This document shows positions 1-10,629 of a stretch of DNA of 10,629 nucleotides, one piece after another. Numbering within the stretch: the first letter of the stretch is position 1; each line of letters starts with the position of its first letter. The translations under genes were made by a program, and so were the position numbers. Below the pieces are notes generated by a model. That model was not told where the DNA came from. It did no database searches and worked only from the letters and a program-made list of their open reading frames with translations. The stretch is taken from the IMG/VR virus record IMGVR_UViG_2531839127_000027; one strand, 5' to 3'. Source of the stretch: a virus. Taxonomy: Duplodnaviria > Heunggongvirae > Uroviricota > Caudoviricetes.

Positions 1-69
1 TCACAAAAACGTAACCACACTGCCAATAGCCAGAGAAATATAATTTTTTTTGCGATTTTTTAGAACTGA

Positions 70-129
70 CACAACGTGAAACAACGAGACACCACGACGA
101 ACAACGGCGAACAATCTGGAACAAACTTG
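70..129. repeat. Six direct repeats with exact 10-bp phasing, core ACAAC (ACAAC/ACCAC/ACAAT/ACAAA); candidate protein-binding array
   Basis: Read directly: cores at 71, 81, 91, 101, 111, 121. About 280 bp upstream of alpA. Confidence 0.5.
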
Positions 130-340
130 ATTAACATCTGACTGACACCCTAAAAAGTTGATTTTCAGTCGTTTTACTGGCTTTTTGTACATTGGCGAAT
201 CACTCTTAAAAACATGTAAAAAAGGCGTAAAAACAGAATTTTATGCCTTTGCACCACAATGAATTAAAAGAGTTTTTATTCTCATTACCACACTTCTGTA
301 AAATGACCGCCGCCAGTGTTTGCCATTCCATAAACACCCT

Positions 341-380
341 GACACAATCCGACGCACCACAACACAATAGGACACCAAAT
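341..380. repeat. Four direct 10-bp-phased repeats (gACACAAnnn) immediately upstream of the alpA ribosome-binding site
   Basis: Read directly: gacacaatcc / gacgcaccac / aacacaatag / gacaccaaat at 341, 351, 361, 371. Core resembles the 70-129 array. Confidence 0.45.
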
Positions 381-410
381 AACTCTTTAAGAAATATCAA
401 AGGGGGAATT

Positions 411-599
411 GTGTTAAGCACAGATCGCTTTATACGTGAAAAAGAATGTCAGCAACTTACAGGCCTGAGCCGTTCATGTCGGTACCGCCTGGAAAAAACC
501 GGACAATTCCCATCACGGCGTAAGCTCGGCGGTCGTTCCGTTGGCTGGTCTTTATCCGAAGTTCTGGCATGGAAGGAAAGCTGCGAGGCAGTTCACTAA
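411..599 (+). CDS. alpA: AlpA/Vis-family phage transcriptional regulator / excisionase-like protein (63 aa from GTG 411)
   Basis: Translation ...DRFIREKECQQLTGLSRSCRYRLEKTGQFPSRRKLGGRSVGWSLSEVLAWKE matches the AlpA family HTH pattern. GTG at 411 follows AGGGGGAA with 4-nt spacing. The listed ORF runs from 243, but the upstream 56 codons look like non-coding leader. Confidence 0.8.
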   Translation: MLSTDRFIREKECQQLTGLSRSCRYRLEKTGQFPSRRKLGGRSVGWSLSEVLAWKESCEAVH

Positions 600-1013
600 T
601 CAGGCTGGCGGCACACAGCCGCCACCCATCCACTAATACAGAGATCTAACCATGAATACTGGATATTCTCCCGAACAAGGGCGGGGCTTCGTTCGTCCTG
701 AAAAACAGAATCTGCAAAATTTTGCCGAAATTATTCCGGTTATTTCCGGCCTTACTGGCGGGAGTGAAACCAATATTGTTAACGCCAGAGCGTTGCAGAT
801 GTTTGATGATAAAAAGGGAGTAAATTTAACTTACACCCCTGACGGCAATCAGAATATGAGCATTATCTCTGAGTCAGGTTTCTACAAACTAATAAAAACA
901 AAAAGCGCCCCGTTGCCGGAGCGCCTTTGTGAACAATTAACCTACTGCGCAAAAAATGAATCTGAGCAGTGGGATTATATCAACCGTGTGGCGAAGCGCC
1001 ACAATTGCCGGAT

Positions 1014-1048
1014 AACAGGCAAAACAAAGGCCACCCGCTACGGTGGCC
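1014..1048 (-). terminator. Candidate rho-independent terminator on the minus strand
   Basis: Perfect 7-bp stem GGCCACC (1029-1035) / GGTGGCC (1042-1048) with 6-nt loop. On the minus strand it is followed by a T-rich tract (complement of aacaggcaaaacaaa, 1014-1028). Confidence 0.35.
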
Positions 1049-1127
1049 CCTCGACACAAGCTACACGTTATCCCCAACGCATGAGCATCACCAACAATGC
1101 CACATTTGCGGCTGGTGGGCAATGTGA

Positions 1128-1316
1128 TCAGTCAGATTTGGTTCGTTCCAAGGTTTGCAACGAGAGCTTTTTCCTGTGCTCTTTAAGGAATTTCTCAAGA
1201 GCAAAAGCACATGGCGCGAATCTTTCTGATTCATGCTCTATCTTTCTGCGCCGTCTTTTCCGTGCCGGTGATAATGTTTTGGTCAATTCTTTATCGGTCA
1301 TTGTGTTGTCCTGCAT
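1128..1316 (-). CDS. Possible small basic protein (about 57-62 aa), downstream of the repressor candidate on the minus strand
   Basis: ORF MQDNTMTDKELTKTLSPARKRRRRKIEHESERF...; internal Met (MTDKEL) has an AGGA 8 nt upstream. Hydrophilic, plausible composition. No recognisable family. Confidence 0.25.
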   Translation of the reverse strand: MQDNTMTDKELTKTLSPARKRRRRKIEHESERFAPCAFALEKFLKEHRKKLSLQTLERTKSD

Positions 1317-1358
1317 AGCAATGCGCCGTAATACCTTACACCACGGCGCTGATGGTGA

Positions 1359-1664
1359 TTACTCTGGTTCTTTGGTCTTGCGACGCTGGAGTTCTTCGCG
1401 TGCAACGGTGACAAGCTGCCCGATTTCTTCCGCTGCTTTGATGCCGATTTGTTCGACCTTAGCCAGGGCATCCAGTGACGACACAAGGGGATTTTCTCCG
1501 CTGCCTTCTGCTTGGCGGCGGGCTATTTCTCCGCGCATGGCGGTTACGATAAATCCGGCATTGCTTTCGCCGTCCAGCTTAACGGATTCCATCCCTTGCA
1601 TAACATCTAGTGGGACTCTGACAGTTGTCAGTTGTGATTTTGCGTTTTTGTTAGCCGTTGCCAT
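1359..1664 (-). CDS. Putative ribbon-helix-helix (CopG/Arc-like) transcriptional repressor, 101 aa
   Basis: ATG at 1664 preceded on the minus strand by GGAG with 8-nt spacing. N-terminus QLTTVRVPLDVMQGMESVKL...SNAGFIVTAMRGEIARRQ fits a beta-strand/helix/helix RHH pattern. Divergent from the replication operon across an operator-bearing promoter region. Confidence 0.55.
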   Translation of the reverse strand: MATANKNAKSQLTTVRVPLDVMQGMESVKLDGESNAGFIVTAMRGEIARRQAEGSGENPLVSSLDALAKVEQIGIKAAEEIGQLVTVAREELQRRKTKEPE

Positions 1665-1685
1665 TTCTGAAACTCCTAATCATCG

Positions 1686-1763
1686 GTGTGTTTCAGTATA
1701 CACAAAAAAAGAAATACAAAAAGCCTTGACGTGTGTTTCATGCGCTCATAACATGAAACACAC
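1686..1763. promoter_or_regulatory. Operator region: perfect 12-bp inverted repeat GTGTGTTTCATG (1731-1742) / CATGAAACACAC (1752-1763) plus a third half-site GTGTGTTTCA (1686-1695)
   Basis: Read directly. The inverted repeat overlaps the spacer and -10 of the rightward promoter. The third half-site lies 45 bp upstream, next to a TATACT -10-like hexamer on the minus strand (complement of 1695-1700). Confidence 0.55.
1726..1754 (+). promoter_or_regulatory. Candidate sigma70 promoter for the rightward replication operon (TTGACG, 17-bp spacer, TAACAT)
   Basis: TTGACG at 1726-1731 and TAACAT at 1749-1754; about 100 bp upstream of the first operon ORF. Confidence 0.45.
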
Positions 1764-1861
1764 CAAAAGAATTGTTGAAATACAAAGAGCAACGCCCCGC
1801 AGTGCCGGAAACACATACGGGGCGTCTAACCACCAACGATAGCAAGATTATCGAGGCTGCT

Positions 1862-2068
1862 ATGAGAAATCATACCATACACCCGCAAGGGCGGGACTCG
1901 CACAACCTGAATAAATACATCTGGCGTTTTATCGCCCTGAGTACGGCACAACCGCGCGTGATTACCATTGAGGCCACCAGCGAACAGGAAGCCCGTCAGC
2001 AATCACCGGCTGGCTGCGTGATGGTATTCGCCGCCCGTATTCGTCAGGGGGTGCACCATGTGCAATAA
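1862..2068 (+). CDS. Small hypothetical protein (68 aa from ATG 1862); weak resemblance to Icd-like host cell division inhibitor family
   Basis: Listed ORF starts at 1772 (TTG, no RBS); the internal ATG at 1862 follows GAGG. Motifs YIWRFIAL...FAARIRQG recall Icd-like proteins from memory only. Confidence 0.45.
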   Translation: MRNHTIHPQGRDSHNLNKYIWRFIALSTAQPRVITIEATSEQEARQQSPAGCVMVFAARIRQGVHHVQ

Positions 2069-2297
2069 CACCCGTCCGGACGCAGCCGCCGAAGCAATCA
2101 AAACACTGATTGATGCGCTGATTGATATTTCATGCACGGCAGCAACCGCAGAAAAACACATTACCAGAGAGACGGAATATACAGGGGCAATAATCCCCCA
2201 TTCGCTGGCATACGCACAGATTACCGCTGATATGGCACTGAATGAGGCTAAAGCCATCCTGATTGCTGATTGTGAAAATGGGGGGGGTTATGCGTGA
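2058..2297 (+). CDS. Small hypothetical protein (79 aa)
   Basis: ATG 2058 preceded by AGGGGG; overlaps neighbours by a few codons, as in a translationally coupled operon. Confidence 0.45.
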   Translation: MCNNTRPDAAAEAIKTLIDALIDISCTAATAEKHITRETEYTGAIIPHSLAYAQITADMALNEAKAILIADCENGGGYA

Positions 2298-2523
2298 TGA
2301 TCGTTTTAATGCCCTGAAACAGGAATTTGATGGCGCACAGGAAGATACAGATATTGCGCTGTTATGTGTTGCTGACATGGTAAAAGCTGCATGTTTTTTA
2401 CTGGAAACCGCCGAACATTCAGGAACGGGTAGCGATATTCTCAATATTGCGTCGGACTATGCGGAATATGTGGCAGAGGCACGTTACAGAAGAAAATTAC
2501 CGGAGGATGTAAGCCATGCATAA
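2290..2523 (+). CDS. Small acidic hypothetical protein (about 77 aa; ORF track start 2263, preferred start 2290)
   Basis: ATG 2290 preceded by GGGGGGG; same strand and tight spacing with neighbours. Confidence 0.45.
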   Translation: MRDDRFNALKQEFDGAQEDTDIALLCVADMVKAACFLLETAEHSGTGSDILNIASDYAEYVAEARYRRKLPEDVSHA

Positions 2524-2716
2524 TCATGAATCGCACTTACCTGTCGTGCTGAATGTGCCGTCAGATTATACGGGGCGCGTTTTGATATTCCTGGATAAAG
2601 GGAAAGTGAAATCACAATGCCGTCTTAGAAATAATGAGGTTGTTGGTTCTCTGGCTTTTTTTTCTGAAGCCTGTATTCGTGCCGGAATAAAATCGGAATC
2701 ACTGACAGGAAAATAA
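2516..2716 (+). CDS. Small hypothetical protein (66 aa)
   Basis: ATG 2516 preceded by GGAGGA; overlaps the upstream ORF stop. Confidence 0.4.
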   Translation: MHNHESHLPVVLNVPSDYTGRVLIFLDKGKVKSQCRLRNNEVVGSLAFFSEACIRAGIKSESLTGK

Positions 2717-2720
2717 AACC

Positions 2721-3008
2721 ATGAAAAAGAAAATTTCTGGCTTTACTGCCAGCGGCCCCGCTCGGCCTGAAATCCGCCCCGGCGATATTTTCCGGGATAA
2801 CTACGGCGGCACGATAACGATAAAAGACGTGGAAGAACGGCGCATCACCTACCGTCGTGAAGGCTACGACTATGACTGCGTGATGCCTGTTTATCAGTTC
2901 CGGCGTGATTTTAAGCTGGTGGGCCATCGTAAAGCCGTAAATCAGAAACGTGCAGCAAGCTATATCCGCAAAATCCGTGAAATGCTGGTCGCAGGGGGTA
3001 AGAAATGA
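2721..3008 (+). CDS. Small hypothetical protein (95 aa), translationally coupled to the primase gene
   Basis: ATG 2721 preceded by AGGAAA; stop overlaps the primase start (ATGA at 3005-3008). Confidence 0.5.
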   Translation: MKKKISGFTASGPARPEIRPGDIFRDNYGGTITIKDVEERRITYRREGYDYDCVMPVYQFRRDFKLVGHRKAVNQKRAASYIRKIREMLVAGGKK

Positions 3009-4753
3009 AACTGGCACCGAACGTAAAAAAACAACCACGCGGAATAAAGCACAAAGAAACAGAGGTAATTATTTTCGCGGGTAGTGATGCGTGGGCACAT
3101 GCAAAACAGTGGCAGGAACAGGACGGCCCCGCATCCGGCGATAATGTGCCGCCTGTGTGGCTTGGGCCAAATCAGCTTGCTGAACTTGATGCGCTGAAAA
3201 TTGTTCCGGATGGAAAAAAACGCGTAAGGCTGTACCAGGCCGGAGAACTGGATTTAGTGGAGATCAAAAAGATTGGTCAGAAGCTGGCGGCGGCAGGCGT
3301 ACAGGACGCAAATTTTTACCCCGAAGGAATGCACCACCACGAGCGGCAGAACTGGCGGCGCTATCTGAGTGCTGAGTGTGAAAATATTGCCGCAGGGCTT
3401 ACCATGCCGGAACAGAAAAAAGCACAACTTTCACAGATGGCAGACAGTGAACGGGCACAGCTTCTTGCTTCCCGCTTTGATGGTGTCTGCGTCCATGCCG
3501 AAAGTGAAATCGTTCACGTATGGCGCGGCGGGGTATGGTGTCCGGTCAGCACAATGGAACTTAGCCGCGAAATGGTGGCGATCTATTCAGAGCACAGGGC
3601 CACTTTCAGCAAGCGCGTAATCAATAACGCCGTGGAAGCGTTAAAAGTTATTGCCGAACCAATGGGCGAGCCGTCCGGCGATTTGCTGCCGTTCGCCAAT
3701 GGTGCGCTTGACCTGAAAACGGGGGAATTTTCCCCGCACACGCCGGAGAACTGGATCACCACGCACAACGGCATTGAGTACACGCTACCAGCACCAGGGG
3801 AAAACATCCGCGATAACGCGCCAAACTTTCATAAATGGCTTGAGCACGCAGCCGGAAAAGACCCGCGCAAGATGATGCGTATATGTGCCGCGCTGTACAT
3901 GATTATGGCGAACCGGTACGACTGGCAGATGTTTATTGAGGCCACCGGAGACGGCGGTAGCGGTAAAAGTACATTCACACACATAGCCAGCCTTCTGGCA
4001 GGGAAACAGAACACGGTAAGCGCTGAAATGACATCGCTTGATGATGCTGGTGGACGTGCGCAGGTTGTCGGGAGTCGTCTTATCGTCCTGGCTGACCAGC
4101 CGAAATATACAGGCGAAGGAACGGGCATCAAGAAAATCACAGGCGGCGACCCCGTGGAAATTAACCCGAAATATGAAAAGCGTTTCACGGCGGTAATCAG
4201 GGCGGTGGTGCTGGCGACCAACAACAACCCGATGATATTCACCGAACGGGCCGGAGGGGTGGCACGTCGTCGCGTGATTTTCCGTTTCGACAATATCGTC
4301 AGTGAGGCCGAAAAAGACAGGGAGCTACCGGAAAAGATTGCGGCTGAAATCCCCGTTATTATCCGCCGATTGCTGGCGAACTTTACCGACCCTGAGAAGG
4401 CACGGGCTTTACTACTGGAACAGCGTGACGGTGATGAAGCACTGGCGATAAAGCAGCAAACGGATCCAGTTATTGAGTTTTGCCAGTTCCTGAATTTTCT
4501 GGAGGAAGCGCGTGGCCTGATGATGGGCGGCGGTGGTGATTCCGTGAAGTACACAACCAGGAACAGCCTTTACCGTGTCTATCTGGCGTTTATGGCTTAC
4601 GCAGGCAGGACCAAACCGCTGAACGTAAATGACTTTGGCAAGGCTATGAAGCCCGCCGCGAAAGTTTACGGACATGAATATATTACGCGAAAAGTTAAGG
4701 GGGTAACGCAGACTAACGCAATAACAACAGACGATTGCGAAGCGTTTTTATAA
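3005..4753 (+). CDS. Replication protein: SF3/D5-type NTPase primase-helicase (P4 alpha-like C-terminal region), 582 aa
   Basis: Walker A GDGGSGKST (encoded near 3949-3975), a hydrophobic strand ending in aspartate (LIVLAD) that could be a Walker B, and a later VVLATNNNP stretch. GGGGG RBS before ATG 3005. Followed by an iteron cluster. Confidence 0.85.
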   Translation: MKLAPNVKKQPRGIKHKETEVIIFAGSDAWAHAKQWQEQDGPASGDNVPPVWLGPNQLAELDALKIVPDGKKRVRLYQAGELDLVEIKKIGQKLAAAGVQDANFYPEGMHHHERQNWRRYLSAECENIAAGLTMPEQKKAQLSQMADSERAQLLASRFDGVCVHAESEIVHVWRGGVWCPVSTMELSREMVAIYSEHRATFSKRVINNAVEALKVIAEPMGEPSGDLLPFANGALDLKTGEFSPHTPENWITTHNGIEYTLPAPGENIRDNAPNFHKWLEHAAGKDPRKMMRICAALYMIMANRYDWQMFIEATGDGGSGKSTFTHIASLLAGKQNTVSAEMTSLDDAGGRAQVVGSRLIVLADQPKYTGEGTGIKKITGGDPVEINPKYEKRFTAVIRAVVLATNNNPMIFTERAGGVARRRVIFRFDNIVSEAEKDRELPEKIAAEIPVIIRRLLANFTDPEKARALLLEQRDGDEALAIKQQTDPVIEFCQFLNFLEEARGLMMGGGGDSVKYTTRNSLYRVYLAFMAYAGRTKPLNVNDFGKAMKPAAKVYGHEYITRKVKGVTQTNAITTDDCEAFL

Positions 4754-4766
4754 TTTTTTGCAATGG

Positions 4767-4994
4767 CTGTCTACCCTGTCTACCTGGGTAAAGGAAAATA
4801 CATTTAATTCAGTATATTAACTTAGGTAGACAGCCTTTTTTCACTATCTACCTACTATCTACCCTCTCTACCTGATTTTACCTGAATCAGACAGGGAGGT
4901 AGATACGGGGTAGATAGTGGATAAAAGCACTCTACCCCGATGAAAGCCGCGCCATTACTGGCATTGGGGCCAGCAAGGTAGATAAGGTAGACAA
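4767..4994. repeat. Iteron cluster, candidate origin of replication: 11 copies of TCTACC / GGTAGA in both orientations around an AT-rich core (4791-4823)
   Basis: Read directly: TCTACC at 4770, 4779, 4847, 4857, 4867, 4931; GGTAGA at 4825, 4898, 4909, 4977, 4987. Immediately downstream of the primase-helicase gene. Confidence 0.55.
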
Positions 4995-5042
4995 GGGGAG
5001 GTACAACTCAAAACTTTTTAAACGAGGGGGGTAAAAATAAAA

Positions 5043-5300
5043 ATGCACACATCAGGAAAATTTAACAATCAGAAGAAACCACATAACCGCGCCATTGACC
5101 TTACAGAGCACTGGCTGAGGATGGCGATAAAAATCATCGACCGCAACACGGGAGAGGGATACGCGAAAGCACATCCCGAACTGATAAGCGCATTCATGAC
5201 CACAGCGGCGGCAAACTTTGCCACGCTGACAGATCGGGAGATTGCCGAAGCGGAACAGGTGACAACCATCAACGTTAAAACCGGAGAGCATACAGCATGA
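5043..5300 (+). CDS. Hypothetical protein (85 aa), coupled to the downstream ssb-like gene
   Basis: ATG 5043 follows GAGGGGGG (12-nt spacing); stop overlaps the ssb start (ATGA at 5297-5300). Confidence 0.45.
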   Translation: MHTSGKFNNQKKPHNRAIDLTEHWLRMAIKIIDRNTGEGYAKAHPELISAFMTTAAANFATLTDREIAEAEQVTTINVKTGEHTA

Positions 5301-5719
5301 CAGCACAGATAGCGGCTTACGGGCGGCTGGTGGCTGACCCGCAGTTAAAGACCACCAGCAAGGGCACAACAATGGCGATGGCGAGTATGGCGGTTTCCCT
5401 GCCGTGCAGCCAGGCAGATGACGGAACGGCGACGATGTGGTTATCCGTCCTGGCGTTTGGCAGACAGGCCGACGCACTGGCCAGACACCATAAAGGCGAA
5501 CTGGTGAGCGTGGCGGGTAACATGCAGGTAAGCCAGTGGACAGGCCAGAACGGCGAAACGCGGCAGGGCTGGCAGGTCATCGCAGACAGCGTAATCAGTG
5601 CGAGAACGGCGCGACCGGGCGGCAAAAAAGGCCAGCAGGGCCAGGCTACTGACGCGCTGAACAGGGCAAAACAACAGGCGGGAAATGATGATCCGTACGG
5701 GGATAACATACCGTTTTAA
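5297..5719 (+). CDS. Single-stranded DNA-binding protein homolog (OB fold) with SSB-type C-terminal tip ending IPF, 140 aa
   Basis: By-eye alignment to E. coli SSB: GRLVADPQ / GNLGQDP, WLSVLAFGRQADAL / WHRVVLFGKLAEVA, KGELVSVAGNMQVSQWTGQNGETR / [24 protein letters not shown]. C-terminus DDPYGDNIPF resembles the SSB acidic tail DFDDDIPF. GGAGAG RBS. Confidence 0.75.
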   Translation: MTAQIAAYGRLVADPQLKTTSKGTTMAMASMAVSLPCSQADDGTATMWLSVLAFGRQADALARHHKGELVSVAGNMQVSQWTGQNGETRQGWQVIADSVISARTARPGGKKGQQGQATDALNRAKQQAGNDDPYGDNIPF

Positions 5720-5734
5720 GCAACGAGTGACAGA

Positions 5735-5757
5735 AGCCGGAACAATCCGGCTTTTTT
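5735..5757 (+). terminator. Rho-independent terminator after ssb
   Basis: Stem AGCCGG (5735-5740) / CCGGCT (5747-5752), loop AACAAT, then a T6 run (5752-5757). Confidence 0.6.
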
Positions 5758-5832
5758 ACGGGTCCTCCCGATGGAGTGGCCTTGCCACGGGGCGGGAGCG
5801 GCGCGGAAAAAGGCTGGTTTTTGCATTTTCAT
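5752..5832 (+). repeat. Copy 1 of an 81-bp duplicated segment (77/81 identical to 8288-8368), starting at the terminator T-tract
   Basis: Read directly; contains ACGGGGCGGGAGCGGCGCGG, which resembles the lambda cos-junction sequence ACGGGGCGGCGACCTCGCGG as recalled. Confidence 0.7.
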
Positions 5833-6018
5833 GGCGGCGGCAGCATGTGTGATAATTTATTGATAATTAAAAATTATTTCTGTTTTCACCTGTACAATAT
5901 TTTTTTCTCCATGTCATTAGACCAGTTTGCAATTAATTGAAATATATAAATAAATTTGTTTTTCACCTGCCAGATGGAGTTGCCTGTGCAAAATGTGTTC
6001 AGATGGCGGGATATTTAT

Positions 6019-6041
6019 GCCGGATTCTCTCCGGCTTTTTT
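6019..6041 (+). terminator. Promoter-proximal intrinsic terminator in the leader of the capsid operon
   Basis: Stem GCCGGA (6019-6024) / TCCGGC (6030-6035), loop about 5 nt, then T6 (6036-6041). Lies about 100 bp upstream of the first ORF of the capsid operon. Confidence 0.5.
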
Positions 6042-6143
6042 GTGTCTGAATCTGATCAATCTATTTTTATGATAGAAATATGTTTATCTACCACTTTTAT
6101 CGATCAATAATGCGCGCAGTTTAGTCAGTAAGAGGAAGTTACT

Positions 6144-6353
6144 GTGAATTGTATTAACGACCTGAACACAGGCGAGGTAAAAGGTGGTTCCGTTCATCTG
6201 GATGCGCAGACCGTTATGCGCCTTAAGCAGTACAGGATCGACCACATAAATCATCATCCTGACCAACCATTACCAGGTGTGGCGCAGATTGTCAGACACG
6301 CAGTTAACGCGTGGCTTGATAAGAATGGTTTTGCATCTGGGGGTGAGCAATGA
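6144..6353 (+). CDS. Small protein (69 aa, GTG start), possibly ribbon-helix-helix-like; first gene of the capsid operon
   Basis: GTG 6144 preceded by AAGAGGA with 7-nt spacing. Stop overlaps the capsid gene start (ATGA at 6350-6353). Pattern SVHLDAQTVMRLKQY...AQIVRHAVNAWL is strand-helix-helix-like. Confidence 0.5.
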   Translation: MNCINDLNTGEVKGGSVHLDAQTVMRLKQYRIDHINHHPDQPLPGVAQIVRHAVNAWLDKNGFASGGEQ

Positions 6354-8263
6354 ATCACTGGTACACCATTAAGGCGGCGGGTGTTCGCGGAGCGGCAGAA
6401 ATATCCATCTATGAAGAAATTGGCGGCTTCGGTATCACCGCGAAGCAGTTTGCGGAAGACCTGAAAGCCCTGGGCGATGTCTCACATATCGACCTGCGGA
6501 TCCATTCGCCAGGTGGTGACGTGTTTGAAGGCATCGCCATCTATAACCTGTTACGGAATCATCCGGCAGAAATTACGGTTTATATCGATGGTGTTGCGGC
6601 TTCAATGGCTTCGGTTGTCGCAATGGCTGGCGATCGTGTTGTGATGCCGGAAAACGCCATGATGATGATACATAAGCCGTGGGGTATCTCTGGCGGAAAT
6701 GCTGGTGATATGCGTGATTATGCTGATTTGCTGGATAAGGTGGAAACCGTGTTAGTCCCTGCTTATGCCAGAAAAACGGGCAAATCAGCACAGGAAATTA
6801 CCGCCATGCTGGAAGATGAAACCTGGATGGACGGGAAAGAATGCCTTAAGCACGGTTTTGCTGATGAATTGTTGCCATCTGTCACAGCAATGGCGCGAAT
6901 TGAATCGAAACGCACAGGAGATTTTTCACACATGCCGGAAACCATTAAAGGAATGATTACCCCGCCACAGGGAGCAGCCAATATTGCTGGTAATGAACAG
7001 AAGCGCATCAACGGAATAAGTGAAGTGTTTAGCCTGTTCGGCAGTCGTTACGACGGGATCAAAATGGCGTGCCTGGAAGATGCATCATGTACACCGGAGA
7101 TGGCCCGTGAAAAGTTGTTGAACGAGATGGGGCGCGAGTCCACGCCATCCAATAAAAATACCCCGGCTCATATTTATGCCGGTAACGGGAACATAACAGG
7201 CGATGCAATTCGTCAGGGGCTTTATTCCCGTCTCGGGTATGAACGCCCAGAGCGGGGAAATCCTTACGCGATGATGAGCCTTTTTGAAATGGCCCAGGCA
7301 TCACTAACGGATCGTGGTATCAGTGTTGGCGGTTTTTTAAATCGCTCGCAGGTCGTTAATGCAGCTTTCACACACAGCAGCAGCGATTTTTCTCACATTC
7401 TGGCTGGTGGTGCTGAAAAATCAGTACTGAAAGGCTGGCAGGACAGCGGCGAAACGTTCCAGAAATGGACGCGTACCGGATCGCTTTCAAACTTTCATGA
7501 AGCAAAGCGCGTTGGTCTGAATGGTTTTTCAAAGCTGGATAAAGTACCGGAAGGTGCGGAATATAAATACATCACCACCAGCGATAAAGGTGTACCTATT
7601 GCGCTGGCCACATACGGTAATATTTTTTCTGTTACCCGTCAGGCCATTATCAACGATGACCTGACCCAGTTAACTACAATCCCCATGGCGATGGGGCGTG
7701 CGGCCGCCAGAACAGTAGGTAATCTGGTTTATCTTCTGTTAACCAGCAACGGCAAATTTACGGATAGTAAAGCGTTATTCCATGCCGATCATAAAAATCT
7801 TATTGCGAAGGATATGGACATGGAGGGGCTTAACGAAGCCCGTAAGCTGATGCGACTACAGGAGGATGCCAACGGCGACTCCCTGAATATTACCCCCGCA
7901 TTTGTCCTGGCCCCCGCCGCGCTGGAGTCTGCCGCACATCGCGCCATTCTGTCATCGTCATCACTCTTTCCGGTTGATGGTGATGGCACTATCAATCAGA
8001 ACCCCGGTATCATTAACGTGGTGAAAGATATGGCTGAGGTTATTGTTGAGCCACGTCTTGATAAGAACAATAACAAGGAGTGGTATGTAGCCGCAGCGAA
8101 AGGGATGGACACGATAGAGGTCGCTTATCTTGATGGTATTGATACGCCATATCTTGAGGAGCAGGTGGGCTTTACTGTTGATGGTGTCGCCTGGAAGGTG
8201 CGCATAGATGCAGGTGTCGCGGCCCTCGATTATCGTGGACTACTGAAATCGAACGGAGCATGA
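6350..8263 (+). CDS. Fusion polyprotein: N-terminal ClpP-like (S14-type) prohead protease domain, linker/scaffold-like region, C-terminal HK97-fold major capsid protein; 637 aa
   Basis: N-terminal region carries ClpP catalytic-site motifs GVAASMAS (ClpP GQAASMG) and MIHKP (ClpP MIHQP). C-terminal about 330 aa has capsid-like features (FSVTRQAIINDD, TIEVAYLDG, GLLKS). GGGGTGAG RBS. Confidence 0.85.
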   Translation: MNHWYTIKAAGVRGAAEISIYEEIGGFGITAKQFAEDLKALGDVSHIDLRIHSPGGDVFEGIAIYNLLRNHPAEITVYIDGVAASMASVVAMAGDRVVMPENAMMMIHKPWGISGGNAGDMRDYADLLDKVETVLVPAYARKTGKSAQEITAMLEDETWMDGKECLKHGFADELLPSVTAMARIESKRTGDFSHMPETIKGMITPPQGAANIAGNEQKRINGISEVFSLFGSRYDGIKMACLEDASCTPEMAREKLLNEMGRESTPSNKNTPAHIYAGNGNITGDAIRQGLYSRLGYERPERGNPYAMMSLFEMAQASLTDRGISVGGFLNRSQVVNAAFTHSSSDFSHILAGGAEKSVLKGWQDSGETFQKWTRTGSLSNFHEAKRVGLNGFSKLDKVPEGAEYKYITTSDKGVPIALATYGNIFSVTRQAIINDDLTQLTTIPMAMGRAAARTVGNLVYLLLTSNGKFTDSKALFHADHKNLIAKDMDMEGLNEARKLMRLQEDANGDSLNITPAFVLAPAALESAAHRAILSSSSLFPVDGDGTINQNPGIINVVKDMAEVIVEPRLDKNNNKEWYVAAAKGMDTIEVAYLDGIDTPYLEEQVGFTVDGVAWKVRIDAGVAALDYRGLLKSNGA

Positions 8264-8269
8264 CAACAA

Positions 8270-8293
8270 GGGCGGCGACAGCCGCCTTTTTTT
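8270..8293 (+). terminator. Hairpin plus T7 tract after the capsid gene; stem sequence matches lambda cosN as recalled
   Basis: GGGCGGCGAC at 8270-8279 matches the first 10 nt of the lambda cosN overhang GGGCGGCGACCT (from memory). Stem GGCGGC (8271-8276) / GCCGCC (8281-8286), loop GACA, T7 at 8287-8293. Confidence 0.5.
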
Positions 8294-8368
8294 ACGGGTC
8301 CTCCCGGTGTGGTGTCCTTGCCACGGGGCGGGAGCGGCGCGGAAAAAGGCTGGTTTTTGCATTTTCAT
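8288..8368 (+). repeat. Copy 2 of the 81-bp duplicated segment (see 5752-5832)
   Basis: 77/81 identity; all four mismatches fall in one 9-mer (ATGGAGTGG vs GTGTGGTGT). Confidence 0.7.
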
Positions 8369-8521
8369 TCGTCATCATCATCTTTCTATCATATTGAATA
8401 TTAAGTGTTTTTATTTTTGGTATGTTAATTTCGCTTATTTTGTGTTCAACATACAGCGCGTTTTTTGACCTTTTTTGAAAGATATTTGCAAGATGCATGT
8501 TTAAAACATTCTGGAGCGGGT

Positions 8522-9007
8522 ATGGATCGGGAACTGAAAAATCTGATGCTGAACATTAACCAGCTGGCGGCGATAGCGGGAATATGTCGCCAGACTGCGG
8601 CGGCAAGGCTGAAAAATATCCAGCCAGCCGGAGGACATGACAAGCTGAAACTCTATCGGGTGACTGACATTCTGACCTGTTTTCTTGATCTTCCCGTTCC
8701 GGCATCACTGGAAGAAATGGAGCCACACGACCGTAAGGCCTGGTATCAGTCCGAACGTGAGCGCCTCAAGTTCGAACAGGAAACGGCGCAACTCATACCC
8801 GCCGATGATGTGCGAAAAGAGATGGCTATATGGGGAGAAATCGTAAGCGAGGAACTGGAAAAACTCCCCAGTATTCTGGCACGTGATGCTGGGCTTAAAC
8901 CGATGGCAGTAAACAGAGTGCAGTCAATTATTGACGATTTGTGTAATCAGATTATCAGCCGGATGGTGAAAAATGACGTAGTGAATGAGGTCGCAAAACA
9001 GGCATGA
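8522..9007 (+). CDS. Nu1-like terminase small subunit homolog (161 aa); candidate packaging-specificity or packaging-redirecting protein
   Basis: ATG 8522 preceded by GGAG with 5-nt spacing. N-terminus LNINQLAAIAGICRQTAAARLKN resembles the lambda Nu1 HTH region (KKQLADIFGASIRTIQNWQ) as recalled. Sits directly downstream of the cos-like region. The listed ORF starts at a TTG at 8465 without an RBS. Confidence 0.7.
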   Translation: MDRELKNLMLNINQLAAIAGICRQTAAARLKNIQPAGGHDKLKLYRVTDILTCFLDLPVPASLEEMEPHDRKAWYQSERERLKFEQETAQLIPADDVRKEMAIWGEIVSEELEKLPSILARDAGLKPMAVNRVQSIIDDLCNQIISRMVKNDVVNEVAKQA

Positions 9008-9291
9008 TAATGACCGAATCTGAAATACTGCGATTAATCCGCCGTGCTGGTGGAATCAGCCAGCTGGCTGACGAACATGCCAAGCAGCCGGATACAGTCA
9101 CCGCTGAAAATTACGCGCGTGTGGTGGCTGAGGTGATGCACCGTGACGGTATTGAGTTTAACGGCGTGGATATGCGCAATATACGCACCAGAGTTCTGGA
9201 GATGTTGTCATACCGTCGCCGCGTGCAGATGTACCAGGAGAAAGAAAAAATTACGTACCGGTGGAAGAAGCCGGAGCGGTTACGACGTTAA
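9004..9291 (+). CDS. Hypothetical protein (95 aa), translationally coupled to the terS-like gene
   Basis: ATG 9004 overlaps the terS stop (ATGA); alternative ATG at 9010. Hydrophilic, basic C-terminus. No family recognised. Confidence 0.45.
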   Translation: MIMTESEILRLIRRAGGISQLADEHAKQPDTVTAENYARVVAEVMHRDGIEFNGVDMRNIRTRVLEMLSYRRRVQMYQEKEKITYRWKKPERLRR

Positions 9292-9297
9292 CTTGTG

Positions 9298-9332
9298 GTG
9301 ACATACCGTGACGGAGAGTGACACACAGTGAC
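9298..9332. repeat. Four direct GTGAC repeats with exact 10-bp phasing; candidate recombinase/excisionase binding array near the right end
   Basis: Read directly: GTGAC at 9298, 9308, 9318, 9328, immediately after the last element ORF. Confidence 0.45.
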
Positions 9333-9823
9333 AAAAAAGACGGTATTTAAATCGGGTGGTGTTTAATACCCCCAGGGGGATAGAAATCCCTACACCTCAT
9401 TGCTTATGGGACCGCCCGCCTACCCTTGTTCACATCGCCGCAGGTTCGAAAACTTTTTTTGGGAAGGTGTGCACGGGATTGATAGATGAGGTCTATCTAT
9501 AAAAAATCACAAAATCCGCGCCATTGCTGGATCCGCCAAAAATCCCCCACCTTACGGCAGACAAAGAAAACGCGAATTATGGGCCTGTTGCAGAGAAAAA
9601 AGGTCTCACTAGTTTTGCGCACCCTAGCATCGAGGTTCGTCAGCCTCCCATCAGCAACCAGATAACTAATCTCGCTGGTGGGCATGATGCCGATATGGGG
9701 ACTTCCATAACGGTTTATCCGTGATCATCCACCAGCTTCATGGCGGATAGCCGGAAAATGATAACGGTATAGCCCGTCGCTTGTGTCTATTTGTTCCGCA
9801 TTGTTGCATACAGTGCACCGAAC

Positions 9824-9847
9824 GGTGTAGTTAATGGTGTAGTTAAT
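9824..9847. repeat. Perfect tandem duplication of the 12-mer GGTGTAGTTAAT in the region upstream of the Smr gene
   Basis: Read directly (9824-9835 and 9836-9847). Confidence 0.4.
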
Positions 9848-10065
9848 TTGCGATTTTTAACGTTATTTGCAGCGATATTTGTTGGTTAAATTCAATAAGT
9901 TATGCGCATTTAATTATAAATATCGTGAATGAATAATCATGCATAAGCATTTTGCTTAAAATATCGGCAATATTTGGAACTTATTACTGGAATTTTGGGT
10001 AATACGTTGTTGGACCGACCCGGTCTGGTTATCATATCGCGCTCTTAATTGCGGGAGGATGTAAC

Positions 10066-10629
10066 ATGAACCTTGACGACAAATCGCTGTTTCTTGACGC
10101 CATGGAAGATGTCCAGCCGCTGAAACGTGCTACCGATGTCCACTGGCATCCAACGCGTAACCAACGTGCGCCGCAGCGTATCGACACGCTGCAGCTTGAT
10201 AATTTCCTCACCACCGGATTTCTCGACATCATCCCACTAAGTCAGCCGCTGGAGTTTCGGCGGGAAGGGTTGCAACATGGGGTGCTGGATAAGCTGCGCA
10301 GTGATAAATATCCGCAACAGGCGAGCCTGAATCTTTTGCGCCAGCCGGTGGAAGAGTGCCGCAAAATGATGTTCAGTTTCATTCAACAAGCCATGGCTGA
10401 TGGTTTGCGTAACGTGCTGATTATTCATGGCAAAGGACGGGATGATAAATCGCATGCCAATATTGTCCGCAGCTATGTGGCGCGCTGGCTGACCGAATTT
10501 GATGATGTTCAGGCATATTGCACTGCGCTACCGCATCATGGCGGCAGCGGGGCGTGTTACGTCGCACTACGTAAAACGGCGCAGGCGAAGCAAGAAAACT
10601 GGGAGCGCCACGCTAAGCGCAGTCGTTGA
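10066..10629 (+). CDS. smrA: Smr-domain protein (small MutS-related endonuclease family), 187 aa; likely host smrA (ydaL)
   Basis: Smr signature LIIHGKGRDDKS...RSYVARWL; GGGAGGA RBS 6 nt before the ATG; stop codon is the last 3 nt of the window. Assignment to smrA rather than smrB is from memory. Confidence 0.7.
   Translation: MNLDDKSLFLDAMEDVQPLKRATDVHWHPTRNQRAPQRIDTLQLDNFLTTGFLDIIPLSQPLEFRREGLQHGVLDKLRSDKYPQQASLNLLRQPVEECRKMMFSFIQQAMADGLRNVLIIHGKGRDDKSHANIVRSYVARWLTEFDDVQAYCTALPHHGGSGACYVALRKTAQAKQENWERHAKRSR

Follow-up and report, generated by a model that had tools for sequence, protein, structure and literature searches.

Phased ACAA repeats upstream of alpA and in both attachment-site arms of an E. 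coli satellite island: candidate operator sites for AlpA

The region between the integrase gene and alpA of a capsid-forming satellite of E. coli, of the phage-inducible chromosomal island (PICI) type, contains six direct repeats with an ACAA core that follow one another at one helical turn (array 1). This array is real, selected and phased, and is one of three in the island, the other two being situated in the arms of the attachment site. The arrays are non-random, are selected for their core and their phase, and are independent of the N-terminal variant of the integrase (Int) and of the replication module with which they are found. By elimination and by analogy with known systems, array 1 is most likely an operator of AlpA, and the ACAA repeats as a whole are probably the sites at which AlpA acts as a recombination directionality factor (RDF), an explanation that may be given a probability of roughly 0.55. 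AlpA is the putative binder throughout, and the effects of its binding proposed below for each site are likewise putative.

The stretch of DNA that was analysed (the window, 10,629 bp; Table 1) is an IMG/VR provirus contig, entered as locus L026 in the comparison set. It is inserted between abgR and smrA of E. coli, near-identical copies (99.9%) are known, and the full island is 11,294 bp long (locus L002). Its int-alpA module shares approximately 89% identity with the module of EcCICFT073, the reference PICI of Gram-negative bacteria. The last part of a tyrosine integrase gene, whose product carries an Arm-DNA-bind_3 N-terminal domain in related loci, is followed by a 367-bp intergenic region, alpA, a variable zone, and then genes for a D5-type primase, SSB, a ClpP-protease/major-capsid fusion and a DUF1441 protein. 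The int-alpA module, including the array, is 100% identical over window positions 1-700 in the island of strain clone D i14, which possesses a RepA-family helicase in place of the D5-type primase. Because the identical module is accompanied by a different replication module, no island proteins other than Int and AlpA accompany the arrays in every case. Immediately after alpA there is a 396-aa open reading frame (652-1842, plus strand) that has no Pfam match, is unannotated in the RefSeq copies, and is overlapped by an annotated YlcI/YnfO gene on the minus strand (1359-1664). Homologs have antA/AntB-type or Icd-like genes at this position, and their varying gene content indicates a variable zone of the Bro type.

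Table 1. Coordinates of the features discussed (window positions unless locus L002, the full island, is named)
Feature	Position	Strand	Description
3' end of tyrosine integrase gene	1..43	+	TAA stop at 41-43; annotated by RefSeq in identical copies
Array 1	68..130	+	six direct repeats, unit G-R-A-ACAA-Y-n-n; candidate AlpA operator
Predicted sigma-70 alpA promoter	320..348	+	-35 TTGCCA (320-325), 17-bp spacer, TG-extended -10 CACAAT (343-348)
Array 2	341..380	+	-10 element and A/C-rich 5' leader; no conserved phased array
alpA	411..599	+	62 aa, GTG start; Phage_AlpA family winged helix-turn-helix protein
P-arm array	9781..9810	-	three units, 10-bp step; TTGT (+) at 9781, 9791 and 9801 = ACAA (-)
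Doubled 12-bp motif, GGTGTAGTTAAT twice	9824..9847	+	inferred Int arm-type sites
attR copy of att core AATATCGTGA	9919..9928		right end of island; direct repeat at both ends
P'-arm array	L002 4726-4765		four to five units, 10-bp step; just upstream of int

The six phased repeats at 70-129 described in the original prediction, which had been made from the letters of the window, were confirmed. The cores are ACAAC at 71, 81 and 101, ACCAC at 91, ACAAT at 111 and ACAAA at 121, separated in all six units by exactly 10 bp, and Tandem Repeats Finder reports a period of 10 at 68-114. Runs of ACAAC with at most one mismatch and a 10-bp step were counted in dinucleotide-preserving shuffles: the longest had three units in 300 shuffles of the whole window, four in 2000 of the intergenic region, and four in 5000 of the local sequence (60-140). 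Not one of the 7300 shuffles contained a run of more than four units, versus six in array 1. The array is also conserved in homologous islands, a check that had been proposed together with the prediction. The region upstream of alpA was gathered from 83 loci in E. coli genomes and IMG/VR, giving 67 distinct sequences, and array 1 is kept at five or six units in 64 of 66 distinct intergenic regions; the other two have three units on truncated contigs, and every region that is long enough carries five or six. Copy number differs only by whole 10-bp units, one variant having gained exactly one. The logo of 44 distinct units reads G-R-A-A-C-A-A-Y-n-n, with about 2 bits at each position of ACAA and 0.1-0.3 bits at the last three positions (the 3' spacer). 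In the two groups that could be aligned, variable columns number 3 of 44 in the core and 39 of 66 elsewhere (Fisher p = 8.5e-9). Since the core is fixed and the spacers drift, selection acts on four bases and their phase and not on the whole sequence, as expected where protein contacts recur.

The region does not code for protein: the 10-bp unit gains in array 1 and the 5-bp indels in array 2 break the overlapping open reading frames (1-192 on the minus strand and 243-599 on the plus strand). No RNA structure is predicted for array 1 (fold z-score +0.38), and the region has no Rfam match at E <= 1. The distribution of the array beyond the island family was approached in several ways. A collection-wide scan for four phased ACAA units proved non-specific, many unrelated contigs being among the matches listed, and a search of genome contigs for AlpA found three loci, two of them distant and without arrays. 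No ACAA array is present between int and alpA where the AlpA homolog is 57-68% identical; these loci have an extra open reading frame between the two genes or a different repeat, and some retain two or three TGTT units near the doubled motif described below. Neither phased repeats nor an ACAA array could be found between attL, intA and alpA of CP4-57 in K-12. In one island with a 57% identical AlpA (L095), the DNA downstream of int (1405-1500) has another repeat phased at 10 bp, in the order GTCAGGACCG, TTTAGGATAG, GTCAGGACCG, GTCAGGAATT and then TCTAATCAAAGCT twice, also scored as four copies of GTCAGGACCG; the layout is analogous to that of array 1 with a different core.

A second array of four repeats had been predicted at 341-380, such that two arrays would flank the alpA promoter. 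The four 10-mers (at 341, 351, 361 and 371) are present as described, but ACAA occurs in only two of them (at 344 and 364, a distance of 20 bp), another ACAA (359-362) does not keep the phase, and nothing comparable to the conserved array 1 is found there. Runs of at least four of some 5-mer appeared in 15 of 200 shuffles of the intergenic region. Among homologs, the first ACAAT of array 2 is invariant and the remainder is variable, with 5- and 10-bp indels, the second unit being ACAA in about half of the variants. The pattern TTGCCA-N18-ACAAT is found in all 23 distinct variants of the promoter stretch, and the transcription start of alpA is predicted at about 355. Array 2 is mainly the -10 element of this predicted promoter followed by an unstructured, variable A/C-rich leader and not a second operator array. 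In some variants, at most two units of the form GAC-ACAA-Y, one at the -10 element and one close to +1, are similar to those of array 1, and one or two AlpA-like units at these places are possible. The flanking arrangement likewise does not hold: array 2 overlaps the promoter and the 5' untranslated region, and array 1 is approximately 195-250 bp upstream of the -35 element of the only promoter that was detected by the scan. A second promoter just downstream of array 1 (around 127-156), seen by eye, was rejected for its poor -10 element and the negative result of the scan.

The ends of the island were fixed by reconstruction of the empty site. The left flank up to AATATCGTGA, joined to the right flank, gives a sequence of 318 bp that is contiguous in island-free E. 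coli (e.g. H94-H97), with 318 of 318 bases at 100% identity; places that cover at least 80% of this query were found in 3850 genomes. Because the empty site fixes the island ends, both arm arrays belong to the island itself and occupy the P and P' arms of attP. The TTGT repeats directly precede each copy of the doubled motif, with a gap of 2-13 bp. The P' units are cTTGTtccaa, cTTGTtccac, gTTGTacccc and cTTGTgcaat, and on the other strand the arm units include GGAACAAG, GACACAA and GCAACAA, which correspond to the array 1 unit in opposite orientation. In the 11,294-bp island, exact runs of at least three ACAA or TTGT at a 10-bp step occur only in the P' arm, in array 1 and in the P arm, and 999 of 1000 shuffles of the island contain no such run; at periods of 7-9 or 11-14, the island has no run of at least three. 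Homologs, including islands of group B (see below), keep the arm arrays with altered spacers. Single sites in the orientation of the arm arrays, TTGTTGG (window 9879-9885) and TTGTTCA (L002 4683-4689), flank the att core at distances of about 34-42 bp and may be additional low-order sites for the same protein. A resemblance of the arrays to lambda Xis sites (GTTGT) was considered and dropped, as the base before TTGT is not conserved.

The doubled 12-bp motif differs from the ACAA arrays in what it co-varies with. The full island has a 26-bp direct repeat that consists of GGTGTAGTTAAT twice, near the int ATG and near the right end. The copy outside the window (L002 4767-4792) is 22 bp upstream of the int ATG, and the distances from the att core to the centres of the two copies are about 88 bp on the upstream and 144 bp on the downstream side. 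The N-terminus of Int, its arm-binding region, exists in two variants over approximately 45 residues. Islands with variant A have GGTGTAGTTAAT twice in both arms; those with variant B have GGTGTAGTCACT twice in P' and GGTGTAGTCACT plus GGTGTAGTCATT in P. Thus all four half-sites change from GTTAAT to GTCACT or GTCATT when the N-terminal ~45 aa of Int change, and a recombinant Int (L082), in which a B-type N-terminus is joined to an A-like body, is accompanied by the B motif. The ACAA arrays and the DNA-binding region of AlpA are unchanged between A and B islands. Because the four half-sites change in concert with the Int N-terminal domain, the doubled motif may be taken as the Int arm-type site, and because the ACAA arrays do not co-vary with it, they would belong to another protein. 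The arm-binding domain of Int therefore seems to read the doubled motif and not ACAA, which speaks against the suggestion, also made in the original prediction, that the repeats are recombinase arm-type sites. A doubled arm motif has been reported as absent from PICIs other than helper-embedded ones, and its binder was left open (PMC10111431); here such a motif occurs in a PICI of the ordinary or capsid-forming kind and, on the strength of this co-variation, can be attributed to Int. In a metagenomic contig of 11,098 bp (L097, IMGVR_UViG_3300045988_152974), the P-arm segment is present at both ends, at positions 15 and 10994, which points to a group B island in circular (excised) or tandem form.

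AlpA of the island matches Pfam family PF05930 (E = 2.7e-18) and is invariant across the island family. Its AlphaFold model (pLDDT 87) is most similar to the GIsul2 excisionase 8c3t (TM 0.83), of which no published description was found, and next to RdfS, with weaker matches to TorI, Pukovnik Xis and BldC; lambda Xis was not among the matches of the fold search. AlpA is thus predicted to have a winged-helix fold of the excisionase type. Induction and transfer of EcCICFT073 require alpA, expression of alpA alone leads to int-dependent excision and replication, and a PalpA-lacZ fusion is activated by AlpA (PMC6092414). The primers of this fusion (supplementary table, PMC6092414) map to the equivalent of window positions 11-469, arrays 1 and 2 included. 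A Pint-lacZ fusion is unchanged by over-expression of AlpA (PMC6092414) and contains the P' array according to primer mapping, which implies that AlpA, if bound there, has no measurable effect on int transcription in that assay. In PICMIs, AlpA behaves as an excisionase (PMC10803314). No mapped AlpA operator in a PICI was found in the literature searched. The excisionase-type interpretation that had been offered for array 1 is strengthened by the presence of the motif in both attP arms, by the predicted fold of AlpA, and by the activation in EcCICFT073.

As operator sites, the G-R-A-ACAA-Y units would each receive one AlpA protomer, arranged head-to-tail at one per helical turn, and the protomers may form a short cooperative filament that bends the DNA. 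Such filaments would be built on three units in the P arm, on four to five in the P' arm, and on five to six, in opposite orientation, in array 1. The arm filaments, next to the paired Int sites, would give the excisive intasome its shape. The filament on array 1 would bring about the positive autoregulation of alpA that was measured in EcCICFT073, and hence that of the operon starting at the alpA promoter; it might reach this promoter by looping, perhaps with the aid of the phased A-tracts at 208-242, or else act on an undetected start site nearer the array. The proposal that one-turn phasing reflects cooperative binding of winged-helix proteins to the same face of the DNA is retained by analogy for array 1 and abandoned for array 2. 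RDFs as a class bind tandem repeats one turn apart; both att and a promoter are bound by 186 Apl and P2 Cox (PMC7498355) and by RdfS (PMC11963761). The attributes of an RDF array that are found in the island are one-turn direct repeats, sites in the attP arms beside the Int arm sites, and a gene for a small winged-helix protein; the need for that protein in excision is taken from the work on EcCICFT073 (PMC6092414). Counting against AlpA, a distance of about 195-250 bp upstream is more than would be expected of a simple activator, it is unusual for an RDF to have sites in both att arms, and the more distant loci, with AlpA homologs at 57-68% identity or in CP4-57, lack the array.

Binding of the arrays by a protein from outside the island, such as a host tandem-repeat binder of the OmpR/PhoB winged-helix type or a product of the helper phage that switches on alpA, for instance its excisionase, is the main rival explanation, though an unlikely one. 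The units GAAACA and TGTTT presumably resemble half-sites of OmpR and PhoP, but the step of the arrays is 10 bp and that of PhoP or PhoB boxes is 11 bp. Host accessory factors normally have sites in att arms; the arrays, however, are confined to the int-alpA family of this island. Helper phages induce alpA transcription independently of the SOS response (PMC6092414, PMC11773190), in EcCIMP1 also independently of AlpA, and cross-talk between PICI AlpA and helper Xis excisionases has been reported (PMC11773190). Against a helper product, phages as unlike as lambda and phi80 both induce, and in a non-lysogen the expression of AlpA alone is sufficient for int-dependent excision (PMC6092414), so that the excision sites need no helper protein. 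A related role for array 1 alone, as receiver of the helper-phage signal that induces Gram-negative PICIs, is speculative and decidedly improbable: an excisionase-type protein of the helper, made upon prophage induction, would bind the ACAA repeats and fire the alpA promoter, after which the repeats would pass to AlpA, for positive feedback and, in the att arms, for excision.

The repeats could also be a second class of Int binding sites, additional to the doubled motif, since Int accompanies the arrays in every case, arm-type sites may follow one another at approximately 10-11 bp, and the arrays are present in both attP arms and adjoin that motif. This is rather improbable, given that the N-terminal variants of Int co-vary with the doubled motif while the ACAA arrays stay the same, and that array 1 is about 1.4 kb from the att core, downstream of int, inverted, and without a doubled motif nearby. 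Intrinsically curved or anisotropically flexible DNA that requires no dedicated protein is very unlikely. CA/TG steps are flexible, and the bending of any element repeated once per turn adds up; but the strict conservation of four bases points to base readout rather than bend alone, and the curvature for which a gel assay had been suggested is not predicted by a wedge model. The parameters of the model, and hence its values, are approximate: the end-to-end distance of array 1 is 0.981 of its contour length (33rd-35th percentile of the window) and that of the P-arm array is close to this, against 0.77 for an A-tract control. Hardly any weight can be given to array 1 as a replication element, that is, iterons or a crr-like site for the primase-helicase of the island. 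The P4 alpha protein binds arrays of short repeats, and T-rich DNA (44-62) is found just upstream of array 1. The identical array, however, occurs with two unrelated replication modules, that of the D5-type primase and that of the RepA-family helicase, which rules out iterons, and apart from the att arms no similar array exists near the primase gene or elsewhere in the island.

Assignment of the arrays to AlpA places them beside several known systems, from each of which they differ. 186 Apl binds direct repeats 10-11 bp apart, with five sites at att and seven at the promoter region, and does so cooperatively, bending the DNA (PMC7498355). The island resembles 186 Apl and P2 Cox in having arrays at att and a further array, of five to six units, before the gene of the regulator itself. 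In contrast, Apl and Cox are helix-turn-helix proteins unrelated to AlpA in sequence, their promoter arrays are between or over face-to-face promoters and repress them, and array 1 is about 200 bp upstream of the predicted promoter; the effect of AlpA measured in EcCICFT073 is activation. The island also differs from Apl and Cox in having arrays in both att arms, the binding of AlpA itself being putative. At the X1-X1.5-X2 sites of lambda, Xis forms a bending micro-filament of head-to-tail winged-helix protomers, one per turn (PMC7498355), and these sites, like the arm arrays, adjoin Int arm-type sites; but lambda has three sites, in the P arm only, no regulatory array, and site sequences unrelated to those of the island. 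RdfS of ICEMlSymR7A, a winged-helix RDF, binds attP, upstream of intS, as well as its own promoter, and thereby couples excision with expression of rdfS and intS (PMC11963761); it has no consensus motif and uses an extra N-terminal helix for oligomerisation, whereas the island has a sharp ACAA core and strict 10-bp phasing.

Within the Phage_AlpA family itself, to which P4 Vis and the AlpA protein of CP4-57 also belong, Vis is needed for excision of P4 and regulates promoters as well, as cited in PMC6092414, and CP4-57 differs from the island in that no ACAA array is visible. AlpA of Pseudomonas aeruginosa shares the name, a predicted winged-helix DNA-binding region, and positive control of downstream genes, and is an antiterminator that is loaded onto RNA polymerase at a single element (ABE, GGGACGN5GGTA) between -35 and -10 (PMC7969949); no ABE-like element was recognized by eye in the variable spacer of the TTGCCA-N17-CACAAT promoter. 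Helper-embedded PICIs have tgTGTATTGCa as a doubled motif that occurs once per attP arm, co-oriented and at fixed distances from the core (PMC10111431). This motif is a tandem of 11-12 bp, as is the doubled GGTGTAGTTAAT, and differs from it in sequence; ACAA arrays beside the doubled motif are not described for helper-embedded PICIs in PMC10111431.

AlpA is the master switch of Gram-negative PICIs, and no mapping of its DNA target or of the layout of their att sites was found in the literature searched. The candidate operator, G-R-A-ACAA-Y every 10 bp at three places in the island, is cheap to test, and together with the doubled motif assigned to Int it suggests how a protein of 62 residues may couple excision to its own induction. 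No new principle is involved, one-turn direct repeats being well known for RDFs that also act as regulators; the interest of the finding is moderate and derives from the fact that the control of PICI induction and excision by AlpA becomes directly testable. The result would guide the engineering of delivery vehicles based on PICIs.

The intergenic region has several other features. Phased A-tracts (A5 at 208-212, A6 at 218-223, A5 at 229-233 and T4 at 239-242) are roughly midway between array 1 and the alpA promoter and, in the wedge model with its approximate parameters, form the most curved 60-bp stretch of the window; strong curvature is found only in the subgroup of islands to which the window belongs. 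Partly overlapping them is a 12-bp inverted repeat, AAAGGCGTAAAA/TTTTATGCCTTT (221-250), which is conserved in homologs and in which G:C has changed there to A:T on both arms. Its RNA folds with -13.2 kcal/mol (z -3.6), and a run of T follows on the minus strand; the repeat may serve as a terminator on that strand or as a palindromic site for a protein. Conserved blocks at 175-212 and 378-395 share AAT(C/A)ACTCTT(T)AA, and a direct repeat (198-221 and 378-401) is 75% identical. The upstream block contains ACTGG(C/T)TTTTT(G/A)TACAT, which is loosely like a LexA-type CTG-N10-CA(T) box; despite this box in block 175-212, induction of alpA is reported to be independent of the SOS response. The GTG start codon of alpA is within a small hairpin, (T/A)GTG-TTAAG-CAC(A/T) (409-423), the outer pair of which changes from T-A to A-T in 4 of 10 variants by way of a synonymous codon change, and a weak CUCU/GGGG pairing (383-406) could mask the ribosome-binding site. 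The hairpin and this pairing suggest translational control of alpA.

Follow-up and report, generated by a model that had tools for sequence, protein, structure and literature searches.

An antirepressor remnant probably fused to a conserved open frame antisense to a YlcI-like gene in an AlpA-type satellite island

Why does a plus-strand frame of 396 codons remain open while running antisense through a candidate repressor gene? The question was raised by a preliminary description of the window, that is, the whole 10,629-nucleotide stretch of viral DNA analysed here, which offered two explanations: a decayed antirepressor gene, or a frame maintained as the antisense of minus-strand genes. The frame itself, which begins with ATG and occupies positions 652-1842, was confirmed. 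This phase is free of stop codons between 634 and 1840; in the region 600-2100, each of the five remaining frames holds 17-31 stops. The stop codon, TAG (1840-1842), is located 20 nt upstream of the ATG of an icd-like gene, which is preceded by the Shine-Dalgarno (SD) motif GAGG (1853-1856). The exact 396-aa protein is present in the protein database as a 'hypothetical protein' with 51 members. Beyond codon 81, over some 315 codons, the frame crosses two minus-strand terminators, the gene for a 57-aa protein, a YlcI/YnfO-family gene, and the divergent icd promoter. Both explanations proposed earlier hold, each for a different part of the ORF. Probably, the ORF consists of a dead antirepressor stump (652-894) fused in frame to a long bridging frame (895-1842), the latter being a conserved feature of AlpA-type satellite islands whose openness is under selection.

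The ORF is preceded by alpA (411-599, plus strand), annotated by PGAP in identical E. coli loci as the gene of an AlpA-family regulator and matching Pfam Phage_AlpA with an E-value of 1.3e-17. The island lies between abgR and smrA and has the gene content of a Gram-negative PICI-type satellite, including int, alpA, ssb, and the genes for a DUF5906 primase, a ClpP-protease/capsid fusion, and a DUF1441 protein. In EcCICFT073, AlpA activates its own promoter and the downstream genes; no global repressor is known in Gram-negative PICIs (PMC6092414). RNA-based immunity of the P1/P4 type was considered and dropped, since a scan of the whole window against Rfam at E <= 1 revealed no C4/CI-type RNA (C4, RF01695); the only matches were spurious ones to miRNAs and lncRNAs, located on an ori-like palindrome. 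The P. aeruginosa antiterminator named 'AlpA' (PMC9371919) was rejected as a read-through mechanism. It has a 21Q-like fold with eight helices, not that of the ~60-aa Phage_AlpA type, and we treat the shared name as a coincidence.

Judged by similarity, codons 1-81 form a chimera of leftovers from AntA/AntB and Bro-N, two antirepressor types that are intact in related islands. The intact genes start at the same place, 53 nt past the alpA stop: an AntA/AntB gene in locus L004 and a Bro-N gene encoding 192 aa in loci L005 and L009. The first part of the remnant (652-797, aa 1-48) is of the AntA/AntB type. Window positions 400-797 share 94% identity with L004 positions 1301-1698, which cover alpA and the start of the intact antA/AntB gene (L004 1553-2353; 266 aa; Pfam AntA, E 2.3e-23), and BLASTP gave 85% identity between aa 1-48 of the ORF and the N-terminus of the 266-aa protein. 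The alignment is limited to these 48 residues and ends where the AntA domain begins (L004 aa 43-117); a search of the ORF against Pfam AntA (PF08346) gave no match. The second part (790-894, aa ~46-81) is an internal fragment of a Bro-N-type gene and includes ISESGFYKLI, the motif that had been named as possibly Bro-N-like. Here, the window is 92.6% identical to L005 1501-1608, a stretch inside the intact Bro-N gene (Pfam Bro-N, E 6.4e-20, 72 bits, profile positions 2-96), and aa 42-89 of the ORF are 71% identical to aa 57-107 of its 192-aa product (BLASTP). PHROG anti-repressor families match aa 49-90 with E-values of 5e-5 to 1e-2. The match to Pfam Bro-N (PF02498) stays below threshold, with 16.6 bits against a gathering threshold of 25.6 bits, and spans aa 51-91 and only profile positions 36-85 of a complete domain of ~96 residues. 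The N-terminus that had looked protein-like is, by BLASTP and PHROG, similar to antirepressors.

The junction between the two types lies at 790-797, in a GCGTT microhomology. At the second junction, window positions 894 and 895 correspond to L005 positions 1608 and 2054; L005 1609-2053, with the 3' part of the Bro-N gene and its stop codon, is absent from the window. This deletion also took the in-frame TAA (L005 2051-2053) that bounds the long frame in L005. In the remnant, codons 1-48 from an AntA/AntB-type gene are joined to 33 mid-gene codons of the Bro-N type, and a later deletion took away what was left of the antirepressor gene together with its stop. The resulting in-frame fusion of the antirepressor start to the bridge may have arisen by chance, or the deletion may have persisted only because of it; a second, independent class of antirepressor deletion among the relatives is likewise in frame. 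Compared with the intact phage and PICI antirepressor genes (Bro-N, PF02498; AntA/AntB, PF08346) from which codons 1-81 derive, the start codon and its position are the same, but all that is left is a leader of 48 codons from one type and a piece of 33 codons from the other; no functional antirepressor is possible because both domains are incomplete. The remnant allele was found in 119 of 5426 complete E. coli genomes (at least 80% coverage of window 640-960, which spans both junctions); the locus is carried by 1785 E. coli genomes. An antirepressor gene that lost its 3' end, as suggested earlier, is therefore a valid description of codons 1-81, and the appropriate annotation of the stump is that of an antirepressor pseudogene in fusion with the bridging frame.

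The unit of repressor, small protein, and terminator suggested in the preliminary description on the minus strand was recovered as well. The YlcI/YnfO-family gene (1359-1664, minus strand; 101 aa; PGAP annotation) is the gene that had been called the repressor gene and through which the frame runs antisense. It has its own SD motif, AGGAG, 9 nt upstream, and its product matches NF041551 (YlcI_YnfO_N, 42 residues) at aa 9-50 with an E-value of 1.6e-17 and 63.2 bits, the cut-off being 30 bits. A putative N-terminal ribbon-helix-helix (RHH)-like domain is followed by a long C-terminal helix; the AlphaFold2 model is confident, and this predicted structure matches RHH domains. Amino-acid changes among YlcI relatives are conservative. 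The predicted fold, together with operator-like repeats described below, makes the YlcI-like protein a candidate repressor. The small basic protein of 57 aa is encoded at 1128-1301 (minus strand), antisense inside the long frame and with third codon positions shared. It had been reported as ORF 1128-1316; the gene is real, and its start is placed at Met6 of that ORF because this is the conserved start. That the ORF might be spurious was dismissed in view of 27 distinct conserved peptides, encoded by 32 distinct DNA versions, with the core ERFAPCAFALEKFLKEY and in-frame indels. The gene matches phrog_21027 (E 1.4e-14) and is annotated by PGAP in L004.

Two intrinsic terminators follow on the minus strand. 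The first, 3' of the small gene (1014-1051), has its stem at 1051->1026 and the tail GTTTTGCC extending to ~1016, in agreement with the hairpin and T-tract noted earlier at 1014-1048. The second (891-928) has its stem at 928->901 and a T-rich tail. Its counterpart in intact loci lies directly past the antirepressor stop: window 894-950 matches L004 2369-2425, beginning 16 nt past the antA stop. At the equivalent place in distant relatives, terminator-like hairpins occur after a plus-strand A-run, and the plus frame reads 'KEK...' peptides.

Within the long frame, a sigma-70-like promoter of the icd operon was identified (1726-1754, plus strand; TTGACG-17-TAACAT), whose TTGAC is invariant among five aligned relatives. 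Operator-like repeats GTGTGTTTCA are arranged around it (1686-1764), with direct copies at 1686-1695 and 1731-1740 and an inverted copy at 1754-1764; their placement is suggestive of operators for an RHH repressor. The icd leader contains a conserved hairpin (1792-1825, plus strand), seen in both the sequence and the alignment. The Icd-like gene (1862-2068, plus strand; PGAP; NF033153, E 1.4e-19) is where the long frame usually ends, in frame, in related loci. In the window lineage the frame is out of phase with icd because of one extra base in the hairpin loop (about 1805-1806). An NCBIfam search of the 396-aa ORF gave no Icd-like (NF033153) match, and the homologous 528-aa frame of L004 carries this C-terminal domain of ~48 residues at aa 480-523.

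Is the openness accidental? For the window alone, the probability that all three gene-free stretches of the frame are open was about 2e-3 in dinucleotide shuffles, and chance openness over the ylcI overlap adds a further factor of ~0.25 by analytic calculation. A chance origin is ruled out by the conservation of the open frame in relatives. Of 136 distinct related regions, 127 have this antisense phase open along the entire ylcI gene. They range from E. coli to loci of Photorhabdus, Yersinia, Pantoea, and Xenorhabdus, and in the loci of these four genera YlcI is 50-74% identical. Contig ends account for five of the nine exceptions; broken frames occur in four loci (L012, L032, L034, and L141). 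The median length of the open frame is 357 codons (range 112-819), compared to 29 and 54 codons in the other two plus-strand frames. It is usually limited by the stop of the preceding plus-strand gene at the 5' side and by the icd stop, in frame, at the 3' side. Ninety regions read on in frame into icd, and 26 distinct regions, from at least four separate lineages (the E. coli window type, L010, L086, and L014), end before it; the frame of Photorhabdus L010 terminates 133 nt short of the next plus-strand gene. Loci of the L036 type have no continuous bridge from alpA because an AT-rich minus-strand cargo gene is inserted between alpA and ylcI. Inspection of individual sequences revealed 1-nt indels without compensation where the frame is broken, and a compensated +1/-13 pair in L139; on the non-overlapping stretches, events were too few for an indel-length statistic.

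Start signals were also examined. Among distinct 5' architectures, 14 have a long-frame ATG that shares bases with the antA stop (ccATGtgTAA), and four show ATGA or TGATG overlaps. In 18, the ATG is located 9-15 nt past the alpA stop, mostly with AGGGGAG/GGGGGAG in front. The Bro-N-type loci (L005 class) have no ATG in the long frame for ~190 nt after its opening, and the frame is uncoupled from the Bro-N stop. K-12 ynfO served as the sole outside control because no phage control set could be built; searches of ylcI against the GenBank phage collection, at the DNA (distant) and protein levels, gave no match. In this single control, the same phase is open over ynfO itself and closed within ~10 codons of the gene. 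As far as these comparisons tell, the openness is not due to chance but is kept by selection across genera. The frame would then be maintained in a stronger sense than the preliminary description had in mind, that is, also beyond the minus-strand genes.

Codon choice in these genes points in the same direction. Over ylcI, plus-frame stops arise only from the contexts NNT|CAN and NNY|TAN. In 13 ylcI representatives clustered at 80% nucleotide identity, NNT|CAN was used in 1 of 81 cases (background 0.23; P ~2e-8) and NNY|TAN in 0 of 14 (background 0.49; P ~8e-5), these binomial P values overstating the independence of related loci, though synonymous sites look saturated between genera. For example, the Pro codon preceding His19 of YlcI is CCC 29 times, CCG and CCA 17 times each, and CCT, which would produce a TGA on the plus strand, once. 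Stop-making contexts are likewise avoided in the small gene (0/132 and 0/43). In other genes of the island these contexts are not avoided (29/156 and 37/69), and 1-21 stops occur in the corresponding antisense frames. The distribution of variable columns over codon positions 1/2/3 is 18/22/19 in 895-1127 and 29/24/31 in 1665-1861. In the ylcI overlap it is 34/42/86, with the fewest changes at the second position of ylcI and the most at the third. When the two products of the shared nucleotides are compared, YlcI shows the higher conservation and the long-frame peptide the lower in 75 of 91 pairs. In the antisense overlap, selection thus acts on both frames, being purifying on YlcI and the small protein and directed against stops on the plus strand. 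By this pattern of substitutions, the amino-acid sequence of the long frame is itself unconstrained, and selection would be on openness, not on the peptide. Full-length homologues, which the preliminary description had regarded as evidence against its reading, do formally exist, since the database holds 396-540-aa 'Icd-like' proteins spanning 98% of the ORF, but codon periodicity expected of a conserved protein is missing outside the overlaps. These proteins appear to be the same kind of fusion, conserved in openness and DNA and not as protein.

The existence of these proteins is the starting point for the strongest alternative, in which the Icd-like protein has a functional long isoform, encoded by the long frame and bearing a fast-evolving, perhaps disordered N-terminal extension, the window copy being frameshifted and decaying. 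NCBI names the 400-540-aa versions 'host cell division inhibitor Icd-like protein' (1490 database matches), phrog_29966 (188 aa) has the Icd part at its C-terminus, and the in-frame run to the icd stop in 90 regions and the start codons with SD motifs or overlapping a preceding stop would also fit. We nevertheless regard such an isoform as unlikely. Its extension would be whatever DNA intervenes, be it an antirepressor stump, a terminator read as peptide, an antisense gene, or a duplication, as in L158 with 805 aa. Frame lengths vary from 112 to 819 codons, the 26 regions in at least four lineages end before icd, substitutions outside the overlaps show no codon-position periodicity, and no family match extends beyond the Icd/Ash part.

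Far less probable is a mere pseudogene, that is, a decayed antirepressor reading on through a stop-poor antisense frame with no selection on openness. The remnant is real, K-12 ynfO is likewise open over its own length, and one short gene may well be open by chance (~0.25 per ylcI), because a stop in the antisense phase requires that a Tyr, His, or Gln codon stand in a certain context. Openness, however, reaches hundreds of codons past the genes, into non-homologous flanks and distant genera, and the related loci, with YlcI identity down to 50%, did not arise by recent copying of a single sequence. Both the avoidance statistics and the control genes contradict this explanation, as do the shuffles of the window's non-overlapping stretches and the prompt closure of the frame next to ynfO. 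The reverse possibility, that the plus-strand ORF is the sole real gene and ylcI and the small ORF are its shadows, can appeal to the openness of both strands and to the frequent preference of gene callers for the long ORF; it is the least credible of all. The conservative changes in YlcI, its higher conservation over shared bases, the codon-position bias of variable columns, the confident RHH-like model, the SD motif and downstream terminators of ylcI, and the in-frame indels and conserved core of the small gene all argue against it.

Within the favoured reading of a stump fused to a selected open frame, we infer that the bridging frame is translated, so that ribosomes would travel along it from alpA/ant into the icd-replication operon. 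The bridge begins at or beside the stop of the preceding plus-strand gene, alpA or the antirepressor, crosses the minus-strand terminators and then the antisense small and YlcI-like RHH genes with coinciding third codon positions, passes the divergent icd promoter, and ends in frame at the icd stop or, in the window, shortly before the icd start. AlpA-activated transcription would read through from the alpA side, with ribosomes remaining on the transcript over the antisense stretch of ~1 kb. Ribosome cover could protect this transcript from hairpin formation and, conceivably, from Rho-dependent polarity, so that both ribosomes and transcription would reach icd and the genes for replication; the repressor-like cassette would at the same time suffer interference from convergent transcription. 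More tentatively, this 'translated bridge' of several hundred codons may have no functional product and may allow AlpA-driven transcription to bypass and silence a YlcI-like RHH protein that is the missing repressor of Gram-negative PICIs, a proposal we hold possible but somewhat doubtful as a whole.

A full-text literature search found no description of a comparable bridging ORF, and the nearest known systems differ in several respects. Immunity I of P22 (mnt-arc-ant, sar RNA) and of P1 (c4-icd-ant) involves antisense relations between transcripts. We take the antirepressor, a small RHH-type regulator (Arc/Mnt-like), and the icd gene to be parts common to these regions and the island. The genes differ in order and orientation, the Rfam scan detected no C4/CI-type antisense RNA, and the antisense partner is a small RNA in the phages but, presumably, a translated frame in the island. 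Like the stl/str (rpr) region of Gram-positive PICIs (PMC6092414), the locus has a gene for a small DNA-binding protein divergent from the replication operon and repeats over the promoter; unlike it, the locus has a protein of another family (YlcI-like, putatively RHH), AlpA as activator, and a plus-strand frame that overlaps the repressor cassette. Antisense overlapping gene pairs of E. coli, such as ano and the EHEC candidates (PMC9927249, PMC5960689), also have opposite-strand frames on the same DNA, both apparently maintained. Those pairs involve short embedded ORFs for which functional protein products have been proposed, whereas the long frame contains annotated genes, spans coding and non-coding DNA, and is conserved only in openness. 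Translational coupling and translation-dependent protection from Rho polarity are established in operons (reviewed in PMC7858274). The start codons that overlap or abut a preceding stop resemble coupling, as does the chain of overlapping genes that goes on past icd, and the proposed role of keeping ribosomes on a read-through transcript is shared with polarity protection; here, in contrast to coupled operon genes, the coupled 'gene' has no conserved product and is antisense to a regulatory cassette.

If selection on openness is as proposed, the locus would illustrate clearly that openness as such can be selected in nature, with the peptide drifting freely and the frame protected even though this restricts synonymous codon choice in two opposite-strand genes. 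Under the bridge reading, synonymous sites of the repressor gene would be shaped by translation of the opposite strand. The arrangement suggests how, in AlpA-type satellites, the inducible left arm with alpA and the antirepressor may be linked to the replication operon despite the divergently regulated cassette in between, and the YlcI-like RHH protein with the operator-like repeats can be nominated, from sequence features, as the missing Gram-negative PICI repressor. At this locus, annotation pipelines disagree, giving either 400-540-aa 'Icd-like' proteins or a short icd together with ylcI.

The window comes from Escherichia coli and is a PICI-like satellite island of the AlpA type; DNA identical to it is located between abgR and smrA in strain CRE444. 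PGAP annotation of the CRE444 copy lists int, alpA, YlcI/YnfO (minus strand), Icd-like, DUF4222, DUF5906 primase, ssb, a ClpP-protease/major-capsid fusion, and a DUF1441 protein, with no gene call in the region 600-1358. The plus-strand genes 3' of icd continue with stop/start overlaps.

The 396-codon open frame of the preliminary description (652-1842, plus strand; 396 aa) exists: it is stop-free between 634 and 1840, in a region (600-2100) where each of the other five frames carries 17-31 stops. One of the two explanations offered there, a decayed antirepressor gene lacking the 3' end, holds for the N-terminal part, and the suggested comparison with related islands revealed an intact gene at the same start site, 53 nt 3' of the alpA stop. 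Its product is an AntA/AntB antirepressor of 266 aa in JCKP02 (L004; Pfam AntA, E 2e-23) and a Bro-N protein of 192 aa in strains SCU-125 and 042 (L005 and L009; Pfam Bro-N, E 6e-20). Positions 400-797, spanning alpA and antA codons 1-48, share 94% identity with L004, and positions 790-894 share 92.6% identity with the central part (aa 62-98) of the Bro-N gene in L005. The stump (652-894) is thus chimeric, with pieces from two types of antirepressor meeting at a GCGTT microhomology. The Bro-N piece is followed by a 445-nt deletion relative to L005, which has removed the 3' part and the stop of the gene; alignment of positions 894-1388 resumes at L005 position 2053. The right end of this deletion falls exactly 3' of the TAA bounding the long open frame in L005. 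In a second, independent deletion class (L006, L025, L109), ~17 antirepressor codons are followed by the terminator, and the fusion is also in frame. Of 5426 complete E. coli genomes, 119 cover at least 80% of the region 640-960, in which both junctions lie. Residual profile signal in the ORF comprises only ~30-40 residues, with a Pfam Bro-N score of 16.6 bits (under the cut-off of 25.6) and PHROG anti-repressor matches at E 5e-5 to 1e-2. A functional antirepressor cannot be made from the stump, which as such is ordinary.

The remainder of the ORF (895-1842) runs antisense to a minus-strand cassette. The repressor-like gene expected under the frame is ylcI (1359-1664; NF041551, 63 bits), with AGGAG 9 nt 5' of its ATG. 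The small basic ORF proposed at 1128-1316 is a real gene with a wrongly placed start: the conserved start is the sixth codon, which gives 1128-1301 (57 aa; phrog_21027), and its 27 distinct peptides display a conserved core and in-frame indels. The predicted hairpin with T-tract is present as a minus-strand terminator (stem 1051->1026, T-rich tail), and a further one lies at 928->901. The AlphaFold2 model of YlcI, built from a 27-sequence alignment (pLDDT 79.7), shows an extended N-terminus followed by helices at 19-28 and 35-54 and a long one at 59-98. In the region 1359-1764, the RHH-like ylcI is divergent from the icd/replication operon, and GTGTGTTTCA repeats extend across the promoter, flanking a promoter-like site, TTGACG-17-TAACAT, at 1726-1754. 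The gene and the GTGTGTTTCA repeats look like a repressor-operator pair; the model, together with the repeats over the divergent promoter, makes a repressor role for YlcI plausible. Gram-negative PICIs have no known global repressor (PMC6092414). Around the invariant TTGAC, each lineage differs in sequence in an alignment of the icd promoter region from five relatives. The icd leader (1792-1842) contains a hairpin, ACGCCCCG...CGGGGCGT, followed by CTAACCACCAAC, which is kept in several genera, reads '..PLTTN..' in the long frame, and on the minus strand is followed by a T-rich run. This hairpin may be a terminator or insulator.

A search with YlcI yielded 7 loci from other genera and 160 from metagenomes and IMG/VR. 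The plus-strand frame that shares third codon positions with ylcI was open across all of ylcI in 127 of 136 distinct regions, so that the second explanation offered earlier, a frame maintained antisense to minus-strand genes, holds for the rest of the ORF. Of the nine exceptions, five are due to contig ends, which leaves L012, L032, L034, and L141 as true ones. The open length of this long frame has a median of 357 codons (range 112-819), compared with 29 and 54 for the other two plus-strand frames. In relatives it runs from the antirepressor stop into the icd-like gene without a break (430 aa in L003 and L008, 528 aa in L004, 403 aa in L007). An in-frame run of at least 380 nt beyond the ylcI start, into the icd-like gene, was found in 90 of these distinct regions, and in 26 the frame ends ~20 nt before the icd ATG, as in the window. 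Here, the leader hairpin (1792-1825) has a loop with one additional base, which shifts the frame out of phase with icd (1862-2068), so that it stops at TAG 1840-1842. The set covers loci from Photorhabdus, Yersinia, Pantoea, and Xenorhabdus, in which YlcI is 50-74% identical and the flanks are not alignable with the window. Uncompensated 1-nt indels go together with broken frames; the +1/-13 pair of L139 is a compensated one. In dinucleotide shuffles of the three gene-free stretches of the window, all three were open with a probability of 2e-3. The long-frame part of the ORF is not an accident.

Several loci deserve separate mention. The 805-codon long frame of L158 (1968-4385 in window-like orientation) starts 5 nt after the alpA stop, contains the small-gene region twice in antisense, and includes a Phage_ASH domain (aa 663-753) ahead of the Icd-like end. 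L036 and L133 (2096-2647, window-like orientation), a common E. coli variant, carry between alpA and ylcI an AT-rich minus-strand gene for a membrane-protein-like product of ~180 aa. This gene, probably accessory or defence cargo, replaces the region of the antirepressor and the small gene. The island of L016 (JAWQUI010000011.1, titled Pseudomonas lundensis) encodes a YlcI with 80% identity to its counterpart in Yersinia pekkanenii (locus L011), and the long frames of both end in the same Icd-like peptide, indicating either island transfer across orders or a contaminated assembly.

The geometry of the two strands dictates that a stop in the long frame requires a ylcI codon CAN (His/Gln) after a codon ending in T, or TAN (Tyr/stop) after one ending in T or C; this rule was derived and then checked. 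Among 13 ylcI representatives, no pair of which exceeds 80% nucleotide identity, NNT|CAN occurred in 1 of 81 cases against a background of 0.23 (binomial P ~2e-8) and NNY|TAN in 0 of 14 against 0.49 (P ~8e-5). The synonymous codon before the conserved His19 was CCC in 29, CCG and CCA in 17 each, and CCT in one case; the sole CCT among the first 14 loci belongs to L012, with its broken plus-strand frame. No such avoidance was seen in other genes of the same island (29/156 and 37/69), where the corresponding antisense frames are interrupted by 1-21 stops. The antisense frame of K-12 ynfO, a family member from a lambdoid prophage, is open but ends within ~10 codons of the gene. The small gene follows the same pattern (0/132 and 0/43), with many of these contexts being unable to vary. 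A ylcI gene with island codon usage would be open by chance in ~1 of 4 cases, which multiplies to 10^-12 over 20 open representatives.

Outside the overlaps, variable columns showed no periodicity by long-frame codon position (18/22/19 in 895-1127; 29/24/31 in 1665-1861). Within the ylcI overlap they numbered 34/42/86, most at the shared third position and fewest at the second position of ylcI, and YlcI was better conserved than the plus-strand peptide over the same nucleotides in 75 of 91 pairs. This peptide simply reflects the intervening DNA, be it a terminator (read as 'KTKSAPLPER' or 'KEKDSTANATLW'), an antisense gene, a duplication (805 aa in L158), or an antirepressor stump. Given the lack of codon periodicity, the higher conservation of YlcI, and this arbitrary content, the target of selection is openness, not sequence.

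Indications that the long frame is translated come from its 5' ends, compared in 91 distinct architectures. In 14 of them, Yersinia and the 'Pseudomonas lundensis' contig included, the first ATG and the antA stop overlap by 8 nt (ccATGtgTAA). The first ATG forms an ATGA or TGATG overlap in 4; lies 9-15 nt 3' of the alpA stop in 18, most with AGGGGAG/GGGGGAG ahead; and is the antirepressor start itself in 19, the window among them. In L005-type loci, coupling to the preceding gene is not tight.

The long frame is an unusual and statistically solid evolutionary signal, from which we infer a mechanism. Its observed parts are the remnant, the selected, conserved open frame with a start beside the preceding plus-strand gene and an end in or just before icd, and the antisense RHH-like/small-gene/terminator cassette. 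In EcCICFT073, AlpA is an activator of its own promoter and of genes downstream (PMC6092414). Transcription from the AlpA-autoactivated alpA promoter would read through, and unbroken translation of the bridge would shield the antisense-running transcript from Rho-dependent termination and folding. The bridge would pass ribosomes on to icd and the replication genes, and convergent passage may disturb the repressor-like cassette. This reading is qualified by the cargo gene between alpA and ylcI in L036-type loci and by L010, where the frame stops before reaching the next gene.

Bro-N and AntA antirepressors, Icd-like and YlcI/YnfO proteins are already known, as accessory genes in PICI surveys (PMC13612085). 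Databases already contain the ORF itself: its exact 396-aa product is listed as 'hypothetical protein', and long forms of the frame (400-540 aa) are listed as 'Icd-like protein'. In a full-text literature search, no account emerged of a frame that overlaps the ylcI cassette and is conserved but unconstrained in sequence. The long frame is akin to translational coupling and to antisense overlap, both known phenomena; the antisense overlapping genes known from E. coli are short, embedded ORFs for which protein functions have been proposed (PMC9927249, PMC5960689). Annotation of the locus is inconsistent among database matches P0002-P0120, alternating between a 400-540-aa 'Icd-like protein' and short icd plus ylcI. 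Further records on the same DNA are partial '+ strand hypothetical protein, missing C-terminus' pseudogenes, and PGAP calls pseudogenes in L003, L005, L006, L008, and L009.

Additional features were observed elsewhere in the island. An 81-nt direct repeat, with copies 95% identical, follows ssb (5752-5832) and the protease/capsid fusion gene (8288-8368). Its GC-rich hairpin-like core, GGGTCCTCCCG...CGGGAGCGGCGCGG, is followed by AAAAAGGCTGGTTTTTGCATTTTCAT, and it may be a terminator/promoter cassette in two copies. A near-perfect palindrome of ~98 nt (4832-4929), composed of CTATCTACC-like iterons just 3' of the primase gene, is probably the replication origin of the island; Rfam microRNA matches on it are spurious. 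Directly 3' of the alpA stop, a GC-rich hairpin without a T-tract, GGCTGGCGGC acaca GCCGCCACCC (603-627), is kept in relatives whose downstream gene differs. Finally, the N-termini of different plus-strand genes (AntA type, Bro-N type, DUF4222) share a short motif, ~G-x-G-x-x-(R/H)-P-(E/K), at 652-720 and 2721-2790 and in L004, L005, L010, L015, L091, and L093 (for example, QGRGFVRPE, TGKGDARPV, ASGPARPEI), which may act either as a peptide signal or at the mRNA level.

Follow-up and report, generated by a model that had tools for sequence, protein, structure and literature searches.

The window, that is, the whole stretch of 10,629 nucleotides analysed here, is a satellite of the EcCICFT073 kind (a Gram-negative PICI of about 10.8 kb), as judged from its gene content. 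It is small, carries int followed by alpA and a primase-type replication module, has no lysis or tail genes, and also encodes SSB, a protease-capsid fusion and a small-terminase-like gene. A near-identical island is located between abgR and smrA in E. coli PI7, where it begins with the integrase (start 8715 in L001) and stops just short of smrA (19550), a length of about 10.8 kb. Together with its flank, alpA is 96-100% identical between the window and EcCICFT073, and the arrangement int-alpA-...-repressor / Icd-like-...-DUF4222-primase was found again at several integration sites.

The region of interest lies between alpA and the primase-helicase gene (Table 1). The alpA gene, which encodes the known PICI activator, is convergent with the operon of a 101-aa candidate repressor, and the candidate repressor gene is divergent from the replication operon. 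This divergence had been pointed out in the first-pass annotation and is borne out. The rightward genes are continuous from the Icd-like gene to the D5-type primase. The Icd-like protein matches PHROG families labelled 'transcriptional repressor' (6e-46), and it shows no co-variation with the predicted operator repeats. Downstream of the candidate repressor gene lies a small basic ORF with an RKRRRRK motif, which is 84-100% identical among islands with different repressor types. This ORF is unannotated in PI7 and clone D i14 and annotated as hypothetical in CFT073; no match to it was found in Pfam or NCBIfam, and its PHROG family (phrog_21027) has no assigned function. A leftward transcript would span this ORF and end at the two terminator-like hairpins beyond it.

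Table 1 Positions of genes, promoters, predicted sites and hairpins in the window
Feature	Position	Strand	Remarks
alpA	411-599 (longer form 243-599)	+	62-aa form as annotated in PI7; Pfam Phage_AlpA 1.3e-17
Two intrinsic-terminator-like hairpins, strong	1051-1026 and 928-901	-	between leftward operon and alpA side
Small basic ORF, 62 aa (57 aa from second ATG)	1128-1316	-	downstream of candidate repressor gene, co-directional
Candidate repressor gene, 101 aa	1359-1664	-	AGGAG 8 nt upstream of ATG
Predicted site 1	1687-1695		TGTGTTTCA exact, centre 1691; over predicted leftward start, adjoining leftward -10
Likely leftward (candidate repressor) -10, TATACT	1695-1700	-	read from sequence; poor -35
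Predicted site 2	1710-1718	-	TGTATTTCT, 2 mismatches, centre 1714; leftward promoter spacer/-35 region
Rightward promoter	1726-1754	+	TTGAC-17/18-TAnnnT at same place in all loci examined
Predicted site 3	1732-1740		TGTGTTTCA exact, centre 1736; promoter spacer beside -35; palindrome left arm
Predicted site 4	1754-1762	-	TGTGTTTCA exact, centre 1758; palindrome right arm
Tentative site 5	1776-1784	-	TGTATTTCA, 1 mismatch, centre 1780; leader, 22 bp past site 4
Conserved hairpin, stem 1792-1825, T-rich tail	1776-1825	-	between rightward promoter and Icd-like start
Rightward operon	1862-4753	+	Icd-like gene to D5_N/DUF5906 primase-helicase; genes abut/overlap
Icd-like gene	1862-2068	+	first in rightward operon
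Four small ORFs	within 1862-4753	+	between Icd-like gene and DUF4222
DUF4222 gene	2721-3008	+	
D5_N/DUF5906 primase-helicase	3005-4753	+	

Several other features of the window were observed. After alpA, a remnant of a Bro-N/Ant-type anti-repressor gene is present at 652-900 on the plus strand (PHROG anti-repressor matches, best E 8.5e-6), and three relatives (L022, L026 and L029) have intact Bro-N or AntA genes at this position. The 396-aa ORF called at 652-1842 crosses the candidate repressor gene in antisense and is an artefact. We also considered whether AlpA-driven transcription could pass the convergent repressor gene and reach the operon; no terminator was seen on the plus strand, yet the idea is disfavoured because intact relatives have the Bro-N gene and terminators between alpA and the repressor operon. 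Farther along, an 81-nt direct repeat (5752-5832 and 8288-8368, 95% identical) starts about 25-35 nt past gene ends, namely those of SSB (5719) and the protease-capsid fusion (8263), and could be a shared regulatory or terminator element. Just 3' of the primase gene, 4832-4929 form a long near-perfect palindrome of CTATCTACC-like repeats, which is probably the replication origin and which gave spurious miRNA matches in Rfam.

Promoters, repeated sites and leader hairpin

The perfect 12-bp inverted repeat described in the first-pass annotation is present as reported: GTGTGTTTCATG (1731-1742) and CATGAAACACAC (1752-1763) are exact reverse complements located 9 nt apart, and with a 12-nt exact seed this is the sole inverted repeat in the whole window. 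The rightward promoter is likewise found where it had been placed, with TTGACG (1726-1731) and TAACAT (1749-1754) separated by a 17-nt spacer, and it was the sole sigma-70-like site reported by a promoter scan of 1100-2300. The repeat overlaps the core of this promoter, as had been proposed, and the promoter position is kept in all relatives. The same scan did not flag the leftward promoter, whose -10 position carries a TATA(A/C/T)T that is conserved in type A, B and E loci.

The third copy of the repeat, which had been assigned to the -10 region of the candidate repressor gene, occurs exactly (GTGTGTTTCA, 1686-1695), but it covers the predicted leftward start just 3' of the -10 and does not lie on the -10 itself. 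This copy has an imperfect partner at 1710-1718 and is therefore one arm of a second predicted operator, located over the candidate repressor's own promoter. The earlier picture of one palindrome plus a half-site thus gives way to a row of sites about 22 bp apart, four of them firm and one tentative, with centre spacings of 23, 22, 22 and 22 bp. The sites centred at 1736 and 1758 flank the rightward -10, and those centred at 1691 and 1714 flank the leftward -10; site 4 spans the final base of the rightward -10 (1754) and the predicted rightward start.

The 9-mer TGTGTTTCA is concentrated in this region. Exactly three copies occur in the 10.6-kb window, all within 76 bp (1687-1762), and by our own arithmetic about 0.08 exact copies would be expected from length alone. 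When one mismatch was allowed, five of the eight matches were located within 1687-1815, and with up to two mismatches seven matches were counted in 1650-1850, compared with 0.9 per 200 bp elsewhere. A partial, eighth-base match at 1807-1815 in the loop of the leader hairpin is probably due to chance and is absent from other type-A loci. As a separate observation, the 11-mer GGCTTTTTGTA, located upstream of alpA at 179-189, recurs as its reverse complement in the T-rich stretch 1715-1725 between the divergent -35 regions; with about 0.06 such matches expected, this may be chance or may point to an upstream element common to both places.

The hairpin between the rightward promoter and the Icd-like gene is conserved in all loci, and RNAalifold found 10 pairs with compensatory changes. 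Its orientation is indicated by two features. First, all 26 wobble pairs are G.U when read on the minus strand, whereas a plus-strand RNA would have A.C mismatches in their place. Second, the folding energy is -34.4 kcal/mol for the minus strand and -24.5 kcal/mol for the plus strand. The element resembles a leftward terminator or, alternatively, the 3' terminus of an antisense RNA, and it lies within the swapped cassette described below and travels with the candidate repressor gene. No conserved sigma-70 promoter was found upstream of the leftward hairpin in 16 loci. An Rfam search of the window at E<=1 gave only spurious miRNA/lncRNA matches and no family for the hairpin, and an immunity RNA of the P1/P4 type was rejected, with no C4 or isrK match (RF01695, RF01394) at E<=1 on either strand.

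The 101-aa YlcI/YnfO-family protein

The product of the candidate repressor gene consists of an N-terminal RHH-like domain (residues about 9-54), a flexible linker (55-58) and a long C-terminal helix (59-98). It scores 63.2 bits against the NCBIfam YlcI/YnfO model NF041551 (cut-off 30), with residues 9-50 aligned to positions 1-42, that is, to the whole 42-position model, and PGAP names the protein as a YlcI/YnfO-family member in PI7, clone D i14 and CFT073. The family is narrow (73 clusters at 50% identity among 1.84 billion proteins) and comes in long (about 100 aa) and short (52-66 aa) forms, the short ones being common among the 73 representative clusters. PHROGs lists the 101-aa protein as being of unknown function, and no published function of YlcI/YnfO was found in the openly searchable literature.

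The first-pass annotation had called this protein an RHH repressor, and as far as computation reaches, its N-terminal domain is predicted to be RHH-like. The topology is that of an N-terminal strand and two helices, the second of which is preceded by a short turn, although the monomer model does not predict the N-terminal segment as a strand. By sequence, no detectable similarity linked the protein to the curated families and solved proteins of the RHH (Arc/MetJ/CopG) superfamily. No Pfam RHH family was reached at threshold, a weak PSK_trans_fac match being found in 20 of 27 members (best E 0.0011), PDB profile searches using full-length and N-terminal profiles returned no RHH protein, and a Foldseek search using the 101-aa protein returned nothing. 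With hhalign, the protein was aligned to Arc in register with 25% probability and to Mnt with 2%. A PDB profile match to Hef (helix-hairpin-helix-like, residues 45-86, E 0.0048) was marginal and was not trusted, since AF2 predicts a single continuous helix over these residues. Judged by fold evidence alone, the modelled protein is likely to be an RHH protein.

Site sequence and strand residues among related islands

For comparison, we used 19 related islands from at least eight genera, with relatives from Xenorhabdus, Photorhabdus, Serratia, Enterobacter, Klebsiella, Edwardsiella, Cronobacter, Erwinia and Phytobacter and from other E. coli islands, and 16 loci were each scanned with their own motif. 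The layout is the same in all relatives: integrase, AlpA-type gene, variable zone, and a repressor gene divergent from the Icd-like gene, followed by DUF4222 and the replication gene. In most loci the scan placed sites at about -27, -50, -72 and -94 from the repressor ATG, spaced by 21-25 bp across the 16 loci, and a weak fifth site was seen at about -116 to -122 in nine of them. The type-specific motif occupies -27, the equivalent of site 1, in most relatives, and the equivalent of site 2 (-49/-50) also has it in other specificity types. Direct and not inverted repeats make up the two promoter-proximal sites in three types.

While the positions of the sites are constant among the 19 islands, their sequence varies with the amino acids at positions 12 and 14, in the N-terminal strand. 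The strand LTTV of the window goes with TGTGTTTCA, QISI with TGTGATTCA, SLTA with GTGTAAGAC, (L/V/I)KN with GTGTGTATT, QLNA with TGGTATTCA, QINA with TGGGATTCA, and ALKA of EcCICFT073 with GTGGCCCAC. Repeated 7-mers were common to 19 of the 20 locus pairs that share residues 12 and 14. Among loci of E. coli, Xenorhabdus, Photorhabdus and Serratia that have the same strand, hardly any change is seen in the arms (single-base changes in two loci), and the spacer between the arms is variable. In one locus (L008), residue 13 is changed from T to F and the site is unchanged, which fits alternate strand residues facing the DNA.

This co-variation bears on whether another factor (AlpA, the Icd-like protein or a host protein) binds the repeats while the 101-aa protein does something else. 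The PHROG annotation of the Icd-like protein as a transcriptional repressor would allow such a role, and AlpA is a DNA-binding regulator that is needed for induction of such islands (PMC6092414). However, the type of site tracks neither of these proteins. Between the window and EcCICFT073, AlpA and the Icd-like protein are each 97% identical, yet the two loci share no repeated 7-mer and their repressor strands differ. Two further pairs (L028/L024, Icd-like proteins 98% identical; L018/L021, 90%) likewise have different repeats. Near-identical AlpA and Icd-like proteins beside unrelated repeats exclude linkage as the cause of the co-variation between site and strand. A host factor would not account for eight repeat types within E. 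coli, and we give binding by another factor hardly any credence.

A second alternative would make the protein an RHH antitoxin or autoregulator of a leftward two-gene operon with the basic ORF, with the overlap of the rightward promoter being incidental. Against this, it is the divergent promoter and not the protein's own that has the strongest (perfect) sites, and the downstream ORF matches no toxin family of the type II toxin-antitoxin systems that have RHH antitoxins. Other islands replace this ORF with unrelated genes or lack it, yet keep the site array. We consider this alternative very improbable, if slightly less so than binding by another factor.

The variable part of the locus is sharply delimited. 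In a binned alignment of the window with EcCICFT073, 401-1350 were mostly 96-100% identical and 1851-2050 about 90-98%, whereas 1351-1850 were only 8-76% identical, and this replaced block (about 1351-1850) corresponds to the candidate repressor gene, the site array and the leader. When two other E. coli islands were compared, the break was inside the repressor gene, after about codon 47, so that the DNA-binding domain and the sites move jointly and the C-terminal helix remains with the flank. We read the repressor gene, sites and leader as an exchangeable cassette with at least eight specificities, and islands of different types should consequently not repress each other.

EcCICFT073 itself, which is located between roxA and phoQ in CFT073, has the repressor/site module, and differs in form. 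Its protein (L033 25474-25653) is a 59-aa short form without the linker and C-terminal helix of about 42 residues, in which the RHH domain is fused straight to a basic tail, and the sites at its rightward promoter are direct repeats of GGTGTGGCCCAC 23 bp apart. This short form, the direct repeats in three types, the poor leftward -35 and the N-terminal strand that the monomer model does not show as a strand count against reading the protein as an RHH repressor.

Predicted control of the replication operon

We regard it as fairly probable, chiefly on the strong comparative evidence, that an RHH repressor/operator cassette, as predicted from these sequences, silences the operon from icd to the primase gene, regulates its own expression and exists in several specificities. 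A dimer of the protein would place its N-terminal strand, at residues about 10-17, in the major groove and recognise a site of 9-10 bp, TGTGTTTCA in the window. With a spacing of about 22 bp, roughly two helical turns, all sites would be on one face of the DNA. Occupation of the perfect sites at 1736 and 1758 would block RNA polymerase at the rightward promoter, and the Icd-like-to-primase operon would be kept silent while the island is integrated. Occupation of the weaker pair at 1691 and 1714 would lead to negative autoregulation, and the C-terminal helix probably joins dimers at neighbouring sites. Such a mechanism, a small repressor occluding a promoter, is of a classical kind, and the terms 'immunity switch' and 'gating replication' used in the first-pass annotation would describe this predicted role.

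On these grounds we put the protein forward as a strong candidate for the repressor of EcCICFT073-like islands, which according to the literature had not been identified. Experimentally, helper-phage induction and packaging have been shown only for EcCICFT073, and over-expression of AlpA alone triggers its excision and replication (PMC6092414). If the island is under repression, it must therefore be possible to lift this without an anti-repressor from a helper phage. The openly accessible later papers on Gram-negative PICIs repeat the AlpA model and do not mention the repressor gene, and searches of the literature (YlcI/YnfO, PICI + RHH, cf-PICI repressor, EcCICFT073) returned no description of the repressor/site module. 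We tentatively propose, as something short of an even chance, that the protein is this repressor, sets heteroimmune types through two strand residues and works with the cassette-linked leftward RNA hairpin, with AlpA overriding or by-passing it.

Alternatively, the protein may bind the sites as a modulator and not as the quiescence factor, the silence of the island being due mainly to the absence of AlpA. It could, for example, dampen or time the early operon after induction, like Cro or Arc, or exclude incoming islands of the same type. The requirement for AlpA in induction agrees with this, as does the fact that AlpA over-expression suffices for replication of EcCICFT073, where the module is present (PMC6092414), and neither an anti-repressor target nor a cleavage motif is evident. 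The distribution of the cassette also fits exclusion between islands: the type-A cassette (1525-1830) was found in 262 of 5426 complete E. coli genomes, nearly always as a single copy (267 places), whereas a query with the conserved flanks (1100-2300) matched 1751 of these genomes with up to six places per genome. The same contrast is consistent with co-resident islands of different repressor types. Against a mere modulator, the replication operon has a single recognisable promoter, and the perfect sites cover its spacer and start. The gene also points away from this operon, as the genes of maintenance repressors do in Gram-positive PICIs and phages, and sites for autoregulation suggest that the protein is made steadily while the island is integrated. 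We consider a modulator unlikely.

Reading the protein as a resident repressor has several consequences for the control of Gram-negative PICIs, which is where its interest lies. If it is confirmed, the model of induction shifts from one in which AlpA activates to one in which AlpA must overcome a resident repressor. The comparison also suggests a specificity code that relates residues 12 and 14 to a 9-bp site, predicts cross-immunity groups among co-resident islands, and would offer orthogonal repressor/operator pairs for engineered PICI vectors.

Among known systems, the predicted arrangement can be compared with Mnt, which is encoded with Arc in immI of phage P22 and combines a small RHH domain with a C-terminal helical oligomerisation domain. 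The mnt gene is divergent from the operon that it controls, its operator extends over the core of the promoter under its control, and the same region serves for autoregulation. An RHH-like domain with a C-terminal helix, a divergent gene and sites over the controlled promoter are predicted here as well. However, there is no meaningful sequence relationship with Mnt or Arc (the hhalign values of 2% and 25% given above), and four to five sites about 22 bp apart are found in place of the two half-sites one turn apart of the Mnt operator. The controlled operon encodes an Icd-like protein and replication proteins and not an anti-repressor, and the element is a satellite and not a phage.

In Gram-positive PICIs (SaPIs), the Stl/Rpr gene separates the integrase side from the replication module and is divergent from the replication operon (PMC6092414). 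The candidate repressor shares this position in the island and the proposed silencing role. Stl/Rpr are larger proteins of the helix-turn-helix type, and specific helper-phage proteins remove them by binding, whereas the protein of the window is RHH-like and its islands also need the activator AlpA. The RNA immunity of P1/P7 (C4 RNA upstream of icd) and P4 (CI RNA) has been reported in some Gram-negative PICIs (PMC10111431). As in these systems, the controlled operon begins with an Icd-like gene, and a conserved structured RNA element separates the icd start from the promoter. Unlike in these systems, the hairpin of the window folds on the strand opposite the operon, and the predicted specificity determinant is a protein. 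In E. coli K-12, the prophage proteins YlcI (DLP12) and YnfO (Qin) belong to the same NCBIfam N-terminal domain family as the protein of the window, and their genes lie in prophage late regions; compared with them, the satellite form has an extra C-terminal helix of 40 residues and a regulatory position.

Follow-up and report, generated by a model that had tools for sequence, protein, structure and literature searches.

The sequence that we analysed, a 10,629-bp stretch that we refer to as the window, is E. coli chromosomal DNA and is located in an island flanked by abgR and smrA. At least 80% of the window is present in one stretch in 15 of 5,426 complete genomes, with 99.9% identity among the matches listed. 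The island begins with an integrase gene (just left of the window), followed by alpA, an icd-like gene, small ORFs, a DUF4222 gene, a helicase-initiator gene and the repeat region that concerns us here; beyond it are an 85-amino acid (aa) ORF, a gene for a single-strand DNA-binding protein (SSB), a ClpP-protease/capsid fusion and a gene for a DUF1441 TerS-like protein. This is the layout that Fillol-Salom et al. (2018; PMC6092414) described for Gram-negative phage-inducible chromosomal islands (PICIs), which are phage satellites, and the island conforms to that class in its int–alpA–pri-rep–ori order, unidirectional transcription, size of ~10–12 kb and a dedicated att site that prophages do not use.

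The same paper lists an island at the abgR/lysR-smrA att site, and gives ACATTATTAATATCGTGA as the att core of EcCIEC2733.1, a 10.5-kb PICI at lysR-smrA (PMC6092414, Table S1). We found this att core 175 bp upstream of the integrase gene (L001 6622); thus, EcCIEC2733.1 resembles the present island in att core, integration site and size (~10.5 kb), a likeness based on the published listing. A diverged copy of the core with three mismatches is at L001 17910 (about 9910–9927 in the window). In addition, a direct repeat of 25–26 bp, which consists of the tandem 12-mer GGTGTAGTTAAT twice over, occurs at L001 6767 and 17822 (about 9822–9847 in the window); the same 26-mer is given as the att sequence of EcCIDI14, another PICI (PMC6092414, Table S1). 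The right-hand copies of the att core and of the direct repeat lie ~11.1–11.3 kb downstream of the left-hand ones, and probably mark the right end of the island. The doubled GGTGTAGTTAAT upstream of int also resembles the tandem 12-bp attP arm repeats of P4.

Outside the replication genes, we noted a 396-aa ORF at 652–1842 (+) that has no RefSeq annotation, overlaps a YlcI/YnfO-like gene on the opposite strand (1359–1664) and has only weak similarity, over 30 residues, to anti-repressor (Ant) families; in sister islands, BRO-N or AntA/AntB genes are found in the same place. The ClpP-type prohead protease fused to the major capsid protein occupies 6350–8263 and the DUF1441 small-terminase-like protein occupies 8465–9007, while no portal or large terminase gene was found in the island. 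Relatives with the same replication module carry either lambda-like capsid and decoration genes or an HK97 capsid and protease. Since capsid modules differ among relatives that have the replication module in common, the morphogenesis module is freely exchanged.

The initiator (Table 1) has Pfam matches to D5_N, DUF5906 (SF3 helicase) and Pox_D5, is 40.6% identical to P4 alpha over aa 139–571, and matches PDB entries 7OLA and 7OM0, annotated as "DNA primase," at aa 193–430 (E = 4e-15). Residues 486–574 match PDB 1KA8, the C-terminal domain of P4 alpha (E = 1e-6), and the segment from aa ~486 to 574 is by this homology a predicted C-terminal origin-binding domain. The N terminus is a ~135-aa module with a weakly Toprim-like fold, and the first 150 aa yielded no family match in Pfam, NCBIfam and PDB sequence searches. 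In contrast, P4 alpha has an N-terminal primase domain of ~320 aa (aa ~1–320), to which no counterpart was recognized in the initiator of the window. An earlier note on this DNA had placed the repeats immediately downstream of a primase-helicase gene: the placement is correct, with a gap of 17 bp between the end of the gene (4753) and the first iteron, and the helicase is of the SF3 type, but a primase catalytic domain is not demonstrable. That an initiator annotated as a DNA primase has no recognizable primase catalytic domain bears on how such islands are primed.

Table 1. Features of the replication module, in window coordinates
Feature	Position	Strand	Basis or remark
Initiator gene (Pri-Rep; P4 alpha-like)	3005–4753	+	Pfam D5_N, DUF5906, Pox_D5; P4 alpha identity; PDB matches
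Origin candidate, 11 iterons as two inverted P4-ori-like modules	4767–4994	.	Count, symmetry, conservation, P4 comparison
Left outer iteron pair: TCTACC at 4770 and 4779	4770–4784	+	Invariant in 11/11 aligned islands
AT-rich spacer, proposed unwinding element	4788–4820	.	81.8% AT; conserved TTCA..TA motif; IHF-like match
Left inner iterons: GGTAGA at 4825 (-); TCTACC at 4847, 4858 and 4867 (+)	4825–4872	.	
Right inner iterons: GGTAGA at 4898 and 4909 (-); TCTACC at 4931 (+)	4898–4936	.	Mirror 4858, 4847 and 4825
Conserved GC-rich non-iteron block TGAAAGCCGCGCCATTACTGGC, right spacer	4940–4962	.	Near-invariant across the aligned E. coli islands
Right outer iteron pair: GGTAGA at 4977 and 4986	4977–4991	-	Mirrors the left outer pair
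Conserved leader and ribosome-binding site (AAAACTTTTTAAACGAGGGGGG...) of next gene	5010–5042	+	Alignment of islands
Island-encoded SSB	5297–5719	+	Pfam SSB 3.8e-16; synteny (conserved replication module)

Number, symmetry and conservation of the iterons

The earlier note had described eleven copies of TCTACC/GGTAGA, in both orientations and within 230 bp, that flank a 33-bp AT-rich segment, and we confirmed both parts of this description. The hexamer occurs 12 times in the window, compared to 2.2 ± 1.5 expected, and none of 200 dinucleotide shuffles reached this number (maximum 8). Eleven of the copies, six on the + strand and five on the - strand, fall in 4770–4991 (Table 1), with the twelfth, a stray copy, at 6087. 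When all hexamers of the window were scanned, none besides this one clustered comparably, and the best hexamer count per 228 bp was 4–5 in 60 Markov resamples, compared to the 10–11 observed. The AT-rich segment is the most AT-rich 33-mer of the region (81.8% AT, compared to 51% for the whole window) and has two iterons on its left and nine on its right.

Alignment of the copies gave an extended repeat of ~9 bp, C-T-(G/A)-TCTACC-(C/T). The start-to-start spacings of the iterons, 9, 46, 22, 11, 9, 31, 11, 22, 46 and 9, reveal a dyad axis at 4880/4881, about which ten iterons form five mirror pairs and only the copy at 4867 is unpaired. This symmetry had been missed in the earlier note.

The intergenic region is present in 564 E. 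coli genomes, with identities that range from 99% to ~74%, within a replication module that consists of the DUF4222 gene, the initiator gene, the repeat region and a small ORF, usually followed by ssb, and that is joined to at least three unrelated capsid modules. We examined conservation within the region in an alignment of 11 E. coli island regions with a mean column identity of 70%. Columns of the iteron cores were 94% conserved and 51 of 66 were invariant, compared to 73% conservation and 34 invariant columns of 162 in the remainder of 4767–4994 (Fisher P = 4e-15). Moreover, in the four most diverged islands, the bases 5' of every iteron shift together, from CTG/CTA to CCC. Such concerted change next to every iteron is the behavior of sites read by one protein.

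Iteron word and initiator C-terminal domain

In four sister islands of the same synteny, the intergenic region measures 286–287 bp and contains ~11 copies of CTGTTCACC, ordered and oriented as in the window. Their initiators are 30–60% identical to that of the window, and ~30% identical in the last 100 residues. The C-terminal domains form two clades that match the two iteron words, with P4 alpha in the TGTTCACC clade.

We extended this comparison with a homologue scan limited to one genome per species, which yielded 80 further loci; 81 loci from Enterobacterales and Aeromonas were analysed. A locus was considered to have a clear word if one hexamer had at least six copies in the 300 bp after the gene, a threshold reached by ~3% of random 300-bp stretches. 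Clear words were present in 47 of the 81 loci, and nine words were found: TCTACC, TTCACC, GTTCAT, TATACC, CCTACC, GTCACT, CAGTGC, CTGTCC and GTCTAC. The other 34 loci, mostly from Xenorhabdus and Photorhabdus, had no word with six or more copies in the 300 bp downstream. We counted these 34 loci against the reading of the region as an origin.

Among the 47 loci with a word, identity of the C-terminal domain predicted sharing of a word better (AUC 0.87) than did identity of the helicase core (AUC 0.67). The AUC was 0.84 when the helicase was regressed out, and none of 2000 label permutations reached this value, in a test that corrects only partly for shared ancestry. Natural domain swaps agree with the word following the C-terminal domain. 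Two Raoultella loci (L083 and L085) have a P4-like helicase, a window-like C terminus and 11 copies of TCTACC. Conversely, four loci have a window-like helicase with a different C terminus and a different word, which is GTGTTCAT in three of them (L020, L021 and L024) and TGTATACC in the fourth (L022). We also found two exceptions, in Escherichia ruysiae (L035) and Kluyvera georgiana (L077), in which (C/G)TGTCTAC(C) words close to that of the window accompany C-terminal domains that are just 30–33% identical to the window's and closer to that of P4. Thus, in many genera and for at least nine words, the initiator C-terminal domain allows the iteron word to be predicted. Prediction of the word could help in the automatic annotation of satellite origins and in forecasting cross-replication or incompatibility of satellites. 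A full-text literature search for the word TGTTCACC returned primer sequences only.

Relation to P4 and to published origins

We compared the region with P4 using the annotated GenBank record, in which both ori and crr contain TGTTCACC, annotated as "ori type 1 repeat." The P4 ori core (9310–9413) has the order - - - + [AT-rich spacer] - -, with spacings of 10, 11, 24, 41 and 10. The right half of the region in the sister islands has the same order, with spacings of 10, 11, 23, 42 and 8; the right half in the window has spacings of 11, 22, 46 and 9, its first copy being degenerate, and the left half mirrors it. In-register alignment of P4 ori gave 65–68% identity with both halves of the TGTTCACC-type region and 44–53% with the halves in the window. 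The repeat unit of P4 crr differs in order (- + + + spacer - -). Since the copies follow the P4 ori core, rather than the crr unit, in both order and orientation, the region is best described, as judged by these alignments, as two P4-ori-like modules in inverted orientation.

P4 and the window thus have in common a homologous initiator, iterons of 8–9 bp in both orientations, and the ori-core order in each half. They differ in the iteron word, which is TCTACC in the window and TTCACC in P4, the exact P4 word TGTTCACC being used by the sister islands and not by the window. They also differ in overall plan, in that P4 has a bipartite arrangement, in which ~4.5 kb separates ori from crr and crr consists of two direct 120-bp units, whereas the window has two adjacent, inverted modules. 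In addition, one spacer in the window is GC-rich and contains a conserved block that is absent from P4. The origin of the E. coli PICIs and the core of P4 ori have one module in common, register for register.

The closest published relative is EcCICFT073 (AE014075 1377749–1389210), whose sequence we took from the CFT073 genome; the connection was made through the homology arm of the published delta-pri deletion primer, which contains the first two iterons (PMC6092414, supplement). Its region from pri to the next gene is 95.2% identical to that of the window and has 11 of 11 TCTACC copies at the same positions and in the same orientations, and its Pri protein is 98% identical over aa 151–582. 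The gene order is also the same (DUF4222, pri, ori, small orf, ssb). The two islands differ in integration site (ycfD-phoQ for EcCICFT073 and abgR/lysR-smrA for the window), in the N-terminal 150 aa of Pri (70% identity), and in their morphogenesis genes, which in EcCICFT073 are a lambda-like capsid and a decoration protein with cos sites, instead of the ClpP-protease/capsid fusion and the DUF1441 TerS-like protein. As reported by Fillol-Salom et al. (2018, ISME J; PMC6092414), an EcCICFT073 pri-ori plasmid was maintained at restrictive temperature, whereas pri-delta-ori and delta-pri-ori plasmids were maintained not at all or far less.

The same plan is found in SaPIs, in which the origin is directly 3' of rep and has 6–12 penta- or hexanucleotide iterons in opposite directions on both sides of a central AT-rich region, and in which an SF3 helicase that loads itself and has a C-terminal winged-helix domain serves as initiator (PMC9371898). 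The likeness includes the 7OLA match of the window initiator, but the iteron words differ, and the AT-rich region in the window is off center: it separates the outer pair from the inner group in one half and does not coincide with the dyad axis. Classical plasmid iteron origins (pSC101, R6K, RK2, F, P1) have direct repeats of 17–22 bp, Rep_3-type winged-helix initiators, DnaA boxes and host DnaB. While these also have repeated initiator-binding sites that adjoin an AT-rich stretch, the region in the window departs from the Rep_3/pi/TrfA class in the size (6–9 bp) and orientation (both) of its repeats, in an initiator that is itself an SF3 helicase, and in a DnaA-box-like sequence (4917–4925) that is not conserved. 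Instead, it agrees with PICI/P4-type satellite origins in its position 3' of the initiator gene, its short iterons in both orientations around an AT-rich segment, an SF3 initiator with a predicted C-terminal origin-binding domain, a word that tracks that domain, and conserved repeats.

We conclude, with a probability of about 0.88, that the region is the replication origin of the PICI between abgR and smrA, with iterons bound by the initiator C-terminal domain and arranged as two opposed P4-ori-like modules. The iteron-type origin proposed in the earlier note is therefore upheld by the conserved footprint, the covariation of word and C-terminal domain, the homology to P4 ori, and the near-identical published origin. 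Our own observations here comprise the repeats and their symmetry, conservation, covariation with the C-terminal domain, homology to P4 ori and near-identity to the published origin, to which the literature adds pri- and ori-dependent plasmid maintenance of the 95%-identical EcCICFT073 replicon (PMC6092414). Binding of the iterons by the initiator is suggested by homology to the P4 alpha C-terminal domain and by word covariation; we infer direct binding, the melting site, the double-hexamer geometry and the source of primers. In the mechanism that we propose, the C-terminal DNA-binding domain of the P4-alpha-like SF3 helicase-initiator would bind the (C)T(G/A)TCTACC iterons, and the eleven sites, in two oppositely oriented modules, would place initiator assemblies head-to-head around the center. 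The duplex would then open at the adjacent 82% AT spacer, where the helicase would load itself, the island's own SSB would coat the strands, and a host polymerase would copy the excised circle.

Since a 95%-identical copy has already been published and tested, we count this as an ordinary, known origin: it is a PICI origin of the TCTACC type, related to P4 ori. For a near-identical sequence, origin type, position and function are already published, so that the finding adds little; the remaining points of note are the GC-rich block at 4940–4962, the explicit homology to P4 ori and the fact that the C-terminal domain predicts the word.

We considered that the region might act like P4 crr, that is, as a cis-acting accessory site that binds the initiator and stimulates replication while synthesis starts elsewhere. 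P4 crr, which is a cis-acting helper site and not a start site, occupies the same place, directly 3' of alpha in the P4 record, and its spacer has the motif ACTGAAWTTAAA in common with the AT-rich spacer of the window, in which it corresponds to a small conserved motif on the + strand, TTCA......TA (4800–4822). However, the order and orientation of the iterons are those of the ori core and not of the crr unit. Furthermore, P4 has two iteron clusters several kilobases apart, but the whole island has only one TCTACC cluster, even when the int region outside the window is included. Finally, the EcCICFT073 pri-ori segment is reported to be enough on its own for plasmid maintenance (PMC6092414). 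We therefore regard a crr-like role as unlikely.

It is more improbable still that the repeats are an operator or promoter, in which they would be sites for a transcription factor that controls the orf85-ssb-capsid genes, possibly in initiator autoregulation. Plasmid Rep iterons often double as autoregulatory sites, which we counted in favor of this explanation, and the region is intergenic and just upstream of a conserved leader and ribosome-binding site. Nonetheless, a promoter and terminator scan of 4500–5300 found no sigma-70-like match on the + strand and no terminator, and its one weak promoter match, on the - strand, was no more than shuffles give. Gram-negative PICIs are moreover described as transcribed unidirectionally from the alpA region (PMC6092414), and the covariation of the iteron word with the helicase C-terminal domain also counts against an operator. 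A secondary regulatory role of the iteron region is possible.

We give least credence to the idea that the TerS-like protein of the island recognizes the region for packaging, as pac or cosB-like repeats, or that the region is a structural cruciform or non-coding RNA. Binding sites of TerS proteins are often repeats, and single-stranded DNA of the region folds with z = -7.0. A packaging site is unlikely, given that region and initiator stay together in islands whose TerS genes are unrelated or absent (DUF1441 TerS, a different TerS family or, in the cos-type EcCICFT073, no TerS; PMC6092414). With respect to structure, pairing outside the cores falls to 57% in diverged islands, with compensatory changes only at iteron flanks; we therefore rejected a cruciform or hairpin as the selected feature and take the strong fold to be a by-product of the inverted iterons. 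At a permissive threshold, Rfam returned only look-alikes of miRNA hairpins (22–30 bits, compared to gathering scores of 79–150), which we attribute to the dyad symmetry in the region.

Spacers and other non-iteron sequence

The two spacers of the origin differ markedly, as the mirror of the AT-rich spacer (4937–4976) is just 40% AT. We noted that the reverse complement of the 4800–4822 motif in the AT-rich spacer resembles ACTGAAATTAAAAG of the P4 crr spacer and TACTG.AT of P4 ori, and that TTCAGTATATTAA, on the + strand of the same interval, matches the IHF consensus WATCARNNNNTTR with one mismatch. In the right spacer, 21 of the 23 positions of the GC-rich block (Table 1) are identical in 11 of 11 E. 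coli islands, and the other two vary in one or two sequences. A related arrangement, AAAGCC followed by a short palindrome, is present in the same type of spacer in Rosenbergiella (L023), Xenorhabdus (L025), Raoultella (L083) and Aeromonas (L037), but we found none in TGTTCACC-type origins or P4. One tentative explanation, which we consider doubtful although less so than the alternatives above, is that the Enterobacterales PICI origin is an inverted duplication of a P4 ori in which one spacer stayed AT-rich and the other was replaced by a GC block that binds a second, putative factor that gates or orients firing. Such a factor may be a host, helper phage or island protein, such as the DUF4222 protein or the product of orf85.

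Two further elements were rejected. The sequence GTGGATAA (4917–4925), which is complementary to a near-perfect DnaA box (TTATCCAC), is shared by the closest relatives; since L006 and L007 have lost it, it probably has no function and we left it out of the origin. Likewise, a micro-ORF that would start at the ATG at 4941 has CTG as its start codon in most relatives. The conserved leader and ribosome-binding site of the next gene fall outside the origin proper.

In one relative, from E. coli O121 (L012), an IS110-family element interrupts the initiator gene, and the intergenic region downstream is cut to 205 bp with five iterons left; this looks like a decaying copy of the replicon.

Follow-up and report, generated by a model that had tools for sequence, protein, structure and literature searches.

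A predicted single-stranded DNA-binding protein in the replication module of a PICI-type satellite of Escherichia coli

Layout of the island and its replication block

The sequence described here, which we call the window, is the whole 10,629-nucleotide stretch of DNA that was analysed. Its sequence matches E. coli chromosomes at 99.9% identity, and in these it occupies a site between abgR and smrA as an island of ~11 kb. A tyrosine integrase is encoded immediately upstream of the window (4814-6043 in L001, a locus 99.9% identical to the window), AlpA follows within the window at 411-599, and nearly all genes lie on the plus strand. On the left the gene order is int, alpA, ylcI/ynfO (on the minus strand), an icd-like gene, two hypotheticals, DUF4222, the primase-helicase and the iteron region. 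The order then continues with an 85-aa open reading frame (ORF), the gene for a predicted single-stranded DNA-binding protein (SSB), a terminator, a cos site, small ORFs, a ClpP-protease/major-capsid fusion, a second terminator and cos site, a DUF1441/terS-like gene and the gene for a phrog_1561 protein. The features on which our interpretation depends are the following.

3005..4753, plus strand: D5/P4-family primase-helicase (pri-rep), 582 aa; Pfam D5_N, DUF5906 and Pox_D5, phrog_864, TIGR01613
4770..4991, no strand assigned: iteron-type replication origin; AT-rich stretch with TCTACC/GGTAGA repeats on either side, inverted repeat I1, homology to EcCICFT073
5043..5300, plus strand: 85-aa ORF; phrog_1231 (unknown function), E=1.9e-46; stop overlapping the SSB start
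5297..5719, plus strand: SSB gene, 140 aa plus stop; Pfam SSB, TIGR00621, phrog_44, RefSeq annotation
5732..5757, plus strand: intrinsic-terminator-like hairpin with T-run directly 3' of the SSB stop codon; from RNA folding
5752..5832, plus strand: lambdoid cos site, copy 1; direct repeat D1, blastn to phage genome ends
8288-8368: lambdoid cos site, copy 2; 95% identical to copy 1

The primase-helicase matches the phrog_864 DNA primase family with E=1.5e-167. Directly beyond it, 11 of the 12 TCTACC copies in the window fall within 4770-4991, where 2.2 copies would be expected in the window as a whole. The SSB ORF begins with ATG, encodes 140 aa ending in ...NDDPYGDNIPF and is closed by a TAA stop at 5717-5719. 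Its ATG shares the tetranucleotide ATGA (5297-5300) with the TGA stop of the 85-aa ORF, and a GGAG motif is found at 5282-5285, ~11 nt 5' of the start. The initial annotation had described a satellite-encoded SSB homologue at 5297-5719, with the tail DDPYGDNIPF, placed after a primase-helicase and an origin. The ORF listing and the sequence bear out the ORF and its tail, the primase at 3005-4753 and the TCTACC cluster at 4770-4991 show the placement to be correct, and the satellite assignment agrees with the PICI layout of the element and with a replication block orthologous to that of EcCICFT073. The 85-aa ORF between the origin and the SSB gene, overlapping the SSB start, was absent from that description. 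It has no match in Pfam or NCBIfam; its 163 homologues are nearly all ‘hypothetical proteins’ of Escherichia or Shigella, and its AlphaFold model is helical and of low confidence (mean pLDDT 63, pTM 0.37).

Direct RNA folding of the sequence 3' of the SSB gene (5732-5757) gave a hairpin of -18.4 kcal/mol (z = -3.7), composed of a 10-bp GC-rich stem followed by UUUUUU, though a simple terminator scan did not call it. Such a hairpin precedes each copy of an 81-nt direct repeat (5752-5832 and 8288-8368). In blastn, an alignment that starts at window position 5790 (GGGCGGGAGCGG…) covers positions 1-71, at the very left end, of the Tritos and cdtI phage genomes, and the region also matches near the right end of the mEp460 record. 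Together, the direct repeat and the lambdoid cos matches indicate that the island has two cos sites, one after the SSB gene and one after the capsid-fusion gene. The ClpP-like prohead protease/major capsid fusion itself extends over 6350-8263 (NF045540, 902 bits) and the DUF1441/terS-like protein over 8465-9007; these are the only late genes of the island, in which no tail, portal, large-terminase or lysis genes were found. The window yielded no RNA family at the Rfam gathering threshold and no tRNAs, and no recombinase gene was found in the island by Pfam, PHROG or annotation. Judged by its integrase, AlpA, primase, iteron origin, two cos sites and small size, the element is a Gram-negative PICI-type satellite. 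The SSB gene has the same orientation as the genes from AlpA to the primase and is probably co-transcribed with them.

Family, fold and conserved residues of the SSB

The domains of the encoded protein map onto the gene as follows.

5297..5605, plus strand: OB-fold domain, predicted to bind ssDNA, residues 1-103; AlphaFold, Foldseek, conserved aromatics, dN/dS
5606..5686, plus strand: short variable linker, predicted disordered, residues 104-130; pLDDT, variability, end of EcCICFT073 homology
5687..5716, plus strand: C-terminal tip DDPYGDNIPF, residues 131-140; sequence and homologue tails

Family searches of the SSB ORF agree on its identity. The Pfam family PF00436 was matched with 59.5 bits against a cut-off of 26 (E=3.8e-16), the NCBIfam family TIGR00621 with 64.3 bits against a cut-off of 53.95, and the PHROG family phrog_44, ‘single strand DNA binding protein’, with E=2.9e-40. 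In a sequence search of the PDB, SSBs accounted for 27 of the 28 best matches, led by those of Thermus, Deinococcus and Thermotoga (1e-9 to 5e-11), with E. coli SSB at 8.6e-6. A direct BLASTP comparison with the E. coli SSB, for which we used a reference sequence checked to be identical to PDB 1eqq_A, showed the two OB domains to be 27% identical (E=5e-10). The AlphaFold2 model, built with a 102-sequence alignment, presents residues 1-103 as a confident OB barrel of six strands and one helix (block pLDDT 84-94), followed by a tail that is disordered, with pLDDT <50 for residues 104-120 and 128-140. When this model was compared with the PDB by Foldseek, the 50 matches listed were all bacterial SSBs (probability 1.0, target-normalised TM 0.65-0.78). 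The initial annotation had aligned the protein by eye to the E. coli OB fold, proposing an HMM search and a structure prediction as checks. PF00436 and TIGR00621 both scored above their curated cut-offs and the structure prediction gave an OB barrel, so that the two outcomes that might have spoken against an SSB, no family hit or a fold that is not OB-like, were both decided in its favour. The protein encoded at 5297-5719 is thus supported by family and predicted fold as a bacterial-type SSB, which would be expected to bind ssDNA.

The residues through which E. coli SSB stacks on ssDNA (W40, W54, F60 and W88) are kept in three of four cases: in the pairwise BLASTP alignment W48, F54 and W81 of the satellite protein correspond to W54, F60 and W88, and Gln39 takes the position of W40. 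The three aromatics are invariant in 36 of 36 homologues taken from different genera. At the position of E. coli SSB H55, a residue important for the tetramer, the satellite SSB has Leu49. The two proteins share the family, the OB fold, a disordered linker and an IPF-ending tip, and differ in that the satellite SSB is encoded on a mobile element and E. coli SSB in the chromosome core; the satellite SSB is also shorter (140 vs 178 aa), with a linker of ~27 rather than ~56 aa and a shorter L23 loop.

Conservation within the clade is uneven along the protein. Among the 36 homologues the mean frequency of the top residue is 0.54 in the linker of ~27 residues, compared with 0.79 in the OB domain. 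The tail, on the other hand, follows the consensus P-[FY]-D-D-[ED]-x-P-F: a C-terminal Phe is present in 32 of the 36 genus-level homologues and Pro-Phe in 21, and 32 end in an acidic stretch plus the terminal Phe. The retention of the IPF tip to which the initial annotation had drawn attention is therefore real, being conserved across the clade while the linker varies. Tails of the form xD[NGDE]IPF also prevail in most of the 120 closest homologue clusters in the database. A search of 1.84 billion cluster representatives returned 8395 SSB-like representatives at E ≤ 1e-3, 362 of them at E ≤ 1e-10, making the wider subfamily a modest one; of 103 distant full-size representatives drawn from this search, 63 have a C-terminal F, and in 41 the last two residues are PF. 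For the OB domain, pairwise dN/dS values lie between 0.05 and 0.25. Together with the invariant aromatics and the kept tip, these low values indicate that the SSB gene is under purifying selection and that the tip is a selected feature rather than a leftover.

Through its tip, host SSB docks Pol III chi, PriA, RecQ, exonuclease I and other partners. By analogy with known SSB tips, it is a reasonable inference that the satellite tip recruits host or helper partners. The satellite tip is less acidic than that of the host (D-N-I-P-F vs D-D-D-I-P-F), having three acidic residues in the last 10, and the tails of its relatives sometimes end in DDF, PEF or SF, so that satellite and host SSB may differ in partner specificity.

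Relatives in satellites, plasmids and phages

An experimentally studied relative of the window is the island of E. coli CFT073, located between roxA and phoQ, which has the same layout and whose genes bear the names used for the model PICI EcCICFT073. Window positions 2705-5625 are 87% identical to it at the DNA level, and the block composed of DUF4222, pri, ori, the 85-aa ORF and SSB is orthologous in the two elements, with SSB in the same position. Identities amount to 91% for Pri, 95% for the origin region, 91% for the 85-aa ORF and 70.7% for the SSB (WP_000126698.1), and the SSB tip reads DDPYGDDIPF in EcCICFT073 and DDPYGDNIPF in the window. The elements diverge beyond this block. A terminator and cos site lie 3' of the SSB gene in the window and PerC in EcCICFT073; the late region holds the ClpP-protease/capsid fusion and DUF1441 in the former, and a lambda-E-like capsid, a decoration protein and RppA in the latter; and the integration sites are abgR-smrA and roxA-phoQ, respectively. 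Close to its right end the window island has a 93-nt stretch (9780-9872) that shares 89% identity with the corresponding end of the CFT073 island (16060-16152 in locus L050). Its conservation despite the different sites (smrA vs phoQ) may mark it as element-end or attachment-site-adjacent sequence.

The DNA homology with EcCICFT073 ends at 5625, inside the SSB linker (~residue 109). The linkers themselves are unrelated, reading GKKGQQGQATDALNRAKQQAGN in the window and GNRRKTTGTQGNQPPAGG in EcCICFT073, and both proteins finish in DDPYGD[ND]IPF. The stop of homology inside the linker, followed by a shared tail, points to a mosaic junction within the SSB gene.

In a one-genome-per-species collection, SSB relatives were found at 42 loci. 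At thirty-nine of these the relatives are 39-86% identical, and almost all of the records bear an Enterobacterales label, with Escherichia, Klebsiella, Enterobacter, Leclercia, Citrobacter, Buttiauxella, Serratia, Pectobacterium, Edwardsiella, Pantoea, Erwinia, Rahnella and Rosenbergiella among the genera of that order; the other three loci are from Lachnospiraceae and only 27-28% identical. Three of the 39 bear different labels (Chryseobacterium, Paceibacterota and Fulvimarina). The first two, labelled Chryseobacterium sp. (L014) and Candidatus Paceibacterota MAG (L037), hold Enterobacterales-type satellite SSB modules at 64-65% identity, and the former also has an 81%-identical zinc primase-helicase, which suggests that these assemblies are contaminated or mis-binned. 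Within E. coli the lineage is common, and the block of the 85-aa ORF and SSB gave megablast matches in 1736 of 5426 complete genomes, at up to six places per genome.

The genetic context of the gene is nearly constant. At the 42 loci, as well as in E. coli O157:H7 and CFT073, the SSB gene nearly always lies immediately downstream of a satellite primase or helicase, often with int and alpA further upstream and a PerC-like gene downstream. The adjoining replicases are of three unrelated kinds (D5/P4-type, zinc-ribbon primase-helicase and RepA-type helicase), and the SSB therefore appears to be a portable part of the satellite replication zone that is not bound to one replicase.

At least some of the matches in the plasmid collection, at 70-96% identity, are chromosomal sequence filed as plasmid. 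One such record, NZ_CP141089.1, is chromosome-sized at 4.9 Mb. In another (NZ_CP031350.1, ‘plasmid p1RM9154-C1’), the genes potA, pepT, roxA, phoPQ and purB surround the same PICI, so that it looks chromosomal and mislabelled; potA, pepT, phoPQ and purB likewise surround the PICI in entry H46 of the plasmid collection. Other plasmid matches are small circular records with a large primase-like gene adjoining SSB. Plasmid pSG2 of Sodalis glossinidius is a genuine, mobilisable plasmid (MOBP relaxase, MobC) that carries an SSB gene at 8998-9477, just downstream of relaxase-region genes. With 59% identity to the satellite SSB in the OB domain, its product falls into the same clade, which is thus not strictly limited to satellites. 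Extra SSB copies on mobile replicons are also known from F-plasmid-type SSBs, and mobile-element SSBs that keep the acidic tip are a long-known kind. Plasmid SSBs sit beside relaxase genes in transfer or leading regions, and their presumed role is on incoming single strands. The satellite SSB, unlike these, adjoins an iteron origin and a primase-helicase, and the lambdoid cos sites imply that the satellite is packaged as double-stranded DNA.

Among 50,697 phage records we found no SSB relative above ~30% identity. The nearest phage SSBs are ~26-30% identical, the best of them (~30%) coming from Gram-positive phages or a metagenomic virus. Two simple origins for the gene were considered and rejected: a recent capture from a helper phage, given that the best phage match is of this low identity and from such sources, and a recent copy of the host ssb, given the 27% identity to E. 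coli SSB.

The gene has been named before. RefSeq lists the protein in locus L001 (WP_001474139.1) as ‘single-stranded DNA-binding protein’, and a 2023 study of PICIs counted SSB, alongside Primase and DUF5906, among the families of the ‘Replication’ zone of Gram-negative PICIs, which colocalises with the mapped ori (PMC10111431). A text search for SSB terms in the satellite literature (de Sousa 2023, the Alqurainy 2022 preprint, Fillol-Salom 2018/2019 and the EcCIMP1 paper) returned no functional data on a satellite SSB. Given the RefSeq name, the earlier replication-zone listing and the known tip-bearing SSBs of mobile elements, we regard the identification of the SSB as correct but ordinary and already known. 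Only two points are mildly unexpected: the absence of the lineage from phages, and a linker swap with retention of the tip.

Possible roles of the satellite SSB

We propose that the SSB is probably an accessory replication protein of the PICI-type satellite, one that would coat ssDNA and offer a host-type docking tip. Following induction of the island by a helper phage, the satellite primase-helicase would open the iteron origin, and the exposed single strands could be coated by the satellite SSB through its OB fold and the aromatics W48, F54 and W81. Its flexible tail would then present the acidic, Phe-terminated tip (…DDPYGDNIPF), which resembles that by which host SSB docks its partners. 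In this way the satellite might bring its own supply of SSB to a replication burst, free of the host SSB pool, with the host machinery still within reach. The proposal is based on the family, the fold, the conserved residues and tip, the purifying selection and the constant gene context, and on what is known of SSB tips in general, with phage HK620 SSB, which needs its tail NDYPPF for its partner Sak4, as a documented mobile-element example (PMC5928155); binding of ssDNA, the oligomeric state, the partners of the tip and a benefit to the satellite are predictions that follow from these sequence features.

The experimental record for the related EcCICFT073 is informative here. Helper-phage-dependent induction, packaging and transfer have been shown for that element in two reports (PMC6739421, PMC6092414). 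Fillol-Salom et al. 2018 (PMC6092414) place the origin that was tested and found functional just 3' of pri, and the origin region of the window is 95% identical to the intergenic region directly 3' of EcCICFT073 pri. According to the same study, a segment described as pri plus ori suffices for plasmid replication in DH5alpha (PMC6092414). It follows that origin firing does not require the satellite SSB as long as host SSB is available, and whatever benefit the satellite protein confers must be quantitative or conditional.

Several alternatives can be weighed against an accessory role. We consider it unlikely, if conceivable, that the SSB works mainly with a dedicated partner (the 85-aa protein, the satellite primase-helicase or a helper-phage recombinase) and not with the host interactome. 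The ATGA overlap with the 85-aa ORF, the joint conservation of both genes in Escherichia and the departure of the tip from the host consensus would fit such a partnership, for which phage HK620 offers a precedent in its SSB and Sak4, the tail NDYPPF of that SSB being required for binding Sak4 (PMC5928155). Like the satellite protein, that of HK620 is a mobile-element SSB in which an OB fold is combined with a tail that is acidic, ends in PF and serves to bind a partner (PMC5928155); the satellite differs, however, in having no adjoining recombinase, and the island as a whole lacks a detectable gene for one. Moreover, the small upstream ORF is not constant, since other genera have a different one or none that was detected, and the SSB occurs with replicases of three unrelated families, which speaks against its being tailored to one of them.

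A further reading, which we hold to be distinctly unlikely, takes the SSB not for a spare copy but for a satellite-specialised one that has evolved to steer a subset of host SSB partners, or a helper protein, to satellite forks at the expense of the helper, or to avoid SSB-sensing defences. This reading would draw on the occurrence of the clade in satellites and a few plasmids but not in phages, on the short, swappable linker and on the altered tip.

It is very unlikely, in our estimate, that the SSB serves chiefly as a weapon or shield, either as a tip-bearing decoy that draws host partners away from the helper or by evading or triggering an SSB-sensing defence. Defence systems responding to phage SSB-like proteins reportedly exist, going by the title of a 2026 bioRxiv report on DRT10, and this would count in favour of such a role, as would the prevalence of the clade in satellites against its absence above ~30% identity from the phage records; the kept tip also makes competition for host partners conceivable. 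However, the gene always sits in the replication block and not in an accessory or interference region, and PADLOC matched neither the SSB nor the 85-aa ORF nor the genes around them, the one exception being a weak, sub-significant match of the primase to mad3. When EcCICFT073 genes downstream of the origin were expressed singly, only c1503 (RppA) reduced lambda plaquing (PMC6739421), which speaks against a direct effect of the SSB orthologue if that gene was, as its position suggests, among the clones.

Finally, that the gene is a decaying passenger without current function appears highly improbable: the dispensability of SSB for origin-dependent replication in the plasmid test and the truncated or frameshifted copies in some genomes (L031, L041 and partial database entries) would be compatible with decay, but most loci, in many different genera, retain an intact ORF, dN/dS is 0.05-0.25, the DNA-binding residues are invariant and the tip is conserved.

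The analysis confirms that this E. coli satellite family carries a complete small replication kit, consisting of a primase-helicase, an iteron origin and an SSB, a fact that is useful for annotation. The point that may deserve the attention of specialists is that this SSB lineage is present in roughly one third of complete E. coli genomes, nearly always beside a satellite replicase, and has no close relative in sequenced phages. Were the SSB satellite-specialised, it would be a determinant of the conflict between satellite, helper and host rather than a housekeeping add-on. If it is true that the modified tip selects host or helper partners, it would provide a simple handle on the competition between satellite and helper for the host replication machinery.

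Follow-up and report, generated by a model that had tools for sequence, protein, structure and literature searches.

The DNA analysed here, which we call the window, is a single stretch of 10,629 nt belonging to an 11,055 bp PICI-type phage satellite of E. coli located between abgR and smrA. The island contains int, alpA, an Icd-like gene, a D5/DUF5906 primase gene, ssb, a capsid gene fusion and terS, and conforms to the Gram-negative cos-type PICI layout (about 10–15 kb, flanking att sites and the order int–alpA–primase–packaging/capsid), being bounded by 26 bp direct att repeats, of which the right copy is at 9823–9848 and the left one, 11,055 bp further upstream, falls beyond the window. 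After the stop codon of ssb (5297–5719 in the gene annotation), a terminator-like hairpin, GCCGGA-ACAA-TCCGGC (5736–5751), can be read in the sequence and is followed by six T residues (5736–5757, plus strand); another, GCCGGATTCTCTCCGGC with T6, is found at 6019–6041 (plus strand). A conserved 69 aa ORF (6144–6353, plus strand), which opens the series of genes enclosed by the two copies of the repeat described below and has homologues in the same place in islands L093, L096, L100 and L101, has a stop codon that overlaps the start (ATGA) of a gene encoding a 637 aa fusion of a ClpP-like prohead protease with a major capsid protein (6350–8263, plus strand), 57 % identical in amino acid sequence to gp05 of phage cdtI. 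The capsid-gene stop is followed by a third hairpin read from the sequence, GGCGGC-GACA-GCCGCC (8271–8286) with T7 (8271–8293, plus strand). Further on are the genes for a 161 aa small terminase of the DUF1441 family (8522–9007, plus strand; Pfam 6.4e-36, phrog_141) and, coupled to terS, for a conserved 95 aa protein of unknown function (9004–9291, plus strand), for which searches of Pfam and solved structures gave no relative and only phrog_1561 was matched.

A repeat search of the whole window identified an 81 nt direct repeat on the plus strand (copy 1, 5752–5832; copy 2, 8288–8368), identical at 77 of 81 positions (95 %) and by far the longest and best in the window, the runner-up being 39 nt at 74 %. 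Positions 20, 23, 24 and 28 of the repeat (5771–5779 and 8307–8315 of the window) are the four that differ, all of them therefore within one 9-mer. The earlier note had drawn attention to this near-identical pair with its confined mismatches, and its description was borne out: the T-tract in which each copy opens belongs to a separate G+C hairpin (5736–5751 and 8271–8286), the GC-rich ACGGGGCGGGAGCGGCGCGG is present in both, and the copies lie upstream of the capsid gene (start 6350) by 518 bp and of the DUF1441 terS-like gene (true start 8522) by 154 bp. The T-tract of the first hairpin constitutes the first 6 nt of copy 1, and that of the hairpin at 8271–8293 overlaps the start of copy 2.

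Judged from its sequence, the repeat is the predicted conserved core (cosQ, cosN and I2) of a lambda-type cos site, present in two copies, hereafter cos1 and cos2. The cosQ heptamer GGGTCCT (5760–5766 in cos1, 8296–8302 in cos2; plus strand) is followed in both by 23 bp, which in cos1 hold all four mismatches, then by ACG-GGGCGGGAGCGG-CGCGG (cosN) and by an I2-like spacer to bp +43. The predicted 12 nt cohesive end, GGGCGGGAGCGG, is at 5790–5801 and 8326–8337 (plus strand), with GGGCGG as its left half and CG at both nicks. Lambda cos has the form TTTACGGGTCCT–23 bp–ACG-GGGCGGCGACCT-CGCGG, compared with TTTACGGGTCCT–23 bp–ACG-GGGCGGGAGCGG-CGCGG in the window, so that the cosQ heptamer, the 23 bp between cosQ and nick (22 bp in cdtI), bp 1–6 of the cohesive end and the flanking CG pairs are identical; I2 is comparable, and in both a terS ATG lies near bp 190. 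In contrast, bp 7–9, 11 and 12 of the cohesive end are not the same, the island cosB sequences are unrelated to the lambda R sites, and TerS is a DUF1441 protein rather than Nu1. The pattern in cosQ and the cohesive end fits the natural variation of cos in lambda-like phages, in which cosQ and bp 1–6 are conserved and bp 7–12 are free (PMC4669245). In their records, phages cdtI and Tritos both start at the homologous first G (GGGCGGGAGCGT), and the cdtI record terminates in CCACG, so that the homologous sequence coincides with the virion DNA ends of related phages, as deposited in the records; 5 nt upstream of the homologous GGGCGGGAGCGT there is a break in the mEp460_4F5 assembly. The start of the mEp460 record was dropped as evidence for cos, since that record simply opens at the terS ATG. 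In the phages the core is preceded by the lysis cassette and followed by a DUF1441 terS and then terL. At 80–100 % identity it was found in 2,546 of the 5,426 complete E. coli genomes searched and in 34 phage records, all matches in the genome search being on unannotated DNA. The repeat ends at bp +43, just short of the position of lambda R3 in cosB (bp 50–65; PMC9026076), and the copies diverge at bp +44, the start of cosB, the part bound by TerS. Among the functions that the earlier note had proposed was a second cos-like or decoy packaging site; the cos part of that proposal is supported and the decoy part is not, as both copies are predicted cos cores with a complete cosB of their own. Each is followed by a cosB that contains repeats and an A/T-rich segment and by a terS start near bp 185–200, although in cos1 only eight terS codons remain.

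The cosB of cos1 (bp +44 to +184; 5833–5973, plus strand) is of the phage cdtI type, as established by identity to cdtI, Tritos and HannyBb. Over the 165 bp after the core (bp 44–208) cos1 is 92 % identical to these phages, from the core through bp 208 it is about 90–92 % identical to cdtI and Tritos, and it matches prophages likewise at about 90–92 %. Within this cosB are a segment rich in A/T and TTTTCACCTG twice in direct orientation (5883–5892 and 5960–5969, plus strand; repeat search). The same cosB recurs in the EJN001 island, where it is 95 % identical to that of the window, and nearly unchanged in the FDAARGOS_1372 and UTME-8 islands. The homology to cdtI spans cosB and the start of terS and ends after eight terS codons (5974–5997, plus strand; MELPVQNV compared with MELLMSNV in cdtI), just before the hairpin at 6019–6041; the reading frame of the stub stops after 32 codons. 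On these alignments cos1 is a putative captured and complete cdtI-type phage cos with its terS cut to eight codons. Phages cdtI, Tritos and HannyBb, like mEp460 and PhiR40_1, have one cos, after the lysis genes and before terS–terL–portal, whereas in the island cos1 has lost its terS and cos2 follows the capsid gene.

The cosB of cos2 (8369–8521, plus strand) is related to that of mEp460 and PhiR40_1, and contains a lambda-I1-like A/T segment, AAGTGTTTTTATTTTT, and an imperfect inverted repeat, GTATGTTAA/TTCAACATAC (8420–8428/8445–8454), whose arms are candidate TerS sites. Its identity is 67–73 % with phage cosB and 98 % with the cosB2 of other islands. Counted from the predicted cos2 nick, terS has its ATG at bp +197, compared with +191 for lambda Nu1. 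With the mEp460 group cos2 shares its architecture, and the island TerS is 67–71 % identical to the TerS of that group, PhiR40_1 included (71 % over the full length); its likeness to cdtI TerS is confined to the C-terminal half. The predicted cosB of cos2 and TerS co-vary across the island and phages compared, identities to the window for cosB and TerS respectively being 98 and 100 % in the EJN001 island, 73 and 63 % in the EJN001 prophage, 67 and 67 % in PhiR40_1 and 55 and 27 % in cdtI. The closest prophage matches to cos2 together with the 5' part of terS reached only about 76–78 %, and the single prophage examined beside such an island, that of EJN001, has a cos of the mEp460 type, not the cdtI type. 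The module capsid–cos2–terS was present in about 187 of the 5,426 complete genomes; roughly 155 E. coli genomes have the ssb–cos1 region, and roughly 30 have capsid–cos2–terS alone.

What follows cos2 is a DUF1441 terS of full length, and the island TerS had no RppC match among solved structures; with TerS rather than Rpp after cos2, the island is a PICI with two cos sites outside the Rpp subtype. Alqurainy et al. reportedly described, in 2023, cf-PICIs (capsid-forming PICIs) as islands with a full head and packaging set of their own (capsid, protease, portal, connectors, TerS and TerL/HNH) that take only tails from the helper. The present island falls outside that definition, as it has only the protease–major capsid protein fusion and TerS, neither portal nor terL being found among the ORFs or the annotation of the 11 kb island.

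Sampling of further E. coli islands identified seven with two cos sites bracketing capsid genes, and each cos of the two-cos islands resembles a different phage lineage. The types included that of 1720a-02 and CP-1639 (91 %), that of the Stx/VT1-Sakai phages (84 %) and a lambda-type cosQ/cosN core ahead of an Rpp gene. Island L100 is of the Rpp type, a 146 aa protein matching RppC (E = 3e-31), and its layout of ssb, cos, capsid genes, cos and packaging-specificity gene is that of EcCICFT073. Between the two sites most islands carry the protease–capsid fusion, whereas L100 has one gene for the major capsid protein and another for head decoration; where terS is absent, an unnamed 282 nt gene after cos2 takes the place of the 95 aa gene. 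Of nine E. coli islands sampled, eight have a cos site at the cos1 position. Only the downstream site is present in E. coli island L094 and in seven satellites of other genera, all seven having a cos core just downstream of the capsid gene. The earlier note had reasoned that relatives able to do without one copy would speak against a function of the pair; for copy 1 such relatives exist, and its absence from the seven satellites and L094 indicates that it is dispensable for the family. The possibility that the two cores of an island evolve in concert was considered and set aside, the signal being weak and the similarity mostly general conservation of the core: the identity within the island was reached by only 6 out of 120 pairings among five islands and by 1.9 % of random pairings among eight. 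An extra T is common to both copies in this island and in L096, which is suggestive only.

We consider it probable that the repeat is the TerL-read part of a lambda-type cos, doubled in a PICI-type satellite and joined in each copy to a different cosB. From this anatomy, these homologies and this distribution among islands and phages we infer actual cutting, which protein would read which cosB, and the benefit of two sites. Our current working hypothesis is that the large terminase would read cosQ, cosN (with the 12 nt end GGGCGGGAGCGG) and I2, and the small terminase would read cosB. Site cos2, cut at 8326–8337 and having a cosB private to the satellite, would be the main initiation site, at which the island TerS would recruit the helper TerL; cos1, cut at 5790–5801, would be recognized by the TerS of a cdtI-type helper and so offer a second way into the helper packaging machinery. 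A packaging run begun at one cos would also be expected to end at the other and, with the same cohesive end on both cores, products between the sites could still circularize. Beyond this, we suggest tentatively, and with less than even confidence, that selection has favoured a design with two cos sites around the capsid module in E. coli PICIs, one site faithfully copying the complete cos of a helper lineage in circulation, whose own TerS would read it, and the other private and read by the TerS or Rpp of the island, the types being swapped between the two places as helpers change. Such a design, if real, would provide more closely spaced termination points in the packaging of multimers; it is speculative, but four units amount to 44.2 kb, close to the 44.5 kb of an mEp460-type genome, and four units plus 2.5 kb to 46.8 kb, close to the 47.0 kb of cdtI.

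It is conceivable, although we think it unlikely, that only cos2 matters and that cos1 is a passenger, an unselected but intact scar left when recombination with a phage like cdtI introduced or rearranged the ssb/capsid region. The truncated terS stub adjoining cos1, its constant linkage to the ssb module and its absence from the satellites of other genera and from L094 are all consistent with such a history, as is the report that, in EcCICFT073, the one cos site not needed for transfer by lambda or phi80 could be removed without reduced transfer; indeed, its deletion raised transfer by lambda (PMC6092414), so that, with some helpers, a second cos may bring no gain or even a cost. However, cosQ, cosN and cosB of cos1 are all intact, the cdtI-type cosB is kept (95 % in EJN001) in islands that have different integrases and occupy different sites (abgR/smrA, cspD/clpS and a prophage terL), and each cos of EcCICFT073 was functional when cloned. 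Moreover, other islands hold other complete phage-type cos sites at the cos1 position, which argues for repeated replacement rather than decay.

That the pair serves mainly for terminase-mediated exchange or excision of the capsid cassette between islands and phages seems to us quite improbable. Cuts at both sites would yield a 2.5 kb capsid cassette and an 8.5 kb backbone with matching cohesive ends. In each of the eight islands with two cos sites a capsid module, which itself varies, does lie between them; the point at which homology between islands is lost falls close to where the cos1 core ends, a given cos type may occupy either position, and both cohesive ends are identical in the window island. 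Yet four of the eight islands have two cohesive ends that do not agree in sequence or length, and cross-joining there would consequently be poor; ordinary homologous recombination also predicts breakpoints at the conserved core, and the island loses by a product that lacks the capsid gene. Cassette excision or exchange, which the earlier note had raised, could arise incidentally from the presence of two cos sites in the same direction.

The idea of an element shared by the two operons, whether transcriptional, RNA (operator, leader or sRNA) or coding for a small minus-strand protein, can be dismissed as scarcely credible, for although the copies are intergenic, follow terminators, precede operons, can form a G+C stem and have a minus-strand ATG starting exactly at the last base of each, cosQ, cosN and I2 account for every conserved block. 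The regulatory site suggested by the earlier note found no support: a scan that had missed two plus-strand hairpins plain in the sequence showed no promoter-like site in or beside the cores, an Rfam scan of the whole window (E <= 1) returned nothing at the repeats and hence no structured RNA or sRNA, and folding of both copies on both strands gave unremarkable z-scores of only −0.8 to −1.7. The minus-strand protein was rejected, its frame having a stop at codon 4 in phage cdtI. The only matches in the Rfam scan were weak microRNA-like ones at a palindrome (4825–4936) and a chance lncRNA match.

The identification of the repeat as a doubled cos core supplies packaging signals for a common family of E. 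coli satellites, with core coordinates where annotation pipelines leave blanks. The two-cos arrangement has already been published for a relative, the E. coli PICI EcCICFT073, to which the window island adds a further case. Each of the two EcCICFT073 sites supports transfer when cloned on a plasmid and deletion of both abolishes it (PMC6092414; PMC6739421), and the question why some PICIs have two cos sites was posed and left open in those reports (PMC6092414; PMC6739421). The two islands share a backbone type and two lambda-like cosQ/cosN cores with differing cosB regions. They differ in that EcCICFT073 has, beside its essential cos, an Rpp, which diverts the TerS of the helper, where the window island has a full-length DUF1441 TerS, and putative capsid and head-decoration genes (c1499 and c1500) in place of the protease–capsid fusion; the two cores of the window island, moreover, are nearly identical and have the same cohesive end. 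Among staphylococcal islands, two putative cos sites have been noted in SaPIbov4 (cited in PMC6092414), and SaPIbov5 carries a helper cos; these are similarly satellites packaged via a copied helper cos, but they are Gram-positive elements with unrelated sequences and different terminase families. The two-cos oddity of EcCICFT073 therefore recurs in PICIs with different capsid and specificity modules and, whereas its authors found no phage cosB, cos1 has a recognizable cdtI cosB and terS stub, so that one site here can be traced to a specific phage lineage, which makes a dual-helper explanation testable.

A repeat search of the window identified a direct repeat of 81 nt with 77/81 identities (copy 1, 5752–5832; copy 2, 8288–8368), the next best repeat being 39 nt long with 74% identity. 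The four mismatches are confined to one 9-mer (5771–5779/8307–8315), and the copies start at the T-tracts of two different G+C hairpins, one after ssb (5736–5751, copy 1) and the other after the capsid gene (8271–8286, copy 2). The earlier note's description of the repeat is correct. Among 5,426 E. coli genomes, 2,546 carry homologues of the 81-bp element, as do 34 records of lambdoid phages, in which the order is lysis cassette, element, DUF1441 small terminase (TerS) and large terminase (TerL). The ends of phage lambda read TTTACGGGTCCT + 23 bp + ACG/GGGCGGCGACCT/CGCGG (slashes marking the nicks); set beside them, the window reads TTTACGGGTCCT + 23 bp + ACG/GGGCGGGAGCGG/CGCGG. The two agree in the 7-bp cosQ, the spacing, cohesive-end bp 1–6 and the CG pairs at each nick, and are unlike at bp 7–9, 11 and 12 of the cohesive end, which is exactly the variation reported by Feiss and co-workers, who found cosQ and the left half to be conserved and bp 7–12 free to vary (PMC4669245). 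Furthermore, the cdtI and Tritos phage records start at the homologous GGGCGGGAGCGT, the cdtI record ending in ...CCACG, and the break in an assembly derived from mEp460 lies 5 nt upstream of the homologous start. From the lambda match and the cdtI and Tritos record starts, cohesive ends, identical in the window, are predicted at 5790–5801 (cos1, with cosQ at 5760–5766) and 8326–8337 (cos2, with cosQ at 8296–8302). The four mismatches fall within the cosQ-to-cosN spacer, which is variable in phages and other islands too. In the window, two cos sites, both complete, point in the same direction; their cores are identical and their cosB differ, and the intervals between them on the circular or concatemeric form are 2,536 and 8,519 bp.

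Counting from the predicted nick, the copies part ways beyond bp +43. In lambda, R3, the first TerS-binding site of cosB, occupies bp 50–65 and is preceded by the I2 spacer (PMC9026076; PMC4669245); as divergence begins ahead of this position, the repeat represents the TerS-independent part of cos, each copy having a separate cosB. The 165 bp 3' of copy 1 (5833–5997) are 92% identical to bp 44–208 of cdtI, Tritos and HannyBb, a homology that spans all of the cdtI cosB together with the first eight codons of cdtI terS (MELPVQNV in the window, MELLMSNV in cdtI) and stops there; the frame of this terS stub ends 32 codons in, ahead of a terminator-like hairpin. The cosB of cos2 is built as in mEp460 and PhiR40_1, with an A/T block like lambda I1 and an inverted repeat (8420–8428/8445–8454), and is followed by an intact DUF1441 TerS, the ATG of which lies at bp +197 (+191 for lambda Nu1). 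Along its full length, this island TerS shares 71% identity with that of PhiR40_1, and it resembles cdtI TerS in the C-terminal half only; by analogy with lambda TerS, TerL binding would be assigned to the C-terminal half and DNA binding to the N-terminal half. Identity to the window climbs in parallel for cosB and TerS (55 and 27%, respectively, for cdtI; 67 and 67% for PhiR40_1 in this comparison set; 73 and 63% for the prophage of E. coli EJN001; 98 and 100% for the EJN001 island). The closest prophage matches reach about 76–78% for cos2 with the 5' part of terS and about 90–92% for cos1, which makes cos2, with its TerS, look specific to the satellite and cos1 look like a site copied from a phage. 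A 95-aa protein (phrog_1561; 9004–9291, plus strand) comes after terS. In islands without terS, its slot directly 3' of cos2 is taken by a 282-nt gene without a name (L099, 9828–10109; L101, 9825–10106); if homologous to these genes, the 95-aa protein would be a candidate for a role in packaging specificity or interference.

A segment with 99.9% identity to the window occurs in 15 complete E. coli genomes. The island, located between abgR and smrA in E. coli CRE444, measures 11,055 bp as set by a flanking 26-bp direct repeat; it encodes integrase, alpA, Icd-like, DUF4222, D5/DUF5906 primase, ssb, a ClpP-protease/major-capsid fusion, the DUF1441 protein and a small unnamed gene, a layout that is that of a Gram-negative phage-inducible chromosomal island (PICI). 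The sole indel between the window and CRE444 (8 G at 2280–2287 against 7 G) splits a 465-nt hypothetical gene of CRE444 (locus 8058–8522) into ORFs 2058–2297 and 2263–2523, and reflects either a frameshift in the homopolymer or an error in sequencing. A 69-aa ORF without a Pfam family (6144–6353, plus strand), whose stop overlaps the capsid-gene ATG, is kept at 32–91% amino acid identity before the first structural gene in four other islands, one of which, L093, is without a capsid gene; in this region of CRE444, RefSeq instead annotates a minus-strand ORF (about 6083–6256), yet it is the plus-strand ORF that looks like the real gene. A 396-aa open frame (652–1842, plus strand), absent from the RefSeq annotation, gave no Pfam hit and, in PHROG, only weak matches of about 30 residues to anti-repressors (Ant); opposite to it and overlapping it lies the annotated YlcI/YnfO gene (1359–1664, minus strand), and BRO-N fragments are annotated at the corresponding place of related islands. 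Just 3' of the primase gene, a 39-nt imperfect inverted repeat of iterated GGTAGATAG/CTATCTACC units (4825–4936), which explains weak microRNA-like Rfam matches, is probably the replication origin; PICI origins are reported to lie immediately 3' of the initiator gene (PMC6092414).

Satellites of seven other genera (Trabulsiella, Yersinia, Buttiauxella, Phytobacter, Kluyvera, Moellerella and Rahnella), with capsid proteins 70–79% identical to that of the window, each have a single cos core just 3' of the capsid gene, i.e. at the cos2 position; the prophage core lies about 4.4 kb upstream of the capsid gene. Among E. coli genomes, the capsid–cos2–terS module occurs in about 187 and the ssb–cos1 region in about 155. 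Two cos sites, after ssb and after the capsid genes, are present in seven of the eight other E. coli islands fetched; island L094 has cos2 only, a HEPN gene replacing ssb. The cos types vary across E. coli islands, and the phage lineage that they resemble differs from type to type: phages 1720a-02 and CP-1639 match one of them at 91% identity, Stx and VT1-Sakai phages match another at 84%, and in L100 a lambda-type cosQ/cosN core is followed by an Rpp gene matching RppC (E = 3e-31). One cos type occupies position 1 in some island and position 2 in another. The gap from ACG/GGGCGG to the downstream CGCGG in the cores of L096, L099, L100 and L101 is 10 to 12 nt by cos type, often unequal between one island's two sites, suggesting that cohesive-end length or nick position may differ by lineage. 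The otherwise collinear island L098 (E. coli UTME-8) has a tail-protein fragment and a tail-assembly gene (9595–10295) between the capsid gene and cos2, so the segment bracketed by the cos sites can gain other phage structural genes. In L095 (EJN001, NZ_CP086338.1), a satellite of the window's family lies inside a prophage large-terminase gene, annotated as N-terminal and C-terminal pseudogenes, one on each side of the island (1–807 and 11405–12526), with the prophage's own mEp460-type cos and DUF1441 terS just upstream. The Kluyvera and Rahnella satellites are flanked by fragments of a second, prophage-type protease/capsid gene with 53–71% identity (L053, 5–256 and 11212–12861; L090, 1651–1968), an N-terminal capsid-gene piece lying just before the satellite integrase, and appear to be integrated in a prophage capsid gene.

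Our working hypothesis is that cos2 would be the main start site, read by the island TerS together with helper TerL, and that a cdtI-type helper would recognise cos1 through its native TerS. Particles may contain either a single 11-kb unit, in a small head made by the island's capsid fusion, or multimers in heads of helper size. Alternatively, cos1 may be an unselected scar, in keeping with the terS stub beside it, its absence from satellites of other genera and the finding that, in the published two-cos E. coli PICI EcCICFT073, removal of the site unneeded by lambda and phi80 did not reduce transfer; however, cos1 is intact in islands inserted at distinct chromosomal locations, and elsewhere its position has been taken over by complete cos sites of other phage types. 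It is also possible that terminase acting at both cos sites mediates capsid-cassette exchange. Four of the eight two-cos islands have cohesive ends that are unlike in sequence or length at their own two sites. Support for homogenization of an island's two cores is only weak. A regulatory or RNA role for the repeat, or its coding for a small minus-strand protein, is not supported. The interpretation in the earlier note holds in part: among its three options that of a cos-like site was right, both copies being cos cores, and that of a regulatory site gained no support.

In EcCICFT073, either cos on a plasmid allows transfer and deletion of both abolishes it, the cos read by the Rpp–TerS complex being the one required for lambda and phi80 transfer; why some PICIs have two cos sites is a question explicitly left by the authors of that work (PMC6092414; PMC6739421). 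The pair in the window is of moderate interest, mainly because cos1 is traceable to a named phage lineage, so that the reason for PICIs retaining two cos sites can be tested directly. As two cos sites have been published for EcCICFT073, the pair described here is the same feature met again in a sister island, which differs from EcCICFT073 in having a full TerS rather than Rpp as its specificity gene, and a protease–capsid fusion rather than separate capsid and decoration genes as its capsid cargo.

Follow-up and report, generated by a model that had tools for sequence, protein, structure and literature searches.

On the evidence of its sequence, the 10,629-nt stretch of DNA analysed here (the window) comprises the greater part of an Escherichia coli phage-inducible chromosomal island (PICI) of 11 kb that belongs to the EcCICFT073 lineage, a cos-type PICI that carries a small terminase subunit (TerS) homologue and two helper-matched cos sites in place of Rpp. 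One of these sites, cos-b (8294–8521), directly adjoins the small terminase gene, terS (8522–9007), and is, as judged by homology, a complete copy of a lambdoid phage cos comprising cosQ, cosN and cosB; the other, cos-a (5760–5997), has no terS after it. A preliminary description of this DNA had proposed a lambda-like cos site directly upstream of a small terminase gene. This proposal is right, because the alignment, the starts of phage genome records and the phage gene context agree, but the description placed cosN 56 nt away from the homologous site and assigned the terminase to too specific a family. The most probable explanation of the arrangement, in our judgement, is a helper-matched module in which cos-b and the island TerS recruit the large terminase subunit (TerL) of a helper phage, with cos-a serving helpers of the cdtI type.

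In annotated E. coli copies the island is inserted between abgR and smrA. Its attR, a 26-bp direct repeat CGGTGTAGTTAATGGTGTAGTTAATT found on locus L007, is located at 9822–9847 (+ strand), and the second copy of the repeat lies upstream of int, beyond the window, so that the island measures approximately 11.06 kb between the repeats. The gene order in the annotated copies is int, AlpA, a YlcI/YnfO protein, an Icd-like protein, DUF4222, a D5-type primase (3005–4753), an 85-aa ORF and SSB (5297–5719). Between the two cos copies lies a gene of the + strand (6350–8263) for a 637-aa fusion of a ClpP-type prohead protease to a major capsid protein, which represents a satellite lineage and shares 57% identity with its best phage homologues. 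An intergenic region of 258 nt separates the capsid gene from terS, which encodes a 161-aa DUF1441 protein on the + strand; a 95-aa backbone ORF (9004–9291, + strand) overlaps the terS stop and is followed by the chromosomal smrA. The genes for int, AlpA, a D5-type primase and SSB, together with the size of about 11.06 kb and the att repeats, are those of Gram-negative PICIs of the EcCICFT073 type. No large terminase, portal, tail or lysis genes were found across the approximately 11.06-kb island, and the earlier statement that the element lacks a large terminase is thereby confirmed, portal and tail genes being absent as well. A capsid-forming PICI (cf-PICI) was also considered and ruled out, since only the protease–capsid fusion and TerS are present, with no portal, connectors, HNH or TerL of the island's own. 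An Rfam scan of the whole window matched no family.

The backbone is closely related to that of EcCICFT073, with which it shares the order int-alpA-YlcI-Icd-DUF4222-primase-85aa-SSB, a final ORF (93 aa in EcCICFT073) and the absence of TerL; the primases are 91% identical, and the 95-aa ORF shares 75% identity with the terminal ORF of EcCICFT073. Both islands also possess two cos sites and an upstream capsid homologue, and in both one cos follows a terminator hairpin and adjoins a packaging-specificity gene. In EcCICFT073 an exact lambda cosN, GGGCGGCGACCT, follows the hairpin directly 5′ of rppA, with an inverted second copy just downstream. Both of its cos sites are experimentally functional, and Rpp retargets the TerS of the helper to the island cosB (PMC6092414, PMC6739421, PMC9026076); mobilization through the cos sites by lambdoid helpers has been documented (PMC6092414, PMC6739421). 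The differences concern the packaging module. EcCICFT073 has a private cosB and Rpp, a short mimic of the TerS DNA-binding domain, whereas the present island has cosN GGGCGGGAGCGG and cosBs copied from phages. The cos copies of EcCICFT073 are inverted and flank rppA, whereas those of the present island are direct repeats and flank the capsid gene. The gene of the present island encodes a near full-length DUF1441 TerS, to which its EcCICFT073 counterpart, RppA, is unrelated. Comparison of the two sequences indicates that, within the EcCICFT073 backbone, the lambda-type capsid/decoration/Rpp module is replaced by the protease::capsid fusion, two cos sites and TerS.

The position of cosN in cos-b was derived by aligning 8230–8530 with the joined ends of lambda and with mEp460, phi458 and mEp460_4F5, cdtI also being compared. 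The alignment is collinear, running ACGGGTCCT..CCGGTG...ACG, then a 12-mer, then CGCGG. The predicted 12-nt 5′ cohesive end, GGGCGGGAGCGG, occupies 8326–8337, and the top strand is predicted to be nicked after 8325, the bottom strand after 8337. A cosQ-like heptamer, GGGTCCT (8296–8302, + strand), precedes the predicted top-strand nick by 30 nt; both the heptamer and its spacing are identical to those of lambda. The 12-mer is identical to that of mEp460 and differs by one base from that of cdtI, but matches positions 1–12 of lambda at only 7/12 bases, although the flanks ACG and CGCGG are the same as in lambda. Two-fold symmetry at the cosN of cos-b extends to 8/16 bp, compared with 10/16 in lambda. 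Two occurrences of GGGTCCT-N23-GGGCGG are found in the window, where none is expected. Over its whole length, 8294–8521 shows 77–80% identity to the region upstream of terS, including cos, in phi458, vB_EcoS-569R4 and mEp460. Alignment to lambdoid cos regions thus recovers cosQ, cosN and both flanks in order, with the match at 8326–8337 and not at 8270–8279, and what adjoins terS is a lambda-type cosQ–cosN–cosB array whose cosN differs in position and sequence from that first put forward.

The cosB of cos-b (8338–8521, + strand), here termed type 1, comprises a conserved core (8338–8368) and a type-specific part from approximately 8370 onwards, and is 86–98% identical to that of the prophages L019/L078; types 1 and 2 share a conserved block of 45 nt ahead of the ATG. 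The AT-rich strings on which a resemblance to the lambda cosB/IHF region had been based are present, TTCGTCAT at 8368–8375 and TTAAGTGTTTTTATTT at 8401–8416, and lambda carries TTCGTCAT at position 67 and TTAATGTTTTTATTT at 78. The motif at 8401–8416 is I1-like and lies at +76–91 from cosN, compared with +78–92 in lambda, and terS begins at about +196, again as in lambda. No IHF consensus with at most one mismatch was found in cos-b, no convincing R repeats were seen in its cosB, and a search of cosB for TerS binding sites identified none. Lambda differs from cos-b in its 12-mer, in its R sequences, none of which is present in cos-b, and in the family of its TerS (Phage_Nu1 as opposed to DUF1441). 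A 17-nt inverted repeat (8379–8395 and 8479–8495, 71% complementary) was considered as a cosB specificity element and rejected, because its second arm falls in a block that is conserved across cosB types.

The 10-mer GGGCGGCGAC at 8270–8279 (+ strand), which had been taken for the lambda cosN, does equal bases 1–10 of lambda (NC_001416); it occurs once in the window against 0.03 expected, and at least one match was obtained in 5/200 shuffled sequences. These bases form the 5′ arm of the hairpin GGCGGC-GACA-GCCGCC, part of an intrinsic terminator of the capsid gene (8268–8293, + strand) with its stem at 8271–8286, the loop GACA and seven T residues at 8287–8293. The hairpin starts 7 nt past the stop codon of the 637-aa capsid protein and has a predicted RNA folding energy of −16.5 kcal/mol (z = −3.0); the scan also picked up the same stem. 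In related islands the stem is kept while base 10, in the loop, is altered (GGGCGGCGAT, GGGCGGCGAA). The hairpin is absent from phages and conserved in islands with variation in the loop. Across 5,426 E. coli genomes the similarity to prophage cos begins at about 8294, and the hairpin was found only within matches of the island type (at least 90% identity). Cleavage of this 10-mer by a lambda-like terminase (Nu1/gpA) would be in keeping with the agreement of 10/12 bases with the lambda cosN, where 0.03 matches are expected by chance, and with the exact lambda-type cosN of relatives such as EcCICFT073. However, there is no cosQ 30 nt upstream of it, no CGCGG after it and no lambda R3 at +50–65; its bases belong to a terminator stem whose loop position varies among relatives; phage cos homology starts only at 8294; and the adjacent TerS is outside the Nu1 family. 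We therefore give this placement of cosN hardly any credence, the homologous cosN lying 56 nt downstream. That a 10-mer match to lambda fell on a terminator stem, with the true site 56 nt off, is a lesson for scans of this kind.

The second site, cos-a, abuts the terminator of the SSB gene (GCCGGA-ACAA-TCCGGC followed by T6; 5736–5757, + strand), and a similar hairpin lies before cos1 of EcCICFT073. Its core (5760–5801, + strand) contains cosQ GGGTCCT at 5760–5766 and cosN GGGCGGGAGCGG at 5790–5801, with the 30-nt spacing from cosQ to the nick found in lambda. An 81-nt direct repeat (5752–5832 and 8288–8368), 95% identical, embraces the T-run, cosQ, cosN and the conserved flank of both sites, and the cosQ/cosN core is exact in both. 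Beyond the repeat the two diverge in type: the cosB of cos-a (5802–5997, + strand) is of type 3, the cdtI type, and 5833–5997 is 92% identical to record positions 44–208 of cdtI, Tritos and HannyBb, which constitute the cosB of these phages. It contains two ...TTTTCACCTG repeats and an exact IHF consensus at 5853–5865 (− strand), +64–76 from cosN. The homology to phages ends just inside the region of the phage terS start codon. The TerS of cdtI has a different N-terminal domain and a C-terminus of the phage type, and the TerL of cdtI is 88% identical to that of L019.

Genome records of phages bear on the predicted nick. Those of cdtI (AB285204) and Tritos (OV696610) begin at the base homologous to 8326/5790 (GGGCGGGAGCGT...), and the cdtI record terminates in ...GGGTCCTTCCGGTGGGGTGGCCTGCCACG. 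The mEp460_4F5 record is not decisive, because it begins 5 nt to the left of the nick and 3 nt of cosN are missing. A literature search found no published end mapping for phages of the cdtI, Tritos or Ayreon type, and no mention of the 12-mer; the ends of Ayreon are given there as undetermined. When the exact core was sought in IMG/VR, which yielded 68 loci, and in metagenome contigs, which yielded at least 120, no contig began or ended at the predicted nick. Several contigs break 20–21 nt from it, a pattern suggestive of a k-mer artefact of assembly at the shared repeat.

The terS product matches Pfam DUF1441 (PF07278; E = 6.4e-36) and phrog_141, annotated as 'terminase small subunit' (2.4e-57). 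Pfam Phage_Nu1 (PF07471) gave no match to it even at E ≤ 10, while lambda Nu1 itself scored 2.5e-100, and a BLASTP comparison of the protein with Nu1 returned E = 2.3. Reciprocal cross-hits are nevertheless seen between the profile families, since lambda Nu1 (phrog_57) hits phrog_141 at 5.6e-8 and the TerS of the window hits phrog_57 at 1.4e-7, and the DUF1441 TerS and Nu1 families are therefore remote homologues. An AlphaFold model (pLDDT 77) predicts a winged helix–turn–helix with the order beta-alpha-alpha-beta-beta-alpha in aa 1–55, with helices after it. Structure searches with this model gave weak matches of the MerR type only, none of them significant; a sequence search of the PDB with TerS retrieved nothing relevant and no match to RppC; and comparison with RppA of EcCICFT073 (c1503) by BLASTP (E = 2.8) gave no sign of a relationship to Rpp. 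The description of the gene as Nu1-like thus holds for remote homology, but not for membership of the Nu1 family; the profile search places the protein in a small terminase family, DUF1441/phrog_141, and not in Pfam Phage_Nu1.

The protein falls into two parts of different descent. The N-terminal part (aa 1–94; 8522–8803, + strand), which contains the predicted winged helix–turn–helix (aa 1–55) and a conserved helix, is identical in amino-acid sequence to the TerS of the prophages L019/L078 (P0011). The C-terminal part (aa 95–161; 8804–9007, + strand), ending in SRMVKNDVVNEVAKQA, belongs to a satellite-specific lineage. At the nucleotide level, identity to the prophages L019/L078 is 86–100% from 8294 to about 8800, and identity to phage falls to 48–68% past approximately 8800. 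Sequence comparison thus indicates that terS is chimeric, being phage-like in aa 1–94 and satellite-only in aa 95–161. The phage C-terminal part is strongly conserved across genera, has an acidic tail and overlaps terL. In the island protein the acidic tail is missing and positions that are near-invariant in phages are changed, while the hydrophobic skeleton is conserved. The equivalent region of lambda Nu1 has been proposed to bind TerL. The changes at near-invariant positions and the missing tail mean that the island domain may be unable to bind TerL; the conserved skeleton suggests a folded, partner-binding domain.

The extent of this mosaicism was assessed by comparing 201 cos instances, which came from IMG/VR, metagenomes and genomes. 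The cosQ–cosN core is almost invariant among them, at least four cosB types can be distinguished beyond about +45, and each cosB type is tied to one type of TerS N-terminus; mEp460 and phi458 carry type 2. The satellite C-terminus of TerS occurs solely with a following ORF of 93–96 aa and the phage C-terminus solely with TerL. Islands L016/17 and P0006 join the satellite C-terminus to a type-2 N-terminus and a type-2 cosB, and the P0004 island joins it to a chimeric N-terminus. The type-1 cassette accounts for 43 island instances and is rare in the sampled phages, which mostly carry types 2, 3 and 4, a distribution that favours a private packaging address as far as the sampled sequences go. 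The prophages L019-21, L078, L085 and L095, however, carry the cosB type 1 of the island together with the same TerS N-terminal domain, so that the island TerS contributes nothing to specificity where they are the helpers. A strict 'private cosB' model in the manner of Rpp was rejected, because these prophages with identical cosB and TerS N-domain exist. Of 5,426 complete E. coli genomes, 195 (approximately 3.6%) contain the satellite C-terminal part with an identity of at least 95%, and the module is found on different replicon/replicase backbones and at different insertion (att) sites.

Phages of the cdtI, mEp460 and phi458 type have the gene order cos, DUF1441 TerS, a 700-aa GpA-type TerL with GpA ATPase and nuclease domains, a 70-aa ORF, portal and a protease–capsid fusion. 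The cosQ/cosN of cdtI, Tritos, mEp460, phi458 and the prophages is nearly identical to that of the island, cos-b corresponding to L019/L078 and cos-a to the cdtI/Tritos type. The phages differ from the island downstream, where their terS, encoding the acidic tail, overlaps the 700-aa terL, whereas in the island the diverged aa 95–161 are followed by the 95-aa ORF. Among other satellites, pac-type SaPIs combine their own TerS homologue with the helper TerL, the same logic as that proposed here (10.1101/2022.09.08.507074), but they package by a headful (pac) mechanism in Staphylococcus with a TerS of an unrelated family, whereas the island is of the cos type and no equivalent of Ppi was identified in it. 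SaPIbov5 and P4, like the island, carry a helper cos, and SaPIbov5 also has a capsid homologue, Ccm (PMC8569155, PMC5052747), which redirects capsid size (PMC8569155); unlike the island, neither has a satellite TerS, and P4 uses Sid and not a capsid homologue. The PICI definition of SatelliteFinder (de Sousa 2023; PMC10085698) consists of int, alpA, pri-rep, a capsid component and a small terminase. All five core components are present in the island, so its gene content is already catalogued; cos sites, dual cosB types and a chimeric TerS are not described there, and no description of these features of the island was found in the literature searched.

The cos is a copy of a real lambdoid phage cos, and hijacking of a helper TerL, as the preliminary description suggested, is therefore the natural reading. 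Lambda itself, which that description implied as the helper, does not fit: by homology, the cohesive end and cosB belong to phages of the cdtI/mEp460/phi458 type, whose TerL is GpA-type, and not to lambda. In the explanation that we consider probable, the island would have exchanged its packaging module for one matched to lambdoid phages of this type. The GpA-type TerL of such a helper would nick at 8325/8326 and 8337/8338, and possibly also at 5789/5790, to generate 12-nt 5′ ends GGGCGGGAGCGG, and packaging would proceed to the right, across terS, until a later cosQ/cosN of the concatemer is reached. The island TerS would recognize the type-1 cosB through its N-terminal winged helix–turn–helix and recruit the helper TerL through its diverged, satellite-specific C-terminal domain. 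The resulting packaging address would be independent of the helper TerS, which would amount to the TerS logic of SaPIs within a cos system. At cos-a, where no terS follows, helpers of the cdtI type might package the island with their own TerS. Several observations count against this explanation: no contig of IMG/VR or of the metagenome collection ends at the predicted nick, no TerS binding sites were identified in cosB, some prophages share the island's cosB and TerS N-terminal domain, the C-terminal domain of the island TerS may be unable to bind TerL, and the capsid-gene terminator (8271–8293) sits between the capsid gene and terS. A more elaborate two-address strategy, which we put forward tentatively and hold to be somewhat less likely to be true than false, would make cos-a a mimic of the cdtI type and would make cos-b with terS a portable cassette swapped by recombination between satellites and phages, while an old, private TerS C-domain and a private capsid protein, both approximately 55–57% identical to their phage versions, capture the helper TerL and portal for heads built by the satellite. 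Most islands carry the type-1 cassette, L016/17 the type-2 cassette and P0004 one with a chimeric N-terminus.

The main rival to recruitment of TerL is that the cos copies are served by the helper TerS–TerL only, the island TerS being an inhibitor of the Ppi or Rpp kind that occupies cosB or enters mixed oligomers with the phage TerS in which TerL is poorly engaged, and that selectivity comes from capsids, built with the island protein, that cannot hold a genome of the helper's size. The identity of cosB and the TerS N-domain to those of some phages, which means that TerS need not add specificity, agrees with such a role, as do the divergence of the C-terminal domain at near-invariant positions and the loss of the acidic tail; moreover cos-a, if functional, works without the island TerS, and the island has kept a capsid gene of its own, at 57% identity to phage homologues, for which Ccm of SaPIbov5 offers a precedent (PMC8569155). 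Yet an inhibitor acting on the same cosB would also block packaging of the island, a type-1 cassette common in islands (43 instances) and rare in the sampled phages is better accommodated by a private address, and the conserved hydrophobic skeleton of the C-terminal domain suggests that it folds and binds a partner. Interference of this kind is therefore unlikely in our view, though it deserves to be kept in mind as the chief competitor of recruitment. Much less likely still, and in fact quite improbable, is that recombination with prophages has left the cos copies and terS behind as decaying remnants with no role in transfer. Although cos-a resembles a phage cos from which terS has been deleted, the ORFs are intact, and about 195 genomes carry the C-terminal part of TerS with 95–100% nucleotide identity. 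Replicase backbones and att sites vary among the elements that bear this module, the cosQ/cosN core is exact in both copies and the backbone is close to that of an experimentally mobilized PICI.

Satellite packaging strategies in the literature comprise the use of a helper cos (P4 and cos SaPIs), a TerS for headful packaging (pac SaPIs), the reprogramming of the helper TerS by Rpp (EcCICFT073) and a head and terminase of the satellite's own (cf-PICIs). The present island, though closely related to the Rpp prototype, shows a different solution, with cos copies from two helper lineages and a domain-chimeric cos-type TerS. If recruitment of the helper TerL is correct, packaging specificity (cosB and the TerS N-domain) and TerL coupling (the C-domain) would be separable modules that are traded by satellites and phages, the island would provide a natural system for mapping the TerL contact within a lambda-like TerS, and more prophages would be expected to mobilize E. 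coli islands. If the two-address strategy also applied, the island would occupy an intermediate position between classical and capsid-forming PICIs and would be the first satellite of the cos type to encode a functional TerS itself, in an arms race conducted through TerS domain swapping.

Islands with two cos sites recur (L054, L059, L063, L066, L140, L166 and L168), and islands with a single cos exist, for example L016/17. Genomes that harbour exactly the present island contain a third cos-like place. A further IMG/VR contig, UViG_2531839128_000030, has the same size and the same cos positions as the window.

The small terminase subunit encoded at 8522–9007 (TerS) is a recombinant with a breakpoint at approximately 8800. 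Its residues 1–94 are identical to those of a prophage TerS (P0011), and residues 95–161 belong to a lineage that is found in satellites only and is devoid of the acidic tail of phage TerS. A third C-terminal type (…VQVLETWPDRLERDRGWTASQLNEVQIVVDEIRDTLEKAVI.CCDEADM, 158 aa) occurs in two further TerS proteins, P0109, which is present on 744 contigs, and P0090, in which it is fused to a type-2 N-terminus; the latter combination adds to the evidence for independent assortment of the N- and C-terminal TerS halves. The large terminase (TerL) of phage cdtI is 88% identical to that of prophage L019 from residue 20 onwards, whereas the first approximately 20 residues of the two proteins are unalignable. 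The region of lambda gpA that matches these residues is the Nu1-binding region, and the difference between the two TerL N-termini may co-vary with the C-terminal tail of TerS.

Immediately 5′ of the terS ATG lies a block of approximately 45 nt (window 8477–8530; CGCAAGATGCATGTTTAAAACATTCTGGAGCGGGTATGGATCG) that is near-invariant across cosB sequence types 1 and 2, in islands and phages alike, while the adjoining cosB is divergent. This block could be a shared site for protein binding, or else a promoter or a signal for translation. At the other end of cos, cosQ starts 30 nt before the nick in both island copies (8296–8325 in the copy upstream of terS) and in lambda, and 29 nt before it in L019, phi458 and mEp460 as well as in the related islands L016 and L017, the spacings differing because of a single base (CCTTGCC versus CC-TGCC).

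The other island copy is a second complete cos (window 5752–5997), in which the cosQ/cosN core, present as an 81-nt direct repeat, leads into a phage-type cosB with 92% identity to those of phages cdtI, Tritos and HannyBb; no terS follows this cosB. The capsid gene is flanked by two direct cos copies, 2536 bp apart, and the capsid segment would be excised or duplicated if both were cut. NZ_CP085069.1, a carrier of exactly this island, has three cos-like places, two of which are the island's own; the remaining one may mark a helper-type prophage resident in that genome. The linear record of phage mEp460_4F5 (LR595868.1; L002/L008) starts 5 nt to the left of the predicted nick and its cosN 12-mer is short by 3 nt (GGGCGGGAG, the gap, then CGCGG), both of which probably result from misassembly at the physical ends.

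The same capsid–cos–terS–94-aa module is found in islands L013–L015 at another insertion site and on a different replication backbone, in which an AAA_25 protein replaces the D5-type primase; hence the packaging module is passed from one PICI backbone to another. GCA_031665325.1 contains two tandem PICIs (L016), in which a second integrase and AlpA come after the 93-aa ORF of one island, and carries another copy of the module elsewhere in the genome (L017). Among 5,426 E. coli genomes, island-type terS reaches up to three copies per genome.

Within the window, a 396-aa ORF on the + strand (652–1842) looks spurious because its translation is of low complexity and it has no RefSeq annotation. 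The real gene in this interval is a 101-aa YlcI/YnfO-family ORF on the − strand (1359–1664; phrog_6522, 1e-63).

Follow-up and report, generated by a model that had tools for sequence, protein, structure and literature searches.

The known ways in which phage-inducible chromosomal islands (PICI) exploit their helpers target capsid size and terminase specificity. The arm-type sites of the lambda integrase contain GTCAC/GTGAC and can be tandem, and integrase arm-type sites typically lie within ~250 bp of the core. Proteins of the OmpR/PhoB type usually bind sites laid out as direct pentamers at 10-11 bp. Remote initiator-binding sites are found in the oriR of SPP1 (G38P) and in the crr region of P4. 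In the lambda record, four iterons are annotated inside gene O and are followed by an A-rich run. The sites for packaging proteins have been mapped in HK97, whose TerS binds from +15 to +29, downstream of the cut (PMC11331095), and in the island EcCICFT073, whose cos1 is placed directly upstream of rpp (PMC6739421).

The present work concerns a window of 10,629 nucleotides, which is the whole stretch of DNA that was analysed (IMG/VR record IMGVR_UViG_2531839127_000027). Near its right end the window contains an array of phased GTGAC pentamers. The array is real, lies inside the element and is conserved and modular. It is undescribed in the published PICI work that was found and lies outside the published cos sites, and literature searches on GTGAC/GTCAC iterons found nothing relevant.

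The island and its boundaries

The window represents an E. coli PICI, whose insertion site is the abgR-smrA interval. The right-end 1.1-kb segment compared has 99.9% identity to the abgR-smrA island of E. coli P27_L1_05.20. The element is assigned to the E. coli PICI/cf-PICI group (PMC6092414, PMC6739421, bioRxiv 10.1101/2022.09.08.507074), because an RppC homologue or a complete hnh-terS-terL module is present in relatives with the same last open reading frame (ORF). The window genes comprise alpA, a DUF4222 gene, a D5-type primase-helicase, SSB, a ClpP-protease/major-capsid fusion, a DUF1441 small-terminase-like gene and a final ORF of 93-95 aa. The tyrosine integrase gene sits immediately left of the window. 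The features needed to place the array are the following:

4767 to 4996, no strand assigned: probable satellite origin, directly 3' of the gene for the D5-type primase-helicase; its TCTACC/GGTAGA iterons form two inverted sets
8465 to 9007, plus strand: DUF1441/small-terminase-like gene (Pfam PF07278; PHROG 141, terminase small subunit)
9004 to 9291, plus strand: last gene of the element, coding for an uncharacterised protein of 93-95 aa (PHROG 1561)
9919 to 9928, plus strand: attR core AATATCGTGA, the right boundary, from the empty K-12 abgR-smrA site compared with the occupied site

The layout of the 4767-4996 iterons agrees with that of the PICI origins described in PMC6092414. The RefSeq start of the DUF1441 gene is at ~8522. 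Its protein is ~70% identical to the product of the gene directly upstream of the PhiR40_1 large-terminase gene, and it has 63% identity to the mEp460 protein annotated as terminase small subunit. AlphaFold predicts the 93-aa protein to be helical, with low confidence (pLDDT 65), and neither this protein nor the DUF1441 protein has sequence relatives in the PDB.

The last ORF and the right end are common to the window island and to its EcCICFT073-type and cf-PICI-type relatives. The slot that holds the ClpP-protease/major-capsid fusion and the DUF1441 TerS-like gene in the window (6350-8263 and 8465-9007) is occupied by lambda-like capsid/decoration genes and Rpp in the EcCICFT073-type relatives, and by a whole head-and-terminase module in the cf-PICI-type ones. 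An ORF of 396 aa at 652-1842 could be mistaken for an integrase; it has no Pfam hit and its sequence looks out-of-frame. In its place, the RefSeq annotation gives a YlcI/YnfO gene on the minus strand at 1359-1664. Between the end of int and alpA, at 68-125, six phased 10-bp units of the consensus GAACAACGNN form a candidate AlpA or promoter-control array, which is probably the other kind of phased repeat mentioned in the earlier note. The tRNA and Rfam scans of the window gave no matches.

Alignment of the empty K-12 site to both junctions defines a 10-bp att core, AATATCGTGA, with attL at L001 3632. The host similarity begins at ~9910 in 5,000+ genomes. The earlier note had allowed for an element boundary upstream of 9298, with the array as host sequence. 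The mapped boundary is downstream of that position, so the array belongs to the element; measured to the attR core, it ends 587 bp inside.

The GTGAC array

The array and the segment attached to it are placed as follows:

9298-9302, 9308-9312, 9318-9322 and 9328-9332, plus strand: four GTGAC units, start-to-start exactly 10 bp
9333 to 9353, plus strand: array tail, an A-run and then GACGGTATTTAAAT, which travels with the array

The spacers between the four units are ATACC, GGAGA and ACACA. Tandem Repeats Finder also recognises a repeat of period 10, at 9298-9333. Over the whole window, GTGAC shows no enrichment (14 matches, 15.2 expected). Three phased copies occurred in none of 200 dinucleotide-preserving shuffles, and the analytic chance expectation for four phased copies is ~4e-9. 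The description given in the earlier note, of four GTGAC repeats at exact 10-bp spacing just beyond the last element gene, is borne out by the coordinates and by these statistics, and the array begins 6 nt past the stop codon of the 9004-9291 ORF. A degenerate fifth unit, AAGAC, is found inside the tail at 9337-9341, at a spacing of 9 bp. Every array-bearing relative has A4-7 GACGGT(A)TTTAA immediately 3' of the last GTGAC, regardless of the downstream sequence. Such an array is most naturally read as a helically phased protein-binding array.

The array does not have the structure of a PICI origin, in which two inverted iteron sets surround an AT-rich centre beside the primase gene. It is a single direct set of a different motif, 4.5 kb away from the iterons at 4767-4996.

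The array among the relatives of the island

The relatives were gathered using the 93-aa protein and provide 17 distinct array contexts. They hold 4 or 5 perfect GTGAC units, and on this comparison the array is a mobile module of ~50 bp. The ancestral array appears as five units with the spacers ATACC, GGAGA, AACCA and ACACA, followed by the A-run, and GTGAC is the sole part common to the units. Whole units of 10 bp have been lost: the window is without the AACCA unit, L172 without ACACA and the L269 group without ATACC.

The module is present in satellites of the DUF1441 type (the window), the Rpp type (L131, L132) and the hnh-terS-terL type (L162, L184). The 146-aa protein of L131 is an RppC homologue (E = 2e-33 against PDB 6hlk). 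The array-bearing elements occupy several integration sites, including one adjoining yejO and others inside prophage terminase genes. L184 (3992-5703) and L132 (2898-3863) are array-bearing satellites of this helper-embedded kind, within prophage large-terminase genes.

Three arrangements of the module were found. The array may directly follow the ORF stop and be followed in turn, at +45, by an HK97-type cos. It may also follow the stop and precede a PICI-type origin, with the cos at +400 (L162). In L193, L220, L259, L269 and L272 the array lies 90-400 bp downstream, behind hairpin-containing repeats, and there is no HK97-type cos. In L139, L143, L188 and L208, the cos stands directly after the ORF stop and the array is missing. 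The origin in L162, a cf-PICI-like element, is typical of the PICI type (4520-4700; three copies of GCGGGTTAT, an AT-rich centre and three copies of ATAACCCGC) and is placed between the GTGAC array and the HK97-type cos.

The module was detected in 138 of the 5,426 complete E. coli genomes, and the scan of species-representative genomes gave one relative only, in Shigella. Among 12 array-bearing and 28 array-less loci, no satellite ORF cluster separates the two groups by presence or absence. The array is independent of the types of integrase, packaging genes and neighbouring genes. The binder is probably supplied in trans, since no satellite-encoded candidate was found; this is the economical reading. 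The 93-aa protein had been considered as the binder and was dropped: identical 93-aa proteins are found with and without the array, so the two do not co-vary, and the structural model is weak.

Cos-like sites of the island

Three cos-like sites were recognised in the window:

5752 to 5832, plus strand: lambda-family cos copy, 81 bp, 95% identical to the copy at 8288-8368
8288 to 8368, plus strand: lambda-family cos copy, 81 bp, immediately upstream of the DUF1441 gene, with a cosQ-like ACGGGTCCT and a cosN-like GGGGCGGGAGCG
9369 to 9462, plus strand: HK97-family cos-like site, with CCCCCAGGGGGATAGAAATCCC, then GACCGCCCGCC (9410-9420), then the conserved block TCACATCGCCGCAGGTTCGAAAACTTTTTTTGG (9430-9462)

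The HK97-family site aligns with the HNH-terS intergenic region of mEp235, PhiR49_2 and vB_EcoS-640R1, as well as with the joined ends of HK97. The alignment with the HK97 ends predicts a cut at ~9422/9423. The HK97-type cos of 640R1 has 81.6% identity over 75 nt to part of the satellite site, and one other phage is better, at 85.5%. Upstream of its DUF1441 terS, PhiR40_1 has a sequence nearly identical to the lambda-family cosQ/cosN core, with one mismatch and a 1-bp gap in ~70 nt. The 8288-8368 copy is placed relative to the DUF1441 gene as cos1 of EcCICFT073 is relative to rpp. A search of the window for the cosN of lambda itself, with mismatches, gave chance-level matches only.

One 11-kb satellite thus carries cos-like sites of two families, two copies of the lambda family (PhiR40_1/DUF1441-type) and one of the HK97 family (mEp235, vB_EcoS-640R1). 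This suggests packaging by helpers with different terminase systems.

Phased GTGAC/GTCAC arrays in phage initiator genes

An exact-pattern scan of IMG/VR for four or more phased GTGAC units matched at least 120 contigs, with GC contents of 0.34-0.73. Among the 120 matches listed, 84 arrays fall within an opposite-strand ORF and read there as GTCAC. Among the matches listed, 72 of these 84 ORFs are homologous to representatives with PHROG replication-initiation matches; seven of the eight representative ORFs match PHROG replication-initiation, O-like, DnaD-like-loader or primosomal families. Further arrays among those listed adjoin a truncated initiator, a replisome-organiser gene, a primase-helicase or a DnaB gene. 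Phased GTGAC arrays are therefore associated with phage initiator genes.

The arrays in the initiator genes have 4-6 copies at 10-11 bp. A period of 10 bp means that they cannot be codon repeats, and GTCAC imposes a VT / xH / S-x peptide pattern in the linker region of the initiator. The O genes of the E. coli phages vB_EcoS-640R1 and Evi contain two GTCAC arrays, of four and five units, the second being followed by an AT-rich run. The RefSeq name of this initiator is 'phage replisome organizer', and the array-bearing segment of it is present in 2,078 of the 5,426 complete E. coli genomes (38%). On the model of lambda, where ori is inside gene O, we infer that the GTCAC arrays in the initiator genes are origin iterons. 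By the same analogy with lambda O, the initiators would bind GTCAC/GTGAC.

PhiR40_1 and mEp235 have no GTCAC arrays and use other iteron types. Phased GTCAC is also found elsewhere: in high-GC HK97-like phages, 4-7 units at 10 bp, variable in copy number, occupy a gap of ~80 bp between the terL stop and the portal start. The contigs with such arrays are L012, L023, L044, L046, L080, L102, L106, L124 and L127.

What could bind the array

The earlier note had offered two roles for the array, arm-type recombination sites or a binding array for a packaging protein. For the recombination complex, a further pair of repeats has to be considered:

9824 to 9847, plus strand: two copies of GGTGTAGTTAAT, a better candidate for arm-type sites; the same tandem repeat is found near attL at L001 3770-3793, outside the window

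The right-hand pair is ~70 bp away from the attR core; the left-hand one, ~130 bp away from the attL core, is just upstream of int. Slightly varied forms of the repeat are found at the right end in many relatives, with or without the GTGAC array. These are probably the arm-type sites of the integrase. The GTGAC units resemble the lambda-type arm sites P'1-P'3 as short direct repeats about one helical turn apart, and lie in the int-distal half of the element, where sites of the Xis type would be. On the other hand, they differ from P'1-P'3 in position, distribution and absence from attL. Their distance from the attR core is well outside the usual arm-site range, and the distance from array to end repeat varies from 319 to 625 bp among relatives. 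There is no GTGAC array near attL, whereas the GGTGTAGTTAAT pair adjoins both junctions. L004 has the same end repeats and no array, while the array occurs in elements at other integration sites, L131 having different terminal repeats, and does not track the integrase or att type. For AlpA, the GAACAACGNN units at 68-125 are the more probable target. It is consequently very hard to maintain that the array represents arm-type integrase or excisionase (AlpA) sites; position and distribution contradict this role, which the GGTGTAGTTAAT pair fits. The second proposal is that of a packaging accessory site, which would bind the DUF1441 protein, Rpp-TerS, an HK97-type TerS, HNH or another packaging protein and direct the terminase to cos. 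The array does lie between the packaging genes and the cos-like site of the HK97 type, at a distance of 90-125 bp from its predicted cut, and in 9 of the 17 distinct contexts the cos element begins ~45 bp past it. Moreover, PICI are known to use cosB sites unlike those of their helpers (PMC6739421), and the cosB of EcCICFT073 (Rpp-TerS) is likewise a satellite-specific cis site near packaging functions in the same element family. The published EcCICFT073 site, however, has one GTGAC, no phased array and a position directly upstream of rpp, whereas the GTGAC array stands elsewhere in the element, independently of Rpp. The array is upstream of the predicted cut, on the other side from the region bound by HK97 TerS. 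The phage cos similarity starts at ~9369 and leaves the array outside the shared segment; in 640R1 only ~20 bp separate the end of the HNH gene from the G-run, too little for such an array. L139, L143, L188 and L208 keep the same cos without it. Conversely, in about six contexts (e.g., L269) the array has no HK97-type cos, and in two the cos is 400 bp away. The nearest lambda-type cosN is ~960 bp from the array. The same array accompanies three unrelated packaging modules (DUF1441, Rpp and HK97-type terS-terL) and shows no co-variation with the type of TerS, Rpp or TerL. The evidence hence leans against a packaging-protein binding array, and we consider an accessory site of this kind rather improbable.

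The array could also be an operator, or a similar array, for another winged-helix-type regulator of the host (OmpR/PhoB family), the helper or the satellite; it would influence either the local DNA architecture or transcription at the late operon's 3' end. The pentamer layout at 10-11 bp fits the OmpR/PhoB-type winged-helix proteins, whose tandem half-sites are similarly head-to-tail repeats of pentamers or hexamers at 10-11 bp, and the array is strictly co-oriented with the operon, often 6 nt past the last stop codon. It differs from those half-sites in being without an associated promoter and in a core that matches no known regulator; to our knowledge, GTGAC at 10 bp is not the site of any E. 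coli regulator. Nor does the array co-occur with any satellite protein. A sigma-70-like promoter or an intrinsic terminator is lacking at and adjoining the array, and the transcript structure is not significant (z = -1.5); the readings of the array as a promoter, a terminator or a structured RNA were rejected on these grounds. Taken together, a regulator of this class is an unlikely binder. The last alternative is that the array has no function and is a decamer repeat made by slippage, which hitch-hikes in a recombination-prone non-coding region. All the arrays descend from one ancestral module, and in the array variants, counted by eye, the independent substitutions are few and affect 1 of 25 core and 6 of 20 spacer positions, so that the signal of between-lineage constraint is modest. 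However, the spacers are fully diverged within the array while GTGAC and the 10-bp register are kept, the changes of copy number involve whole units, and the module persists in three or more satellite architectures and in the 138 complete genomes. A repeat without function is for these reasons quite improbable.

A helper initiator as the candidate binder

The best explanation, which we hold tentatively, is that the array binds an initiator-type protein of the helper, supplied in trans. The four or five GTGAC sites, one turn apart, would line up several copies of the protein on one face of the helix. The candidate is the 'replisome organiser', or O-like replication initiator, of lambdoid helper prophages. 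The satellite would capture the initiator of its helper by means of a portable cis-acting module. The outcome of this capture could be a start of replication driven by the helper, or the sensing or titration of the initiator. By analogy with the phage arrays, we infer both that the initiators bind the satellite array and the effect of that binding.

The satellite array matches the initiator iterons in the core pentamer, in the copy number (four, and five in relatives) and in the phasing of 10-11 bp. It shares with the iterons of initiator genes, such as the lambda ori in O and the GTCAC arrays of the 'replisome organiser'/DnaT-domain initiators, a short motif in helical phase. It has the same core pentamer and the same 10-11 bp spacing as the O-gene arrays of 640R1 and Evi and those of 72 other initiator genes. 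In addition, phage 640R1 pairs an initiator of the GTCAC type with an HK97-type cos resembling that of the satellite. A six-frame search of the satellite ORFs against the profile of the initiator N-terminal domain gave no match, so such a binder would act in trans.

The satellite copy differs from the phage origin iterons in several respects. It is neither inside nor beside an initiator gene, and beyond pentamer and spacing it has no sequence similarity to the phage arrays. Its polarity is inverted: in the phages the AT-rich run is 3' of the GTCAC strand, whereas in the satellite the A/T-rich tail is 3' of the GTGAC strand. The flank of the array is only moderately AT-rich (GC 0.42-0.50 in 40-bp windows), instead of a strongly AT-rich unwinding region, and a complete origin is consequently doubtful. 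Sensing or titration is more likely than a complete origin, because there is no clear AT-rich unwinding region and the polarity is opposite to that of the phage origins. A more specific proposal is that the satellite array would be a decoy or auxiliary copy of the origin repeats of the helper, with which the satellite could start its own replication, sense the lytic growth of the helper or starve the helper origin. This is possible and somewhat doubtful.

Other points count against a helper initiator as the binder. The 5-bp core carries little information, and other winged-helix proteins share pentamers at 10-11 bp. PhiR40_1, the closest in TerS, and mEp235, which matches the cos region, use other iterons. 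The array-less satellites carry no iterons of the other O types (lambda, PhiR40_1, mEp235), hence there is no general pattern of iteron capture. Some phased GTCAC arrays also stand in non-replication contexts, such as the terL-portal gap of the high-GC phages.

The nearest parallels in arrangement are the oriR of SPP1 and the crr region of P4, where an array of initiator sites is likewise remote from both the main origin and the gene of the initiator. Those systems use their own initiator and the motif of the main origin. Unlike them, the satellite has TCTACC/GGTAGA in its own origin, and the binder of GTGAC would be foreign.

If the helper initiator is indeed the binder, the piracy of these islands would extend to the start of helper DNA replication, in a mode aimed at the replication initiator of the helper instead of its capsid or terminase, and the array would give a hint at a determinant of helper range. 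Regardless of the binder, GTCAC at 10-11 bp in initiator genes is widespread, being seen at GC contents of 0.37-0.73, and could be used for the prediction of origins. In these islands the array likewise points to a right-end cassette of recombining cis sites, which includes cos variants, an extra origin and hairpin repeats.

The hairpin repeats are tandem units of ~50 bp found in L005 (3290-3700), L220 (9697-10096) and L269 (10283-10395), in which TAACNNNTGAT(A/T)TT..GAAA is followed by a short hairpin. The hairpin stems vary by compensatory substitutions (GCGCAAAATTGCGC, CCTCAATTTGAGG, CCCCCATTGGGGG and others). The units are possibly a structured RNA or a captured binding site. One of them matches 35-54 nt within the roi/antirepressor genes of many lambdoid phages (HK620; L280 690-740).
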